IMG/VR virus record: IMGVR_UViG_3300028920_000022
Coordinates: 124,001 to 188,000 of that record
Length of the DNA: 64,000 nt
Strand: one strand, 5' to 3'
Shown in pieces: positions 1 to 64,000 of this stretch; within the stretch, counting starts at the first letter, position 1, and the number at the start of each line of letters is the position of its first letter. The position numbers and the translations under genes were made by a program. The notes under the pieces are model-generated. The model did not search any database, was not told the origin of the DNA, and worked only from the letters and a program-made list of their open reading frames with translations.

Positions 1-2
1 AC

Positions 3-146
3 AATTATCGTGTCTCGATAGTTGGAGACGCCGCTGCTGAACGGGAATATTTGCAGGTGCTTGGTCAGGGTTGTTGCGGTTTTATTGATGAAGTGGTAAC
101 ATACAAAAACATTCAGTTTAAAGTTGGTTTTAATTATGGGCACTGA
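3..146 (+). CDS. 3' end of a hypothetical phage protein (5'-truncated by window; ...GCCGFIDE...GFNYGH)
   Basis: Open frame 3 from window edge to TGA 144-146, translated by hand. Confidence 0.6.
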   Translation, partial: NYRVSIVGDAAAEREYLQVLGQGCCGFIDEVVTYKNIQFKVGFNYGH

Positions 147-148
147 GA

Positions 149-388
149 ATGGATCGTACTGACAAAATAATGATTTCTTCTATCAGTGTTGTTGTATTAG
201 CTTCAGTTGTTTTTTTGACACGCTCATGCACTAGACATATTAATGCACAGGAAAAATGTAATCGTGACGGTGGGACGCTTTTCTCTAACCTGCAGAATGA
301 TTACATTTGCGTGAAGAATCAAGAAGTGTTATGGAAAGGTGTGGGGTCCGAATATTGGATGCAAGAATATGAATTAGGTGGGAAATAA
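149..388 (+). CDS. small membrane-anchored protein (paralog of 2698-2952)
   Basis: N-terminal hydrophobic helix; KCxxDGG...ICxK.xEVLW shared with 2698-2952. Confidence 0.7.
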   Translation: MDRTDKIMISSISVVVLASVVFLTRSCTRHINAQEKCNRDGGTLFSNLQNDYICVKNQEVLWKGVGSEYWMQEYELGGK

Positions 389-390
389 GA

Positions 391-1032
391 ATGAAATCTC
401 TTTCAACATATACCACTATTTGTGAAGCTACTGATCGGTTTGAAGCAGCGCATGCCATTAGGGCAAAAGAAACAGCCAACGCTGCGTTTGACTATGCCCG
501 TGGTGAGAAACCAAAACATATTATCAAAAACATAAAAAACGCTGACGACATTGCCAGTCAACTAGAAATGTGGAATGAAGACAACGGATCTTGGCGCGAA
601 TGGTTGGCACATCAGGGTTATGGTTTGCCAACAAAAGAGGAATCGGAAAAGAAAACAGATTCAAAAACAGATTCAAAAACAGATTCAAATGTTATGAGTA
701 AACCGTGGGCGTTTACCGACGAAGAATGTGAACGTGATGACTTCGACGATTATGAGGAACTAGCGTGGGCTGCAGTCAAAACGAATGAATTATATTTTGG
801 TTTTGATAATGAATTTGGTTATCCGTGTGTTGTGGTATGTCCAAAAGAATATTGGGATAGAGAACATCATTGGTATGATCAAACCCCATTTATGGAACTG
901 ATAACCGATAAATGGCCAAAATATTTGAGCGAGTCTATGGAGGCGATTTTTGAAATTGAGAGAACAGTTAGCCAAGAACAATGTAAAAAAGATTTGGAAG
1001 ATTTGGGTTTAATATATAATCCAGAGTTATGA
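391..1032 (+). CDS. hypothetical acidic protein
   Basis: 213-aa ORF packed in operon. Confidence 0.7.
   Translation: MKSLSTYTTICEATDRFEAAHAIRAKETANAAFDYARGEKPKHIIKNIKNADDIASQLEMWNEDNGSWREWLAHQGYGLPTKEESEKKTDSKTDSKTDSNVMSKPWAFTDEECERDDFDDYEELAWAAVKTNELYFGFDNEFGYPCVVVCPKEYWDREHHWYDQTPFMELITDKWPKYLSESMEAIFEIERTVSQEQCKKDLEDLGLIYNPEL
652..687 (+). repeat. 12-bp tandem repeat x3 (AAAACAGATTCA) encoding KTDS x3
   Basis: Read directly from sequence. Confidence 0.9.
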
Positions 1033-1496
1033 TATGCGCATATAAAAAACGTAGCGTTCTATTTGAATATATCAGGGCAATCAAACATATTAGCTTTGCC
1101 CCTCATAAAGCGGCTGGAATATTAATTATATGCTCAGAAGACAAATCAATTTATCTTATGAAACGTTCGTCCATTGTTCTTATGTCAGGAACCTGGGCAA
1201 TTCCCGGAGGATCGGTTAAAGAGGGTGAAAAACCATTTATTGGTGCATTAAGAGAATGTTTTGAAGAAATGGGATCAGTTCCTATTCCTGTAGACAAAAT
1301 AGGTGAGGTTTCTCTTTTTTATTATACAACCTATGCTTACGACATAACTTTGAATGCAAAAATATATTGGAGACCAATTATTAATTGTGAACATTCTGAT
1401 GCTAGGTGGTTTTCTCTTGACAATTTGCCAAGAAACCTGCATCCTGGAGTGAAGTACGCCATCAATAAGCTAGATCTAAGGAGGCGCCATGTCTGA
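1029..1496 (+). CDS. Nudix hydrolase
   Basis: Nudix box GGSVKEGEKPFIGALRECFEEMG; EHSDARWF. Confidence 0.9.
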   Translation: MICAYKKRSVLFEYIRAIKHISFAPHKAAGILIICSEDKSIYLMKRSSIVLMSGTWAIPGGSVKEGEKPFIGALRECFEEMGSVPIPVDKIGEVSLFYYTTYAYDITLNAKIYWRPIINCEHSDARWFSLDNLPRNLHPGVKYAINKLDLRRRHV

Positions 1497-2094
1497 GTCA
1501 AAAGTTCGTTTGGAAGCAAAGAAACTGTCCTCCAAATTGGCTGGGCGTCCAGATTTGATCGAAGAATTCAAGGCTGGCTTTACCGAAGGAATGGAAGAGG
1601 GAATCAACAAACAAATCGATTCTCTTGTGGCTCAACAGGCGCAACTTACTAAATTCATGGATAGTGTTAAGGGGCTGTCCGATTCTAAAAAAGAAAAGCG
1701 CAAGGAAGCCGCCCGCAAAGCTGCTGCTACCCGCAAAGCCAACAAAAATAAAGCCGACACAAAATCAGAAAAGACTATCAAACGACATCCTGCCAGTGAG
1801 CAGGCGGTAAAGTTGCGGTCTATATTAAAGGAACCAGATACTTTGGTAAAGGTCGTGAAGCGGATTTATGGTGTTGCGCCATCAGAAAAAGAAGCCTCAG
1901 AGAGTATGTGGTTCAAAACTACTGATTTAGTAGTCAAGGTTTGGTCGGAATGTTTTGATTCTAAACTCAGTTCTAAAACTACTGCTCAAAATATTGTTCG
2001 TTTCATAATTCCTACATTGTCCAAGATGGAGAGTGAAGGAAAGGCAAAGAGGAGAGGTTTTGCCAAACATACCCGCTGGTTGTTGATTAAATGA
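1489..2094 (+). CDS. putative DNA-binding protein (coiled coil, basic linker, winged-helix-like C-terminus)
   Basis: Lys/Ala-rich linker; C-terminal TLSKMESEGKAKRRG...RW resembles a wHTH wing. Confidence 0.5.
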   Translation: MSESKVRLEAKKLSSKLAGRPDLIEEFKAGFTEGMEEGINKQIDSLVAQQAQLTKFMDSVKGLSDSKKEKRKEAARKAAATRKANKNKADTKSEKTIKRHPASEQAVKLRSILKEPDTLVKVVKRIYGVAPSEKEASESMWFKTTDLVVKVWSECFDSKLSSKTTAQNIVRFIIPTLSKMESEGKAKRRGFAKHTRWLLIK

Positions 2095-2735
2095 GTTTTA
2101 AAGTATATAACGCATATCACTTAAAAGATCCTAATAGTCTTTGGGTAGTATTGCGAAAAATCAACAAGCAGGCACAGGAAAACGTTCGCCAAAAACTAAA
2201 AGATTTTTGGCGAACGTTAATGGTTAATCTTCAGGAAGATTCGGATAAATTCAAACAAGAGCTTAGTAAAAACGATAATAATTACGCACTTACTCGTCTT
2301 TTTATAGTAGACGATCTTATGCGGCAAGAAGTTGTGAAGCAAGCTACCTCAATGCAAAGAAATCATTTCGATGTATCTGTAAGCGTATCTTTATTTGAAT
2401 TGAATGGGCAATATTATTTGCGCGGGTTTTGTGATCGCGGAAGCTGTTTGGGCGGCTCTCTTGATTTCCTCAATGACATGTCCGAGCTTGAAGATTATTA
2501 TTATCAAAACAGCACCGACAAACCTGAAGAAATATCAGACGAGGAATGGAAAAAGCGTGTAGAAATATGGGATTCCATTTATAGCGATCATGGGTTTACA
2601 ACTTGCCAACTGCACATGGACATTTGTGATTGGGAAATATATGCTCTAAAGTTTAGTCCATTTCTAGATTTTTACAAAGAGATATTGGAAAAGAAAGATG
2701 GAGAACAATTATCCAAAGCGCCCACTGTTTCGTGA
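2091..2735 (+). CDS. hypothetical phage protein
   Basis: 214-aa ORF, ATGA overlap; YYYQNSTDKPEEISDEEW motif. Confidence 0.7.
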   Translation: MSFKVYNAYHLKDPNSLWVVLRKINKQAQENVRQKLKDFWRTLMVNLQEDSDKFKQELSKNDNNYALTRLFIVDDLMRQEVVKQATSMQRNHFDVSVSVSLFELNGQYYLRGFCDRGSCLGGSLDFLNDMSELEDYYYQNSTDKPEEISDEEWKKRVEIWDSIYSDHGFTTCQLHMDICDWEIYALKFSPFLDFYKEILEKKDGEQLSKAPTVS

Positions 2736-2952
2736 TCCTGGATATCCAATATGGATTTGGGCACCTATGGTTTTCGTGGTGTTAGTTTTCTTTGGTTCCT
2801 GCGGTTGGCAAATGCACATTTCCAATAAAATAGAAAACAAATGTCACAAAGATGGCGGGTCTGTTGGAGAACATAACAATTCCTTTATTTGTATTAAAAG
2901 AGACGAAGTGTTGTGGCATGCGACCGGATATGAAGATTGGCTGGATAAGTAA
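2698..2952 (+). CDS. small membrane-anchored protein (paralog of 149-388)
   Basis: TM helix then KCHKDGG...ICIKRDEVLW. Confidence 0.7.
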   Translation: MENNYPKRPLFRDPGYPIWIWAPMVFVVLVFFGSCGWQMHISNKIENKCHKDGGSVGEHNNSFICIKRDEVLWHATGYEDWLDK

Positions 2953-2975
2953 GGTTTCCCACATTTCTAAAGGAT

Positions 2976-3004
2976 TTCACGCATTTACACCATGGTGCTA
3001 TAGT
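2976..3004 (+). promoter_or_regulatory. sigma70-like promoter
   Basis: TTCACG-17-TATAGT with extended -10 TG, intergenic. Confidence 0.5.
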
Positions 3005-3017
3005 AAGGTCATAAGTT

Positions 3018-3800
3018 ATGGACATTTCAGAGATCAGAAACACAATAGTTTTTAACGCTGGTCGTATAAAGAAACTCGGTAATTGGCCAGAATTTGTTGA
3101 TGAGGATTCTATCCTGCAACGAATACCCAACGGTAATGATGCGCCAGGTTTTGATGCCGGAGTTGCCTGTGCTTTGGATCTTATTCCACGAGATAGACAA
3201 CGTTTATCTGCGTCTTTGCATGGTGCCTATACTACCAAATTAATCAAGCAAATCAAGAAAGAAATCAAGAAACTTGAGAAGGTGTCAGAATTTGCAGAGA
3301 AACGTTCGTGGGACTTGGAGGTCAGCCCTGCTTGGGATGAGGCTGTTAACACAGAAACCTGCTGGTGGCTGGCTGCATCATCTATTTGTGAAGAAGACGA
3401 TGGCGATGAGGCGAGGTTGATGTGTCAAATTGAAGAATTTAAACGCATGATTGATAATGATTATCACCGTTATATGTCTTCTATGAAATTAGTAGATGAG
3501 TTAAGAAATAGTTATAACATTGTTGATAATGTGGCTGTGGCTACCAAAAACGGTGGAATGCAGGCAGCTTATATTGATGGACACGATATTGCAATTATGT
3601 CTGCTTATGGCATTTGGTTTGTTGGAACACACAAAGAGTCTCTTGGTATACCGAACACGTTTAAGTGGTCCTCTAAAAAAGATAAAAAAGGTCGGGCTAT
3701 GAGTGGACCTGCTGCAAACAGCAAACAGTTCGTTAAGTGTGCTGATTTTGCCGAATTAGCTCAGGTTCTCAAGCTTGCTAAGTCACACCTTGGTGTGTGA
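3018..3800 (+). CDS. hypothetical protein
   Basis: 260-aa ORF after promoter. Confidence 0.7.
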   Translation: MDISEIRNTIVFNAGRIKKLGNWPEFVDEDSILQRIPNGNDAPGFDAGVACALDLIPRDRQRLSASLHGAYTTKLIKQIKKEIKKLEKVSEFAEKRSWDLEVSPAWDEAVNTETCWWLAASSICEEDDGDEARLMCQIEEFKRMIDNDYHRYMSSMKLVDELRNSYNIVDNVAVATKNGGMQAAYIDGHDIAIMSAYGIWFVGTHKESLGIPNTFKWSSKKDKKGRAMSGPAANSKQFVKCADFAELAQVLKLAKSHLGV

Positions 3801-4234
3801 TGCAATACATTACGCGCCCGATGCGCATGTTTTCCGAAAGAAAACTGCGCGATGATTTTAGTAAATTAACCGTCAATAGCACCACATCCTTGATGAAACA
3901 CAGGATTCATGTGGCTATTAGATGTAAAACTACTTCACGTGCACACACAGACGTGTGTATAGTTGCTAAAAATAAATTTGGCAAATATATCGGATGGGCA
4001 TGCCTGTGGTTTTATAAACGAAAACCACGTATAATGGTGTTTGTTTCTTCCCCGTACCGAAAAAAAGGCATTGGTTCTAAACTGTTGTCGAGAGCTGTAA
4101 ACTATTTTCACCGCAGAGGTTATAGAAACATATATGCCGAACCATGGAGCGATCAGGCTGAAAAGTTCTTTTGCTCCAGAGGTTTTATTGAAGATCCTAA
4201 ATCAGATTTCTTCAATATTAAGCTGAAGTTATAA
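3797..4234 (+). CDS. GNAT family acetyltransferase
   Basis: Acetyl-CoA motif A FVSSPYRKKGIGSKLL; AEKFFCSRGF. Confidence 0.85.
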   Translation: MMQYITRPMRMFSERKLRDDFSKLTVNSTTSLMKHRIHVAIRCKTTSRAHTDVCIVAKNKFGKYIGWACLWFYKRKPRIMVFVSSPYRKKGIGSKLLSRAVNYFHRRGYRNIYAEPWSDQAEKFFCSRGFIEDPKSDFFNIKLKL

Positions 4235-5010
4235 TGTATCTTTTAGAAAAACAACAACATTATGAAGATATTTTCGATTACGAAATAACTTCTGGGCTGC
4301 CAATTATTGTTAAATTAAACGGTAGACACTTCTCTAAAATAACTAGAAACATAGTTAAACCTTATTCCCCGGAACTTGGAAACATTCTTCATAATACTAT
4401 GTTCCATTCCATTGTGGAGATAGAGGGGGCAGTTTTTGGGTACCAATTTAATGATGAGGTATTATTTTTATTGAGGAGCGAAGATGCTTACAATAATAGG
4501 ATTCAAAAATTAAACTCTGTGGCATCAGGTTTAACAGCATTGAATTTTATTAAAAACCTATTTGCAGCTGATGATCCTCCAGATTTAATTGGTGAAGCGC
4601 TGTTTGAATGCTTGGTTTTTCCAGTACCATCAGTAGATGAAGCGATAACTTATTTTGAAACAAAACAAAATATCTGTTGGCATATTGCTGTCAACAATGC
4701 AGCCGAAGCTGAATTAACAAAAATACACGGTAAAAAACAGGCAGAAGGTATCCTGTATCGCAAAAATACTTCAGAAAAACTGGAGATACTAAAAGAATGT
4801 GGAATAAGTTTAGATATTTATCCCAAAGAATTTTATGCCGGTGTCTGCGCTTACAAGGTTCCACGCCTAGTTAAAACCAAAACTGGAGATATTAATAGAA
4901 AAAATTGGATACTTGACCTTGATTTTACAGCTGAGAGGACATTTCTTTCTAATATATTTCAGTCAGGATGCGATATTTTTAGGGCAAAACGCGACCTAAT
5001 TGTGCAGTAA
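4234..5010 (+). CDS. Thg1-like tRNA(His) guanylyltransferase / 3'-5' polymerase (divergent)
   Basis: PIIVKLNGRHFSK, KPY, FGYQFNDEV, RIQKLNSVASG, YF..KQ match Thg1/TLP layout. Confidence 0.8.
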   Translation: MYLLEKQQHYEDIFDYEITSGLPIIVKLNGRHFSKITRNIVKPYSPELGNILHNTMFHSIVEIEGAVFGYQFNDEVLFLLRSEDAYNNRIQKLNSVASGLTALNFIKNLFAADDPPDLIGEALFECLVFPVPSVDEAITYFETKQNICWHIAVNNAAEAELTKIHGKKQAEGILYRKNTSEKLEILKECGISLDIYPKEFYAGVCAYKVPRLVKTKTGDINRKNWILDLDFTAERTFLSNIFQSGCDIFRAKRDLIVQ

Positions 5011-5050
5011 TAATTACGCAATATATTGAATATTGAAAAGGAGATCTAAA

Positions 5051-5194
5051 ATGCCAGGAAGAGATGGAACAGGACCACGTGGAAAAGGACCTAAAACAGG
5101 TAGGGGCAGAGGTACTTGTCCGCCCAGACAAAACCCCAACAAGGGACAAGGTAGAGGGCGCGGAAAAGGTAGAGGACGCGGAAAAGGAAGATAA
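5051..5194 (+). CDS. DUF5320-like Gly/Arg-rich small protein (47 aa, not in ORF track)
   Basis: MPGRDGTGPRGKGPKTGRGRGTC...GRGRGKGRGRGKGR; strong SD AAGGAG upstream. Confidence 0.75.
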   Translation: MPGRDGTGPRGKGPKTGRGRGTCPPRQNPNKGQGRGRGKGRGRGKGR

Positions 5195-5199
5195 TTAAG

Positions 5200-5213
5200 T
5201 AATATTTTTCCAT
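5200..5213 (+). promoter_or_regulatory. candidate phage-specific promoter TAAT-N7-CAT
   Basis: TAAT-atttttc-CAT, 6 nt before ATG; motif recurs at several loci. Confidence 0.55.
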
Positions 5214-5219
5214 TGAATT

Positions 5220-5576
5220 ATGAATTCAATGGAAAAAATACTGAAGCTGGCAGAATCTTTTGAGGCTGAGTTAACCAAAACCGCAAAAGGTAAAAAAGAA
5301 AAGAAAGATAAAGACCCCAAAGCAAAGACTAGAAATCGTGGAGACTGTGTATTTCCTGCAGGATCGTCCAAGGTAAAAGATGACAAAGATCATTTTCCTA
5401 TCAATAGCGAAGCTCAGGCACGCAATGCACTAGCTCGTGCCAATCAGTATAGTGCTTCGCCGCCTTGGTATTCTGGATCATTGCAGAGTCTTGTTAGTGC
5501 CGTTTCGCGCGCTGTCCACAAAAAGTACAAGGGCATTGAAGTCAGCAAGAAATCCAAGAAGCCCGGCAAAGGCTAA
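5220..5576 (+). CDS. basic hypothetical protein with KLA..F..KxA leader
   Basis: ILKLAESFEAELTKTA leader; HFPINSEAQARNALARA. Confidence 0.7.
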   Translation: MNSMEKILKLAESFEAELTKTAKGKKEKKDKDPKAKTRNRGDCVFPAGSSKVKDDKDHFPINSEAQARNALARANQYSASPPWYSGSLQSLVSAVSRAVHKKYKGIEVSKKSKKPGKG

Positions 5577-5587
5577 AATAAAAACTG

Positions 5588-5616
5588 TTGACACCCGAAG
5601 GCTTCCATGGTAGCGT
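5588..5616 (+). promoter_or_regulatory. sigma70-like promoter
   Basis: TTGACA-17-TAGCGT, TG extension. Confidence 0.6.
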
Positions 5617-5619
5617 GCG

Positions 5620-5916
5620 GTGGTGTGCTGTCCACTCTGCAAAAGAAAAGATTGCAATTTTAGCGATCATCATCTAGTTCCTCGCTCACGTGGAGGAACA
5701 CGCCAGGACACCGTTCCTATTTGTTTAGATTGCCACAACGGTGTACATGCGTTCTTTACCAACAAAGAATTAGAAAACGAATTCAACTCTGTCGAGGCGT
5801 TACTGGCTGACGAACGTTTTGCCAAACATCTAAGATGGCTGGCAAAACAAAACCCAACAAGACGTCATCGCTCCAAAAGAGTTCGAGACAAAAAGAAAAG
5901 AAACAGAAGTGGGTGA
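5620..5916 (+). CDS. HNH endonuclease-like protein
   Basis: CPLC...HHLVPRSRGG...CLDCHNGVH. Confidence 0.85.
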   Translation: MVCCPLCKRKDCNFSDHHLVPRSRGGTRQDTVPICLDCHNGVHAFFTNKELENEFNSVEALLADERFAKHLRWLAKQNPTRRHRSKRVRDKKKRNRSG

Positions 5917-6215
5917 GCTTTATTGGCGAAGAATTAGAAGAATATTATAATTCCCAGTACGATAAGTATTACAATTTTGACTACGACTTTAACTACGACT
6001 TATATAAAATAAATTTTGCACACAGCTGGCAACTATGTGAAAAAGAATCTAGAGAATCTTATGACCCGGTATTTGTTTGTAAGGTTTGCGGAATTTACGC
6101 TATTGGTAAACCTACAGATCGTTATTCTCCACATGTTTACGCTTATTATACGACGAATTACGACGAGTCGACAATGTCTTGTGCTGAGATTTGTGTAAAG
6201 GATATAATCGAATGA
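5913..6215 (+). CDS. zinc-finger microprotein with C-terminal IKDIIE-type tag
   Basis: HSW..CKVCG..MSCAEICVKDIIE; GTG start inferred from GTGA overlap. Confidence 0.7.
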   Translation: MSFIGEELEEYYNSQYDKYYNFDYDFNYDLYKINFAHSWQLCEKESRESYDPVFVCKVCGIYAIGKPTDRYSPHVYAYYTTNYDESTMSCAEICVKDIIE

Positions 6216-6424
6216 ACGTTTTATACGGTAGTCCACAAAATATGTCACGCATTACTTTAGACGAAATTCCTACAGATCCAATTATCGAACGAATCAAACG
6301 ACTTGCTTTATTGCGCCGAGAAGAACTACAAACTATATTACAATGTGCACCTGACCCTGAAAAATATAATCAAGAGCTATCTGTAATTAATAATATTCTT
6401 TCTGGTATAGAAGGGCTAGATTAG
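6212..6424 (+). CDS. hypothetical protein
   Basis: ATGA-coupled to previous gene. Confidence 0.6.
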   Translation: MNVLYGSPQNMSRITLDEIPTDPIIERIKRLALLRREELQTILQCAPDPEKYNQELSVINNILSGIEGLD

Positions 6425-6443
6425 CTCAGAAAACTCTTGCAAC

Positions 6444-6683
6444 GTGTCACGAAATGATGTAGAAGAGTTGCCGGAAGGTGTTCTTCCCCACGAATTTCCT
6501 AATGAGAATATAATTTCATACGATAATGTCTGTATCTGGTGTGGCGTTTCGAGCGCAACCATGGTGGACAAATTAAATAGAATTCCAGAGTTGCACGGTT
6601 TAACTAGACGCAGACGTGATATTGACATATACTACCCTTGTCTAAACGAAATTGAGAGAACCATCCACGAAATAATCAAGTAG
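6444..6683 (+). CDS. zinc-finger microprotein with C-terminal tag
   Basis: HEF..CIWCG..PCLNEIERTIHEIIK. Confidence 0.65.
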   Translation: MSRNDVEELPEGVLPHEFPNENIISYDNVCIWCGVSSATMVDKLNRIPELHGLTRRRRDIDIYYPCLNEIERTIHEIIK

Positions 6684-6695
6684 AGGAAAAACAAT

Positions 6696-8036
6696 ATGCT
6701 CACAGATGTTCCCGTTATCGATCAGAAATCTCTTGGACGTATCTTTCGCGTAGGTATTCGTGAAGGTAAAAATATTATGATTTTGGGTCCGTCTGGTGGC
6801 GGCAAAACATTTATTGCTGTGGATATCGCTCATTCAGAAGGATGTCGCCTAGTTTATATTAACTTGGCGGTATTGGAACGTACCGATTTCCAGGGGTTTC
6901 CTGTTATCTCTCAGGATAAAACACTGGTATCATACGCTACTCCTGACTTTTTGCCATTCGCCGACACCAACGAACGTGACGAAAAGAACGCTTTGGAAAA
7001 CCTCTCTACCATTCTCAATGACGCAAAAGATAAAAACATCATGGGAGAGATTGATAAGCGCTTGAATGCCGTGGAATATCGTCGTCAGGCTCGTATTATT
7101 GCGAATGCCATGCCGTACCTTTCGGAAGGCTCCCAAAAATCGCTGAAACCATACCTTAATAAGGTTCTAGCAAACCTCCCAGAAGGAAAACCAATTGTAT
7201 TCCTTTTCGATGAGGTCGATAAAGCCGCTAGCGAAACAATGCAAACTCTTCTGGAGTTCCTGCAGTTCAGAAGTATTAACGGACGCAAACTGGATATTAA
7301 GGCTTGTTTGCTGACTGGTAACTTGCCTGATGAACATGCTGCTTCTCAGCAGATTTCGCACGCCATTACGAAACGATGTAAGTCTTACAAGCTACAGTTG
7401 GACTTCAATCAGTGGCGTGAATGGGCTTATGGTCATGCCGTGCATGATTTGGTTGTTGGTTTCTTAACCGCTAACCCGGACTTTTTGCACAAGACCCCTC
7501 CAGACGGTGATCCTACTGCTTATGCTCTGCCGTCTCCTCGAACCTGGACTGACGTTAGTGATTCGTTGTGGGCTTTGGAAAAAGATAATCAATTCCAAAA
7601 GCTGAATGGCGAGGAGTTGGCTGGGTTGCAAAAACTTCTAATTGCTGGAAGCGTAGGAGACACTGCGGCAATTAAATTCGTTAACTGGTTCAAATACTAT
7701 CGTAAGATGGACCCGGTTGTGGAAGCTCTTTTGGAAAAGGGAAAGATGCCTGACCAAAAGAAACTGGACGCCCAGGAACTGTTTATCTGTGCTCTGTCGG
7801 CATGTTCCCGTGTATATAGAGAACTGAAGCCAAAGAACGAAGACAAAATTAAAAAGTATGCCAAGAATGTTTACAAGTGGATTGGTTCCCTTTCTGTAGA
7901 TATTCAAATGGGAGCTTCTCGTATGGCGTTCGGCGGAGACTTCGATAACATCCAAAAGTACCGTCTGTCGGAAATTGACGAGTTTTCCAACGTCTTCAAG
8001 CACATCAAGAAGACGATGCAAACTAATGATATCTGA
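6696..8036 (+). CDS. MoxR-like AAA+ ATPase
   Basis: Walker A GPSGGGKT, Walker B FLFDEVDKA, TGN sensor, PSPRTW. Confidence 0.9.
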   Translation: MLTDVPVIDQKSLGRIFRVGIREGKNIMILGPSGGGKTFIAVDIAHSEGCRLVYINLAVLERTDFQGFPVISQDKTLVSYATPDFLPFADTNERDEKNALENLSTILNDAKDKNIMGEIDKRLNAVEYRRQARIIANAMPYLSEGSQKSLKPYLNKVLANLPEGKPIVFLFDEVDKAASETMQTLLEFLQFRSINGRKLDIKACLLTGNLPDEHAASQQISHAITKRCKSYKLQLDFNQWREWAYGHAVHDLVVGFLTANPDFLHKTPPDGDPTAYALPSPRTWTDVSDSLWALEKDNQFQKLNGEELAGLQKLLIAGSVGDTAAIKFVNWFKYYRKMDPVVEALLEKGKMPDQKKLDAQELFICALSACSRVYRELKPKNEDKIKKYAKNVYKWIGSLSVDIQMGASRMAFGGDFDNIQKYRLSEIDEFSNVFKHIKKTMQTNDI

Positions 8037-8041
8037 GTGCC

Positions 8042-9547
8042 ATGGAAGTAATTAATAAAACAATCCTTGACCCAAAACAGTTGGGTGGGGATAAGTTCAA
8101 CGAATATAATCAAAAAATCTCGGTATCCAAAGTAGCTCTTGCAAAGAGCCCAGAAAAGGGAGGGATGCCGTTTATATTCGCCTTCACTAGCGTGAAAAAC
8201 CACACGTTAGATGAAGTGAAAATGCCGTACCTAAACAAAGACGGAGACGTAGAGTTCTCTTGTACGGCAGCAACTGATGGCAAAGAATATAAATGGAGCC
8301 CTCAGATTCTGGATATCCTGGGACCACGTGAGGTTGCAATCATCACAGCTCACGAAACCTATCATATTGTGTTACAACATTGTAATGCGCACCGTGCGTT
8401 TGGTAAACACAAAATGGCATGGGCGTTGGCGATTGACTATGTTGTCAATGGTATGATTGAACACGATTTGATTCAAAGTAATCAAATCTCTCAGTACGAT
8501 TGCGATAAAGCCAGAACAAACGGGAACCATCCTATTTGGAAGAATGGGATCGGTGGAACTAAAGGTCCGGTTTATTTCGATGAATTAATGAAGGATATCG
8601 AAAAAACCCTCAAACAACTAGCTGAAGATAAGAAAAAAGGTAAGAAATCTGTCGTTCCTACTGGAAATATTGCCGAAAAACAACCCAAACCGCAGGTTAT
8701 TCGTCCATATGCTGATTATAAGTTGTATGGTCGGTCGGCTGAGGATATTTATGATGAAATTATGAAAAAGATGGAGGAGGAAGCTAAGAAAAATGGTATG
8801 AAGCTTTCTGACCTTCTTAGTCCTGGGGATTTTCACCTGCCTGGTGGTTACGTAATTGGTGGCGGATCCATGATGGACGAACATAAAGAAAACGACATCA
8901 GCCGAACCAAACTTTTGGAAGAGGTTATGGATGCCGTTTCTGCTGCTCGTGCACTGTCTGCTGGTAATATGCCATCAGCTATTGAAGATCAGTTAAAAGC
9001 ATTACAAGAGCCAAAACTTAAGTGGCAGGATATCGTTCGCCATGCTCTGCAAACCACCCGCCAGGAAAAAGGTACGCTTAATGATTGGACGCGCATGCGG
9101 CGTCGGTTGGTTTCTTATGAAATCTTTGTGCCCAAAAAGAAGGATCAACGAGTTCGTTGGCTTTGTATGTTGGACACTTCTGGTTCTATGAGCGATGATG
9201 ATATCGTGTACGGAGTCTCACAGTTAAAAGTTTTGGACGGTAGATCTAAAGGTATTGTGGTTCCCTGTGATGCTCAGTGTTATTGGGACCATGCGGTGGA
9301 AATCCATGGCATGAGTGACCTGCCTAAGGTAAAGCCAGTAGGTAGAGGTGGCACCGTGTTTACTGATTTCTTTGAGAACTACGAAAAGAAGATCGCGGAA
9401 GAGATCGACCTAATTATTGTGATTACCGATGGATATTTGTACGATTTGGACATGAAAAAACCTGCAGTGGATTGTGTGTGGGTTATTACCAACGATAATG
9501 AGTTCAAAGCTCCGTTTGGTAGAACTGCACCCTTGCGTTCATATTGA
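8042..9547 (+). CDS. metallopeptidase-like/VWA domain protein (DUF2201-type), partner of AAA+
   Basis: TAATDG, HETYH (HExxH), MIDAS DTSGS, GRGGT, ITDG. Confidence 0.9.
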   Translation: MEVINKTILDPKQLGGDKFNEYNQKISVSKVALAKSPEKGGMPFIFAFTSVKNHTLDEVKMPYLNKDGDVEFSCTAATDGKEYKWSPQILDILGPREVAIITAHETYHIVLQHCNAHRAFGKHKMAWALAIDYVVNGMIEHDLIQSNQISQYDCDKARTNGNHPIWKNGIGGTKGPVYFDELMKDIEKTLKQLAEDKKKGKKSVVPTGNIAEKQPKPQVIRPYADYKLYGRSAEDIYDEIMKKMEEEAKKNGMKLSDLLSPGDFHLPGGYVIGGGSMMDEHKENDISRTKLLEEVMDAVSAARALSAGNMPSAIEDQLKALQEPKLKWQDIVRHALQTTRQEKGTLNDWTRMRRRLVSYEIFVPKKKDQRVRWLCMLDTSGSMSDDDIVYGVSQLKVLDGRSKGIVVPCDAQCYWDHAVEIHGMSDLPKVKPVGRGGTVFTDFFENYEKKIAEEIDLIIVITDGYLYDLDMKKPAVDCVWVITNDNEFKAPFGRTAPLRSY

Positions 9548-9750
9548 ACAAAAAACAACACGAAGTCCTAATAGGGGGACTTTTAGGAGACGCTTCCCTG
9601 GAATTGTCAGGGAAAATGCGTAATCCTCGTGTTCGTATTGAACGTTCTTACAAAGATATCAAATATTTACAGTGGCAGTATAATGTATTTAAAAGCATGT
9701 GCGGATCCGATGTACATGTTTACTGTAGGGCGCTGTCATGCTGTGTGTAA
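9544..9750 (+). pseudogene. truncated LAGLIDADG homing endonuclease remnant
   Basis: LIGGLLGDASL...YLQWQYNVFK, only 68 aa, 3' end overlapped by next gene. Confidence 0.65.
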
Positions 9751-9886
9751 AACGTGTGGTATACACGTTATTCAATTTCAAGAAGGTTGGCGAATATCAG
9801 CCTATAATAACTCACATAAAAGCTTGGTATTTAAGTGTCCTGATACTATATCTTGCAACGACTTTATTATCCGACAAATAATATGA
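9710..9886 (+). CDS. zinc-finger microprotein with C-terminal tag
   Basis: CKTCG..PDTISCNDFIIRQII. Confidence 0.65.
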   Translation: MYMFTVGRCHAVCKTCGIHVIQFQEGWRISAYNNSHKSLVFKCPDTISCNDFIIRQII

Positions 9887-10104
9887 AAACAAATAATATG
9901 AAAATAGGAACGCACGAGTTCACGCTTACTGGTTCTAACTATACCAAATGTAATTTATGTGGTATGGTGATTTTAGGTTTAAGTCATGGTTGGGTAATCT
10001 CATGCAGAAATAAGATCAGGGGTGATAGAAAATCTAAACCTATAAGCGGCTTCAAACCAGACTACATCTCCTGTAACGATTTTATAATCAAACAAATAAT
10101 CTAA
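9883..10104 (+). CDS. zinc-finger microprotein with C-terminal tag
   Basis: IGTHEF..CNLCG..PDYISCNDFIIKQII; paralog of previous gene. Confidence 0.7.
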   Translation: MKTNNMKIGTHEFTLTGSNYTKCNLCGMVILGLSHGWVISCRNKIRGDRKSKPISGFKPDYISCNDFIIKQII

Positions 10105-10105
10105 C

Positions 10106-10567
10106 ATGGAAATCGAACGCAAATTTCGTCTTACAAAACTTCCAGATATAAATCTAGGTGAGGGTGTATATATTTGTCAAGGCTATGTTTTTAATAATAA
10201 TGGCGAAATGAGAATTAGAAAATCGAACGACGTTTGTTCTCTATGTGTCAAAAACGATGGTGATCTTTGTAGAAATGAATGGGAAACCAGTATTCCGTTG
10301 TGGGTTTACGGACTAATTAGTAAACATATATCCAATTATTTAATTCAGAAAACGAGATATATTGTAGATGTTGGCGGAACAAAATTAGAAATTGATCAAT
10401 ACCATTCTCTTCTTAGTGGTCTTATTATATTAGAATGCGAATTTTCTTCTATGGAAGAAGCAGAACAGTTTGAACTTCCACATTGGGCGGAAGACGCAAT
10501 AGAAGTTACTACGAATAGCAGTTTTAAAAACAAAAACCTTTCTAAAATTGAAGTAATTCCTATCTGA
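10106..10567 (+). CDS. CYTH-domain (triphosphate tunnel) protein
   Basis: EIERKF, QGY, RIR, KTRY, EIDQY, ECEF, EVT..FKN. Confidence 0.9.
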   Translation: MEIERKFRLTKLPDINLGEGVYICQGYVFNNNGEMRIRKSNDVCSLCVKNDGDLCRNEWETSIPLWVYGLISKHISNYLIQKTRYIVDVGGTKLEIDQYHSLLSGLIILECEFSSMEEAEQFELPHWAEDAIEVTTNSSFKNKNLSKIEVIPI

Positions 10568-10623
10568 TATGTCGATGCACATCTAAAACGTGTTCTTTTT
10601 TGGATAGAACACGGGTGATAATT

Positions 10624-10851
10624 ATGATGGCATTGACCATATTTTTCAAAAATGGAAAGCAAATGAACGGTCTTCTTTGGTCATGGCGTCCAAAAGAGGG
10701 CTGGTTTCAAGCACTAAATGAAAAAACTGGAAACGTCAAGCGCTACCAGTTAAAAGATATCAAAGGCGGTCAACTTTGGCAAACCAGAGACCGTCGAGAT
10801 AATTATGAATCTTTGGTGGATAAGGCTATGGCAGAGGGCTGGGAACCGTAA
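10624..10851 (+). CDS. hypothetical protein
   Basis: ORF; start approximate. Confidence 0.55.
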   Translation: MMALTIFFKNGKQMNGLLWSWRPKEGWFQALNEKTGNVKRYQLKDIKGGQLWQTRDRRDNYESLVDKAMAEGWEP

Positions 10852-10852
10852 T

Positions 10853-11257
10853 TCACCAGTTTGATTTCTGCATTTGGGCTTCATCCCACTGAGTCAATTC
10901 ATTTTTCTCAGTCAAAATCCAATGTAATTCAGGGCGAATTGGTGCAGGTAATGGTTTACCATTTCGTTCGCTAATAATTATTCCTTCTACATTTCCATCG
11001 GTACGAATCTTAACCCTGTCACCGATACAATATTTTTCTTTTGGTTTAAAATCTTTTGCCAAAATGGAACCAGCAACTGCCGCTACTACCGCAGCCTCTT
11101 TGCTAATTTCAAATTTCATTAGTTTTTCCGCAATAGTTTCTACGTTATCACCCTGGATATATAAAACAGATGCTTCACGGATAGCACGCATTGCGTCCAT
11201 GTGATTTTTGATTGGTCCGCTATTAAGTGGACCATTTTTTATTTGTACGGTACCCAT
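10853..11257 (-). CDS. hypothetical protein (SH3/KOW-like C-terminus)
   Basis: 134-aa minus-strand ORF filling gap; YCIGDRVKI motif; AGGA SD. Confidence 0.6.
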   Translation of the reverse strand: MGTVQIKNGPLNSGPIKNHMDAMRAIREASVLYIQGDNVETIAEKLMKFEISKEAAVVAAVAGSILAKDFKPKEKYCIGDRVKIRTDGNVEGIIISERNGKPLPAPIRPELHWILTEKNELTQWDEAQMQKSNW

Positions 11258-11332
11258 TGGAAATCCTGTTATGTTTGATTCCAGCTTATACCACGAAACG
11301 GTTTCTTAACAAAATGATATATTATTAAGAGA

Positions 11333-11623
11333 ATGCGAAACAAAAAACCGGAAACCTGGAAAGATATTGTCAAAAAATTGCACACCAATGCGCCTGTTGC
11401 AAAAGGACACAACTGGACTATAACTGGTGGCGGGGGAGGATCGGAAGCTCGCTCATGGAGCCCGTTGTTTGACAAGGAAGCCACGCCAAAACATATTAAA
11501 TACAAATGTTTAAAGTGTGGAGCGACTGCAACCAAAGAGGTGGGCGGAGAGTTTCTGCTGGACAAGCCCGAATATCAAGATTTGACTTGCACTGAGGTTG
11601 CTATACATGATATCATCACCTGA
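11333..11623 (+). CDS. zinc-finger microprotein with C-terminal tag
   Basis: HNW..CLKCG..LTCTEVAIHDIIT. Confidence 0.75.
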   Translation: MRNKKPETWKDIVKKLHTNAPVAKGHNWTITGGGGGSEARSWSPLFDKEATPKHIKYKCLKCGATATKEVGGEFLLDKPEYQDLTCTEVAIHDIIT

Positions 11624-11923
11624 ATGAGTAAGAATATACGTTTTATTGTTGAGGATGTTGGACCAGCTCCAAAAGAAAAAGTATACGTAACCTTTACACG
11701 ATCCAAAAATGGCAGTAGAATAGTTACGGTTAATTGTCCGGCAGATGGAATACAACTTTCTGAAGCAAGAAAAATTGCAGAAGTTTCCGCAGAAAAATTA
11801 GCAAGAACACTTTGTTCTAGTTTGTGGTGGCGAGTTGATACCTTAGATCATGGAAAACGTCTAGCCGCCGCTCTAGAACACGTCATCAAACAGTTGAGAA
11901 ACTATAATGATCGTTCCTCCTGA
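11624..11923 (+). CDS. hypothetical protein
   Basis: Abuts previous stop. Confidence 0.6.
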   Translation: MSKNIRFIVEDVGPAPKEKVYVTFTRSKNGSRIVTVNCPADGIQLSEARKIAEVSAEKLARTLCSSLWWRVDTLDHGKRLAAALEHVIKQLRNYNDRSS

Positions 11924-12230
11924 TGAAGTAATTCTAATGCATCGACAGCTAATGGAATTGCAAGATCAAATCTTTAAGCTTAAATCGGAAATGCAAAACA
12001 AATGCGATCATGATCTTGTGAGTGAATGTAAAGATAACCCTATAATACAGCGTATTTGTGAAATATGTGGATTGTACGAGTGGCAGCATAACCAAGCACA
12101 TTTCAAAAAATTAACCAGCAGTAGGGTTAAATTAGTTTCAGACAGCGCAATGGTACAGCTTCGAATCACACTTCCTCACCACAAATTTTTAACTTCAAAC
12201 GAGCTGCCAGTAAAAGAAATAATTGAGTAA
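11907..12230 (+). CDS. coiled-coil/zinc-finger protein with C-terminal tag
   Basis: CDH..CEICG..LTSNELPVKEIIE. Confidence 0.7.
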   Translation: MIVPPDEVILMHRQLMELQDQIFKLKSEMQNKCDHDLVSECKDNPIIQRICEICGLYEWQHNQAHFKKLTSSRVKLVSDSAMVQLRITLPHHKFLTSNELPVKEIIE

Positions 12231-12234
12231 CCTA

Positions 12235-12263
12235 TTGCGTTTAGCCTACAGGTTTGATAGACT
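12235..12263 (+). promoter_or_regulatory. sigma70-like promoter
   Basis: TTGCGT-17-TAGACT with TG extension. Confidence 0.5.
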
Positions 12264-12293
12264 GGGTTCAATCATTTGATTGCGAGGAAGAAT

Positions 12294-12719
12294 ATGGCAA
12301 ACAACGTTCGATTCGGATATTTTGAAGTGCAAACCAATCAAGGCAAGGGTTACATTTGTGTGGCGATGAGTCGTCCACAAAAAGGAAATGTAATTCACGA
12401 GGCGGCGTTTGCTTTTTGTTCACCAAGAGAAAAGCTATTTTCTAAGCCTTTGGCTAGAAAGATTGCTGAGTCCCGTCTGCGAAAGGGTAAGGGGATTGTG
12501 TTTGACCACTCCGGTGGTATCAAGGCAGCTTTTGTGAAGGCGCTAGGTAAGGCGTATCCGCTTCCTGGGTGGGTCAGAAAGAATCTGTCTAACTGGCATA
12601 TTCGTTTCGGTTTGCGGGGTGGGGACGAACGTCCTGAAATTGTTTGGAAGAATAATGAGGTTCTTTTAAGAACTGAGGGTTTGTTGGTAAGAGAATCACT
12701 GTCAACTACTTCCTCTTAA
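12294..12719 (+). CDS. hypothetical phage protein
   Basis: AFAFCSPREKLFSKPLARKIAESRL; SD GAGG upstream. Confidence 0.7.
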   Translation: MANNVRFGYFEVQTNQGKGYICVAMSRPQKGNVIHEAAFAFCSPREKLFSKPLARKIAESRLRKGKGIVFDHSGGIKAAFVKALGKAYPLPGWVRKNLSNWHIRFGLRGGDERPEIVWKNNEVLLRTEGLLVRESLSTTSS

Positions 12720-12750
12720 AAGCGGGAGCCTCAGAGGTCAGGGTAAAATA

Positions 12751-13110
12751 ATGGAAAATGAATCTGTTAACAAAGCTTTGGATGTCGCCAGCAATAGTGT
12801 GCAAGATCTTACTTCGGCTATTAAACAAATTGCACCTGATGCGTGGAATATTGCCGTGCAACAACAGATAAACGAATCTATTATTCAAACAGTAATTGGT
12901 GCTACAATTATATTGTTATCTATCATTGGTGGTAAATATTTCCGCAACTTACTAAAGAAAAATGATGCTAGATCTGATGATATTATAGGCGTCACAGCTT
13001 GCGTTTGTGTGGTGGCTGTTGTAGGTATTGTTATTATGGTTTTTGGCATTCTTGGTTTATTGAACCCAGAATACTATGCAATGCGAGATTTTATCAAAGT
13101 AATAAATTAA
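12751..13110 (+). CDS. membrane protein (2 TM)
   Basis: Two hydrophobic helices, NPEYYA. Confidence 0.75.
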   Translation: MENESVNKALDVASNSVQDLTSAIKQIAPDAWNIAVQQQINESIIQTVIGATIILLSIIGGKYFRNLLKKNDARSDDIIGVTACVCVVAVVGIVIMVFGILGLLNPEYYAMRDFIKVIN

Positions 13111-13116
13111 TGCCAA

Positions 13117-13422
13117 ATGCAACATACAGGCTTTAAAATACAGTCTAAAATTAAATATATGCAGATAGAAGATTTTGTGGAAAACCTTTTATCTGGTGAC
13201 TTGTTAGCAAAGTATAAATCTCATAATTGGAAAAAGAGGGGACGAAATCACGTTATGTGTAAGAGGTGTGGTAGCTATTTTCATTTTTATGATCCACACA
13301 ACAAAAAACAGGACATTACGTATCATTGTCGGTTCTACACATTTGTGGGCAACTGGCGCGAGTGTGGGTTTGATACCATCTTATCTTGTGTAGACATGCA
13401 AATAAAAGATATAATCGAATGA
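13117..13422 (+). CDS. zinc-finger microprotein with C-terminal tag
   Basis: HNW..CKRCG..LSCVDMQIKDIIE. Confidence 0.75.
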   Translation: MQHTGFKIQSKIKYMQIEDFVENLLSGDLLAKYKSHNWKKRGRNHVMCKRCGSYFHFYDPHNKKQDITYHCRFYTFVGNWRECGFDTILSCVDMQIKDIIE

Positions 13423-13853
13423 ATAGTTACAGATATTTTATTATTCACGATACGTGGGGAGATCTTCTTTTTCTGAAGACCCCAAAGCGCTTAGATAAAA
13501 CTATAGTAAAAAAACTGTTATTGGCTGATTACGATACGGTTTTGTTCGCAATTTCTAACAATACAGAAATTAATGTTGAGGCAACTAAAATTAAGGTTAC
13601 AATCCAAGACTATATTACACCAAGTTTCTTTTTAAATTGTAACAAAGAAGATTGGGAAGAAGACGATAATAAGTTTAATTTGTTGGATTCGAATAAGGTT
13701 TTATTATGTTCAGAAAAGTTTATGCGTCAAATGTTTTATTTGTGGAAACAAAGCGCAAACCCTTCAAGTATAGATAACAAAATTCTAAAATGGCTACGTC
13801 GCAACTACAAAGAAGCCATTAAGCTGGCGTGCATCAAGGACGTGGTAACTTGA
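13419..13853 (+). CDS. hypothetical protein with C-terminal tag
   Basis: Ends KLACIKDVVT; ATGA-coupled. Confidence 0.7.
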   Translation: MNSYRYFIIHDTWGDLLFLKTPKRLDKTIVKKLLLADYDTVLFAISNNTEINVEATKIKVTIQDYITPSFFLNCNKEDWEEDDNKFNLLDSNKVLLCSEKFMRQMFYLWKQSANPSSIDNKILKWLRRNYKEAIKLACIKDVVT

Positions 13854-13863
13854 GAAAAAGTTG

Positions 13864-13891
13864 TTGACATATCTCAGCCTCATGTTATACT
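13864..13891 (+). promoter_or_regulatory. sigma70-like promoter, probably leaderless
   Basis: TTGACA-16-TATACT with TG; ATG 7 nt after -10. Confidence 0.7.
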
Positions 13892-13898
13892 CTCATCT

Positions 13899-14210
13899 AT
13901 GTGGACACAAACCGTATCTTTGATTGACCTTCCAGAAGTTGCAGAACTTGTGGAAAGATATGGTGTTTTCGATGGTCCCATGCCCCGCTTTGTACTGGTT
14001 GGCACTCTGGAATTAAAACCCGGTAAACACCTCACAGGTGTTCTGTGCTTTGTGGATAACGAGTTCCATGCCCACCTCTTGGCAAAGAAAATGGCTAAAC
14101 ATGGCTCAGTACAGATTGAACATACCGAAGCTCACCCTGATGGAGTTACATATTCCGTTGGTGCTGTAGAAAGTTTTGATAGAATGTTTGGACGCATTCT
14201 TCAAAAATAG
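13899..14210 (+). CDS. hypothetical protein
   Basis: 103-aa ORF directly after promoter. Confidence 0.7.
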   Translation: MWTQTVSLIDLPEVAELVERYGVFDGPMPRFVLVGTLELKPGKHLTGVLCFVDNEFHAHLLAKKMAKHGSVQIEHTEAHPDGVTYSVGAVESFDRMFGRILQK

Positions 14211-14222
14211 GAGAAAGAAAAC

Positions 14223-14633
14223 ATGAGCAATAAGCTGAACGATAAACAAATAGCTGTCATTCGTGATTTGTACGAAAACAGTGAGGAGTTTCGTAATGTT
14301 GTGGCGCAACATGTCAACCGGCGCGTAGAAGAGGCACAGAAGCTGTCCAAGCTTTTTGGAGACGCTCCGGAGCCCATCAAGCAGCGTAAACCTCGCGGGA
14401 AAAATAAGAAGGGTCAATCTAATCATCCTTCCGCCATTCTGGAGGCTCTCGGTAGCAAGAGCATGACCCGTAAGGAAATTGCCACAGCTCTCGATAAGAA
14501 TGGGCATTCCATCGATGAGAAGACGCTCAACACCACCTTGTACAACATGAAGAAAAGTTTTGCACAGGGTAAGACCGGCTTGAAAGCCGAGGGTGAACGT
14601 GGTAGTATGAAGTATACTGCCTTCAAGAGCTAG
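14223..14633 (+). CDS. putative nucleoid-associated protein (basic linker + winged helix)
   Basis: AILEALGSKSMTRKEIATAL...TLYNM wHTH-like; strong SD AGGAG; GC3-rich codons. Confidence 0.6.
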   Translation: MSNKLNDKQIAVIRDLYENSEEFRNVVAQHVNRRVEEAQKLSKLFGDAPEPIKQRKPRGKNKKGQSNHPSAILEALGSKSMTRKEIATALDKNGHSIDEKTLNTTLYNMKKSFAQGKTGLKAEGERGSMKYTAFKS

Positions 14634-14634
14634 A

Positions 14635-14871
14635 ATGCCACGACACTTCGAGAATATATGGGTGGAAGCCGAGAAACTCTCCGACGGGGATCTCGGCGCC
14701 ACCATCTCGAAAATTAAACAAGAGTTAGATAATATAGACAGCCCAGAAGATGCCGAATCTTTTGGGCTTGTCTTGTTTTTGTTGGCTAATATTTCTAGAC
14801 AACTAAATATCAATGTAGCCGCTGCTTTGCAACAAGCTATAAATAATTACAAGGTGGACAATTTAGAATGA
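14635..14871 (+). CDS. MazG-like all-alpha NTP pyrophosphatase (divergent)
   Basis: ESFGLVLFLLANISRQLNINVAAALQQAINNY resembles EELGDvLF..vnlAr.lgiD.e.AL. Confidence 0.55.
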   Translation: MPRHFENIWVEAEKLSDGDLGATISKIKQELDNIDSPEDAESFGLVLFLLANISRQLNINVAAALQQAINNYKVDNLE

Positions 14872-15623
14872 GTTACAAAGAACGTTATCATTATTGCAAA
14901 GAGCACGGTATTTGCCCACAATGTTCTCAGAAACATGATAGTGGTACGGTTTTGTGCCAAAATTGTTATCAAAAACAATACGGATTACACAAAGAACGTT
15001 ATCATAGGAGAGCCGCCGCAGGGTTGTGCGTCGACTGTGGCAAAAAAGCCATTGATGGCACGCGACATTGCCAGGAACATAAAGAAAGAAGTAGCGCACG
15101 AATAAGAAAATATCGCACCCAAAAGAAAGAAAAGGGTATTTGTCAGTCATGTGCTGGTCCTGCTGTGAATGGTGGGATATTTTGCGAAAAACACCGAGTA
15201 AAAAATAATAAATGGCGCACTTCTCGTAATAGAATAAGAAAACAGCAGGGAACTTGCATCTATTGTGGTGGGCAAAACGACACTACTACTCAGGTTTGTA
15301 CCGTTTGTTATTATAAATATAAGACCCTGAAAAAAGAACCAAGAGTCCCAAATCGGTTGGTAAAGTTTTTTGGAACTACACAGTGTTCTATCGCAGAATT
15401 TGAAGAGAAATGTAGTTGGTTACGAAATATTATAAATAAAAGTTGTGTTGCTAATATTTTAGACGAAAGACATAAAGATATATTGCAAGCTAGATTTGTA
15501 GACGAAAAGTTTGCTACACTACAAGAAGTTGCAACCAAACATGGCGTGTCAAGAGAACGAATTCGACAGCAGGAAGAAAAAATAATATTACTACTTCAGA
15601 ATATTATTGACATCCGGAATTAA
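14868..15623 (+). CDS. repeated Cys/His zinc-finger protein fused to sigma70 region-4 HTH
   Basis: Four G.CxxC...CxxC/H repeats; LDERHKDILQARF...TLQEVATKHGVSRERIRQQEEK. Confidence 0.8.
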   Translation: MSYKERYHYCKEHGICPQCSQKHDSGTVLCQNCYQKQYGLHKERYHRRAAAGLCVDCGKKAIDGTRHCQEHKERSSARIRKYRTQKKEKGICQSCAGPAVNGGIFCEKHRVKNNKWRTSRNRIRKQQGTCIYCGGQNDTTTQVCTVCYYKYKTLKKEPRVPNRLVKFFGTTQCSIAEFEEKCSWLRNIINKSCVANILDERHKDILQARFVDEKFATLQEVATKHGVSRERIRQQEEKIILLLQNIIDIRN

Positions 15624-15643
15624 TCTGTGTTACATTATTCAAC

Positions 15644-16402
15644 ATGAAAATACTACATATCTTTGCTGGTCTTATTGGTTTACTGGCTGTCCCGACGGTG
15701 GCTGCCGTACTGAAACCTTTTGTCCCAACCAATGAGGAGTTAGGGGACAAGCTTTCAGATAAGGTGGTGGAAGTTGTTCGTTCGGACACTGCTAGAACAG
15801 CTAAAGTGAAGGGGCACATGTTTCCCTTTACTTCAGAACTGTTGAAAAACCCTATTGTTCTTAAAGATAATTGTAGCAATATCACTATCAAAGAGTGGTG
15901 GGGCACTGAAATTACACCACAGTCTGTAAATATTATTAACCAAACGTGCAATAAAGCTTATAGACACTTCTTTCCTTTTGTAAGAATGCGTGGTTATAAA
16001 CCAGATCCAAACGTTAAATTCGAAATAAACGTCTCAATGTTGCCATGGTCTCCGCTTACTAATGGTAGAGATTATCGTGCGCTTAATGATATGACTTGGA
16101 GATTTGAAGATCGTACCCGTTTTTGCGATGAGGATGGACGCATCTGTGAAGCTTGGGAAACACCGTTTCCATTGCTGGGATGTGCTTCTAGAATCGAAAA
16201 GTGGATTTTCATTATGAATGATGTTACTTTGAATGATCCGGAAATCCCGCCGTTTGCTAGTGTGTTTTCACATGAACTGTTTCATATGTACTCATTTTAC
16301 TATGAGGTGTTTGACCAGTATCCAGGTAATGAAAACCAAAAAATTGCCATGGATGAAAAAATGGCACGCCAATTTACCGCTAGTTTAGGTTATACTCGCT
16401 AA
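15644..16402 (+). CDS. secreted/membrane-anchored zincin-like protein
   Basis: Signal-peptide-like N-terminus; HELFH (HExxH) and downstream E. Confidence 0.6.
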   Translation: MKILHIFAGLIGLLAVPTVAAVLKPFVPTNEELGDKLSDKVVEVVRSDTARTAKVKGHMFPFTSELLKNPIVLKDNCSNITIKEWWGTEITPQSVNIINQTCNKAYRHFFPFVRMRGYKPDPNVKFEINVSMLPWSPLTNGRDYRALNDMTWRFEDRTRFCDEDGRICEAWETPFPLLGCASRIEKWIFIMNDVTLNDPEIPPFASVFSHELFHMYSFYYEVFDQYPGNENQKIAMDEKMARQFTASLGYTR

Positions 16403-16424
16403 TGGCATAATTAGCCATCCAAGT

Positions 16425-16814
16425 ATGGATTATGCTAAAATAGAATTATTAGCTAAGAAATACGCTAAACTAGCGTTGGGTGTAGAAGAACCGACAGCAG
16501 TAGAGCTTCCACATAGGCAGCACCCCCTAGAACGCCCCCCAGAACGTACTATGCTATCCGTTACCCCAGAAGACTCTCAGCGTATACGAGAACAGGAAAT
16601 GCCAGACTTCGAATATATTCCTGGCTATGATAATTTTTCAGACGCAATAGATCACTTAAGAACAGCTACCGGCTACATCGAAGCTATTAAACCAAGTTCT
16701 TATGTAACATATTCGGCACGAGCGCTTATCTCTGATGCCGCACTTCGTATATTAAATGGCATGAAAGAAGTATATAAAGCTACACCTTCAGATAGATTGA
16801 AGGCTAGCCCATAG
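16425..16814 (+). CDS. hypothetical protein with KLA/KxA leader
   Basis: IELLAKKYAKLA leader; GCAT-N7-CAT-N6-ATG upstream. Confidence 0.65.
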   Translation: MDYAKIELLAKKYAKLALGVEEPTAVELPHRQHPLERPPERTMLSVTPEDSQRIREQEMPDFEYIPGYDNFSDAIDHLRTATGYIEAIKPSSYVTYSARALISDAALRILNGMKEVYKATPSDRLKASP

Positions 16815-17283
16815 CTTGTTTCAATAAATAAACGGACGTTTCAGCTTCATTACATTGAGCCATGATTAAATCGTCCAACCCTAAAGTTATATCGTTGCTT
16901 TCTTTCAAAGCCTCGTAAGTTTCTTTCGCAACCGATAAAAAAGCTTCTTCGATTGCTAGAGAGTTGGTTAAATGATCTTCCGAAGAATATTTGCCCACTA
17001 ACTTCTTTAATGTAGCCATCTGGTCGTTTGGATTAATGGCATCGTTTCCAAAGACTCCAATGGTTTTTTCTACGGCGGCATCTAGTCTGTCCCCAGCAGC
17101 CTCATAAATTCTTTGAAACAAAAGGTGATTCCCATAAAATTGCGGAGATTTACACAACCAGTGGCTAAACTGATGAATCGCATACACAGCTTGAATATAA
17201 GCAATATAATTATTCATTAATTTGCCAGCGCTTTTTCTGCTAGCTTCTTTTTTGATTTCTGAATACTGGTCTAATGTCGTCAT
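16804..17283 (-). CDS. Dps/ferritin-like protein
   Basis: HQFSHWLCKSPQFYGNHLLFQRIYE...LDAAVEK matches Dps ferroxidase signature. Confidence 0.8.
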   Translation of the reverse strand: MTTLDQYSEIKKEASRKSAGKLMNNYIAYIQAVYAIHQFSHWLCKSPQFYGNHLLFQRIYEAAGDRLDAAVEKTIGVFGNDAINPNDQMATLKKLVGKYSSEDHLTNSLAIEEAFLSVAKETYEALKESNDITLGLDDLIMAQCNEAETSVYLLKQAMG

Positions 17284-17315
17284 GGAGTAATCCTCTACTC
17301 CATGCGAAATAATTA
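17281..17315 (-). promoter_or_regulatory. TAAT-N7-CAT motif plus perfect 9-bp hairpin covering SD/start of Dps-like gene
   Basis: Minus strand TAAT-tatttcg-CATGGAGTA-gaggat-TACTCCATG. Confidence 0.6.
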
Positions 17316-17319
17316 CTAC

Positions 17320-17493
17320 CTATCGATAGCCAAGATTCGTAGTATTTTGGTTGTTTGGTTGCTCAATTTGAAACTTTGAATTGGGAGATATTAAAATTGT
17401 TGGAGAGACATATTCTTCATCCAAATCGCTAAGCGGTATTAGAACACGGTCATCTTGCTTTTTGATATCCAATTTTTTCATACCTACCTCCAT
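17320..17493 (-). CDS. small hypothetical protein
   Basis: MEVGMKKLDIKK...; GGAGG SD before second Met. Confidence 0.5.
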   Translation of the reverse strand: MEVGMKKLDIKKQDDRVLIPLSDLDEEYVSPTILISPNSKFQIEQPNNQNTTNLGYR

Positions 17494-17565
17494 AACATTT
17501 ATGCCGCAAATTACCATCGCAGACGTGACTTTATTCCTGTAGCAACTGCTACTACACGACATTAC

Positions 17566-17594
17566 TTGACACTAGCCACCGGATCCTGTATACA
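17566..17594 (+). promoter_or_regulatory. sigma70-like promoter
   Basis: TTGACA-17-TATACA. Confidence 0.55.
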
Positions 17595-17605
17595 GGAAAA
17601 CAAAA

Positions 17606-18388
17606 ATGAGACCTAAACAAAAAGATCAAAGAAGAAAAACCTCAAGACAGTTTGTTAATGTGCCGGAGGGGGTTTCCATTGTTGTTATGGGAGACGTCCA
17701 CGAACATGAGGAACAGTTCTACGCCACTCTGAAAGAGGTTCGTCCTCGTGAAGATATGTGGCTTGTATCATTGGGAGATATTTACGATAAGGGTTTTGGA
17801 ATTAAATCCGCTGAACGTATTACTGATGAGTTAATTAAACTCCAAAATAAAAACGTTTGTTATGCGGTTCGTGGTAATCATGAACTTAAACTCATTCGTA
17901 AAGCAAGAAAAACCCCCAAACTTACTCCTCAATTAAAATGGTGGTCAAACCAACCACTTGTACTTACATTTAATTTCAAAACCAGAAATACGATAACCGT
18001 ATTACACGCGGGTGTAACTCCCAACATGACCGAAGGAGATTTGGGGCATGGTGTAGAAGTTGTTTATGTTCGAGATGTGGACGAAGATGGACAAATGATT
18101 CCTTTGGTGTGGAAAGATATTAATGGAGTTCAAACTCTAGTTAAATCTAAAGAGGGTGGAAACAATTGGCATGATGTTTACGATGGAAGGTTCGGTTATA
18201 TTGTGGCTGGACATGCTGCCCAACGAGATGGAGAAGCTAAATTCTTTAATTATTCATGTAATATTGATTCTGATATTTATCAAAGCGGTAAATTAACTTC
18301 CGTTGTTTTCAATGACGAGGGTAAGTTGGTTAAAAAAATTATTATGGAGGGGATTGCGCGCAAACCCGAATTAAATATTGCTTATTGA
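17606..18388 (+). CDS. calcineurin-like metallophosphoesterase
   Basis: GDVHEH, GDIYDKG, RGNHE, HAG, GH. Confidence 0.9.
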   Translation: MRPKQKDQRRKTSRQFVNVPEGVSIVVMGDVHEHEEQFYATLKEVRPREDMWLVSLGDIYDKGFGIKSAERITDELIKLQNKNVCYAVRGNHELKLIRKARKTPKLTPQLKWWSNQPLVLTFNFKTRNTITVLHAGVTPNMTEGDLGHGVEVVYVRDVDEDGQMIPLVWKDINGVQTLVKSKEGGNNWHDVYDGRFGYIVAGHAAQRDGEAKFFNYSCNIDSDIYQSGKLTSVVFNDEGKLVKKIIMEGIARKPELNIAY

Positions 18389-18711
18389 TGCTTTTTGTTA
18401 TTGAATATTCAGCGAAGAAACCGTATTTCTTTTTCAAACAGGTAACTAACCTACAAAAAACTGTAGGAAGAGCTGCATTAATTGCAAAAGATCCTACAGA
18501 CTGCGAAGCTCGAATTGTAAAATTATTGCAACAAGAAGACGAATCTTTTATTCAAAATACCGGGTTACAGATTGTACATGTGTCCAGCGGAAAAGAATAT
18601 GCTGCAGGTTTTGAACACTTTATGCTGAGTTTCTTATCTTCTTTTGATGAAATTATTAAAAAAATGCGAAAAACTTACAACGAAGAAGTAATCAAAGATA
18701 TAATTACCTGA
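18385..18711 (+). CDS. hypothetical protein with C-terminal tag
   Basis: Ends YNEEVIKDIIT. Confidence 0.7.
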   Translation: MMLFVIEYSAKKPYFFFKQVTNLQKTVGRAALIAKDPTDCEARIVKLLQQEDESFIQNTGLQIVHVSSGKEYAAGFEHFMLSFLSSFDEIIKKMRKTYNEEVIKDIIT

Positions 18712-18717
18712 GGAAAT

Positions 18718-19134
18718 ATGCTTTTAAACCAAGCACAATATAAAGAACATGTTAAAATTTTAAATAAAATTGCTGAAGAAATAACAGATTTAATTACTAA
18801 AACTAAAAAAGAATGGGACTCAAAAGATTCCGAGGAGAAGGATAGTCTCCAGCGCGGGATTCATATGGGAAAATTGGGAGCACTGAACACCTGTTTACAG
18901 CTCTTTAGGAATAAGGCTGACGGGGCTTATAAAATTGAGATGGACGCAGCCGACCTCCAGGTCCTAAATCAAATTAAACAAATAGAGAACCAGTGTCTCG
19001 TTTTGTCAGACATCGCTCAGAAAACCACCGACACCTCTGCCCAAAACCTTATTTTAGATCAGGTTTCTTTATTCGAAGCCGTGATAAAGGAATTGAAATT
19101 AATTCTTCGACAAGTTGGTACAAAGAATGCTTAA
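18718..19134 (+). CDS. helical hypothetical protein
   Basis: 138-aa ORF, SD GAGG. Confidence 0.7.
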   Translation: MLLNQAQYKEHVKILNKIAEEITDLITKTKKEWDSKDSEEKDSLQRGIHMGKLGALNTCLQLFRNKADGAYKIEMDAADLQVLNQIKQIENQCLVLSDIAQKTTDTSAQNLILDQVSLFEAVIKELKLILRQVGTKNA

Positions 19135-19169
19135 CGTTTTCGTCGAGTTTCGGTTATGAAATTAATAAT

Positions 19170-19294
19170 CGCGCGGGCGCGCGGAAATACTTACGGAAGG
19201 ACTTCCGCGGAAGACAATACGTACTTACGTAATATAGATCTTATACTTAAGTATATTAAGTAGTATACGTATAGACACAACAGTTTACTGTTGT
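19170..19294. other. palindrome-dense intergenic element (candidate origin / protein-binding array)
   Basis: CGCGCG-GG-CGCGCG, CTTCCGCGGAAG, TACGTA-CT-TACGTA, AGATCT, TATACTTAAGTATA, TATACGTATA, ACAACAGT-TT-ACTGTTGT within 125 bp. Confidence 0.6.
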
Positions 19295-19327
19295 TAGCAG
19301 TTTTTGGATACAGCAAATTTGTTCAGT

Positions 19328-19642
19328 ATGTCCGACCCAGAATTGCTCCCAGATATTGACGAATACCTCGAAAGTATTCACGAAAATGCCCCAGTCGATG
19401 CTACAGGATTAACCGAATTAATATATAAAGTTCGTGCTTCTACTGGTTTAAGTAAAGATATTTGTACCATTTTGATTTCTTTATTCTTTCAAGAGATTCG
19501 AAATCAGTTATTAAGAGGTAATAGCGTTTATTTGAAAAGGTTCGGAAAGTTCCAGATGAATAAAGATCCTACAAAAGTTTTCCCAAAATTCAAAACTTCA
19601 AAATGGTTGAGGCATAAATTAAATGGTAGAGATCCAGGATAA
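19328..19642 (+). CDS. HU/IHF-like DNA-binding protein
   Basis: ELIYKVRASTGLSKD...FFQEIRNQLLRGNSVYLKRFGKF...PKFKTSKWLR. Confidence 0.75.
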   Translation: MSDPELLPDIDEYLESIHENAPVDATGLTELIYKVRASTGLSKDICTILISLFFQEIRNQLLRGNSVYLKRFGKFQMNKDPTKVFPKFKTSKWLRHKLNGRDPG

Positions 19643-19892
19643 GGATATTACTAACGCAACTTCTGCTGTTTTAATTAATTGCGTGGTAACGTTTAAAATG
19701 CTGAAGATCAACAAACCTTTAGCAATTAAATGTATGCAAGAGTTGGTAAAACGTAGAGAAGCTGGAGAAGAATTAGATTATGAGAACATAATCGATCAGA
19801 AATTAAAAGAATGGCAGGCAAAGGTTGTTAAACCAAGATCCTTGAAAACCCCTCAAGATTTTGCTAAGTTGTTCGCAAAAGACAATGACTGA
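19623..19892 (+). CDS. hypothetical protein
   Basis: 89-aa ORF in operon. Confidence 0.6.
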   Translation: MVEIQDKDITNATSAVLINCVVTFKMLKINKPLAIKCMQELVKRREAGEELDYENIIDQKLKEWQAKVVKPRSLKTPQDFAKLFAKDND

Positions 19893-21093
19893 ATTATTAG
19901 TACAAAAATATCTGCGATCTGGTAAAACCCTTGATGATCTTTTTCAAGAGCATGGGGTGAAGTCTTATATTTCGAATGGGAAAATAGGATTAAATTATAG
20001 TCAGCTGGAAGCTAAAGGATCTGATCCGTTGGCATGCGAATGTCGCGGATTGATCCTGGAAGAGGGAAGCTTTAATATAATTGCTTGCCCTATGTTCCGA
20101 TTTTTTAATATGGAACAGAAAGAAGTGGCTGCAAAGATCGACTGGAACACTGCCGGCTATTACGAAAAATTGGACGGAAGTTGTGTAAACGTTTATAATT
20201 ACAAAGGAAAATGGCAATGTGCTACTCGGGGGCGTCCAGAAGCTGACGGAAATATTGATGGAGGAGAGTTAAAGTTCTCTGATTTGGTGGATGCCACGAT
20301 CCGATTTATGAGGTTAGGTAAGAATCTCCATGAAGCAATGGAACGGCTGACGTCTTCAAATAGTATCGTAGGACTTTCTGAGAGAACGCTCAGCTTCGAG
20401 TTGACCTCTCCAGTGAACCGTATAGTCTGTAGGTACGAAACTTATTATATGACGCTCCTAGCAATTAAAAATAACAAGACCCTAAAAGAAGAGTCCCCAG
20501 AGCTGTGGGCTGAACGCCTTGGTGGGGCTTTTAAAACTCCGAAAAAATATTCTTTTAATAATATAAATCATTTGATTCAGGTAATAAAAGAATGGAGTCC
20601 TGAAGAACATGAAGGAATTGTTGTAAAAGACGCTAATTATAACCGAATAAAAGTAAAAAGCCCTCAATATTTAGCTTACAATCATTTGAGAGATTCGTTA
20701 TCTACGTCTTTGCGGGGATGTGTTGAGGTTCTTTTGTTGGGTAAGGATGACGATGTGATCCCAATGATGCCTGAGATCATTGCTAGGAGAATAACTTTAT
20801 TAAAACCGTTGGTAGCGGAAGTTTTCAGGCGTACTGAAAAAGATTATGCAGAATTGAAGGGAATAAATGATATGAAGACATATGCTTTGGCGGTCAAAGA
20901 TCGGCTTTGGCCGGCGGCCTTATTTGCATTAAAGCGAAACAAAACCCCAGATTTAAGAACGTTTTCTTTAGGGAGGATGGTTGGTTCAAAAATTCCTTCC
21001 AATGCGACTGCAAACATGTTAGAGTTGTGCCGCCAGGTGGATCCTGCTACCGTTGATGGTTTGAAATCTTTGGTGATAGAGCCTGAAGAATGA
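19885..21093 (+). CDS. T4 Rnl1-like RNA ligase
   Basis: ECRGLIL, FRFFN, motif I EKLDGS, FEL, EGIVV, KVKS..Y. Confidence 0.9.
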   Translation: MTELLVQKYLRSGKTLDDLFQEHGVKSYISNGKIGLNYSQLEAKGSDPLACECRGLILEEGSFNIIACPMFRFFNMEQKEVAAKIDWNTAGYYEKLDGSCVNVYNYKGKWQCATRGRPEADGNIDGGELKFSDLVDATIRFMRLGKNLHEAMERLTSSNSIVGLSERTLSFELTSPVNRIVCRYETYYMTLLAIKNNKTLKEESPELWAERLGGAFKTPKKYSFNNINHLIQVIKEWSPEEHEGIVVKDANYNRIKVKSPQYLAYNHLRDSLSTSLRGCVEVLLLGKDDDVIPMMPEIIARRITLLKPLVAEVFRRTEKDYAELKGINDMKTYALAVKDRLWPAALFALKRNKTPDLRTFSLGRMVGSKIPSNATANMLELCRQVDPATVDGLKSLVIEPEE

Positions 21094-21509
21094 CAGTACA
21101 AATTTCTCCTAGATTTCTTGAAGAGAACAATTATAAAATAAAAATACGAACACATATTATTGATAATTTCAAAAAAGATGGGGTATTTCATAATAATTTT
21201 GGGGTTAAAAAGAAGGCTGATCCACACTGGGTACACATTCCTCCATTTCAAATTGATCGTGCGGGAAATGCTTTACCTTACGGAAAAACAGGTGATCATT
21301 CCATCCTAGTTTCCGAGGTTTTTGATATTGTTGAGCTAGATTTAAGATCAGTGGCTGAGTCGTCGTACAATCTAAATAATAGAAACGAAGTTACGGTTAA
21401 TTTAGTAATAGAAAGTCCGGACGGAATTCATGTCACACAGGTGGGGATGGCATCTCCGGCAGATGATACGCCATTATTCAACAATTCTAACACATTTTTC
21501 CGCACCTAA
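21090..21509 (+). CDS. hypothetical protein
   Basis: ATGA-coupled ORF. Confidence 0.65.
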   Translation: MTVQISPRFLEENNYKIKIRTHIIDNFKKDGVFHNNFGVKKKADPHWVHIPPFQIDRAGNALPYGKTGDHSILVSEVFDIVELDLRSVAESSYNLNNRNEVTVNLVIESPDGIHVTQVGMASPADDTPLFNNSNTFFRT

Positions 21510-21515
21510 AAACAC

Positions 21516-21800
21516 ATGTGTGATTCAGATCACATCATTTTCACAGACTTTTTAAACCAATTGGGACCCTGCAACGTACTTGCTGTACGGTCCCACCAAT
21601 GGTTTTTTAAGCACCATAGTTACAACTGGGTTAAAGACACTCAGTTGTATTCGTTTGAATGTATAGAATGTGACGCTAAAATAACATTAAATAGTTTGTC
21701 GGATATTGAGTACACGAACATTCAGCGCTTTACTGACAACGGATCTCAGTTTTTGGGATGTAAAGAGTTTCCTGTAGCGGATATTATATTAAATGACTGA
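21516..21800 (+). CDS. zinc-finger microprotein with degenerate C-terminal tag
   Basis: HHSYNW..CIECD..LGCKEFPVADIILND. Confidence 0.6.
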   Translation: MCDSDHIIFTDFLNQLGPCNVLAVRSHQWFFKHHSYNWVKDTQLYSFECIECDAKITLNSLSDIEYTNIQRFTDNGSQFLGCKEFPVADIILND

Positions 21801-22203
21801 AGAAGATCTTAAATGTGACTGTAAAACAGAGATTGAATTAACTCTGCATATAGATGAGGACGACGATATTTTTGTAGAATATTGGGATCCAGATTATTTG
21901 GCTAATCTGTTTCCAAAAACTTTAAAGAAATTGCGAGATGATTTTGGGGAAAGTAGTATTTCTGCTACAAAAATAATAGAAAGTGACAGCACAAAACTTC
22001 GCTTATTCTTTAAAAAAGGAGTTCATTTAGTTTTAGAACTTTATCCACATTGGATATCGGTACAAGTAGAGCATGGTAAAACTAAAATACCTTATAATTA
22101 TTTGAGAACTTTTGAGGTAGATGATTTTATTTGTAATTATATTAGCAAATGTGATGAGTATTTGACGCCGGAAGAAATTGCGATAAGGGATGTGATTGTG
22201 TGA
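21793..22203 (+). CDS. hypothetical protein with C-terminal tag
   Basis: Ends LTPEEIAIRDVIV. Confidence 0.7.
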   Translation: MTEEDLKCDCKTEIELTLHIDEDDDIFVEYWDPDYLANLFPKTLKKLRDDFGESSISATKIIESDSTKLRLFFKKGVHLVLELYPHWISVQVEHGKTKIPYNYLRTFEVDDFICNYISKCDEYLTPEEIAIRDVIV

Positions 22204-22481
22204 GAAAGATCGTCATAAATTCTGTTCAGGAAATGGACGAATGGCTTTCTAATCATCCTGACGCAAAGATGGTTAAAAGAACTGTTAATGATGGAAGTCC
22301 TTACGCTCATGTTCGTTTTATTTCTAAAACAGAAGATGTGAGTTGCCAACTTGGTATGGTGTTATGTACACAAAGTTATTATGCTAGAAAATTAACACAA
22401 GCTTTAGAAGAAGCATCGGAACATGGGGTAGATATTAATAAAATATTGAACGAGTTTTGTATAAAGGACATAATAGAATGA
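22200..22481 (+). CDS. hypothetical protein with C-terminal tag
   Basis: QEMDEWLSNHPDA; ends NEFCIKDIIE. Confidence 0.7.
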   Translation: MRKIVINSVQEMDEWLSNHPDAKMVKRTVNDGSPYAHVRFISKTEDVSCQLGMVLCTQSYYARKLTQALEEASEHGVDINKILNEFCIKDIIE

Positions 22482-22783
22482 TGAAAACAAGAAAAGTAAC
22501 TGCTCAAGAGTTAGATGAGTGGTTGCAAAATCATCCAGACGCCTATGTGTCAGATAGCGGGGATTTTGGTTTTTATTCTGATTGGGCGAATGAGTTGGTT
22601 TTGTGCGAGATTAACGAATTTTGTAAATCAAGTTTGGCTTCTAAAATTAGAGAAAAGTTCAAAGAAATAGCAGAAACTCAAGCATGTTAAGAATTACAAA
22701 ACGCGCTTAAAAGAGCAATGAAACTAAACTTAGATGTTTTTAAGATTGTAGATGAAGTAACGATAGAGGAAGTTATTAAATGA
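22478..22783 (+). pseudogene. paralog of 22200-22481 interrupted by in-frame TAA at 22688-22690
   Basis: QELDEWLQNHPDA; frame continues ELQNALKRAMKLNLDVFKIVDEVTIEEVIK to TGA overlapping the AAA+ start. Confidence 0.7.
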
Positions 22784-24084
22784 CCACAATTGCACAAGCA
22801 AAAGAACGTATCTTAACCAAATTGGATTGGGATAATACAGACCTAAGTTATCCGGTTATTTTGTGGGGTCCGCCGGGATTGGGGAAAAGTTTTTTGGTAG
22901 TTTCTCTTGTGTGCGAACGCATGATCGAAGATCTTAAAAAAGAATACTACGAAAAGGCTAAAGACATTACCGACAAAGAAGGCGAAGAATATCAAAAATT
23001 AACAGCAGAATTAGAAAGAAAACTCAAACTGCTTAATTTTGATGATATTACACACGAATTATTGGAGTTTATTGCGCCTCATTGTTTGGTTCTACGGTTA
23101 GCAGAACGTCCCATCGAACAGCTACAGGGTGTAGTTGTGCCATCAATGTCCGACAAGGATAATTTTGCCAGGTTTGTTATGCCAGAAAACCTAGTAAAAC
23201 TTAAGGAAAGCAAATGGGGAATAGTGTTTTTAGATGAGCTAGATAAGGCTAGCGATTCTAAATTCGGTGCAGCTACCCACATTCTAGAGAATAAAGTGGT
23301 TGGAGATCTTCAGCTTGGCAAAGGCTGGTATGTAATAGCAGCAGCAAACCGGGAAGAGGATTCTCATTTATCCAACCCAATTCCTCCGGAGCTTCGCAAC
23401 CGTTGCGCCAATATTGAAGTCGAAGGAGATTTGAATACTTGGATTAAATGGGCAGTTAAACATAATGTTCGCAAGGATATTATTCTATTTCATAAATTTA
23501 AGAATGGAGAATGGTTATGTAACTATGATCTTGAACAAACATATGCATTTCCTACCCCGAGATCTTGGGTGATGGCGAGCAGAACCATAGATCGGTTGCA
23601 GAAAAAACTTAATCCAAAACCTGACGACATTAAAGCCATGGAGAATTTCGATAATTTGGTTAGATATGAACTGATGGATTTCGTTGGCAAACAAGCTCAG
23701 GCTGAATTCTTCCAATACCGAGAAGCATATTTGAAATTTAATGTACAAGAGATTTTGGATGGAAGAAAAAGGATTGCTACCAAGGATAATTGCCCAAACG
23801 AAACCGTTCTAATAAGCGATCAATGTATTGCCGCATTTGCTATGGCAGATCAGGTCACTCCAGATATGTTGGGTAAAAAGGGAGACGAATCTCAAGCGTT
23901 TAAATTTCAAGCAGATTCGTTACGGATGAGGAATTTAACTCAGTTTATTGGTGATTTGTTACCAGAAATTCGTACCATATATCTACAACAGATTCATACT
24001 ACTAGGATAATGAATATTATAGCAGATTCTGGTTTGGCGGATGATATCATGGAAGATATAATCGAATACATAGCGGCGGCATGA
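22780..24084 (+). CDS. MoxR-like AAA+ ATPase (second copy)
   Basis: GPPGLGKS, VFLDELDKA, AAAN, LRNR, FPTPRSW. Confidence 0.9.
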   Translation: MTTIAQAKERILTKLDWDNTDLSYPVILWGPPGLGKSFLVVSLVCERMIEDLKKEYYEKAKDITDKEGEEYQKLTAELERKLKLLNFDDITHELLEFIAPHCLVLRLAERPIEQLQGVVVPSMSDKDNFARFVMPENLVKLKESKWGIVFLDELDKASDSKFGAATHILENKVVGDLQLGKGWYVIAAANREEDSHLSNPIPPELRNRCANIEVEGDLNTWIKWAVKHNVRKDIILFHKFKNGEWLCNYDLEQTYAFPTPRSWVMASRTIDRLQKKLNPKPDDIKAMENFDNLVRYELMDFVGKQAQAEFFQYREAYLKFNVQEILDGRKRIATKDNCPNETVLISDQCIAAFAMADQVTPDMLGKKGDESQAFKFQADSLRMRNLTQFIGDLLPEIRTIYLQQIHTTRIMNIIADSGLADDIMEDIIEYIAAA

Positions 24085-24527
24085 TGGCTCAAATATTAAT
24101 CCCTTGCAAAGAATGCGACGGTACAGGTTTAGGGATTTATCCTAACGAATGTACTAATTGTAACGGTACAGGAGTAGCTCAACAAGTTTATGACACAACC
24201 ATAAAAGAATGGTTTGATGCATTCAAAAAAGAAGTGGATGATGTTAGATTTGAAATTAAGGAACTAAAAAAGGAAAACAAACAATTAAATGAGTTGATAT
24301 TATGCCTTTTGTTAAAGGATATGGATGAGGATTCGGTTTTTAAGATAAAAAGAAGGATAGACCAAAGTTTAGATTATGAAAGTCGATACAGACCCTACCC
24401 TTCCGATCATGATCCTGGATTGTTGTTGGGGTATAAATTAGAAATAAGCAATGGCAAAATATTAATTCGTTTTGTTGATAGTAATTTAACACTTGAAGAA
24501 GAGATTGCTAAGGAAATAATAGAATGA
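24081..24527 (+). CDS. DnaJ-type zinc finger + coiled coil with C-terminal tag
   Basis: CKECDGTG..CTNCNGTG; ends LTLEEEIAKEIIE. Confidence 0.75.
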   Translation: MMAQILIPCKECDGTGLGIYPNECTNCNGTGVAQQVYDTTIKEWFDAFKKEVDDVRFEIKELKKENKQLNELILCLLLKDMDEDSVFKIKRRIDQSLDYESRYRPYPSDHDPGLLLGYKLEISNGKILIRFVDSNLTLEEEIAKEIIE

Positions 24528-24823
24528 CAACATTACTTCCGGACGGTTCTGCTTTTTGTTGTGGTAGTTTTCCGCTTCCGAAAGGACATTGGTTGTATAA
24601 AAAAGGACATAACAAACCACCTATGCGGTTTCGTTTGGGAACGGATCATCCTGAACATAAAGCATGGGAACAGTCGGTAAAAGAAGCTGCTAGATTTACA
24701 ATTAGAGCGGCTACAATGAACGGAACGGACAACGATTTTGATCCGGATGCCATGGTTCAGATGTTTATTATAGGAATGATTGGGTATTATACTCCGGACG
24801 GGAGAAGCTCAGAGGATATATGA
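24524..24823 (+). CDS. hypothetical phage protein
   Basis: LPDGSAF..SFPLPKGHWLY..ATMNG..DFDPDAMVQ. Confidence 0.7.
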   Translation: MTTLLPDGSAFCCGSFPLPKGHWLYKKGHNKPPMRFRLGTDHPEHKAWEQSVKEAARFTIRAATMNGTDNDFDPDAMVQMFIIGMIGYYTPDGRSSEDI

Positions 24824-25002
24824 CAAAGGTAGAATCAGAAGAAATGGTTGCCAAAGCTTTAATGACCGAGGAAGGCAAACAAGCTTTACGACCAATTATC
24901 GAAGAAGCTGGAGCAATTTTTGCCGATATGTATCCTGAAGGTTCTTTTGGATACCATTTAGGACGAGCTGTGGCGGGGTTGCCGCCTAAGGGTTTAAAAT
25001 GA
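24820..25002 (+). CDS. small hypothetical protein
   Basis: ATGA overlaps at both ends; SD GAGG. Confidence 0.55.
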   Translation: MTKVESEEMVAKALMTEEGKQALRPIIEEAGAIFADMYPEGSFGYHLGRAVAGLPPKGLK

Positions 25003-25346
25003 AAAATAAAAGCGGTGCAGAATTAATTGCAGACGAAAGAAAACGACAGGTTGAGACAGAAGGTTGGACAGCTGAACACGACGATAATCATTCTTATGGA
25101 GAATTAGCTATTGCGGCGGTTTGTTATACAGCTGCAGGCGCGGGTATTGAAGTTTTTCAACATTGTGAGACACACAAACCGCAACATACGTTTATTGACC
25201 CTTGGCCATGGGAAAAAGAGTGGGATAAACGTTTGGAATATGGTAGGTTGCCATCTTCTACTGACGAAAAACGTGATTTGTTGATCAAAGCTGGGGCATT
25301 AATTGCTGCTGAAATTGATAGACTGAATAGGATTCAAAATGTATAG
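24999..25346 (+). CDS. conserved phage protein (ERxRQ..EGWT.EHDD family)
   Basis: IADERKRQVETEGWTAEHDD..GELA..WPW..LIKAGALIAAEIDRL. Confidence 0.75.
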   Translation: MKNKSGAELIADERKRQVETEGWTAEHDDNHSYGELAIAAVCYTAAGAGIEVFQHCETHKPQHTFIDPWPWEKEWDKRLEYGRLPSSTDEKRDLLIKAGALIAAEIDRLNRIQNV

Positions 25347-25581
25347 ACACTATCGATACACTACATCATATCCTTTAGGAACAGATCGTGGCAGGGCGCC
25401 CACGTTAGCTCGGTTTGAGCGAGATACTTCCGAATTATCTGACGATTATACTTTTGATTGGCAACGCCCTAAACGTTTTGGTAATGGTTGGTGGCTAGCA
25501 GTAAACAATTCTACCGCAGAGGAAGATTATTATTTTGATTTTGAAGCTGATTGTTGGCTGCCTACTAAGGATGATCGATGA
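25339..25581 (+). CDS. hypothetical protein
   Basis: Overlapping operon ORF. Confidence 0.55.
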   Translation: MYRHYRYTTSYPLGTDRGRAPTLARFERDTSELSDDYTFDWQRPKRFGNGWWLAVNNSTAEEDYYFDFEADCWLPTKDDR

Positions 25582-25922
25582 AAAAGCGTTTGCGAAAAAA
25601 GAAGAGAGTAGGAGAGTTTCGCGAGGATGGTTTTCGTATTCTGGCGGAAGTAAATGTTACAAATAATTCTCCAGAGAACCTACAATTCGTGGATGATTTT
25701 ATTGAATTTATGGTGAACAGAAACCTTGGTATTGGCGGAGGTATTGGTGACAAAGTGGATGTTTTCTGTGCATATTTAGGGCGCGGAACATGTACCGAAG
25801 AAGATCGTCAAACTGTTATTGAGTGGCTTAAAAACCAACCTTTAGTATCGCGATTTAAGATTGGACCTCTTATAGATGGTTGGTACTTTACAGATGAAGA
25901 ATATGAATTGGTATTAGATTAA
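25578..25922 (+). CDS. yggL: YggL (DUF469) family 50S ribosome-binding protein
   Basis: KRLRKKKRVGEFREDGF..FVDDFI..GGG..GTCTEEDRQTVIEWL..GPLIDGW. Confidence 0.85.
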   Translation: MKKRLRKKKRVGEFREDGFRILAEVNVTNNSPENLQFVDDFIEFMVNRNLGIGGGIGDKVDVFCAYLGRGTCTEEDRQTVIEWLKNQPLVSRFKIGPLIDGWYFTDEEYELVLD

Positions 25923-25948
25923 CATGGTGAAATTATTGCATATATTGT

Positions 25949-26110
25949 ATGAGCGAATGGGAAGTAACTCGTCATTATATTTCCGATGTTATGTTACCAA
26001 TGCCGAAGGTGGTAATGTGGACACGAAATATTAATTTTATGATAAGCTGGTTAGAATCGTATGTCGAGGCAGTAGATTTAGGTGTAGTTAATCCAGACTT
26101 TAGACCATAA
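25949..26110 (+). CDS. small hypothetical protein (53 aa, not in ORF track)
   Basis: Hand-translated MSEWEVTRHY...NPDFRP fills gap. Confidence 0.4.
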   Translation: MSEWEVTRHYISDVMLPMPKVVMWTRNINFMISWLESYVEAVDLGVVNPDFRP

Positions 26111-26121
26111 AGGAAATACAA

Positions 26122-26838
26122 ATGGGTTATATTGAGAATCCTAAAACTGTTGGTAGTGGAATTTTGTGTGCAATCCCGCAAACTGGTGTTTGTCCCGTGG
26201 GTTGTCCCGATTGTTTCTTCCAATCGGGAAGATCATATCTCGAACCGTTGGATGAAAACTTACCCAACCTTCCTCCATTAAACAGAACCGCTGGGAAAAT
26301 TGTTAGATTGAACGATGGTAATGATTCTAATATACAAAGGGAGGAAGTGGAAAGGGTTGCCGAGCTGTACGGGGCAGCGTTTTTTAATACCTCCATACCA
26401 AAACGGTTAGCAGAGTTTAAAAAACCCGTAGTTCTTACAGTTAATCCTGGTAATATGACTGATGTTCGGGCACATTTAGTTGATCCTTGTCCCCAAAACC
26501 TAATGTTTGTTCGTGTAAGAGTAAATACTTGGAATTTAAGTTTGGTAGATAAAGTTGTGGCACATTATTCGGAGAGAAAGGTGCCAACGGTTTTGACGTT
26601 TATGGCTCATTACGAAGGATTTATCCCAGCAGATCATAGGGATAATTATTCTTTTAGGAAGCGTACTTTAAATTCTTATTGGGTAATAACTCCTGAAGCT
26701 TGGGATAATATTGTTGCACGTTACAAGGACAATTCGTTGGTTTATACTTGTGGTAAAGACTCAAACACCCATGCTTGTAAGCACTGTGGCAATTGTTTGA
26801 GAGAATATTTTTCTACAATTTCTCGTTGTGACTCATAG
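26122..26838 (+). CDS. radical-SAM-like Fe-S protein (short)
   Basis: CPVGCPDC (CxxxCxxC); C-terminal CKHCGNC. Confidence 0.65.
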   Translation: MGYIENPKTVGSGILCAIPQTGVCPVGCPDCFFQSGRSYLEPLDENLPNLPPLNRTAGKIVRLNDGNDSNIQREEVERVAELYGAAFFNTSIPKRLAEFKKPVVLTVNPGNMTDVRAHLVDPCPQNLMFVRVRVNTWNLSLVDKVVAHYSERKVPTVLTFMAHYEGFIPADHRDNYSFRKRTLNSYWVITPEAWDNIVARYKDNSLVYTCGKDSNTHACKHCGNCLREYFSTISRCDS

Positions 26839-27031
26839 AACACCAAATTTCAAACTAGACGGGTTGGGAGAACATATTTTTGCGTCAGATGGCGAAATTG
26901 TTTTTCGTTTGCGCTGCATTAAATGTGGAAAAATAGTCTACAAAGTGCGCAACAGCGAAGGCAAGATTGAATTATGGAGCTATGATTCGCTAACTTGTGT
27001 GGAAGGTCAGATAAAGGATATAATAGAATGA
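26828..27031 (+). CDS. zinc-finger microprotein with C-terminal tag
   Basis: GEHIF..CIKCG..LTCVEGQIKDIIE. Confidence 0.75.
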   Translation: MTHRTPNFKLDGLGEHIFASDGEIVFRLRCIKCGKIVYKVRNSEGKIELWSYDSLTCVEGQIKDIIE

Positions 27032-27570
27032 CTTGCATTGTTGGTTTGGTTCATGGAAGTAGGGTCTATATTGGAGGAGACAGTTGTGGGGCGGCAGTGG
27101 AAAGGTATGATGTGGTTAGTAGAAAAGATCCAAAAGTATTCAAAGTAGGAAAGTTTTTATTTGGGTACACCTCTTCGTTTAGGATGGGGCAATTAATTCG
27201 TTTTTCGTTTAAACCGCCTAAGAACGATTGCAAAAATGATTATGAGTATTTGTGTACTAAATTCGTGGACGAGATAAGATCGGTTTATAAAAACGGAGGA
27301 TATCTAACCGTAGATAATTCTGTTGAAACTGGCGGAATATTTTTGTTAGGATATAACGGACAACTATATACGGTAGAGGATGATTTTGATGTAGGAATGG
27401 CTAATTTGGAGTATTATTCTATAGGCGCCGGAGCCAATTATGCTTTAGGGGCAATGTATCAGTCTGGATTAACTAAAAAGAGACCACAAGAAAGAATTAA
27501 AAACGCATTAGATGCTGCAGCTACGTTTAATGGTGCCGTTATGCCGCCATACAAGATACTTTGGGTCTGA
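27028..27570 (+). CDS. Ntn-hydrolase, HslV/proteasome beta-subunit-like peptidase
   Basis: N-terminal Met-Thr (MTCIVG), GGDS, KVF, SIGAG..YALGA. Confidence 0.8.
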   Translation: MTCIVGLVHGSRVYIGGDSCGAAVERYDVVSRKDPKVFKVGKFLFGYTSSFRMGQLIRFSFKPPKNDCKNDYEYLCTKFVDEIRSVYKNGGYLTVDNSVETGGIFLLGYNGQLYTVEDDFDVGMANLEYYSIGAGANYALGAMYQSGLTKKRPQERIKNALDAAATFNGAVMPPYKILWV

Positions 27571-27571
27571 C

Positions 27572-27931
27572 ATGGCTAAAAAAGGTGGAACAATTGATAC
27601 AAGGTGGGGACATCTTAGTGGTGGTAAGTTGTGGAAAGGACCTGACGAAGGACAAATATTCGGAATAGATGCAGAATTAGGTTTCAACTCCTACTATATG
27701 GGACCAACTTGGCGAGTAACCCGCTTTCCGTTTTTTGCCGGCATAACTGAACGATGTAGTGATTTTCTTTGGGAGTTATCTTTTGAATACAACAGAAAAA
27801 CACCCATAGACAAAGGATGTTGTTCTGAATGGAAAGACTGTAATACAGAATTAATACGTTCTGCTGGCAAGTTGCTCATAAATTTGGAATGGTTTTTGAC
27901 ACAATACAAAATATTGGACGTAATAGAATGA
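27572..27931 (+). CDS. hypothetical protein with C-terminal tag
   Basis: Ends LTQYKILDVIE. Confidence 0.65.
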   Translation: MAKKGGTIDTRWGHLSGGKLWKGPDEGQIFGIDAELGFNSYYMGPTWRVTRFPFFAGITERCSDFLWELSFEYNRKTPIDKGCCSEWKDCNTELIRSAGKLLINLEWFLTQYKILDVIE

Positions 27932-28284
27932 GAAAACTCAAGCTCATAATGAGTGATACTAACTTCACTAACGCCGTGGTCCATGATGAAAACGGTGAGG
28001 AGATTGGTTATATATCAGAAATAGCTATACGCCCCAAAAGAAGCATGATGTTTATTCGGGTAGAAGATAATATTTCCAGCACAGATATGGCTACTTTAAG
28101 AGACGTGATAAAGGAATCCTTACACGATGGCTCACCAGATCCTTTTGTTATTTGTACCAACCATTTGAATGTTGGGAAGATAACTTTAGACGATTATCAA
28201 GTGGATAATGCTAAGATTATAGCAAAACATGATGGGGAATGGCTAAGCGAAGAAGATGTAACCATCAAAGATATAATCGAATAG
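27928..28284 (+). CDS. hypothetical protein with C-terminal tag
   Basis: Ends WLSEEDVTIKDIIE. Confidence 0.7.
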   Translation: MRKLKLIMSDTNFTNAVVHDENGEEIGYISEIAIRPKRSMMFIRVEDNISSTDMATLRDVIKESLHDGSPDPFVICTNHLNVGKITLDDYQVDNAKIIAKHDGEWLSEEDVTIKDIIE

Positions 28285-29622
28285 ATGGATACCAAAGAAG
28301 AACAAAAGATTATCGAGGAAACACGTAGGGTTTTTGCGTCGCTGGCTCTTATTGCACCATTTGCTTATCCAATGTTGGCTATGCCAATAAGATTGGACCC
28401 ACGATTACCAGCGCCTGCGGCAACCAATGGTGTAACTGTTATTATTAACCCTAAAGAATGGGAGAAGAAAACATTCAAGCAAAAAATGTTTATTGCGATC
28501 CATGAATGGATGCATATTGCTTTGCTTCATTGTAAAAAGTTGGGTAAAAAAAGAAGGGTGATGCACAATTATTGCTGTGATTTTAACATTAATTCTATGA
28601 TTCGGATTGACATGAAAGATCAATTCGAGATGCCATGTTGTCTTTTCGATCCAACATACCACAACAAATCTTCCGAAGAAATATACAAGGATTTAAATAA
28701 CGAAGTAAAGCGACGTCAAGAAGAAGGAATGACGCCATTTTGTCATTGTTGTAACAGAGAGTTTGTTAAGGGTGATTATGCGGATGGGCGCTGGAAAGAT
28801 CCTGATGTGGTTAAATGTCCTGTGTGCAAACGTCCTACGGCTGATGGAAAAGAAATACCGGAACCTGAATATGTAGACAGAGAGAACGCAATTAACCAAT
28901 TAATGGTAGAAGAGTTTGGGGCGCCTTGGGGAAACGATTTGCAGGATCTTCCAGTAGATGCGGATGAACAAAAAATAATTGATCAGGTTATGAAAGCTGC
29001 GGCAAGATGTCGTTCGCAAGGTAAAATGCCAGGCTCAATGCCGTCTTTTTATGAAGAGTATATAGAAACAATTAAAAAATCTAATGTTCCATGGTATCGT
29101 ATTTTATATAGGTACGCTAAAGAGTCGTTAAAAGGAAATACAGATCGAAATCCATTTAAACCGGACCCTAAGTATTTACCATTTGATATATTTATTCCTA
29201 CAGAAAGAGGAAGAAGAGTTAGCAAATTAGTATTAATTGTTGACACTTCTGGTTCGATGGAGACAGAAGAATTTAAATATGCAGCCGGACATATAGAAAA
29301 GTTCTGCACATTAGTAGATAATTTAACTGTCATAACTGCTGATACTATTGTACAGGAGGTGCTTCGGGTGCGGAACGTGAGGCGAGAATTAAAGAAACAT
29401 GCCTTGAAGTTTAAGGGCAGAGGTGGTACAAGGATGGATGAAGCATTTGAAGCAGCCAACAAACTGCGTCCGAGTCTGATTATTCTTTATTCTGATATGT
29501 ACATTGGTGATTTTCCCCCAAAACCGCGTGCTCCTGTTATATTTTTAGCTACCAAGGATGCAAATATTACAAAGGTACCATATGGAATTCTTCTTAACAT
29601 GGAATCGCAAGGACAATATTAA
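28285..29622 (+). CDS. metallopeptidase-like/VWA protein (DUF2201-type, second copy) with zinc-ribbon insert
   Basis: AATNG, HEWMH, CHCC..CPVC insert, VDTSGSM, GRGGT, YSDM. Confidence 0.9.
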   Translation: MDTKEEQKIIEETRRVFASLALIAPFAYPMLAMPIRLDPRLPAPAATNGVTVIINPKEWEKKTFKQKMFIAIHEWMHIALLHCKKLGKKRRVMHNYCCDFNINSMIRIDMKDQFEMPCCLFDPTYHNKSSEEIYKDLNNEVKRRQEEGMTPFCHCCNREFVKGDYADGRWKDPDVVKCPVCKRPTADGKEIPEPEYVDRENAINQLMVEEFGAPWGNDLQDLPVDADEQKIIDQVMKAAARCRSQGKMPGSMPSFYEEYIETIKKSNVPWYRILYRYAKESLKGNTDRNPFKPDPKYLPFDIFIPTERGRRVSKLVLIVDTSGSMETEEFKYAAGHIEKFCTLVDNLTVITADTIVQEVLRVRNVRRELKKHALKFKGRGGTRMDEAFEAANKLRPSLIILYSDMYIGDFPPKPRAPVIFLATKDANITKVPYGILLNMESQGQY

Positions 29623-30125
29623 TGGCAGATGACATACTTACGCGAGAATTAGTTAGAAATACTTTGGGAAAAATGGGGTTAGTTCCTCCTCCTAATTTGG
29701 GGAAGCTTGGAATTACCACCAAGGAGTTCTTATTAAAGGATTCTCTAAAGATAGAGTATTTAAATGACACTAATGAGCAACAGACTTCAAGTTTTCCGCT
29801 TTGGTGTGGCGAAATCTACATGGGAACTTCGCGCATGGTGGCGCTAGCTACGGATTTGTTTACCAGAGACGACGAATACCACGAATTTTGTGCTACATTT
29901 TGTGTGGACAAACTAGCCATTCATGGTGTAAAACACATATTTGCAGATCAAGAGGATGCCTATTTCCTTAAAGCGAATGAAAATGAATGGACACAGATGA
30001 GCTTATACAATAAGCTATTGATTACGGCTGGTATGGAAAGGCTTGCTGACTATGGGGTTTCTTGGCGTCCGTGCAAAGACTACGATCAATTGTACCCAAA
30101 ACTTGTAGAGTTGGTTGAAATGTAA
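29622..30125 (+). CDS. hypothetical protein
   Basis: 167-aa ORF. Confidence 0.7.
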   Translation: MADDILTRELVRNTLGKMGLVPPPNLGKLGITTKEFLLKDSLKIEYLNDTNEQQTSSFPLWCGEIYMGTSRMVALATDLFTRDDEYHEFCATFCVDKLAIHGVKHIFADQEDAYFLKANENEWTQMSLYNKLLITAGMERLADYGVSWRPCKDYDQLYPKLVELVEM

Positions 30126-30134
30126 GGCAAAAAA

Positions 30135-30335
30135 ATGAAGATCTACATTGTTTCTAAGTATCCCATCCCCGAACTAGAAAACCAGGATGCAGATCTTTTA
30201 GTGGATGACATAATTGATCTGTTTCAAGATCACAACACATGTGCTGTAAATGATAGCACAATAGCCTTAAATAAGGTTCGGGATGGTGAGGTTAAATATA
30301 CTTACTGTCTGAGTATTGAAAGGATATTTGGGTGA
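30135..30335 (+). CDS. hypothetical protein
   Basis: Operon-packed ORF. Confidence 0.55.
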   Translation: MKIYIVSKYPIPELENQDADLLVDDIIDLFQDHNTCAVNDSTIALNKVRDGEVKYTYCLSIERIFG

Positions 30336-30631
30336 TGGTTCACTTTCTTGTTATAAATTATTTTTATGACACCAGCGATGATGAATATTGTTTGTGTAAT
30401 TCAAAGGAACAAGCAATTAGGGTGGCATCAAATATAGTTTTAAACACTATGATGGATGGAGCCGGAATTACTAAAAAAGAATTGTTGAAAATTAAGAAGC
30501 CTGAGGCTAGATTAGAGGCTTGGGCAGATTATAGTAATTGTTATAGTATGGAATGGTCTTTTGGTAGCATTGGTGGCATCAAAATTGTAAAAATCAAAAC
30601 ACCCACTAAACAACAACTTGTGGAGAAATAA
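30332..30631 (+). CDS. hypothetical protein
   Basis: GTGA overlap. Confidence 0.6.
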   Translation: MMVHFLVINYFYDTSDDEYCLCNSKEQAIRVASNIVLNTMMDGAGITKKELLKIKKPEARLEAWADYSNCYSMEWSFGSIGGIKIVKIKTPTKQQLVEK

Positions 30632-30632
30632 C

Positions 30633-30974
30633 ATGGGAATGAATGCGGTTGCATATTTGTGGTATGGTGTTATTGATAAAAGATCTCGGCTTTTGAAGCT
30701 TGCAGATGATACGTTTGGTGAAGAGATTTATTCAAAATTAGAAACATTAGCTGAGAGATTTGGTTTTGATGAGATTTGTCTCCAGCGCGAAGGATATGAT
30801 CCTACTGAAGATCATGGAGTAGCGGCGTGGAGTTTTCATTGTTTTGATTGGGAAGATACCAAACCTTTCAAGATGCCACCACAAGCTACTTTGGATAGAC
30901 AATGGCGAAAGATTGCCCAAAAACTGGGTATCAAAAAGAAGCCTCAATGGTATTTGTGGACAGAATATTCCTAA
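30633..30974 (+). CDS. hypothetical protein
   Basis: MGMNAVAYLWYG; SD GGAG. Confidence 0.65.
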   Translation: MGMNAVAYLWYGVIDKRSRLLKLADDTFGEEIYSKLETLAERFGFDEICLQREGYDPTEDHGVAAWSFHCFDWEDTKPFKMPPQATLDRQWRKIAQKLGIKKKPQWYLWTEYS

Positions 30975-30987
30975 GTGGAGAACAACA

Positions 30988-31488
30988 ATGACCGATAATT
31001 TTGTTGAAGAATATATGTCTGAATGTATTGATCGGGGTATTTGTACCCCTAAGGATATTTGCAATCGTGCAATGCAAAGAATTGATGACATTGATGAGGA
31101 GTTGTTGCGGCATCAGGCGTTGAGGAAAGAAAAATCTAATTTAGAGATGGTATTGCGCACATTTAATCATGAGGCGTTTAAGAAGCCTCGCAAGAGCAAA
31201 GAGCCCATGATTAATTCTGAGGTTGCAGAAGCCGATTTGGACCCATCCTATATTAATCTTTTGTCTAGTATTTGCGGTTTTATTGATCAATCGGAACATT
31301 CTGTAATGCCCCGGGAAATTATAGATAGAATGTTGAAAAATAATGCAATAGAACATGGTACTGTTGACGATAAACAACGTTGTATCTACATGTCTATCAA
31401 ATGGTTGTTGGATCGTGGCATCATAAGGCGTGATGATGCTAACAGATCTCTTTCTCAAGGAAAGAATTGGAGAGATAGACCGCAATAA
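30988..31488 (+). CDS. coiled-coil + winged-helix putative DNA-binding protein
   Basis: Coiled coil, basic linker, VMPREIIDRM...IYMSIKWLLDRGIIRR; SD GGAG. Confidence 0.6.
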   Translation: MTDNFVEEYMSECIDRGICTPKDICNRAMQRIDDIDEELLRHQALRKEKSNLEMVLRTFNHEAFKKPRKSKEPMINSEVAEADLDPSYINLLSSICGFIDQSEHSVMPREIIDRMLKNNAIEHGTVDDKQRCIYMSIKWLLDRGIIRRDDANRSLSQGKNWRDRPQ

Positions 31489-31502
31489 AATAATATAACT
31501 AT

Positions 31503-31817
31503 GTGAGCGAGTTATATTTATTATTCATACCACCGATTCTTTTAATTGTGTTATCGATAATTGTGTATTTTTTTACCAAACCCACACAATTGCAGATAAA
31601 ACACAATCTTATTGGAACATACGGGGAGGTAATTTATCCTGTTGACAGGCGGGACGGAGCCATTGTAGTATGGGAAGGCGATGAGGAAGTAATTATATTT
31701 TGTAGATCTTATGGATCAAAAATAGCGGAAGGTGCCACAGTCATTATTACTGAGTATGATTTTAGAGAAAGAACTTTTCGTATTGAACCAAGTCCCAGGA
31801 AAATATATAGACACTGA
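31503..31817 (+). CDS. NfeD-like membrane protein (TM + OB fold)
   Basis: TM helix then LIGTYGEVIYPV..G.IVV..IAEGATVII. Confidence 0.7.
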   Translation: MSELYLLFIPPILLIVLSIIVYFFTKPTQLQIKHNLIGTYGEVIYPVDRRDGAIVVWEGDEEVIIFCRSYGSKIAEGATVIITEYDFRERTFRIEPSPRKIYRH

Positions 31818-32146
31818 TGTTTTTAGGCATGGAAGCAGAACCAAAAGAAGAAAAAACAGCTTGGTTGTTAACTTTTCTTTCTTGGGTTGTTTATATTTTT
31901 ATTGGTGTGGTGTCGTCCTATTATAGGTGGGTGATTTTGTTTATTCCTATTATTATGTTGTTAAGTTTTATAGTAGCGGTAGTTGCTGACAAAATGTATG
32001 GTGGTTTTAATCCAAGTTATACGTTGTGGAGCAAAATTAAAACAATTTTTCTCATAAGTCTTTTAGTGCCACTATCTATACCGTGGATTATTAAGTGTTT
32101 GAGAAGAGATTATTTGGAAGAAATAATTCAAGATATAATTGAATGA
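31817..32146 (+). CDS. membrane protein (3 TM) with C-terminal tag
   Basis: Hydrophobic helices; ends YLEEIIQDIIE. Confidence 0.7.
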   Translation: MFLGMEAEPKEEKTAWLLTFLSWVVYIFIGVVSSYYRWVILFIPIIMLLSFIVAVVADKMYGGFNPSYTLWSKIKTIFLISLLVPLSIPWIIKCLRRDYLEEIIQDIIE

Positions 32147-32751
32147 AAACCTATCCCACAATACCGTCAGAGGTCCAGTCTGGATTTCATATAATCGCTT
32201 TCAATAAGCTGGACGGATCTAATATACGTGCAGAATGGTCCAAAAAGAAAGGTTTCTATAAATTCGGAACTAGGAAAAGGCTACTTGGAGAAGACGAGAA
32301 GCCATTGGGCGAAGCAATTAGCCTTGCTAGAAACAAATATGAGAAAGATTTGTCAGATATATTTCGTAAGTTACGATGTCAAAACGCTATTTGCTTTCTA
32401 GAGTTTTGGGGAAAGCGTTCAGCTTTCGGTAGACATGTGGTCGAGCCGCATGATATTACTTTATTTGATGTGTGCTTATATAAACAGGGAATAATGTTTC
32501 CTAAAGAGTATTTGAAGAACTTTGGACATTTAGATATTGCTCAGGTTTTATATCAGGGACCGTGCAATTCTGAGTTCGTTAATAGTGTACGTGAGGGTAC
32601 ATTAGAAAACATGGGACCTGAAGGCGTGGTCTGCAAAGCGCCGGGCACACATAAAAAACCATTGATGTTTAAAATCAAAAGAAACACTTGGTATGAACGA
32701 CTGCGTGAGTATTGCCAAGGTGATGAAAAACTTTTTAATGAATTGGTTTAA
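32143..32751 (+). CDS. ATP-dependent RNA ligase-like nucleotidyltransferase (minimal)
   Basis: KLDGSNIR, EFWG, LFDV, EGVVCK, FKIK. Confidence 0.8.
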   Translation: MKTYPTIPSEVQSGFHIIAFNKLDGSNIRAEWSKKKGFYKFGTRKRLLGEDEKPLGEAISLARNKYEKDLSDIFRKLRCQNAICFLEFWGKRSAFGRHVVEPHDITLFDVCLYKQGIMFPKEYLKNFGHLDIAQVLYQGPCNSEFVNSVREGTLENMGPEGVVCKAPGTHKKPLMFKIKRNTWYERLREYCQGDEKLFNELV

Positions 32752-32755
32752 TGGA

Positions 32756-33820
32756 ATGGATTGGCGAGAAAATAAAAGAAAATCTATTCTTCCACACTTT
32801 AAAGGCGAAGGAAAGTTTCTAAAATCTGTTCAAGAAGGCAGATACAAATTAGATATTTATCGCTACGGAACTAAACAAGGATGTTGGGAATATACTCAGG
32901 GTAGAGTATATAGAGATGGTAATTTTGTTACAAATGTTAATCGCAACTATAGTAGTTTTCCATTTTCTTGGATTGTTGGACACGCTAACGGTCATGATTA
33001 TTTAGTTGCCGGAGAGGACTATCAGGGACAAACTATAATCGAATTAGATACAGGAAAGCGATCCGACACTTTACCAGAAGATGCCGAAAAAGGTTGGGGG
33101 TTTTGCTGGGCAATACACAAATACTTCCCTAAACAACAAATTCTAGTAGTTGATGGATGCCTTTGGGCTTGCCCATATGAGTTTAGATTCTACGATTTTT
33201 CTGATCCGTTGAATTTTAAAGAAATTAAATATGAGGATGATTGTATATTGTCGGATGGTAAATTTCCAACGTTTGAATCCGATGGGATAATTCGTTGTTA
33301 TCAATTAGACATACAGCTGAATGATGGTGAGGATTGCGAAGACGACGAAGAGATTGAAAAAGCCATTGTTGCTCACAAAGATTTCAAACGTATTGGAAAC
33401 AAATTAGAATTTCAGAATGAATGGGTTTCTGAGGAAGAACAGGTTAGGCGCAAAAGAAGCCAAGAAGCCTGGGATCGTCGCGAGAGGGAAATAAAAGAAT
33501 TTAAGGAAAAAGATTCTCTTTATTTGTCTTACTTGGAGAATCTAAAAGATGGTACTCTAAGCCCCGAAAATTCAGAAGGTTGTGGAGTAACTTATAATGG
33601 TTGGTGTCCTAATTTCGACGTTGAAGAACGTCGGTGGTGTCGTCGAATAATTAAAAATACAAAAGGATATACTGTTGATTTAGATTGGGGAATTAAAACT
33701 GGACCAGTTAAATTAACTATATTCAAAAACGGGAACCATTTAGAAGATAAGTTTTGGATGGAACATTCTGTACAAAGTATAAACGATGCGTTTGAATATG
33801 CCAAGGAACTAATCAAATGA
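32756..33820 (+). CDS. hypothetical phage protein
   Basis: ~354-aa ORF; GFCW, VDGCLWACPYE. Confidence 0.75.
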   Translation: MDWRENKRKSILPHFKGEGKFLKSVQEGRYKLDIYRYGTKQGCWEYTQGRVYRDGNFVTNVNRNYSSFPFSWIVGHANGHDYLVAGEDYQGQTIIELDTGKRSDTLPEDAEKGWGFCWAIHKYFPKQQILVVDGCLWACPYEFRFYDFSDPLNFKEIKYEDDCILSDGKFPTFESDGIIRCYQLDIQLNDGEDCEDDEEIEKAIVAHKDFKRIGNKLEFQNEWVSEEEQVRRKRSQEAWDRREREIKEFKEKDSLYLSYLENLKDGTLSPENSEGCGVTYNGWCPNFDVEERRWCRRIIKNTKGYTVDLDWGIKTGPVKLTIFKNGNHLEDKFWMEHSVQSINDAFEYAKELIK

Positions 33821-34458
33821 ATAATCCTTTCGAAAAAGTTATTGATGCTGAAACTGAAGAAACTTTTTCTGATCATTTAGTGATTGATGAGTTTAGAGGG
33901 AAGAATGAATTTCTTTCTAATTTTTTCATGCGTCCATTTCAAACCGATATAGAGTTTATAGATGAAAATGGCGAGCACCAATGGATTACAGAAACATTTC
34001 AATCTGTTGAGCACGCATTTCAAGCGTCAAAAGTATTTGATCGTGATGTTCAAAAGGTAATTCGTGATGCCGCAACGCCCCGAAAGACTAAAAAATTGGG
34101 TAGAAAAGCTAGATTGCGTCCGGATTGGGAAGAAGTTAAAGTTGATATTATGGAGAGAATAGTTTCCGATAAGTTTGCGCAACATAAAGATCTTCAATTG
34201 CGTTTGTTATTTACTGGAAACGCCGAGTTAATTGAAGGAAATACCTGGAATGATGATTTCTGGGGCGTTATTAATGGAAAAGGTGGCAAAAATCATTTGG
34301 GTAAGATTTTAATGCGGGTGCGAGATCTTCTGACCGAATCTTTAGGAGATTTTGAAACTGTTTTCAAAGGGTTTTTAAGCGATAATCATTTGGGTTTTTT
34401 GATTGGACATTTTAACTGGGAACAAAATAATGAGCAAGAAACGTCAAGCGGTTGTTAG
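33817..34458 (+). CDS. NADAR (YbiA-like) family protein
   Basis: FLSNF, SVEHAFQASK, RPDWEEVK..M..KFAQH, LIEGNTWNDDFWG, NHLGKILM. Confidence 0.93.
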   Translation: MNNPFEKVIDAETEETFSDHLVIDEFRGKNEFLSNFFMRPFQTDIEFIDENGEHQWITETFQSVEHAFQASKVFDRDVQKVIRDAATPRKTKKLGRKARLRPDWEEVKVDIMERIVSDKFAQHKDLQLRLLFTGNAELIEGNTWNDDFWGVINGKGGKNHLGKILMRVRDLLTESLGDFETVFKGFLSDNHLGFLIGHFNWEQNNEQETSSGC

Positions 34459-34669
34459 AACGGTTGTGGTAGAAAAGAATCCTAATTCCTACAGCAAAGC
34501 GTTGGAGGAAGTTAAGAAGGTTTCTGGATTCACAGCAGCTCTTCCTTTGAGAGCTGCTTCTGCAGGAGCTGCGGTGGAATACGAGTTTCTGGTTTCTGAC
34601 GAAATGTCTGATTGTGAAACGGAACTCATGACCATGCGTTTGGAAGCGGAAGGTTTTGGGAGGCGTTGA
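34430..34669 (+). CDS. hypothetical protein
   Basis: Operon-packed ORF. Confidence 0.6.
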   Translation: MSKKRQAVVRTVVVEKNPNSYSKALEEVKKVSGFTAALPLRAASAGAAVEYEFLVSDEMSDCETELMTMRLEAEGFGRR

Positions 34670-34875
34670 TGAAAAAGATTGGCAAGATTCTAAACAAATT
34701 GGACAGTAAAAAAGCAAGAATCATTAAAGATAGAATCTCCAAACTTGCTGATAAGTGGGATAAAGAAGCCGATCGTCTTGCTGATGAGGCTGAAATGCCC
34801 TCAGCTGCTACAATAAATAAGTGTGCAGATTGTCTTCGTAGATTTGCCGGAATAGAACCGGATGAGAATAGATAA
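34666..34875 (+). CDS. hypothetical protein
   Basis: SD GGAGG upstream. Confidence 0.6.
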   Translation: MMKKIGKILNKLDSKKARIIKDRISKLADKWDKEADRLADEAEMPSAATINKCADCLRRFAGIEPDENR

Positions 34876-35176
34876 AAAAACCATAGTCGATAATATTTAT
34901 AAACACCTTGGGAAAACTTTATCAAAAAATCAAATCTATGATGTGGTTACAGTAATTTGTGACTATTTGTCAGAAGAATTAATAGAAAACCGTAGCGTTT
35001 CAATAAAAAACTTCGGCACCTTATCTCCCTATATGTTTCATGGGCATGAGGGGATAGATGTGTCGAGTGGAAATATGAGGTACGTGGAGGAGTTTCGGAG
35101 TGTGAAGTTTCGTCCACACCATGTTTTATGGCGCTTGGTGAAGAGGAAGAGGAAAAAGATTCTCAGAAAGCGGTAG
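34862..35176 (+). CDS. HU/IHF-like DNA-binding protein
   Basis: LSKNQIYDVV..LSEELIENRSVSIKNFGTL..VKFRP. Confidence 0.8.
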   Translation: MRIDKKTIVDNIYKHLGKTLSKNQIYDVVTVICDYLSEELIENRSVSIKNFGTLSPYMFHGHEGIDVSSGNMRYVEEFRSVKFRPHHVLWRLVKRKRKKILRKR

Positions 35177-35223
35177 AATTCTGTAGGTTTGCTGGCTGTG
35201 CGAAAGAAAAGTGAACGAAGGCG

Positions 35224-35252
35224 TTGACAAAAGCAAAACGATCGGCTAGATT
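35224..35252 (+). promoter_or_regulatory. sigma70-like promoter
   Basis: TTGACA-17-TAGATT. Confidence 0.7.
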
Positions 35253-35302
35253 CGAGCACGCTAATCGAAAGCACCCCAGAAATTCTAACAGGAGAAACAA
35301 AT

Positions 35303-35803
35303 ATGGCGAAACAAGAAACTCAGAAGAAGAAGCCAGGTCGTAAGCCTGGAACGAAGTCACCTCGCAATATCTATTGCCTGTGTGTTGGCGTGGTTGAGGC
35401 GGAGCTGCAGGTCGAGGAGATTCAGGTCGAGGGAGATAAGAACTCCACCGATAAGGATCTGTTGGCACAGGCTTCCGATAAGTTCGAGGCACTTCATGGC
35501 GAGGCACCAGAGGAAATGAAGGGTCCGTATTTCCAGCGCAAGGGTCAGCAGACCTATCAGCGCAAGCGTGATTCGATCAAGATTGATACGGACGACCTCG
35601 TTTTCAAGCCCGACAAGGCTGTTGCTGAGTACAATGGCTGGGAGGTTGCGGTTCGGTATATCGAGAACTTCGATAGCGCAGCCTACATTATCTTCAAGCG
35701 TCAGCTGGATGATAGTGACAAGAAGCGTGCCAAGCCCGTGCCGAAGACGGTGCCCCTTGATGCGCTGCAGAATGTGCGACCGCAGGAAAGCGCTAGCGCA
35801 TAA
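35303..35803 (+). CDS. hypothetical, probably highly expressed protein (basic N-terminus)
   Basis: Own promoter, SD AGGAG, terminator; markedly GC3-rich codons. Confidence 0.75.
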   Translation: MAKQETQKKKPGRKPGTKSPRNIYCLCVGVVEAELQVEEIQVEGDKNSTDKDLLAQASDKFEALHGEAPEEMKGPYFQRKGQQTYQRKRDSIKIDTDDLVFKPDKAVAEYNGWEVAVRYIENFDSAAYIIFKRQLDDSDKKRAKPVPKTVPLDALQNVRPQESASA

Positions 35804-35821
35804 GAAAAACAAACCGAAACC

Positions 35822-35865
35822 CATGAAAGCCTGGCTTCTAAAAGAAGCTGGGCTTTCGTGTTTTT
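35822..35865 (+). terminator. Rho-independent terminator
   Basis: CATGAAAGCCTGGCTTCT-aaa-AGAAGCTGGGCTTTCGTG followed by TTTTT. Confidence 0.85.
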
Positions 35866-35928
35866 GTGGGATAATTTTGAAATCGAGCCGGCTGAGAAAA
35901 ACAACTATCAATATTTTCACAGCATGGC

Positions 35929-36282
35929 ATGATTATGCGAAAAAAGTTGAACGAATTCAAAAAAATATTCCTTGCTAGGCGTGCTCAATTATTGGAACAA
36001 CTGAATAGAGATACTTTCTTGGACACCGAAGGTGATGATGTTGATTTAATCCAAGGAAAGATATTACATTCAGTAACGGAGAAGCTTTCAGCCAGAGAAC
36101 TTGCGGCTCTTCGTAGAATAGATTTGGCTCTGGAAAAAATCGAGTCAGGGGAATTCGGAACTTGTGAAGAATGTGGTGAGGAAATCCCAGAGAAACGTTT
36201 GATGGCTCATCCGGAAGCTAGCACCTGTATTTCTTGTGCTGAACATCTGGAAAAAATTGAAAAGCAATATGCAAGTGGTTGA
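35929..36282 (+). CDS. DksA/TraR family C4 zinc-finger protein
   Basis: Coiled coil with GDDVD tip; IDLALEKIESGEFGTCEECGEEIPEKRL..PEASTCISC. Confidence 0.9.
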   Translation: MIMRKKLNEFKKIFLARRAQLLEQLNRDTFLDTEGDDVDLIQGKILHSVTEKLSARELAALRRIDLALEKIESGEFGTCEECGEEIPEKRLMAHPEASTCISCAEHLEKIEKQYASG

Positions 36283-36352
36283 TATTACAAAAGAAAATCA
36301 CATTCTTTTAAGTCAAACACAGCATAAATAACCATAGAACAGCAAGGTAACT

Positions 36353-37009
36353 ATGAAAAAAATGAGCTTTGTCCATCCCATGATTTATGAAAAGACACGG
36401 GATGGGGAAATGTTATATGATGTTTATTCGCGCCTAATAAAGGAACGCATAGTTTTTCTAGCAGATGAGGTGGATGTGGAGGTAGCAACAACGGTAGCTG
36501 CTACCTTTTTGTTTCTGGACAGCCAGAGCAAAACGAAACCAATCTCCCTGTATATTAATTCCCCTGGCGGTTCTGTACATGATGGGCTGTTTACCATTTA
36601 CGATGCCATAAATTATATAGAGTGTCCTGTTAAAACTGTGTGCTTAGGTGAGGCTGCTTCCGCGGCTGCAACAATATTGGCTGCCGGTTCACCCGGAATG
36701 AGGTTTGCTACTCCTAATAGTTTAATCATGATTCACCAGTTGCAGATTTCAGATTTGTCTGGTAAAGGAACAGATGTAGCAAAGGAAGCAGAACGGATTA
36801 AAGAATGGAACGAGAGATTGTTTCAAACATTAGCCCGCCATACTGGGCATACTACTGAGGAAATTGCTCAAGTATGTAGAGATGATACGTATTTTAACGC
36901 AAAACAAGCTAAGGAATTCGGTTTGATTGATGAAATTGTTGAACCGAAGAAAAAGATTCCCGATTTAATTACCCAAACCCCAAAAGCAAGACGGAAAAAG
37001 GGTTCGTGA
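36353..37009 (+). CDS. clpP: ATP-dependent Clp protease proteolytic subunit
   Basis: YDVYSRLIKERIVFL, YINSPGGSV, AASAA (catalytic Ser), IMIHQ, RDDTYF..EFGLIDEI. Confidence 0.95.
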   Translation: MKKMSFVHPMIYEKTRDGEMLYDVYSRLIKERIVFLADEVDVEVATTVAATFLFLDSQSKTKPISLYINSPGGSVHDGLFTIYDAINYIECPVKTVCLGEAASAAATILAAGSPGMRFATPNSLIMIHQLQISDLSGKGTDVAKEAERIKEWNERLFQTLARHTGHTTEEIAQVCRDDTYFNAKQAKEFGLIDEIVEPKKKIPDLITQTPKARRKKGS

Positions 37010-37018
37010 TGAGCCTGA

Positions 37019-37459
37019 ATGTATGACGTATTAGTTAGTTTACGATCCAGATTAAAGTTTTATATATCTAGACTTAGATGTGATGCTTGTTATGCACCAT
37101 ATTCTAAACATTGCTCAATATATTTGTGCGAGTCAGGCTCCACATTTGAACAAAATAAGAGCAAATTTTCCATTGATTCTAAACCATCTGGTCAACCAAT
37201 TTCTTTTGGAGCCAGGTTCCCCATTACCTGGAACTCAGCAACAAGTCGACACTTATATACTAACGCTTTGCAAGCAGCCCGGTTAGTTGCAAACCCAGAG
37301 AAGGAAAGAGTAACTAGAAACGTTTTGTCCTTGGAGGTTTGTTGTAGTAGGTGTAATAATTTTAAAGAATTGGAAATAGATTTAGATGATTTTTTGCCAA
37401 AACAATATGGGAAAGCGTCTGTTACTCGGGATTTGAGTTATCCTGATGAAGAAGAATAG
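37019..37459 (+). CDS. Cys-rich hypothetical protein
   Basis: CDAC...CSRC. Confidence 0.6.
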   Translation: MYDVLVSLRSRLKFYISRLRCDACYAPYSKHCSIYLCESGSTFEQNKSKFSIDSKPSGQPISFGARFPITWNSATSRHLYTNALQAARLVANPEKERVTRNVLSLEVCCSRCNNFKELEIDLDDFLPKQYGKASVTRDLSYPDEEE

Positions 37460-37835
37460 GCTACTTCGAGATTTGGATATTCCTAAGAATCGTGTGCGTT
37501 GCGATTTGTGTGGAAAAGAATACTCTAAAGAGATTATTTGTGGGTATTCTATGGGTAACGTTAGGGATTATAGGTTTCGTTATAGCTTCGATTCTACGCA
37601 CCTGCCGTTAATTTACACATGGACCAGCAGACATTGGCTGGTTCGTGATCCCAAATCAGTTAAACATATTTTTAGAAGACGCCGAATGTGTACAGATCTT
37701 ACAACCGTTGATGGGTTCTATCCATACCACAAAATAGCTGTAGAATTAAAGTGTGAGTGTGGTGGTTATAGGACGTATTTTATCAAATTAAAGCACATTT
37801 CTTCATCAACAATACGACGCAGAAGGGCACTCTAA
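37446..37835 (+). CDS. Cys-rich hypothetical protein
   Basis: CDLC...CECG; similar layout to previous gene. Confidence 0.6.
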   Translation: MKKNRLLRDLDIPKNRVRCDLCGKEYSKEIICGYSMGNVRDYRFRYSFDSTHLPLIYTWTSRHWLVRDPKSVKHIFRRRRMCTDLTTVDGFYPYHKIAVELKCECGGYRTYFIKLKHISSSTIRRRRAL

Positions 37836-37846
37836 TATTCTTGCAT
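37833..37846 (+). promoter_or_regulatory. candidate phage-specific promoter TAAT-N7-CAT
   Basis: TAAT-attcttg-CAT, 7 nt before ATG. Confidence 0.55.
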
Positions 37847-37853
37847 ACCAATT

Positions 37854-39341
37854 ATGGAAATTATTGCAAGGAAACGTTCCGAGGATCCAGCCCAGGAAAA
37901 GCTAAGGGAGCGCAAATCCCAATGGAACGCAGAGGTTAAAACCTTAATTGCACAACTTATTGCTTTTAAACGTGGATTAAATGGCAGAGGGGATCCTAGG
38001 GCAGGATTACCCCCGAGTAATATTAAAAACCCCTTTCCTAGTGAAATAGGTCAATACCTGGAAGAGATGGCAACGCGATATCAGAAAGTAATTACTGAAG
38101 CTAAACAAATTATATCTGAACAGTCTGATTATAGTCAAAAACGTCGCAAAGGAAAGAAAGAGATGCCTTTTCCGGTTGCGGCAAGCGTTGAGAATGAAAT
38201 AGAAAAACAGGCGTCTTGGTGGGGAAGTAGAGCCTGGACATGGTTCACTCAGTATCCTATACTGGGTGGAAAAGATGCAGACAGGGATCGGATAGCCTTG
38301 TTACATACTGCTACGGCTTTGATTGATTATATTGATGAAACCGAGGAAGATTTATCTAAAGGCGGTGATGACGCAATACCTTCTGCTGTATATAAATTAT
38401 TAGCAATGCATCGTGTATTTGATATGCGGTTTATTAAGATATTTAACCGCATGATGGTTCGTCATACTCAGGTAGCTGAAGAAAAAGCCCCTACTGAAGC
38501 ACCAGTTTCGCCTGAAGCAGAACCGGAAAGCTATTTTTCTCCACCAGTACCGGATGAACCTAAGGAAGCACTGAGGATATTGGAAGATTTGTTGCTGATT
38601 GATATACATCACGTTAAGAAACTGTTAGATATTGTGAAGCAGTTGAAAAAAGTGTCGCCGGAAGAATACAAGGGTTTGTATCGAGACTATGAATTGATCG
38701 TGAAACTAGGAGGAGAAACTAGAGCACGATTGCGAGTAGCTCAAAGAAGCCCGGATGATACAGAAGAGCTGGCTTCGGCAATGTCTCTTTATAAAGATGT
38801 ATTAATTCGGTACAATAAAGTGTTAAATATATTTAAACGGGCATTGGGAGTTAATGGAAATAGATTCAGAACTTTGTTGGAGCAAGCAGAAGAAACTTAT
38901 AAGAGGGAAATTTCTGCTATGTACGGTCCTGAAATAGAAAAATTAGCCCAGAAATCTCTTAAACGGTGGTGGCGCAGAACTCGGTTGGGTCTTTTCCCGC
39001 GCGAAGAAGACAGAATGAAACGAGATGTTTTGTTGAAGACCCAGGAATTAACTCGTTTATTGAATCATATGCAGGATTTGTTAGAAGAAAAGTATACAAC
39101 AGCTGCCCAAGTGTGGCAACATGTTGCTGATTCGTCCGAATTATTAGCTGAAGTATTTGGGATGATATTAAATCTTTCTGAATACCATAATGCAATGGAA
39201 GCTGATAAGAAATTAAAGAAGACCAAACAACCATCCACAAAAATTGATCGAGATAACCGCATTAAATTAACAAAGTGCCAGAAATATTATAAAGATTTGA
39301 GTAATTTCTTGCAACGAACCATGGGTTCCGCTGAGCAATAA
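37854..39341 (+). CDS. large helical hypothetical protein (candidate virion protein)
   Basis: Repeated EIEKQA / EIEKLA sites; motif upstream. Confidence 0.7.
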   Translation: MEIIARKRSEDPAQEKLRERKSQWNAEVKTLIAQLIAFKRGLNGRGDPRAGLPPSNIKNPFPSEIGQYLEEMATRYQKVITEAKQIISEQSDYSQKRRKGKKEMPFPVAASVENEIEKQASWWGSRAWTWFTQYPILGGKDADRDRIALLHTATALIDYIDETEEDLSKGGDDAIPSAVYKLLAMHRVFDMRFIKIFNRMMVRHTQVAEEKAPTEAPVSPEAEPESYFSPPVPDEPKEALRILEDLLLIDIHHVKKLLDIVKQLKKVSPEEYKGLYRDYELIVKLGGETRARLRVAQRSPDDTEELASAMSLYKDVLIRYNKVLNIFKRALGVNGNRFRTLLEQAEETYKREISAMYGPEIEKLAQKSLKRWWRRTRLGLFPREEDRMKRDVLLKTQELTRLLNHMQDLLEEKYTTAAQVWQHVADSSELLAEVFGMILNLSEYHNAMEADKKLKKTKQPSTKIDRDNRIKLTKCQKYYKDLSNFLQRTMGSAEQ

Positions 39342-39733
39342 TGGACAAAGTAGTTTTTGGAAAACATGAATTACCTACTTTAGTAGCCATTACTGAAGAC
39401 GAACAAGTACAAGGATTAATGTATAAGAGTTGGCCGCCACCCATAATGAGTTTTCCCTTTAAACAATCTAAAGTTCGTAAGTTCTGGATGAGAAACACTA
39501 TTTCTCCGTTAGATATTATATTTTGCCGCGGCAACAAAGTTATTTCTATAATATCTGGAGAACCGTTATCATTAAAACAGGTAGGTCCAGATGAACCCTG
39601 CGATTTAGTTGTTGAATTACCAAAGGGTACAGCTGAGAATATAGGTATTACTGCAGGTAGCATTGTTAAATTGCAGCTATCAACAAACACATTAGCTAAG
39701 AAATATGCAAGTTTTTTGAGCCAAATGAAATAA
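39341..39733 (+). CDS. DUF192 family protein
   Basis: QGLMY, FWMRNTISPLDIIF, VVELPKG..GI..G. Confidence 0.9.
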   Translation: MDKVVFGKHELPTLVAITEDEQVQGLMYKSWPPPIMSFPFKQSKVRKFWMRNTISPLDIIFCRGNKVISIISGEPLSLKQVGPDEPCDLVVELPKGTAENIGITAGSIVKLQLSTNTLAKKYASFLSQMK

Positions 39734-39742
39734 TTATCTTGC

Positions 39743-39771
39743 TTGACAAGTGCCCGAACTTACGATAGATT
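39743..39771 (+). promoter_or_regulatory. sigma70-like promoter, probably leaderless
   Basis: TTGACA-17-TAGATT; ATG 7 nt downstream. Confidence 0.7.
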
Positions 39772-39778
39772 GCTGTAC

Positions 39779-40156
39779 ATGACTACTCTAGCGAAGTGTT
39801 TTGGTGCGCTTGTTGCATCAGGCAACGGGTTTCAGTGCGACAATTTGCGGGTTCTACTCAGACAGAATCTGTTACTTACTGACAGGTTTACTGGGCAATC
39901 TCGTGTATGGTTACATAAGTTTGGTAGGAAACAATTTCCTAATTCACATAGACTTCTTCGTACAGAAATTGCAGAAGAAATAGATATTTTATACGAAGAT
40001 GTACCTACAGTTTTATTACAAAAGCGTATGGATCATGGGGCGGTTTTTACTCACGATCCAGTTTGGCAAAAAGAAATTGAATCTTGGCATTTCTCAGATA
40101 TTTTAGAAGATGCGATGAGAAAAGGAAAATGGAACGGAACAGTTGGATCTTCTTGA
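39779..40156 (+). CDS. hypothetical protein
   Basis: Start reassigned to ATG after promoter. Confidence 0.65.
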   Translation: MTTLAKCFGALVASGNGFQCDNLRVLLRQNLLLTDRFTGQSRVWLHKFGRKQFPNSHRLLRTEIAEEIDILYEDVPTVLLQKRMDHGAVFTHDPVWQKEIESWHFSDILEDAMRKGKWNGTVGSS

Positions 40157-40181
40157 CAAAAAGCTATCGTTCGGTTATTGT
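40153..40181 (+). promoter_or_regulatory. sigma70-like promoter, probably leaderless
   Basis: TTGACA-17-TATTGT; ATG 6 nt downstream. Confidence 0.65.
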
Positions 40182-40187
40182 TGCAGC

Positions 40188-41207
40188 ATGAATGAAGATA
40201 TCAACAAACTGAACGAAGTTCTGGTGGGTTATAAGATCAACGCTAGTTGTGTTGCCGTTAATCGGCACCGCAATTTAGCCATGTATGATATTAAACTTAA
40301 TCCGGGATGTAGGATTCGTAAGCTTGAGCTGTATGCTCGTGAGATTGCGCTGGCACTGAAAAGTAAAAACCCTACTGTAAGGGAAGTTCCTACGGAAGGA
40401 ATTGTTAGATTTACGGTTGCCGAACGTGACCCAGAGGTGTTACCATTTGAATCGCTGGCTGAAGGACCTCGACCTGCTGGTGTTTTGCCTTTGCTTCTAG
40501 GGGAGACCGAAACAGGCGAGAAGCTGTGGATTAAAATGGAAAAAAATCCACATCTACTTGTGGCAGGTGAAACCGGTTCGGGTAAAACTACCGTACTTCA
40601 CACGATTATTGCAAACGTTATTGGTCGTGAGGATGTGTGGCTCTATTTAATTGATCCGAAGAATGGGTTGGAGTTTGGAATCTACGAAAACAAAGCCTAC
40701 AAAATTGCATACGATTACGATGCGGCTTTGGATATGTTGGACGATATTCGTTTTAACATGGATATGCGTGGTAAATTCCTAAATGAAATTGGTAAGCGGA
40801 GTATTGAAGACGATCCTTCGATACTTCCTCCGGTTCTTGTAGTGATTGACGAGATTGCTGCTTTGATGTTGTGGGATTCTGATAAAAAGAACCCACAAAA
40901 AGGAAGTTTTGAAAGAAAACTGGTAGATATTGCCCAGCGATCCCGTTCGTCTGGCATTTACATTGTTTTGGCGACGCAGCGCCCATCTACGGACGTGGTA
41001 ACTGGGCTAATAAAAGCTAATTTTCCTGCTCGGATTGCATGCAGAGTCAGTTCTTCTGTGGATTCTAAGGTCATTTTGGATCAGACTGGAGCCGAAAACC
41101 TTACACCCAGAAGCCATGCTATAATTAGCAGTCCTGAATTATTTGCAACATTTAAAGTTGCTTATACTACAGCAGAAGACAACGTCAAGAGAACTCTATC
41201 TGTATAA
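40188..41207 (+). CDS. FtsK/SpoIIIE-like ATPase (alpha/beta motor only)
   Basis: PHLLVAGETGSGKT, LIDPK, VIDE, LATQRPS, IKANFPARI, DSKVILDQTGAE. Confidence 0.92.
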   Translation: MNEDINKLNEVLVGYKINASCVAVNRHRNLAMYDIKLNPGCRIRKLELYAREIALALKSKNPTVREVPTEGIVRFTVAERDPEVLPFESLAEGPRPAGVLPLLLGETETGEKLWIKMEKNPHLLVAGETGSGKTTVLHTIIANVIGREDVWLYLIDPKNGLEFGIYENKAYKIAYDYDAALDMLDDIRFNMDMRGKFLNEIGKRSIEDDPSILPPVLVVIDEIAALMLWDSDKKNPQKGSFERKLVDIAQRSRSSGIYIVLATQRPSTDVVTGLIKANFPARIACRVSSSVDSKVILDQTGAENLTPRSHAIISSPELFATFKVAYTTAEDNVKRTLSV

Positions 41208-41293
41208 TTAGCAGTTTCGTTGTCGAGAGGGTCACGGTTTTCTAACCCAAGCTTAGGCGAAAATACATTTGAACCTAAGCTCAGGGAGCTTGA

Positions 41294-42811
41294 ATGCAAG
41301 AAACGTCCACGATAGTTGAACAAATAAATGAAATTGCGCAAATTTTACAAGAGGAAGATTTAGATGAGTGGGTAGTACCACAACTGTTAGAGTTTTATTC
41401 TAGTAGAATAAACAGCTTAGCAATAAAAGCCTACGGACCTTCTGCTATTAATAGTGAAGGTCCCTCTCTTGCTCAGCTAGCCTTTAAAGAGCGTGCAAAA
41501 TCTGAGTTGCGTTCTGCTGTTTATACTTTTATTTTCAAATCTGAGCATTGGCGCAATGGTAGAGATATTAATACATATCTTTTAACTTGTTTAAATCGTT
41601 TGGCTGATAGAATTCGGTGGGATACTGATAGTATTAGAAAAACAAACACTCCCGTATGTCCAGCCGCCAAATATCTTCAAAGAAAAGAATTTTTAGTTCA
41701 AGAAGGAAGGTTGTTGCGGTCACAATTTTGTGTGGAAGAGTTGGAAAGAGCTACAGATGAAATAAAAAATCTGCGTAACAAAGAGGAGAAGACAGAACTA
41801 GATCATCAAATGTTATTAAAACTTGAGCTGCGTTCGCGTTTGTTTCGGGCATTTTCTTTACATTCTCGCAAAGGATATCGTTGTCCTGATTGTTTTAGAT
41901 TTATTCCTGAATCATGGAATGGTCCTAATGGTATTTCTTGTCCGTATGATGATTGTATGTTTGGTGGTGACATAAACAGCCTTGAGAGAATGGCACACCC
42001 CGTTGGGCTTACTCAGAGAACTGATCTTAGCCTGCAAACACCAATGTCCGATTCAGAAAGAGACAGCAAACAGATACAGGATACGTTTGTGGCAGAAGTA
42101 ATCGATGCGGATACGCGAATGGAAGTAAATGAAAACTTCAATGAAGAGTTTCGAGTATTAACTGACGTTATTGATGAGCAGGTAAATTCTATTAAACGAA
42201 CAAACTCTGCCGGAACATTGGTACAGAAGCTTCGTATGTACGAAGCATACAAAAATATGTTAAATAAATATCCAGAAGATATGGTGTCGTATTTGGTGCA
42301 CCGCAAGCAGAGTGCAGATTTTCCTATACAGTCTAGGATTTTTCAGGAATATGTTGGTTTAATGCAGGATACGTTGCCTTTTGAAATAAAGCGCGGGGAA
42401 GATACCTATGACGTATTATCTCTAACGGATCCTAATATTTCTTTATTCTTGGGCGTTTCTGAGTTTAATGCTACTGTTCGAAGCGATTTGACTATACCTA
42501 ACTGTACCACAGAAAGCTACATTGGAGGAAGAAAATTTAAAGATTATGGACCATGTTTTATTGGGATGATTATTGATGTTATTGATCGTAATGCTGGAGA
42601 ATCAATCAAGGACAAGATTAAAGAATATAGTTTTGTGCAGATCAAAATGCATGAAACTGTTGTGCCTGGAACACCAGTAAAAGTTACACATTATCGTATC
42701 CCGTCTCATTATGAGATGGGGAATCTCGTGTATCTTCAACGTGTGAGAAAAAAGATAGTAGACAAGGTTTACTATTTGATGCATGGCGAAAAGCGCGTGC
42801 CGGGAAATTAA
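41294..42811 (+). CDS. putative divergent RNA polymerase sigma-like protein with zinc-finger insert
   Basis: AVYTF..WRNGRDINTYLLTCLNRLA resembles sigma regions 2.3-2.4; LSLQTPMSDSERDSKQIQDTF resembles region 3.2; CPDC..CPYDDC. Confidence 0.45.
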   Translation: MQETSTIVEQINEIAQILQEEDLDEWVVPQLLEFYSSRINSLAIKAYGPSAINSEGPSLAQLAFKERAKSELRSAVYTFIFKSEHWRNGRDINTYLLTCLNRLADRIRWDTDSIRKTNTPVCPAAKYLQRKEFLVQEGRLLRSQFCVEELERATDEIKNLRNKEEKTELDHQMLLKLELRSRLFRAFSLHSRKGYRCPDCFRFIPESWNGPNGISCPYDDCMFGGDINSLERMAHPVGLTQRTDLSLQTPMSDSERDSKQIQDTFVAEVIDADTRMEVNENFNEEFRVLTDVIDEQVNSIKRTNSAGTLVQKLRMYEAYKNMLNKYPEDMVSYLVHRKQSADFPIQSRIFQEYVGLMQDTLPFEIKRGEDTYDVLSLTDPNISLFLGVSEFNATVRSDLTIPNCTTESYIGGRKFKDYGPCFIGMIIDVIDRNAGESIKDKIKEYSFVQIKMHETVVPGTPVKVTHYRIPSHYEMGNLVYLQRVRKKIVDKVYYLMHGEKRVPGN

Positions 42812-42885
42812 TGTATATTCAACCAATGTCCCTACCAAATGGGTTAATATTTTCTCTTAATTTTCCGTATGCGCCACGAAGAGTC

Positions 42886-42915
42886 TTGATTTGCGCATAG
42901 CTTTTGTGGTATGAT
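42886..42915 (+). promoter_or_regulatory. sigma70-like promoter, probably leaderless
   Basis: TTGATT-18-TATGAT with TG; ATG 6 nt downstream. Confidence 0.6.
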
Positions 42916-42921
42916 TGCGTC

Positions 42922-44391
42922 ATGAAAATTAGAAACATACGTTTAGGTTTTGCTACCAACAGTTCTAGTAGCCATAGCATTGTTGTAATTAATGGTGGGG
43001 TTAGCACTTCTAATAGCAATGAACAAGATTTTGGTTGGGATAATTTTACTCTCGGCTCGTATAAATCAAAACTAGAATATCTAGGGCAAATATTAAAAGA
43101 ATCATTTTGTCGTTGGAATTCTTTAGGAAGTAAAGAAGCGGCGCTTCTAGCTAGTAGCTGGTTAGGTATTGATGTAGATCCGAATGGATATATTGATCAT
43201 CAAAGTATGTGGGTGATACCACGTGATTATAAAATTGACTCTTATTGGGGCGCGGGACATATGCCAAGCCGTGAGTTGGTTGAGGCGATGAAATGTGAAT
43301 TACACCGAAAAGATATAGTTATTTTAGGTGGTAATGATAATAGCGACGGACACCCGTTAGCGGATAACGATCTTGCTCCTGCTTTTGCAGGGTTTGATAG
43401 AGATTATTATCGTGGAGAGTGTATAGTAAGGCATGATGAAACGTATGATTATTGGACCATGTTTGATCACACTTCAGGAAATAAAGTAAGATTCAACTTT
43501 ACTGAGAATAGTATTACCAGAGCTGAAGCTCCTGAATTAGTGGATATAAAAATTACTGATAAATGTACCAGGAATTGTAAGTTTTGTTATCAGGATTCTA
43601 AAGTGGATGGTAAACATGCGGACATGTCAGTTATTAGAGAAATTATTAAAACCCTGCATGAAGTGAAGGTATTTGAAGTGGCTCTTGGTGGTGGAGAACC
43701 CACAGAACACCCAGAGTTTATAGCTATATTAAAGAGTTTTAATTCGGTGGGAATTGTTCCTAATTTTTCTACGCGCAATGTAAAATGGGTAAAAGACAAC
43801 ATAGAGGAATTACGTGATGCTGGTGTAGGCGGAATAGGTATTAGTGTTGATAATGTTGAAGATGTAAAACGTGTTCTTTTCCACCTACAGGATGTGAATA
43901 AATTAAATTCACAAGGAGAACATAAACCTTCTATTGTGTTGCATCACGTAGTAGGGGTTGCTCCTGAAAAAGAGTTTGTAGAAATATTAGAATTGGCTCA
44001 AAAGGTTGGATATAGACCATGGGGAGCTAGCGGATGGGCAAATAATCCCTTGCTCCTTTTGGGTTATAAAACTACCGGACGAGGTGGGCAATTTGTTCCG
44101 CATCAGTTTGATGTAATAAAGTTGCTCAAAAATCTTAAGAAAGAACAAGGGTACAACATTGGTGTAGATACGGCGTTTATTGATCAACATAAAGATGAAT
44201 TGTCTAAGCTTACCGATCCGATTTATTGGACAGCAGGCGAAGGTAACTTTTCATTTTATATGGACGCTGTGAACCATAAAATGGGCAACTCTTCATACGA
44301 TCCCTGCCTAATTTCTCTTGCTTTGGGAGATGAATTTAAGGAAATCTATGCGCTAACTCCTGAAGAGAGAATCATTAAAGAGATTGTATGA
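42922..44391 (+). CDS. radical SAM protein with N-terminal TNSSS domain and C-terminal tag
   Basis: IRLGFATNSSSSHS; CTRNCKFCY; ALGGGEP; ends LTPEERIIKEIV. Confidence 0.9.
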   Translation: MKIRNIRLGFATNSSSSHSIVVINGGVSTSNSNEQDFGWDNFTLGSYKSKLEYLGQILKESFCRWNSLGSKEAALLASSWLGIDVDPNGYIDHQSMWVIPRDYKIDSYWGAGHMPSRELVEAMKCELHRKDIVILGGNDNSDGHPLADNDLAPAFAGFDRDYYRGECIVRHDETYDYWTMFDHTSGNKVRFNFTENSITRAEAPELVDIKITDKCTRNCKFCYQDSKVDGKHADMSVIREIIKTLHEVKVFEVALGGGEPTEHPEFIAILKSFNSVGIVPNFSTRNVKWVKDNIEELRDAGVGGIGISVDNVEDVKRVLFHLQDVNKLNSQGEHKPSIVLHHVVGVAPEKEFVEILELAQKVGYRPWGASGWANNPLLLLGYKTTGRGGQFVPHQFDVIKLLKNLKKEQGYNIGVDTAFIDQHKDELSKLTDPIYWTAGEGNFSFYMDAVNHKMGNSSYDPCLISLALGDEFKEIYALTPEERIIKEIV

Positions 44392-45011
44392 TTGGGGACA
44401 TAGATAAACAATATTGGGCTAAAGGCAAATCTGTTGTTGGTTTCGATGAAGCCGGCAGGGGACCAATAGCAGGAGATATGTTTCTATCTTTGGTGGAATT
44501 ATATCCTTTAGAAGAGTTTCCGTTTGAATTAAAAGATTCGAAAGGATATAAAGATAATAAAAGATTAGAAATAGAACAGAAAATTATAGAAGCAAACGTA
44601 GTAAAAAATTATACTCTTTCTTCTGTAACTGTGGAAGAAATAAATACCGGGATGAATTTGAATCGTTTATTGCACCATGCTGTTTGTAATAAAATTATGC
44701 AGTTGATTGCCGGTGGACTTCAGATGCAGAACATGATATTGTTAGTGGACGGAAATCAACCCATTAAAGGATTACAAGATTCTCTGCAACATGTTCAACC
44801 AAAGCTAGATACATTGAGTTGGTCATGTGCTGTTGCTTCAATATTTGCGAAGAATGCTCAGGTGCGATCGATGCATGAATTGGACAAGAAGTATCCGGAA
44901 TATGGGTTTACATCTCACAAGGGATATGCTAAAGAGAAGCACTACGAAGCTATAAAAACATATGGGACATGCGAAGCTCATAGGGTAGGGTGGATTCATG
45001 CGAAGACTTGA
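44388..45011 (+). CDS. rnhB: ribonuclease HII
   Basis: GFDEAGRGPIAG, DSK, VDGN, ASIFAK, YPEYGF..HKGY, HR. Confidence 0.92.
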   Translation: MIGDIDKQYWAKGKSVVGFDEAGRGPIAGDMFLSLVELYPLEEFPFELKDSKGYKDNKRLEIEQKIIEANVVKNYTLSSVTVEEINTGMNLNRLLHHAVCNKIMQLIAGGLQMQNMILLVDGNQPIKGLQDSLQHVQPKLDTLSWSCAVASIFAKNAQVRSMHELDKKYPEYGFTSHKGYAKEKHYEAIKTYGTCEAHRVGWIHAKT

Positions 45012-45864
45012 TAAACTTGAGCAGGAACTGGATGATGCCATTGAGTCCAGGGAAATATTGTATGAACAGTTAGTTGAAGCCAGGCTTAAGCTACATTGTC
45101 TACAGAAACAGGCGAAGCTATGTGTTATATCGTGTGATGGCACGTCAGACGATGATAATGAGCCGGCTACGCTTGTCGCGCGTACCGTTGACCGCTTGAC
45201 TGCTGAGGTAGAGCGGATGCGTCCGGTGGTCGAAATAGTAGGACAAATGGTCGATCATCCGGAGCCCGATGAATGGGTAGCTCCACACCGTGGTCTTGCC
45301 ACCGCGTATGCGGCTTTCCGCGCCGCTGCCCCGAAGACCAAGCAACCGGAGCCGTGCGTGGACGACGATCAGCGCTGGTCTTTCGTTGTCGAATGCACGG
45401 GCGAGGACGGCGGGCAACTTGTGTCCAGCACATGCACCGGCAAGGTTCCCGAATCGTTTCTGGCACTGCGCGAGGTGGCACTATCGCTCGGCGAGGCGGA
45501 GTATTGTCCGTGTACAAAGCACGTGGACGCGGACACCGGCAAGCGCACCACGGACGATCCGAAGCAACCGGAGGCGGACGGGGAGGAGAAGTGCCCCACG
45601 GGGACTGCAGAACTTTCTTGGGTATGCATTCCTGGCACGGACGATTGGTTTTGTATTTTGGGAGACAAAGTTATAGCACAAGCAAGCCCTCCGCATGTAC
45701 AGACCTGTGGAGCCTGTGGACATAAACCCAAGAGCGAATGGGTATTAGTTTTGTACGAACAAGATGGGACTGTTGCGGAAAGCATGAAAGAAACTCCAGA
45801 TTTAGAATATGTGAAATATGCGGTTGGATTGTTTGCCGAAGAGGAATATGGAATCAGAAATTGA
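44998..45864 (+). CDS. mosaic hypothetical protein containing a GC-rich segment
   Basis: 288-aa ORF; ~45140-45610 visibly GC-rich. Confidence 0.65.
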   Translation: MRRLDKLEQELDDAIESREILYEQLVEARLKLHCLQKQAKLCVISCDGTSDDDNEPATLVARTVDRLTAEVERMRPVVEIVGQMVDHPEPDEWVAPHRGLATAYAAFRAAAPKTKQPEPCVDDDQRWSFVVECTGEDGGQLVSSTCTGKVPESFLALREVALSLGEAEYCPCTKHVDADTGKRTTDDPKQPEADGEEKCPTGTAELSWVCIPGTDDWFCILGDKVIAQASPPHVQTCGACGHKPKSEWVLVLYEQDGTVAESMKETPDLEYVKYAVGLFAEEEYGIRN

Positions 45865-46156
45865 AGTCTATTCGCTCGTCATGGAGGATCTTCATCCCCA
45901 CCCTATTCATGGTGGAGGATCATATTGTAGATTGTTCAGTACAAAAGAGAAAGCCATTAAGTGTGCGTGCGAATGGATTAAAGAATATATCGAAAACATG
46001 GACGAAGACATGATCGAGGTGTATTACGAATCAGGCGATTTGGATGAAGTGTTGGCACTTATTGCAAAAGAGAATTATACGTTAGCATACGATAAATATT
46101 CTGGATTTGCTGATTACGATGCTTGTCCTCAAGTACATAAAGAGCGAGTGATTTAA
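45848..46156 (+). CDS. acidic hypothetical protein
   Basis: SD GAGG; operon-packed. Confidence 0.65.
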   Translation: MESEIEVYSLVMEDLHPHPIHGGGSYCRLFSTKEKAIKCACEWIKEYIENMDEDMIEVYYESGDLDEVLALIAKENYTLAYDKYSGFADYDACPQVHKERVI

Positions 46157-46170
46157 CTAGGAGAATAAAA

Positions 46171-46461
46171 ATGAAAACAGGTTGTTATATTTTATATGTT
46201 CCAGCAATGATTCTTTCAACTCTATTGTATGCTTATGTGTTTAGTAGTTTGTGGGGGTGGTATATGGTGGGATTTTGTGATCTTCAGCCGATGAGCATTA
46301 AAGTAGCAGTCGGTATATCTATTTTAGTTGATATACTTATTACTAGTCATGTTGCTTATGTAACTATGTTCGCGGAAAAAAAGCTAGACTTTAGCTATCA
46401 AGTAAGACACGCTGTTTCCAGAATGTTTGCAATTCCGTTAATATTTTTGTTTGTCGGATGA
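46171..46461 (+). CDS. membrane protein
   Basis: Hydrophobic helices, SLWGWY. Confidence 0.7.
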   Translation: MKTGCYILYVPAMILSTLLYAYVFSSLWGWYMVGFCDLQPMSIKVAVGISILVDILITSHVAYVTMFAEKKLDFSYQVRHAVSRMFAIPLIFLFVG

Positions 46462-46492
46462 TTGATGTTATTTTTCGTATAAGGAAAAACCA

Positions 46493-46645
46493 ATGATCGA
46501 TACACTAATAATTGTAAGTACGTCGGTTGTATTGAGCCTATTTTTACTTTGGTTTGGTAAAGTGACTGGCTTTGACGGATGGATGCGACGTATAATTAGG
46601 CGGGCAGCTACGGACGCCTATCTAGGAAAAAAAGATGGAAAATAA
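46493..46645 (+). CDS. small membrane protein (50 aa, not in ORF track)
   Basis: MIDTLIIVSTSVVLSLFLLWFG...; SD AAGGA. Confidence 0.55.
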   Translation: MIDTLIIVSTSVVLSLFLLWFGKVTGFDGWMRRIIRRAATDAYLGKKDGK

Positions 46646-46823
46646 GAAACCTATTCGTGCAGCTCCGTGCCCGAAGTGCCGTAGTACCAACCTCGGATAT
46701 TGTTTCTGTTTCGGTTGGTTTAGTGTTATCTGCAACGCATGCGGATACAAAGGTCCGGAAACGCAGAACGATGTAACATACATTCAGGCGTGGAACGAGG
46801 TTCCTTATGAAGACACCGCGTGA
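46635..46823 (+). CDS. Lar-like (restriction alleviation) zinc-ribbon protein
   Basis: PCPKC...VICNACG..GP..AWN. Confidence 0.6.
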   Translation: MENKKPIRAAPCPKCRSTNLGYCFCFGWFSVICNACGYKGPETQNDVTYIQAWNEVPYEDTA

Positions 46824-47196
46824 CATTCCTGTTTTAGAAAGAGAATTGCTAAACGAAGTATATGTGGACGTAGATCATCACATTGATGCTGGTGCTTATA
46901 TTTATTTTGGTTTTACCGCAGCCGCAGATTCCTGTTTGGAGAATTGGAAAAAAGAAATTATTGAATACGAAAATGGATGGAATTTTGTTCCCGGAGACGT
47001 GATGCCTTCGGAAAATGATATTGTTATAATTGCTTATTGTTGTACAGGTGGTAGCAAAGATTGTCATGTGGCTTTTGGGTATTTTGATTACGATCAAAAG
47101 AAATGGCGTTTAGAATGTGGTGCGGATCTCGAAGCGTCAGGTCGTGTCGTTTATGCTTGGCGTCATAAAATGCAGCCACCGGAGATGTTGAAATGA
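46807..47196 (+). CDS. DUF551-like phage protein
   Basis: WNFV..MP..VII....W....V.AW..K..PP. Confidence 0.55.
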   Translation: MKTPRDIPVLERELLNEVYVDVDHHIDAGAYIYFGFTAAADSCLENWKKEIIEYENGWNFVPGDVMPSENDIVIIAYCCTGGSKDCHVAFGYFDYDQKKWRLECGADLEASGRVVYAWRHKMQPPEMLK

Positions 47197-47996
47197 GAAT
47201 CTTTTTAGTTCGGCACGGAGAATCCCAAGCAAATGTAGATAAATCTTTGCATAAGATTATTCCAGATCACGAAATTGCTCTAACCACAGAAGGAATGGAA
47301 CAGGCTCAGATTGCTGGACAAAAATTAAAAGAATACCTTAAAGATAATCCTACAGCAAGTATGGATCTGGGTTCATCCTTACTAGACAGCATTATTAATA
47401 TAGCGGCTAAACAAAAAGGTATTGGAGAAAAACAAGTAGCTAACGTCAAAGACTTGATAAGCAAACAAATATCTTCCGGCAAGAAAACTAAAGCCCGGTT
47501 ATGGCATTCGCCATATCGTAGAACCAGGGAAACGGCACGTATAATTTCTGGCGTGGCTCAGGAATATATTCTAGATGTTCGGGAACATATTTTACTTTGT
47601 GAACAACAGTTTGGTTTGTTTGATGGGCTAACAAAAGAAGAATCCAACGAAAAGTTTCCAGATGAATTTCAAACTTTCCAGCATGCTAAGAAATATAATG
47701 GAAAGTTTTGGGCTAGGTTTCCTATGGGAGAGTCTCCGTTTGATGCTGCGTGCAGAATTCACCAGGCATTTGGTACTTTTAAACGTGATGAGGAAAATAA
47801 GAACATCAATGATATAATTGTGGTTTGCCATGGGGCGGTATCCAAACTTTTTACAATGATGTGGCTTCATAAGGAACCGGAATGGTTTCAAAAGGAGCCT
47901 ACGTGTGGTAATTGTGGTATTCGTTTAATAGAAAACCACGAAGATAAAGGTTACATTTTTGGCGGGTGGTTAAATGGCAAAGAGTGGCACTCATAG
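47193..47996 (+). CDS. histidine phosphatase (phosphoglycerate mutase-like)
   Basis: LVRHGES, SPYRRTRET, EQQFG, GES, VCHG. Confidence 0.93.
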   Translation: MRIFLVRHGESQANVDKSLHKIIPDHEIALTTEGMEQAQIAGQKLKEYLKDNPTASMDLGSSLLDSIINIAAKQKGIGEKQVANVKDLISKQISSGKKTKARLWHSPYRRTRETARIISGVAQEYILDVREHILLCEQQFGLFDGLTKEESNEKFPDEFQTFQHAKKYNGKFWARFPMGESPFDAACRIHQAFGTFKRDEENKNINDIIVVCHGAVSKLFTMMWLHKEPEWFQKEPTCGNCGIRLIENHEDKGYIFGGWLNGKEWHS

Positions 47997-48171
47997 CTTT
48001 GTTCCGACTGTTGGCGAAGAAAAATGTTTAAGTTATTTTCGTTGTGTTAACTGTGGGATGTTGGCATTTTTAGCGTATCCCAATTATTATATTATAGCCG
48101 AGCTGTATAATTGGGAAAGTTGTAAAGATTTTTCCTGTAATGAGTGGATTATTCGCGAAATAGTAAAATGA
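47974..48171 (+). CDS. zinc-finger microprotein with C-terminal tag
   Basis: GTHSF..CVNCG..FSCNEWIIREIVK. Confidence 0.75.
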   Translation: MAKSGTHSFVPTVGEEKCLSYFRCVNCGMLAFLAYPNYYIIAELYNWESCKDFSCNEWIIREIVK

Positions 48172-48389
48172 TTAAGATAGGAACTCATATTTTTGTTAGA
48201 TCAGAAACTCCGTCCGGCGGATGTAAACCATTCATTTATTTTAAGTGTAATAAATGCGGAATGTTTGTATTCGATTTTGTATTCGATTCTGCACTTGAAT
48301 CACGGTATATTATTTCTGGAGCATGTAGTGAAAAGATGCCTGAAAAATTCACATGTGATGAATGGATTGTTCGTTCTATAATTAAATGA
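48168..48389 (+). CDS. zinc-finger microprotein with C-terminal tag
   Basis: IGTHIF..CNKCG..FTCDEWIVRSIIK. Confidence 0.75.
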   Translation: MIKIGTHIFVRSETPSGGCKPFIYFKCNKCGMFVFDFVFDSALESRYIISGACSEKMPEKFTCDEWIVRSIIK

Positions 48390-48604
48390 GCCATAAATTT
48401 AGTTATAATTTGAAAAAAGAAATGCGTATTTCTGTAGGCACACATAAATTACGATGGTGTTTGCATGACGATTTAGATTATTTTGTTTGTGAGAAATGTG
48501 GAATTTTAACTTTTAAATCGCGTAGAAAATGGATAACTTACGATTGGCTACCAATAACAACATTTACTTGCGACGAGTGGATAATCAAATCGGTGATAGA
48601 GTGA
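48386..48604 (+). CDS. zinc-finger microprotein with C-terminal tag
   Basis: VGTHKL..CEKCG..FTCDEWIIKSVIE. Confidence 0.75.
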   Translation: MSHKFSYNLKKEMRISVGTHKLRWCLHDDLDYFVCEKCGILTFKSRRKWITYDWLPITTFTCDEWIIKSVIE

Positions 48605-48608
48605 TATT

Positions 48609-48914
48609 ATGTCTATAATATACAAACCAGGAAACGTATCACCAGATCGATATGCATATTTGGTTGGCTGTATAGAAACTAACTCTCCATATCGCATGAT
48701 TAGAGTAGATATCTATGGGTCTAATGCTTTGAATTCGACCCACATGAGTTCTGAATGTTATGTGGATATTTTACAAGCCACTGGCAAAACTTACGAAGAA
48801 GCTTGCAATAATTTAATTTCTATTATAACCGCCACCCCAATGTTTCGTTGGATAGTGGATTTGTTACCAGAACGTCTTCAACGCGAAATAACTATTAAGG
48901 ATATAATAACCTAG
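48609..48914 (+). CDS. hypothetical protein with C-terminal tag
   Basis: Ends LQREITIKDIIT. Confidence 0.7.
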   Translation: MSIIYKPGNVSPDRYAYLVGCIETNSPYRMIRVDIYGSNALNSTHMSSECYVDILQATGKTYEEACNNLISIITATPMFRWIVDLLPERLQREITIKDIIT

Positions 48915-49342
48915 TACCCAGATCCTGGTGGCGTCCAGTAGGGGTTTCTAATTTTCTTGGGCTTGGCAGGTCCAGGCTTTTTGTTTTTCCCGCTGCCCCC
49001 ACAGAGCTGGCATATTTTATTTGTATCTTTCCAACCAAGGAATCTGCCCGTTCCTTTACAGGCAAGGCATAATCCTTTTTCTTCCAATTCTTCCTGTAGT
49101 TTTTTAGCTTTAATTCCCCGCTCTTTCATTTCTGCTTTTTCTTCAGGGGTCCATTCAATATCCTCTTCTTCACCAATCGTCCCCTCTCCTTCACAGGTGG
49201 GGCAGACGGTTTCTACAGTGTAGTGTCCCCTGGCATCAGAATATTTGTCCTCAGATTCATAACCTAAACCGCCACAATCTGGACAATCTTCAATTGCAGC
49301 GAGTTTTCGGGCGAAGTATTTTGCAAGCTTGGTTATATGCAT
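48911..49342 (-). CDS. DnaJ-type zinc-finger protein with KLA/KxA leader
   Basis: MHITKLAKYFARKLA; four CxxCxGxG repeats; start reassigned by CAAT-N7-CAT-N6-ATG motif. Confidence 0.75.
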   Translation of the reverse strand: MHITKLAKYFARKLAAIEDCPDCGGLGYESEDKYSDARGHYTVETVCPTCEGEGTIGEEEDIEWTPEEKAEMKERGIKAKKLQEELEEKGLCLACKGTGRFLGWKDTNKICQLCGGSGKNKKPGPAKPKKIRNPYWTPPGSGY

Positions 49343-49348
49343 ACTTGA

Positions 49349-49362
49349 ATGTTGATTTATTG
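49349..49362 (-). promoter_or_regulatory. candidate phage-specific promoter CAAT-N7-CAT
   Basis: Minus strand CAAT-aaatcaa-CAT-tcaagt-ATG; overlaps a divergent TTGACA at 49360. Confidence 0.5.
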
Positions 49363-49397
49363 ACATGGTACGGTTTCTCTGTTAAAAATGAGCCATC

Positions 49398-50576
49398 ATG
49401 AACTTCGATTTGAAAAAACATACGATATTTTTGACACTAGCAGGTTCTAGGGCTTACGGTTTTGCCTCTCCAGATAGTGATTGGGATTATCGTGGGGTAG
49501 CCATTCCTCCACTGGATACCTATATTGGGATCAAAGACCGGTTTGAACAATCTACCGATCAGAAAACTAGACATTTGTGGAAGAATTATCCGGGTGTTGT
49601 TGAGCCAGAAGCAGATATGCAGGTATATGAATTAACTAAATTCGTGCGTTTAGCTACTCAATGCAATCCTTCTATTATTGAAATATTGTTTACCGACCCC
49701 TCTACTCATTTAATTAAGCATCCGGTGATGGATCGATTGCTGGATAATAACAGAATGTTTCTCTCAAAGCAAGCCAAAGATCGGTTCTGTGGGTATGCGT
49801 TTTCCCAACTAAAAAGAATTCAACGTCATAAAAAATGGCTAGACAATCCTCCCACCAAGTGCCCGGAAAGAAAAGATTTCGGTTTGCCAGAGAAGAAAAT
49901 TATTCCTTTAGATCAAATTGGTGCAGCTGACGCTTTAATTCAAAGAGATTTGGATACCTTTATGGTGGAACAAACCGATCTACCTGAGCATACTAAAATA
50001 GCATTCAAGAACGAATTGCACAAGATTCTGAGAGCTACTTGGTTGGCTATCAACGGTTCTGTACCTTACCCTGTAGATGAATTTGATGACGATGCTCAGT
50101 GGAATAGTACGGAGGAAGCTTTACGGGACATGGTTTCTCGGTACGAGGGTTTCAGCGAAAACTTTTTAGAAATTCTTGGAAAAGAAAAGAAATATCGCAG
50201 AGCTAAACAAGAATGGGATCAATATCAACATTGGGTAAAGAATCGCAATCCCGACCGTGCTAAATTGGAAAGAAAATTCCAGTATGATTGTAAACACGCC
50301 ACACATTTATACAGGCTCATAAAGATGGCGAGAGAAATATTAGAAACCGGCGAAGTGAAGGTATTACGCCCTGATGCCGAAGAATTAAAAGCAATTCGCA
50401 ATGGTGCTTTAACTTATGAACAGGTAGTAGAATTTGCAGAAAAAGAGGACGCTGCTCTTGTCGAGGTTGCCAGGAAATCCAACTTACCTAAACACCCCGA
50501 TGTAAATAAAATACATCAAATCACTTACGAAATGATTTTGGAATTTAATGGGTACTTCGAAAAACACACAATCTAA
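49398..50576 (+). CDS. Pol-beta superfamily nucleotidyltransferase (YcgL/RlaP-like)
   Basis: GSRAYGFASPDSDWDYRGV, CNPSIIEIL, YDCKHATHLYRL. Confidence 0.9.
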   Translation: MNFDLKKHTIFLTLAGSRAYGFASPDSDWDYRGVAIPPLDTYIGIKDRFEQSTDQKTRHLWKNYPGVVEPEADMQVYELTKFVRLATQCNPSIIEILFTDPSTHLIKHPVMDRLLDNNRMFLSKQAKDRFCGYAFSQLKRIQRHKKWLDNPPTKCPERKDFGLPEKKIIPLDQIGAADALIQRDLDTFMVEQTDLPEHTKIAFKNELHKILRATWLAINGSVPYPVDEFDDDAQWNSTEEALRDMVSRYEGFSENFLEILGKEKKYRRAKQEWDQYQHWVKNRNPDRAKLERKFQYDCKHATHLYRLIKMAREILETGEVKVLRPDAEELKAIRNGALTYEQVVEFAEKEDAALVEVARKSNLPKHPDVNKIHQITYEMILEFNGYFEKHTI

Positions 50577-51903
50577 TGCTCAGTCAGCAATACAACAATT
50601 AACTAAACAGCTACAAACAGCAACTGACCGAGCGCAAATTACCACAATTAAACAAGCTCTACAAGTATTATCTAAATACGCCGGTCCTCCGCAACCGTCT
50701 CCACCACAACAGCCAATTAATACTGCCGCTTTACAAAAGGCTGTAAACGGAAAGGCGAACAATCTTCCTGCTCCGCCTAAGCCGTTTCACACACCTCCCG
50801 GTAAGACTCGCAAACTTGGGCAAATAAAACAAGCCCAAAGTGCCGGCACAAGTTATAAAGATTTTTTAAAGCGAGCATTATCTGGGGTTTCCCAAGATGA
50901 GGTTGTGGATACTAAGATTTTGAGGGAACAGCTGGGGCTTCCTCAAGAAGAACCGGAGCAAACAAAAAATCTATATTTAATGGAAGATTTAACCGAGGCA
51001 GAAAAGTTTACTTTATTTCGTGGTATAAATGAAAGACTCGGTGTTTATTTTGATAGTTTTAAACCAGCAGTACGTGCGCAAGACCATACAAAATACAACT
51101 CTGTTTGTTACCATACTACAACCGCTTATTCTTATAAACCAGAACTTAATTTTGAAATAAAACCAGAAAATGTTACAGAAGAAAAAGTTATTAAAGCTTG
51201 TTTATTAATTGCAGAAAAAGAACGATTATTTAATACTGATAATAAAGAAACCGCTACAGATCTTATGGGCAAAGAAGATCAGAACAGCGAAGACGATGTT
51301 GGATTAATTAAAAAGGTTGGTTCCAAAGTACTTAAGGAATTGTATCATAATTCCGGAGACATAGATAAGGTAGAAATCATGGAAGCTCTTGATCATTATA
51401 AAGAACAGGGAAAAGTTGTATCCGTATTAGAGGATTCGCAAAAAGCATACGCAGATATACATACACTTACAGACAAGTACTCTATCAGAATTGGAGACGG
51501 AGAACGGTTTGTAGCATCCGACAAGGTAAAAATAACCTTTAGAGATCCTTCCGACAACCCCTCTTGGGCTATGTGGTTCTTAGATGCCGTACCATTATCT
51601 AAGGTGCCCGACAGAAGTGCCATGTTTTTCTTACCTAAAGATCAATGGGACAAGTATTATCCAGAACCGTTGGAGAGTTTTCCTATCATTTGTCACGCCT
51701 CTTTATGGCAGTTACCTGATAACCAGACCGGAGTGTTATTGCACACAGCCTGGCATAATTTAGCAGTAGCTTATAGGTGGCAAATAGATAAACCGTTGGA
51801 TGTGGCAAGAATAATGTTCAAGGCAGTATCCCATCCAGCACATATTGCCCGCAATTTTGGATTTGCCCCGCAAATTCGGGAACCCGGAGAGGCTTGGTTT
51901 TGA
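50548..51903 (+). CDS. hypothetical protein (Pro/Gln-rich N-terminus)
   Basis: 451-aa ORF. Confidence 0.75.
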   Translation: MGTSKNTQSNAQSAIQQLTKQLQTATDRAQITTIKQALQVLSKYAGPPQPSPPQQPINTAALQKAVNGKANNLPAPPKPFHTPPGKTRKLGQIKQAQSAGTSYKDFLKRALSGVSQDEVVDTKILREQLGLPQEEPEQTKNLYLMEDLTEAEKFTLFRGINERLGVYFDSFKPAVRAQDHTKYNSVCYHTTTAYSYKPELNFEIKPENVTEEKVIKACLLIAEKERLFNTDNKETATDLMGKEDQNSEDDVGLIKKVGSKVLKELYHNSGDIDKVEIMEALDHYKEQGKVVSVLEDSQKAYADIHTLTDKYSIRIGDGERFVASDKVKITFRDPSDNPSWAMWFLDAVPLSKVPDRSAMFFLPKDQWDKYYPEPLESFPIICHASLWQLPDNQTGVLLHTAWHNLAVAYRWQIDKPLDVARIMFKAVSHPAHIARNFGFAPQIREPGEAWF

Positions 51904-52094
51904 TGTCTGAAAAAATATCAAAATGTCCAAATTGTAATTCTATTTCTGTTTCTACATTAATTGTTTATAACCCAGACACACTAAACATGAATTGCGATTG
52001 TCTTTTTAAATGTAATGATTGTAAAAATGAGTGGAATGGGCAAAGAACATCTGAAGCATATAGAATTAAGCGGGATAGGGGTGAGATTATTTAA
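51903..52094 (+). CDS. zinc-ribbon protein
   Basis: CPNC...FKCNDCKNEW. Confidence 0.65.
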   Translation: MSEKISKCPNCNSISVSTLIVYNPDTLNMNCDCLFKCNDCKNEWNGQRTSEAYRIKRDRGEII

Positions 52095-52927
52095 TGTCCA
52101 AGTGGAGACCTGCACGTGCATGTACATACGTAATTCCAGATATTCATGGACATTATGATTGTTTAAAGTCTATTTGTAAACGCATTTTACCATTGCGTGA
52201 TCAAGATAAAATTATCTTTTTAGGGGACTATATTGATCGTGGTCCGGACTCGGCTAAAGTTTTGGATTATATTATTTCTTTACATGATAAATATGAAGAA
52301 AGAATTATTCCTTTAATTGGAAACCATGAATGGTTATTATTAGCAGGTTTAGGTTTGGTTTCACATAATTGGGAAAAACATTTAGACTCTCCCTTTTCTA
52401 TTTGGATGAGAGAAGGTGGAGTAAAAACTATAGAATCCTATGCTAAAGATACCAGTTTGGATTTAACTGATATAATTACATTAAAACCAGACCGAATTAA
52501 AGATATAATTACAGAATCTCATATCGAGTTTATGCTTAATAATTTATATTTGTTTTACGAAGACAGTAAGTATATTTTTGTTCACGGAGGGTGTGATCCT
52601 ACGCAGACATTAGATTCATCATGGATGGAAACGTTTATTTGGGATCGTTCGTTATACCAATTGGCTAAAAACTTTGCAGCATCTGGTCGAGAGCTACCAT
52701 GGGACAAAACAGTTGTTTGTGGACATTCTGCAAATGGTCCCTGGATTAATGAAAAACTTATGATGTTAGATTGTTCCAATTCGAAAAAGCTATTGGTGGT
52801 AGAATTAAATTCTATGGAAGCTTTTGCTGCTGGTAGGGGTAATGTTCGTTTGGAACGAATAAAATTGGTTAATGGCGACAACAAGATTAAAAACAAGGTT
52901 AAACCTATGTTTAGGCGGGTAAAATAA
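52094..52927 (+). CDS. Ser/Thr protein phosphatase (PPP/NinI-like metallophosphoesterase)
   Basis: PDIHG, GDYIDRGPDS, GNHE, FVHGG, CGH. Confidence 0.93.
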   Translation: MSKWRPARACTYVIPDIHGHYDCLKSICKRILPLRDQDKIIFLGDYIDRGPDSAKVLDYIISLHDKYEERIIPLIGNHEWLLLAGLGLVSHNWEKHLDSPFSIWMREGGVKTIESYAKDTSLDLTDIITLKPDRIKDIITESHIEFMLNNLYLFYEDSKYIFVHGGCDPTQTLDSSWMETFIWDRSLYQLAKNFAASGRELPWDKTVVCGHSANGPWINEKLMMLDCSNSKKLLVVELNSMEAFAAGRGNVRLERIKLVNGDNKIKNKVKPMFRRVK

Positions 52928-52929
52928 TT

Positions 52930-55116
52930 ATGGCAAAAGATACACTTGTTATTGTTGAATCCCCTAACAAAATAAAAAAGATTTCCAGTTATCTAGGTAA
53001 GGGCTTTATTGTTCGTGCCAGTGTTGGACATATTATAGATTTAGCTATAGGAAATAAACAATTTCCTTTAGGGGTTGATTTAGAAAATGATTATAAACCC
53101 AAGTATCGTATTTTAGCAGATAAAAAAGATGTAGTTAAATCTTTAATTGATGCCGCAACTGGTGCTGACAAAATCTATCTAGCTACCGACCCTGATCGTG
53201 AAGGCGAAGCTATTGCTTGGCACTTAAAAGATTGTTTGGAATCTACCGGCAAACCGATCAAACGTGTTACTTTTAATGCCGTTACCAAATCCGCCGTTAA
53301 TACAGCAATTAAAAACCCAGGGGATTTGAACGAAGATTTGTTTGATGCCCAGCAGGCACGAAGAGTTTTAGATAGAATTGTTGGATTCATGGCGAGCGAA
53401 CAGCTTCGTCATTTTTTTGGACCCCACCTTTCCGCAGGTAGAGTTCAGTCCGTTGCTGTCCGTTTAATTGTGGATCGTGAGCGTGAAATAGAAAATTTTG
53501 TCCCAGAAGAGTATTGGAATATTGCCGCCAACCTAGCTAAACCCGCGAATTTACAGGAGAAATTCGTAGCCAAATATACTAAAAAGGTTACGGACGAAAA
53601 AACAGCAAAAAAGATTAAAACAGATCTTGACAAAGACAATTATGTGATTAAGGACGTGATTTCCAAAGAGAAGAGTAGAAACCCACTTCCGCCATTAACC
53701 ACACCAAGTCTACAGAAGGCGGTAGGAAACAGGTATGGTTTTTCGGTTTCTAAAACAATGCGAGCCGCCCAGTCACTGTATGAATCAGGATTTGTAACGT
53801 ATATTCGCACAGATTCTCAACGAATTGAACCGGAAGCAATTAAGTCTGTAAGAGATTATTTAACAAAAAATAATTACAAAGTTCCTACTAAACCTAATAT
53901 TTATGGTAGCAAAGGGTCAGCACAAGATGCTCATGAATGTATTAGACCTACCGATATATTACAGGAACCACATAAAGTATTTTTAAGCGATGATCATCAG
54001 AAGGTATATAGGGTTATTTGGGAACGATTTGTAGCTTCTCAAATGGAGCCCGCGGTTTATGATACAGTTAGTGTTACCGTGGAATCTTCTAGCGGGCATT
54101 TGTTAAAAGCTAATGGTAGAACCTTAAAATACGAAGGCTGGCTAGCAATTGCTACAGATCACAAGAAACAGGGCAAAGATGATATTCAATTACCAGTCCT
54201 GGCACAAAAAGACAAGGTTGTTCTTGTACCACCGAAGGTGAAAGCAGAGCAGAAGTTTACCCAGCCACCCCCACGGTTTACTGAGGTTGGTTTGGTAGAT
54301 GAATTGGAAAAGAAAGGCATTGGTAGACCTTCTACTTATGCTGCAATTATTGAAAAGATTCGTGGTAGAAACTATGTTGAGGTTTTAAAAAAGTCTTATC
54401 ATGCCACAGATTTAGGCAAGAAGGTGGTGGATTCTTTAGCGAAACATTTCCAATTTATGGATTATCAGTATACAGCTCACATGGAAACCAGACTGGATAA
54501 GGTAGCCGATGGTGAGCTGGGCTATGTGGAAATGTTGGACGAATTTTTTATACCATTCCAGAAAGAATGTCACAAAGCCGAGCTACAGGAATCTCCAGAT
54601 TACGGAATTCCATGCCCAGAATGTAGCGAGAGAACTATTTTAAGGCATGGAAGGTTTGGTTTTTATTTAGCTTGTATTAATCGTCCTGATTGTAAAGGGA
54701 CTATTAGTGTTAATATTGAAGACGGAAAACCTGTAATTAAAGAGTTTTATGAAAAGAAAGTAGTGCCGGGAGTAAAGTGTCCCAATTGTAATGCAGGGAT
54801 GTGCCGTCGAGATGGGAAGTTTGGACCATTCTATTCTTGTGAAAAGTATCCAAAGTGCAAAGGATCTGCAAAAATACCTTTCGGTAAGAAATGTTCCGAC
54901 TGTGGTGAGGAATTATTTTTAACTGTTTTTTATCGCAATGGAACGGGGCAGAAAAAACTCGCTTGCATGGGTTATCCAAATTGTAAACACATAGAAGATG
55001 TTCCCGAAGATGCTGCCAATGATTGGATAGATCCGGTTAAGATTCAGCCGCCCAAACGCAAAAGAACAGCTAAAAAAGTATTAAGTGCTTCTAGAAAGAA
55101 GAAAAAATCAAAATGA
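52930..55116 (+). CDS. topA: DNA topoisomerase I (type IA) with C-terminal zinc ribbons
   Basis: IVESPNK, ATDPDREGEAI, SAGRVQS, TYIRTDS, AQDAHECIRPT, GIGRPSTYA. Confidence 0.97.
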   Translation: MAKDTLVIVESPNKIKKISSYLGKGFIVRASVGHIIDLAIGNKQFPLGVDLENDYKPKYRILADKKDVVKSLIDAATGADKIYLATDPDREGEAIAWHLKDCLESTGKPIKRVTFNAVTKSAVNTAIKNPGDLNEDLFDAQQARRVLDRIVGFMASEQLRHFFGPHLSAGRVQSVAVRLIVDREREIENFVPEEYWNIAANLAKPANLQEKFVAKYTKKVTDEKTAKKIKTDLDKDNYVIKDVISKEKSRNPLPPLTTPSLQKAVGNRYGFSVSKTMRAAQSLYESGFVTYIRTDSQRIEPEAIKSVRDYLTKNNYKVPTKPNIYGSKGSAQDAHECIRPTDILQEPHKVFLSDDHQKVYRVIWERFVASQMEPAVYDTVSVTVESSSGHLLKANGRTLKYEGWLAIATDHKKQGKDDIQLPVLAQKDKVVLVPPKVKAEQKFTQPPPRFTEVGLVDELEKKGIGRPSTYAAIIEKIRGRNYVEVLKKSYHATDLGKKVVDSLAKHFQFMDYQYTAHMETRLDKVADGELGYVEMLDEFFIPFQKECHKAELQESPDYGIPCPECSERTILRHGRFGFYLACINRPDCKGTISVNIEDGKPVIKEFYEKKVVPGVKCPNCNAGMCRRDGKFGPFYSCEKYPKCKGSAKIPFGKKCSDCGEELFLTVFYRNGTGQKKLACMGYPNCKHIEDVPEDAANDWIDPVKIQPPKRKRTAKKVLSASRKKKKSK

Positions 55117-56474
55117 CTACTTTAAAATCAGATTTTTATACTGATCTAACCGAAGAACAAGTAGAAGAGCAGGAACATCTTAACGGGGATAGACTTAAGA
55201 TATTTCAACCAAAATATCCCTGGACACGTACAGCCAAAACTAAAGACGGCGATTTAGATCGTCCCCGCGAGGATCTAATCGATTTAATGCACTGGGTTAA
55301 AAATGTATTTGCGAAGGATTTGAGGGTTAAAGATTCGGAACAATTAGGTTGCTATATACATAATAAGATTGTTATAGATGGCAGTTTTATTGAGTTTTGC
55401 GAGCAGCACAACGTACACATAAGCTGTTTATATAGAGATTCTGTGGCGTCTTGGAAATCTGACCATAATTTTGAACATTTTATGGCACAGGGTGTTTTTA
55501 AGATTAAGCATGGTCCTCTTACCTTTTTACATGCCGCTTTGTTCCACAAGGGCAACCAAAATGAGGACGAGGTATCATTTTTTGTGGTGGTACATCAAAG
55601 GCATTTTCAGCGATATTTAGAATTTAGAAACAAGTTTGACAAGTGGTTGGTAGAGCGAGACCGGGACCATCTGGAAATACATGTAATTGGTGGGGACGGA
55701 TATCCTTATTCTCGTGATATGCGGTGGGAAGATTTGTTTTTACCCGAAGCTTTAAAGAAAGACATTCGTGGTTCTGTAGAAGGCTTTCTTTCTGCTAAAA
55801 AGTTTTATGAGGAGGCTAAGGTTCCGTGGAAACGTGGAATGTTACTGTACGGCGAAGCGGGCTGTGGAAAAACTACCAGCATTCGTACCATCATTTCTAA
55901 TTACGATTTCAAGCCAGTAACTGTTCATACTTCTACTCAAACTACTGATGACACTATTACCGAAGCATTTGAGTACGCTCAGGAACAAGAGCCGGGTCTG
56001 TTATATATTGAAGATTTGGATACGTTGTTGGGCACGAGCGTAAGCCTGTCTCATTTTTTGAATTTGATGGATGGAGTCCAAACCAATAATGGCATTTTGG
56101 TAATTGCAACCGCAAACGATTTAAGCAAACTGAAAGAGTCTATTACAGATCGTCCATCTAGGTTTGATAGGAAATGGGAAATACCATTGCCGGACGAAAC
56201 TATGTCCGCCAAGTATTTAAAGCGCTGGTTTGGTAGTAGCATTCGCCGCAAAGAATATGCTGAAATCGCTCAAGATAGTGTTAAAAACAATTTTTCTTAT
56301 GCTTATTTAAAGGAATTGTATTTAACTGCGGTTTTTAATGCCCTACATTCTAATCGATCTAAACCCACATTAAATGATATAAAGAAAGCCAAGGAGCAAC
56401 TTCTAGCAGATAAACAAAGGGCAAAAGAAGGTTTTACTCCCGCTCATTACGATCATATTGGAATTGGAGAATAA
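55113..56474 (+). CDS. AAA+ ATPase (classical AAA clade)
   Basis: KRGMLLYGEAGCGKT, YIEDLD, LNLMDG, ATAN, RPSRFDR. Confidence 0.92.
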   Translation: MTTLKSDFYTDLTEEQVEEQEHLNGDRLKIFQPKYPWTRTAKTKDGDLDRPREDLIDLMHWVKNVFAKDLRVKDSEQLGCYIHNKIVIDGSFIEFCEQHNVHISCLYRDSVASWKSDHNFEHFMAQGVFKIKHGPLTFLHAALFHKGNQNEDEVSFFVVVHQRHFQRYLEFRNKFDKWLVERDRDHLEIHVIGGDGYPYSRDMRWEDLFLPEALKKDIRGSVEGFLSAKKFYEEAKVPWKRGMLLYGEAGCGKTTSIRTIISNYDFKPVTVHTSTQTTDDTITEAFEYAQEQEPGLLYIEDLDTLLGTSVSLSHFLNLMDGVQTNNGILVIATANDLSKLKESITDRPSRFDRKWEIPLPDETMSAKYLKRWFGSSIRRKEYAEIAQDSVKNNFSYAYLKELYLTAVFNALHSNRSKPTLNDIKKAKEQLLADKQRAKEGFTPAHYDHIGIGE

Positions 56475-56827
56475 TGTATAAAAGAAATAAAAAATATAAT
56501 ACATTGGGTAATCAGGCGCAACTTTCTCCGCTGCAGGTGGTAGTTCGTGGAAATACCAAGGAGGATTTTGAGCTTGCTTTTCGCGTATTTAAAAAGACGG
56601 TTCAAAGCGAAAAGATTATATCGTTATATAAAGAAAAGCGAGCGTATGAAAAACCATCAGACAAGAAACGCAGGAAACGTAAGGAAGCCCGCGAACGCAG
56701 GTTGGCATTAGCTGCGAAGCAGCGTTTGATAGCTTCTGGCGAGTGGGAAAAGCGCATGCGTAAGAAGCAAGAAAAGAGACAGCAGAGACAGCAGATGCGT
56801 CAGAAGAGCAAAGAGGAAAACTTATGA
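56474..56827 (+). CDS. rpsU: ribosomal protein bS21 homolog
   Basis: VVVRG..FELAFRVFKKTVQSEKIISLYKEKRAYEKPSDKKRRKRKEARER. Confidence 0.88.
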   Translation: MYKRNKKYNTLGNQAQLSPLQVVVRGNTKEDFELAFRVFKKTVQSEKIISLYKEKRAYEKPSDKKRRKRKEARERRLALAAKQRLIASGEWEKRMRKKQEKRQQRQQMRQKSKEENL

Positions 56828-57402
56828 ACAATGATACTCCTGTTTTTAGAAACCCTTATCGCGGTAGGAAGGTTGCCAAAACTGAAGCATATCAACCAGA
56901 ATATGATCGTTTAAAAGTAGAGCCTGTTAGATATCCTATTGATCAAACTGAAGCAGCTGCCTTTACTGAGAAGAACCAGGTGGTTCCTAAAAAGATGGTT
57001 CAACAGCGACCACCAACAGTTCCTAAACAAGCAAAAATACACAGTGGGGATAATGAGGACAACCTGTGGACCAAGGCATTAGAAGATCCGCAGCAGAAAA
57101 TAATGGCGGACGAAGTTCCTTTGCCGCCTCCGGTTGTTAAAGAAACGGGTAGAAATGTTGGTCCAGGAGAAGATAATATAGTTGATGACGTAGGGCTGGA
57201 TGATAACTTTGGTCTGGAATCATTAAAGCCTGGCGAATACATATTGTTGTATAATGATAGTGTTATTTGTGTTGGTGCTTTAGATTTCGTTAAAGAAACC
57301 TTAGCCGACATATTAACCGATTCACAAAATGATGTGGACATTGATGATTTTGTTGTTCTTAAAAGATTAAAGGTTAATGTAGGAATTTTTATCGATGAGT
57401 AG
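56824..57402 (+). CDS. hypothetical protein
   Basis: 192-aa ORF, ATGA-coupled. Confidence 0.7.
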   Translation: MNNDTPVFRNPYRGRKVAKTEAYQPEYDRLKVEPVRYPIDQTEAAAFTEKNQVVPKKMVQQRPPTVPKQAKIHSGDNEDNLWTKALEDPQQKIMADEVPLPPPVVKETGRNVGPGEDNIVDDVGLDDNFGLESLKPGEYILLYNDSVICVGALDFVKETLADILTDSQNDVDIDDFVVLKRLKVNVGIFIDE

Positions 57403-58051
57403 AAAAGCATCCGAAGTATTACTTTCTTTAGAGCAAGAAATTAAGAAAACAAATCAATATCTTACAAATATTGATATGCTTTTAAAGAATTTATCTAATC
57501 GTTTGGGGGCGTTGGAGCGAGCTGTGTCTCAGCCCCTTACGGAAGAAGAGCAGCAATATTTTGCTCAGCCACAGAAAGCTCCTCAGAAAGTGCCGCAGAA
57601 GGCACCAATGCCAGGATTAAAGTCTTCTGTGATTAAAGCCACTGATGGAACCCTGGGAAACGTTCAGGAAGAAGAAGAAGTAGATTTTCCGGAGTATAAT
57701 CCGGACGATTTGGAACTGGAGAATAAACCAATAGGACGAAGGCGAGACGCCAGATATCCTTCCGGACCGTCACAGGAGAAGAAGATCCCTGTACAGCAGC
57801 AGGTTCTTTATGAAAATAATAATAAAAATGTATGCCAGGCAAAAGTAGAAGTCTTTAATTCTAATAATGAGTTGGTTGGTGCGTCGAAAACGAATAATTC
57901 TGGCAAATGGACGCAGCAGTTAATTCCTGGACGATATACAATTAGCTTATCTAAAAAGGGAACTCCAGTACATCCGGCAGTAGAATGTTCGTATTCTGTC
58001 GATGTGCTGGCGGGCAAAAAGATTGTACCATTACCCCCTGTAAAGGTGTAA
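57395..58051 (+). CDS. coiled-coil + carboxypeptidase-regulatory/prealbumin-like beta domain protein
   Basis: AKVEVFN..TNNSGKW..LIPGRYTISLSK. Confidence 0.6.
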   Translation: MSRKASEVLLSLEQEIKKTNQYLTNIDMLLKNLSNRLGALERAVSQPLTEEEQQYFAQPQKAPQKVPQKAPMPGLKSSVIKATDGTLGNVQEEEEVDFPEYNPDDLELENKPIGRRRDARYPSGPSQEKKIPVQQQVLYENNNKNVCQAKVEVFNSNNELVGASKTNNSGKWTQQLIPGRYTISLSKKGTPVHPAVECSYSVDVLAGKKIVPLPPVKV

Positions 58052-58054
58052 AAA

Positions 58055-58450
58055 ATGAAGGTATATCTAGCATCGTATTTGCAACCAGAGAACCATGGTC
58101 CCGGTAGAAAAATTGCCATCGCTTCTACGAAACCAGACAATATTGATGTTTCTGGAGCCTGGAGCTTTGCTATTCCTGACGAAGAATTATTGCAAGATTA
58201 TCGCAGAAAACAATTAGATGATCAAACGGCTGCTGCGGCATTGTTTAATGATGGTTATAAACGTCAGTTAGATAATGTTTTTGGTAGCATTAAAATTGAT
58301 GCAGAGAGAGATAGTAAAGAGCCAGTAGAACTTTTGCCTTTTGAGAATGGTGATACGTTGTTGTCGTGGGAACGCGAAGGTTTTACAAATTATAGGGGAA
58401 TTTTAGCCGGCTATTTAAAGAGTATTGGCGTAGATGTAGTACTGCGATGA
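58055..58450 (+). CDS. hypothetical protein (weak DUF488-like resemblance)
   Basis: 131-aa ORF; PDEELL..Y..QL..TLLSWE..R.ILAGYL. Confidence 0.55.
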   Translation: MKVYLASYLQPENHGPGRKIAIASTKPDNIDVSGAWSFAIPDEELLQDYRRKQLDDQTAAAALFNDGYKRQLDNVFGSIKIDAERDSKEPVELLPFENGDTLLSWEREGFTNYRGILAGYLKSIGVDVVLR

Positions 58451-58902
58451 CTGCTGACGAGCCTAAGAAAAAGAAGCGAAAGAATCCTTGGCACAAACGC
58501 CGGGTTAATCAACGATATAACTCTCTGTGTGATAAAATAGAGAACCATCCTTTGTTTCTTGGTAAAGTTAAATCTATGGATGATTTATTAGGAGATTTAA
58601 ACAAAAACACCGATACCATGATACGAATACGCGCTGATTATGAAAAGATTATGACCCGTAAAACCAGGGGAGATTTGATGCAAGACCTTCCTATAGATAA
58701 TTTGGAAGATTTATATCAGATGGAACATGATGGCTATGTAAGCAAGCCACGGTTTAGTGATTTGGTAAAAGCCAACCAGTTGCGAAAACAAGGACAGGAA
58801 ATAGCGGAAAACAAAGAGACGCTTATTACCAACATCAAGGTTGCACAAATAGATTTAATTCTCGCCGAGATTGACATCATTTTAAAAGAGAGCAAAAGTT
58901 AA
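58447..58902 (+). CDS. hypothetical protein
   Basis: ATGA-coupled. Confidence 0.65.
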   Translation: MTADEPKKKKRKNPWHKRRVNQRYNSLCDKIENHPLFLGKVKSMDDLLGDLNKNTDTMIRIRADYEKIMTRKTRGDLMQDLPIDNLEDLYQMEHDGYVSKPRFSDLVKANQLRKQGQEIAENKETLITNIKVAQIDLILAEIDIILKESKS

Positions 58903-59570
58903 TGAAATTTGGGCTTATAGTTTCCGATCCCCCATGGGAAATGCGGGATAAACTCAAGATGAGCAAAGTTAAGCGTGGTGCCGCAGCGCAATATGATGTG
59001 TTAAACCCTAAAGATATAATTAATCTGGATGTAAAATCTATTGCTGAAGATGAAGCAGTTTTAGCATTATGGGTGCCGTCGGCAATGTTAGAGGATGGTT
59101 TGCTGGCAATGAAAAATTGGGGGTTTTCTTATAAACAAACCTGGATTTGGGTTAAAACTAAAATATATCCATTTAGTTCTTTTATTAAAGCAATTAAACA
59201 AGGAATGTCAGTTGATGATTTTAAAGAGGCTATTAAAGGTTTTGATCTTAATAGCATATTAAACTTCAATATGGGAAGTCTTTTTAGACAGACTCACGAG
59301 GTATGTTTGATTGGAGTGAGGGGGAGAGTGGGCAAGTTTAGAAAGAACAAAGCACAACGTTCGGTTTTTATTGGTCCTGCGTTACCAAAACACTCTGAAA
59401 AACCCGAAGAACTGCAGGACCGGTTGGATAAAATGTTCCCGGATATGGGAAATCGTTTGGAGATGTTTGCTCGTCGAGAACGACCTGGGTACGTTTGTGT
59501 TGGGTACGAGTGCCCGTCGACTCCCCAAGAAGATATTAGAGATTCTATTGATAGACTAAAAAATATCTAA
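58902..59570 (+). CDS. MT-A70 family adenine methyltransferase
   Basis: SDPPW, LALWV, WGFSY..W.WVK, E.CLIG.RG, HSEKPE, LEMFAR. Confidence 0.92.
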   Translation: MKFGLIVSDPPWEMRDKLKMSKVKRGAAAQYDVLNPKDIINLDVKSIAEDEAVLALWVPSAMLEDGLLAMKNWGFSYKQTWIWVKTKIYPFSSFIKAIKQGMSVDDFKEAIKGFDLNSILNFNMGSLFRQTHEVCLIGVRGRVGKFRKNKAQRSVFIGPALPKHSEKPEELQDRLDKMFPDMGNRLEMFARRERPGYVCVGYECPSTPQEDIRDSIDRLKNI

Positions 59571-59626
59571 TTGAGTAATTGCGGCTGTCCTCATCCGCCC
59601 AGTATAACTTAACCGGAGTTACTTTT

Positions 59627-60388
59627 ATGAATGGAATGATTATTTTTGACGATAAAGAATTTGTAATTGATGTTAAACAATATGAAAAGCGTGTTTGGGA
59701 TTTTGCTGACCAAATATGTAGTGACGAAAACTACATGAATTATATGCAACACCAACGCAGAGCAGACCGTTGGAAAGTAAAACAAAACATTATTGATAGC
59801 AAATTACCTGAGTGTGCTGTAAACGAATTTTTAATTGACATTGGGGGACCGGACTTACCTGATAATCCTGATTTTAGAGTTTATGATAAGAAAGGAAAGA
59901 GCTGGGCTCCGGACCTTAGATATACTTTTGATGGTCCATGGACTTTAAGCTGTGGGTCGGAAAGTATTGAATTGGACACGAACCAGTTAGATGTGGCGGT
60001 GAAAAGTTGTACCCGAGAAACTGCAAACAAATATGGGGCATCTTTTGTTTTTAATATAGGAACAGATTCTAAACCTAATACTATTGAAAATGCTATTTCT
60101 GGCGCTAAACACGATGGGTGTGATGAATTATTTATTAGCGGAAAAGACCAGGATGTAGTAGCTTTTGTTTTGTTTGATAGGGCTAAAATGGAATGTGAGT
60201 TGCGGGGCTTTGCAAGCTGGACATCATTAAAAAATGATTATAAAAATGCTTTTGGACAGATGAGATTGCCAAAATTCCGTACAATTAAAACCGCAGTTTA
60301 TGATTCTTATTTACAAAGTATGCGTGATAAATCAGAAAAGTATAGCAAACTGAATGTCTTTTTCACTAGTTGTGGAGTTGAACTATGA
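59627..60388 (+). CDS. hypothetical protein (possible PD-(D/E)xK nuclease fold)
   Basis: E....PD....DVAVKS pattern; SD GGAG. Confidence 0.55.
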   Translation: MNGMIIFDDKEFVIDVKQYEKRVWDFADQICSDENYMNYMQHQRRADRWKVKQNIIDSKLPECAVNEFLIDIGGPDLPDNPDFRVYDKKGKSWAPDLRYTFDGPWTLSCGSESIELDTNQLDVAVKSCTRETANKYGASFVFNIGTDSKPNTIENAISGAKHDGCDELFISGKDQDVVAFVLFDRAKMECELRGFASWTSLKNDYKNAFGQMRLPKFRTIKTAVYDSYLQSMRDKSEKYSKLNVFFTSCGVEL

Positions 60389-60786
60389 TGTACATAATCA
60401 ATCTAATCATTGGAGATTGGGCTCACGAAGGGCATGGTAAGTCTTCGATTGTTACTATTCGTAGCACATTGTCTAAGTCTGAAATTGACAACGCTTACCT
60501 AGAAGGATCAAAGAAATTGGGGTTTTCTTTTATAGAAGAGGTGGGAGTAGAGTTTGGTGGTTGTCTTCTTACCCAAGAACGTTTGGATGCTTTAGACGAA
60601 GCAGGCGTGGATACCTCATGTGTAACAAATTATGGAACTGAAGGATATTACATTGACGATGAGGATTCATTCGTCGAACTGTATCTTTCTATCGTTAATT
60701 TGGGTGACGATACTTTCGAGTGGGAACGAGTGGGACATGAGGAAAACCATATTCGTATAGGTGGATATGGGATTTTTGGAGACTGA
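60385..60786 (+). CDS. hypothetical phage protein
   Basis: IGDWAHEGHG..IGGYGIF. Confidence 0.7.
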   Translation: MMYIINLIIGDWAHEGHGKSSIVTIRSTLSKSEIDNAYLEGSKKLGFSFIEEVGVEFGGCLLTQERLDALDEAGVDTSCVTNYGTEGYYIDDEDSFVELYLSIVNLGDDTFEWERVGHEENHIRIGGYGIFGD

Positions 60787-60788
60787 GT

Positions 60789-60884
60789 ATGACTGATAAG
60801 AACGCAAATATCGTTATCCTGTTGGGTATTGGTTTTATAGCCGGGTTTATGGCAAGCGAATTGGTTAATTATTTCCTATATTAA
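60789..60884 (+). CDS. 31-aa single-TM peptide (not in ORF track)
   Basis: MTDKNANIVILLGIGFIAGFMASELVNYFLY; SD GGAG. Confidence 0.45.
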   Translation: MTDKNANIVILLGIGFIAGFMASELVNYFLY

Positions 60885-60895
60885 TTATCCCACAT
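60882..60895 (+). promoter_or_regulatory. candidate phage-specific promoter TAAT-N7-CAT
   Basis: TAAT-tatccca-CAT, 6 nt before ATG. Confidence 0.55.
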
Positions 60896-60901
60896 ACAAA
60901 T

Positions 60902-61864
60902 ATGTGGAAAAATTTGCTCAAAGATGCTGATTTATTTGAGAAATTTGCTAAAGCTCAGCCGATCTACATGTATCACGGAACGGCTGAGGATGTTTTGCCG
61001 AGCATTTTGAGCCAGGGACTGATTACTAATCCTAAACAGAGGGCTTGGGCAGAAGATCCTGATGCAAGTTTTTGGATGCCGTCACGCCAATCTTTACATA
61101 GTATATATTTAACCAGCAATTTATTAACGGCATTAGGTTCTGGAGGTCGCCGCCGGAACGAAAAACTAGCTAGAATTCTTCTTATAGTATCAGTACAGCC
61201 GCAATCGTTGGACGCTGATGAGGATTCGTTTATCGGCTTACGGGCAGCAACTCCGACCCACTGGTCGGAGTTTTTGGTTGCGATGGCGTATATTGAGGAA
61301 ATGTCTGGGAAATCAGACGGTACCGTGAACGACGCTGCCATGAAAAAAGATTACGTTGATACTAATCTTGAACGAATAAAGGACAAACTCAAACAGCCAT
61401 TACATCCCGCATTAGCAACGAGACTCAAGGTTCTTTTGGAAAAGTGTTATCTTCCAGCTTTGGCTCGTAAAGCAGCATATGTAGATGCTGGAAGTTGGGA
61501 ACGTGCACAATATCACTTGGAAGTTCAAAATGTAGAACAGCCCAACAAAAACAAAGCAGAACAAGAATTCAAACGTTGTCAGGACCAAGTCACTAGAACA
61601 TTACATATTTTGGCGCGTCCTGATGAGGTTAATGATTTGTTTGACTTTACTGCCAGATCAAATACACCAATTGGATTTTCTGGATCAAACAAGATCGTTG
61701 CTATCTTCAAAGAAGTTCCTAGACCAGATAGCGATTTTAGAAAATGGCTACAGCTTGTCTACCCCGATTCTGTTGATCAGATTCCAGAGGAAGCTCTCAA
61801 TAAACTTATGCAGGACTGGAATCAAACCGTAGGTCCTGGGTTACAAATATTACCGCGTAATTAA
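60902..61864 (+). CDS. ADP-ribosyltransferase-fold protein with KxA leader
   Basis: LLKDADLFEKFAKA leader; MYHGT..LPSILSQGL, IYLTS, DED. Confidence 0.6.
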   Translation: MWKNLLKDADLFEKFAKAQPIYMYHGTAEDVLPSILSQGLITNPKQRAWAEDPDASFWMPSRQSLHSIYLTSNLLTALGSGGRRRNEKLARILLIVSVQPQSLDADEDSFIGLRAATPTHWSEFLVAMAYIEEMSGKSDGTVNDAAMKKDYVDTNLERIKDKLKQPLHPALATRLKVLLEKCYLPALARKAAYVDAGSWERAQYHLEVQNVEQPNKNKAEQEFKRCQDQVTRTLHILARPDEVNDLFDFTARSNTPIGFSGSNKIVAIFKEVPRPDSDFRKWLQLVYPDSVDQIPEEALNKLMQDWNQTVGPGLQILPRN

Positions 61865-62668
61865 TAATTCTTTTTTATTTCTTACAGTATTAATTGTATA
61901 TTTAAGCTCTATTTCTTTTATTGTTGCCCAGCTATATAATTTTCGTATTTCAGGGCAATCATCATAAGATAAAACCCAAGGATGTTTGGTTTGGCGTAAC
62001 GATTTCGCCAAGCGCTCGTGATCTTGTGTGGTGAACCCATGCTGGTACATTTCATTACCTTTAATAAAATAAGGAGGATCTAAATACATAAAAGCTTGAC
62101 AATCATTATTTTTAATTAGCTCTTCAAAGTCCAAACTCCAACACTTGTACCCACGCACGTGTGTGTTTGATAATAGTGGGTAAATGTTATCTATATTTTT
62201 AAACAGCGTTTTAGGGGACCAGCGACAATCTATTTTGTATTGTGACTTTTGGTTTACACCACCTAAGGGTCCACCAGATTTCGTGCCCAAACCAGAATAA
62301 GATATTTGATGTATGGCGAGTTTTTTGAATCCTACATCGGTAATATCGAAAATATTAGGAATAGACGTTAATTCCTTTTTAAATTCCCAAAAATGAGATG
62401 TGTTGGGAACAAATGAACTGATTTTTTCTTTTAAACCTTCTGAGTCTATTAGGATAGCCGTCCAGAGGGCAGCCATTCCCTTATCGATATCATTTATCCA
62501 CAGTTTTTTGATGTTAATATTTGATAATAGTTTAAAACCAATCGAGCCCCCTCCAAAGAAAGGTTCTCTATATTCTGCGTTGGTATTTTTTTCAAATATA
62601 GAGGTGAGTGCTGCGAGTATTGGTTTACTAATTTTGGCTTTTCCGCCTGGATATCGCAATAACATCAT
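61850..62668 (-). CDS. Dam-like (D12 class) DNA adenine methyltransferase
   Basis: LRYPGGK, EPFFGGGS, INDID, YLDPPY, LSYDD, ELLI. Confidence 0.93.
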   Translation of the reverse strand: MMLLRYPGGKAKISKPILAALTSIFEKNTNAEYREPFFGGGSIGFKLLSNINIKKLWINDIDKGMAALWTAILIDSEGLKEKISSFVPNTSHFWEFKKELTSIPNIFDITDVGFKKLAIHQISYSGLGTKSGGPLGGVNQKSQYKIDCRWSPKTLFKNIDNIYPLLSNTHVRGYKCWSLDFEELIKNNDCQAFMYLDPPYFIKGNEMYQHGFTTQDHERLAKSLRQTKHPWVLSYDDCPEIRKLYSWATIKEIELKYTINTVRNKKELLITR

Positions 62669-62714
62669 CGGGATGTATGGGAAAAACCAGCAGTCTCGAC
62701 GCTATTCAGGCTGG

Positions 62715-62728
62715 TAATAGAGAAACAT
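62715..62728 (+). promoter_or_regulatory. candidate phage-specific promoter TAAT-N7-CAT
   Basis: TAAT-agagaaa-CAT, 6 nt before ATG. Confidence 0.55.
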
Positions 62729-62734
62729 AAGAGT

Positions 62735-63319
62735 ATGGTCAAGTTTAAAGTATCCGAATCGGCAAATTGTCAGGTGTGTAGCGAGGAATTCCATGATTTC
62801 CAGCTAAAAACCACCAAAGTAGGTTCTAAAGTACTGGACATTTGTCCAGGATGTCTTGAATCCTTTTCTAATTATGTAGATGCGGCTAAAATTTTAAACA
62901 AGATTGCTCAACCAGCAGATGTTCAACTGGAGTCTCCTAATGTGGTTGTAGAGCCTATGCAACCGGTCATTCAGCGTGCTACAGAAGTTTTGAAGAGAAT
63001 GGATCCTAATTATTTTATTGGTGTTAGGAAAATCAAGGCGGGCGTTTCTCCTTATTTTGGGCATGTAGAATCTGGTCCAGACAAAGACCCAGCTGTTATT
63101 AATATTAATCTAGGTATGGTTTCCCAGAAGGCACGAGAATATAATGCTAATCCCGTTATAGCTTCTGCTATTGTTATTGCTCACGAAAAGGGACATGTGG
63201 GTAGTTATGAACAGCAACAGGGGTTTGTAGGTGGAGAATCTCCTGCCGAACAAGAAGAGCAAAGAGTGGCTGCTTGGATTGAAAAGAACAAAGATCGTTT
63301 GCAAGATTTGATGCAATAA
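62735..63319 (+). CDS. zinc-ribbon + HExxH zincin-like protein
   Basis: CQVC..CPGC; ILNKIA site; AHEKGH..GGESPAE. Confidence 0.65.
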   Translation: MVKFKVSESANCQVCSEEFHDFQLKTTKVGSKVLDICPGCLESFSNYVDAAKILNKIAQPADVQLESPNVVVEPMQPVIQRATEVLKRMDPNYFIGVRKIKAGVSPYFGHVESGPDKDPAVININLGMVSQKAREYNANPVIASAIVIAHEKGHVGSYEQQQGFVGGESPAEQEEQRVAAWIEKNKDRLQDLMQ

Positions 63320-63333
63320 TCGATAGGTAATTT

Positions 63334-63663
63334 ATGGATATTATAAAACTAGCAAAACATTTTGAAAATAAAATTTCTAAAACATCTGGAGCTTTCGGTT
63401 CCGGAATAGACCGCTCCGATATTGAAAATATTCAAAATTCTCTTAATCAAGCAATAGATTCTATAGACCAAGGCGAGAGAGTTGCTAAACATCTTCAACA
63501 AAACGCAAAAGAGCCTATGAGAAGATTATTATCCAAAATTGAAGCTCGTTTTAGAGCCGCTAAAAAGGATTTATCTGAAAGCCAGTGGAGTACGTATAAT
63601 GAAAGTTATGATTCTGTTGGTGTTATGATAAAACAATTGATGAAGTCTATGGGAAATTGGTAA
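63334..63663 (+). CDS. hypothetical protein with KLA..F..KxS leader
   Basis: MDIIKLAKHFENKISKTS. Confidence 0.65.
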   Translation: MDIIKLAKHFENKISKTSGAFGSGIDRSDIENIQNSLNQAIDSIDQGERVAKHLQQNAKEPMRRLLSKIEARFRAAKKDLSESQWSTYNESYDSVGVMIKQLMKSMGNW

Positions 63664-63672
63664 GTGTGAGTT

Positions 63673-64000
63673 GTGGTCTATGACGATGATGATCGTACCG
63701 ATGATCCAATGTTTAAACGTTGGGCAAAGGCAGTTAAAGTAAGAGACAATTTTACTTGCCAGGTTTGTGGGAAGCGTGGTGTTTATTTGGAAAGTCATCA
63801 TTTGAATGCTTGGCAATCTTTTCCTGACGAAAGGTTTGACCTATCAAACGGTGTGACTTGTTGTGTGTCCTGCCACAAACATTTTCACGAGAGTTTTTCG
63901 TATGGTGATGCTACCAAGTGGCAATTCGAACAATTTAAAAAGATAGCGAATAAATTTCGTTGGATGTTGTCGAGGGAAGAAGGTGTGGACGACAACCATT
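63673..64000 (+). CDS. HNH endonuclease (3'-truncated by window)
   Basis: Hand translation: WAKAVKVRDNFTCQVCG..ESHHL..FDLSNGVTCCVSCHKHFH. Confidence 0.85.
   Translation, partial: MVYDDDDRTDDPMFKRWAKAVKVRDNFTCQVCGKRGVYLESHHLNAWQSFPDERFDLSNGVTCCVSCHKHFHESFSYGDATKWQFEQFKKIANKFRWMLSREEGVDDNH

Follow-up and report, generated by a model that had tools for sequence, protein, structure and literature searches.

Domain 2 of every sigma factor (sigma2), that of phage T4 gp55 included, docks on the beta' clamp helices of RNA polymerase (RNAP), and T4 gp55 further depends on gp33 and the gp45 clamp. A second group of phage factors, represented by AR9 gp226 and phiKZ gp68, consists of specificity subunits of the non-virion multisubunit RNAPs of jumbo phages. 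Among the cellular factors, the ECF (group 4) sigmas recognise -10 elements with the core GTC, as in the sigmaE/-10 complex 4lup, and SigI can be assigned to the sigma70 family from its sequence. Huge phages are, as far as we know, known almost only from metagenomes, and their takeover of host transcription is largely obscure. The protein of 505 amino acids analysed here is encoded in a 64,000-nt stretch of DNA (hereafter the window). The stretch corresponds to bases 124001-188000 of a virus record that is 458,729 bp long, is rated complete and was obtained from a marine-sediment metagenome whose sequencing runs are all of DNA. Judged from its predicted structure, it is a factor with a sigma2 fold and an undescribed domain layout that is conserved in one lineage of huge phages.

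Among the described systems, the protein would work most like T4 gp55 (7d7d chain F), with which it shares a sigma2-like domain and the lack of sigma4. A first-pass annotation of the window had called it gp55-like; the architectural analogy stands but homology to gp55 does not, as the structural superposition shows 3% identity, neither Pfam nor PHROG links the two proteins, and tblastn in 50,697 phage records does not place the protein in the gp55 family. With 505 amino acids compared with 185 it is 2.7 times longer than gp55, which has no zinc ribbons, no coiled coil and no C-terminal alpha/beta domain. Some 390 further residues follow the sigma2-like domain, and gp55 has no counterpart of the domain that forms the largest and best-conserved portion of the protein. 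Whereas gp55 relies on its two partners, we know of no gp33/gp45-type dependence for the protein studied here.

The sigma2 domains that are closest in shape to the N-terminal domain belong to the ECF sigmas (SigW, sigmaE, SigK, and AlgU). Unlike these, the protein carries no sigma4 helix-turn-helix (HTH), continues after the sigma2-like domain with zinc ribbons and a coiled coil that together span ~150 residues, and matches neither Sigma70_r2 nor r4_2 in Pfam. The SigI-type sigmas (Clostridium thermocellum SigI6, 8i24) differ as well, in that the SigI C-terminal domain is not among the matches to the C-terminal half of the protein. Because the sequence-defined membership tests failed and sigma4 is missing, the protein is assigned to neither the sigma70 nor the gp55 family.

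A phage-only protein family and its domain layout

The gene is an intact ORF on the plus strand (41294-42811, stop codon included) with an ATG start, as the first-pass annotation had it, and both peptides quoted there are present in the translation (residues 71-107 and 244-265). The genome of the virus record has a GC content of 39.5%, a coding density of 94%, genes that lie mostly on one strand, and a moderate use of Shine–Dalgarno sequences (35% of genes). The protein family comprises 232 clusters at 90% identity and 76 clusters at 50% identity. The 232 metagenomic relatives share 45-79% identity, and nearly all of them are ~500 amino acids long, unnamed, and located on contigs of at most 435 kb; a few are labelled RpoP or L37AE solely owing to a zinc ribbon. 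The family is confined to metagenomic phage contigs, the largest of 459 kb, and is found on 16 viral contigs in IMG/VR, several of them 266-435 kb in length.

An exhaustive HMM search of 1.84 billion proteins with a profile of the N-terminal domain retrieved 76 representatives with the same architecture, almost all of 450-510 amino acids with the domain at the N-terminus, and reached no sigma factor. Pfam and PHROG hold no family for the 505-aa protein, phmmer identified nothing significant among PDB sequences, and no relative was found in 50,697 deposited phage records (tblastn, megablast) or in 185,579 species genomes that were scanned with short patterns, which limits the sensitivity of that scan. 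A search of BFVD returned one uncharacterised 211-aa fragment homologue followed by weak phage sigma and adaptor rows, a word search with the C-terminal half returned family fragments only, and no description of the family was found in the searchable literature. Since the relatives are ~500 amino acids long and lie on phage contigs, and the HMM search finds the family only, the family is closed, restricted to phages, and fixed in its architecture. The gene is a conserved core gene of one huge-phage lineage, and the protein family is missed by all sequence-based annotation tools.

The domain layout was derived from an AlphaFold2 model based on 44 homologues (mean pLDDT 85.8) and from family alignments; all parts are encoded on the plus strand. 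A helical domain resembling sigma domain 2 (residues 1-114, 41294-41635, pLDDT ~90) is followed by zinc ribbon 1 (residues 115-146, 41636-41731; family consensus C122, C125, C143, and C146), an antiparallel coiled-coil hairpin (residues 147-188, 41732-41857), zinc ribbon 2 (residues 189-245, 41858-42028), a flexible, net-acidic linker (residues 246-271, 42029-42106), and the C-terminal domain (residues 272-505, 42107-42808). The middle region (residues 115-270) was compared with known modules within the full-length model.

The zinc-finger insert, the coiled coil and the CPDC...CPYDDC cluster described in the first-pass annotation were all recovered. The coiled coil corresponds to two predicted helices (residues 144-161 and 168-188, pLDDT >90) of poorly conserved sequence, with the lowest information content in the protein apart from the linker. 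Both ribbons contain two CxxC pairs, as in rubredoxin-like Cys4 knuckles, and several Zn_ribbon families of Pfam are weakly matched in many members of the family. The cysteine cluster belongs to ribbon 2, in which C197, C200, C216, C221, H235, and P236 are invariant, the four cysteines being retained in the 44 homologues and in 33 divergent homologues. Ribbon 1, overlooked in the first reading, is complete in the family and shows a weak profile match to the zinc ribbon in the largest subunit of plant Pol IV (E 0.009). In this copy, as in its closest relatives, two of the ligands are replaced (A125 and S143), and this copy of ribbon 1 therefore probably does not bind metal, as far as can be told from the sequence. 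The metal site looks recently lost, and the beta-hairpin fold is still predicted.

The linker is the least conserved stretch of the protein, with only S246 and L247 conserved, a length of 11-40 residues across the family, and a pLDDT of ~62. The likeness to the sigma 3.2 finger that had been seen in this segment could not be confirmed as more than a chance resemblance. The acidity of the linker (on average 4.5 acidic vs 2.4 basic residues) and its position do fit a sigma-type linker, although this does not amount to homology.

Conservation is highest in the C-terminal domain, with a mean column identity of 63% compared with 48% in the N-terminal domain. The C-terminal domain consists of a helical bundle (residues 272-360 and 477-497) with an inserted beta-barrel (residues ~363-472), in agreement with the earlier description of a beta-rich C-terminus without a plain HTH, and folds into a compact unit with 477-497 as closing helix when residues 272-505 are modelled alone (pTM 0.84). 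No likeness to sigma3 or sigma4 was detected in the domain and no DNA-binding HTH was found, so that a sigma4 HTH, which would serve -35 recognition and beta-flap binding, is missing; this supports the earlier remark that no region 4 is evident. Structure searches with the C-terminal domain (Foldseek against the PDB, VIA wide, and the Atlas fold search) retrieved only generic barrels and bundles, with the adaptor barrels of AcrA, MacA, and EmrA as the best rows. The barrel might be taken for a neck or adaptor-type module and the protein for a virion or assembly protein. This is very improbable, given that the matches span only a small generic barrel that the AcrA, MacA, and EmrA barrels match too, that the gene belongs to a non-structural module remote from the region with the structural genes, which lies at ~233-317 kb of the genome, and that zinc ribbons and a sigma2-like domain would be uncommon features for a virion protein.

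Comparison of the N-terminal domain with sigma domain 2

By prediction, residues 1-114 have the fold of sigma domain 2, the helical domain that carries regions 1.2-2.4. The structure search against sigma2 that the first-pass annotation had suggested supports this assignment: in a wide search against the PDB the best rows for the N-terminal domain were all sigma2 domains, and ~30 independent clusters of them, each covered end to end, outrank all other helical proteins. The matches include 4lup. Foldseek returned no significant match for the model, yet its list of weak matches is full of sigma chains. Superposition on 6p1k_L places residues 22-112 of the model over residues 375-447 of sigma70 with 19% identity. 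Residues 71-107, in which a likeness to sigma70 regions 2.3-2.4 had been noticed by eye, lie in the register of this superposition, but the likeness does not extend to homology with sigma70 at the sequence level.

Sequence homology of the N-terminal domain to any sigma is not significant. The Sigma70_r2 profile (PF04542) matched neither the protein itself nor 44 full-length members, 33 divergent members, or 44 isolated N-terminal domains of the family at E<=10. Comparison of the family alignment (N-terminal domain or full length) with the canonical sigma factor of the phage by hhalign, as a single sequence and as a family, also gave nothing significant (probability 0.3 against the family). The sole PDB sequence at E<1 for the N-terminal domain profile was the ECF sigma SigW (E=0.026), which aligns in two collinear stretches that correspond to regions 2.1-2.2 and 2.3-2.4; the classical aromatic pattern for reading the -10 element is only partly retained in this alignment.

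Two independent pointers agree with the sigma2 fold. A protein-language-model search ranked a viral cluster that is 100% Sigma70_r2 in third place (score 0.92), and the conservation of the N-terminal domain peaks at residues 61-100, which superpose on regions 2.2-2.4. Within this peak Y95 is invariant, F64, F79, W86, R90, and L100 are strongly conserved, and H85 is included as well. Prediction of a complex between the N-terminal domain alignment and residues 215-345 of Escherichia coli beta', which contain the clamp helices, gave a score of 0.30 (mark 0.32) in a run without controls and was weighed neither in favour of binding nor against it.

If the likeness to sigma2 were coincidental, the zinc ribbons could identify a nucleic-acid-binding protein of DNA replication, segregation, packaging, or nucleoid management without any link to RNAP. 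This explanation is unlikely, as the structural match is specific, with sigma2 clusters ranked above all other helical proteins and covered over their full length, the SigW match is collinear, and the language-model search points to a Sigma70_r2 cluster.

RNA polymerase, gene neighbourhood, and a candidate promoter

No match to PF00562 or PF00623 (beta and beta') was found in the genome, no ORF of at least 400 amino acids contains a DFDGD or DxDxD catalytic motif, and the ten largest ORFs, several of which are still unannotated, include neither an RNAP nor a match to an RNAP PHROG. A series of unannotated ORFs of very large size (1,079-2,218 amino acids) surrounds a baseplate-wedge homologue at positions 274834-317748 of the genome; these ORFs are presumably structural and are the sole places where a cryptic polymerase could hide. 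Pairs of the sigma70 type (TTGACA-N-TAnnnT) are enriched upstream of genes (9 observed vs 2.2 expected). Because no RNAP of its own is recognisable and sigma70-type pairs are enriched, the phage very probably uses the host RNAP and re-programs it, which makes a role of the protein as a sigma for host RNAP plausible. A promoter-specificity subunit of an unrecognised phage-encoded RNAP, comparable to AR9 gp226 or phiKZ gp68, is highly unlikely given the missing beta and beta' domains and catalytic motifs: the split beta and beta' genes that co-occur with gp226 and gp68 were not detected in the genome, and the structural scores of gp226 and gp68 are lower than those of cellular sigmas.

The phage also encodes a small canonical sigma factor of 219 amino acids with sigma2 and sigma4 (weak Sigma70_r2 and r4_2 matches), located outside the window at positions 351278-351937 of the genome. 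The corresponding family comprises 54 clusters, many members of which carry PF04542 and PF08281, and one member each of the canonical sigma family and of the family studied here are present on the same 239,683-bp contig. The gene directly downstream of the canonical sigma gene encodes the large subunit of ribonucleotide reductase.

In each of the 16 related loci, with identities as low as 35%, the gene closes the same module, whose genes share one strand. In the window the order of the module (33817-41207) is NADAR, HU-like, orf166, DksA/TraR, ClpP, a protein without a family, DUF192, orf137, and an FtsK/SpoIIIE-like ATPase, followed by the gene for the 505-aa protein. The part from 35929 to 41207 (plus strand, annotated with Pfam) is collinear in 16/16 related loci and lies directly downstream of a strong hairpin that resembles an intrinsic terminator (35822..35860, plus strand; 18-bp stem and T run). 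It encodes, all on the plus strand, the DksA/TraR protein (35929-36282; zinc finger PF01258, E 2e-13), ClpP (36353-37009; Pfam), the protein without a family (37854-39341; 495 amino acids here, 500-680 across related loci), the DUF192 protein (39341-39733; Pfam), the small orf137 between the DUF192 gene and the ATPase gene, and the FtsK/SpoIIIE-like ATPase (40143-41207), which is optional across related loci. The 495-aa module protein has no Atlas feature match and a low-confidence Atlas model only. Two small Cys-rich ORFs (146 and 129 amino acids, several CxxC pairs) between the ClpP gene and the gene of the 495-aa protein (37019-37835) are present only in the closest relative (L004), which suggests that they were inserted into the module recently.

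The genes downstream differ between related loci. In the window, the next gene (42904-44391) codes for a radical-SAM protein of 495 amino acids (PF04055, E 3e-17; PHROG ‘Fe-S oxidoreductase’) that is extended at its N-terminus by ~200 residues without known function; the gene is missing at this position in related loci. Further downstream, a 288-aa ORF for which no family was found (44998-45864) lies in a GC-rich stretch (45% in the bin 44001-46000 vs ~39% elsewhere), where both strands carry long ORFs that overlap, which suggests DNA that is foreign or of odd composition.

The presence of a DksA/TraR protein, a secondary-channel type of regulator, in the module also fits an RNAP-binding protein that does not read promoters. 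Such a protein would act as a sigma2-like decoy or appropriator on the beta' clamp helices, where it would displace the host sigma or re-tune the polymerase together with its DksA/TraR-like neighbour. The same fold evidence applies to this explanation, a canonical sigma is already available for promoter reading, the aromatic pattern for -10 reading is incomplete, and the protein has no DNA-binding HTH. Against it, the best-conserved residues of the N-terminal domain lie in the loop and helix equivalent to regions 2.3-2.4, which in sigmas touch DNA rather than the core enzyme, and a large conserved C-terminal domain with two zinc ribbons exceeds the needs of a simple decoy. Overall, a regulator of this kind is considered rather unlikely.

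A candidate promoter element of the phage, GTCGAG, is located at 41222..41227 (plus strand), 66 nt upstream of the ATG of the gene. The hexamer is found upstream of the orthologous gene in 8 out of 11 loci with a gap of at least 40 nt, and in six further loci it occurs upstream of the DksA-like gene. With 79 copies in the genome GTCGAG is rarer than hexamers of the same composition (median 118), but in intergenic DNA it shows a 3-fold enrichment. The 4,044 hexamers that occur at least 30 times in the genome were ranked by the share of copies located no more than 100 nt upstream of a start codon in the same orientation; GTCGAG ranked first (28/79 copies, 35%; median of all hexamers 7.9%, 99th percentile 17%), ahead of the Shine–Dalgarno hexamers. 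The distances to the start codons cluster at 20-66 nt. The result was replicated in 266 kb of sequence from 14 related phage loci, where GTCGAG ranked second among 3,832 hexamers (18 of 61 copies, in 9 loci). Within the window, gene-upstream sites are located at 5791, 26063, 41222, 50460, 59473, and 63969 on the plus strand and at 62695 on the minus strand. Only weak signals flank the hexamer (A-rich from -18 to -14, T at -1), and no -35-like box is paired with GTCGAG.

A simple k-mer and dyad enrichment analysis identified only the Shine–Dalgarno sequence, TTGACA, and GTCGAG. The AAT-N7-CAT promoter that the first-pass annotation had proposed is not enriched upstream of genes (8 observed vs 10.5 expected) and was dropped. 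The T4 late element TATAAATA was observed 4 times compared with 1.2 expected, too few to matter. GTCGAG is a candidate for a clade-specific promoter or operator; it resembles a single-element promoter specific to the phage, as would be expected for a sigma that lacks region 4. By analogy, the GTC with which it begins recalls the core of ECF -10 elements. That the 505-aa protein reads GTCGAG is a hypothesis only, and the canonical sigma of the phage qualifies equally well as its reader.

Proposed role and implications

Taking the predicted structure together with its genomic context, the most likely reading, held at even odds, is that the product of the gene is a sigma-like factor made by the phage for the host RNAP and specific to this lineage. 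The fold matches, the SigW hint, the language-model match, and the conservation peak in the N-terminal domain were counted in favour of this role, as were the module with HU and the RNAP-binding zinc finger of DksA/TraR, the lack of a phage RNAP, and the single-element motif. Counted against it were the lack of significant homology to sigmas, a fold known from prediction only, a canonical sigma that could read GTCGAG, and the observation that the best-conserved part is the unexplained C-terminal domain and not the sigma2-like domain.

As a sigma-like factor, the protein would dock with its sigma2-like domain on the beta' clamp helices of the host core RNAP, A63 and F64 being part of the helix predicted to bind the core. 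Residues H85, W86, R90, Y95, and L100, which superpose on regions 2.3-2.4, would contact a -10-like element and help to melt it, and the acidic linker would run along the route taken by the 3.2/ECF linker of sigmas. As anchors on RNAP, DNA, or a co-factor, sigma3 and sigma4 may be replaced by the C-terminal domain together with the zinc-ribbon/coiled-coil module. The promoters of such a factor would consist of a single element, as expected because the protein has no -35-reading domain, with GTCGAG as the best candidate.

A more far-reaching and rather doubtful proposal is that the family represents an unrecognised class of initiation factors, a huge-phage sigma of a ‘sigma2-only plus zinc-ribbon’ type in which a new alpha/beta domain and the zinc-ribbon/coiled-coil module stand in for sigma3 and sigma4 and the host RNAP starts at GTCGAG, a six-base element present across the clade. 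If this were true, the order of zinc ribbon and linker would echo the layout of TFB/TFIIB, and the family would constitute a second independent solution to phage transcription without a -35 element, after T4 gp55/gp33/gp45. Should the protein act as a sigma2 decoy instead, it would represent a new way to shut off the host sigma. If it functions as a sigma, the protein would extend the range of architectures known for initiation factors of the bacterial type (sigma2, zinc ribbons, and a non-HTH C-terminal domain) and, together with GTCGAG, would provide a testable pair of phage promoter and sigma for reading the gene programmes of huge phages and an orthogonal transcription part.
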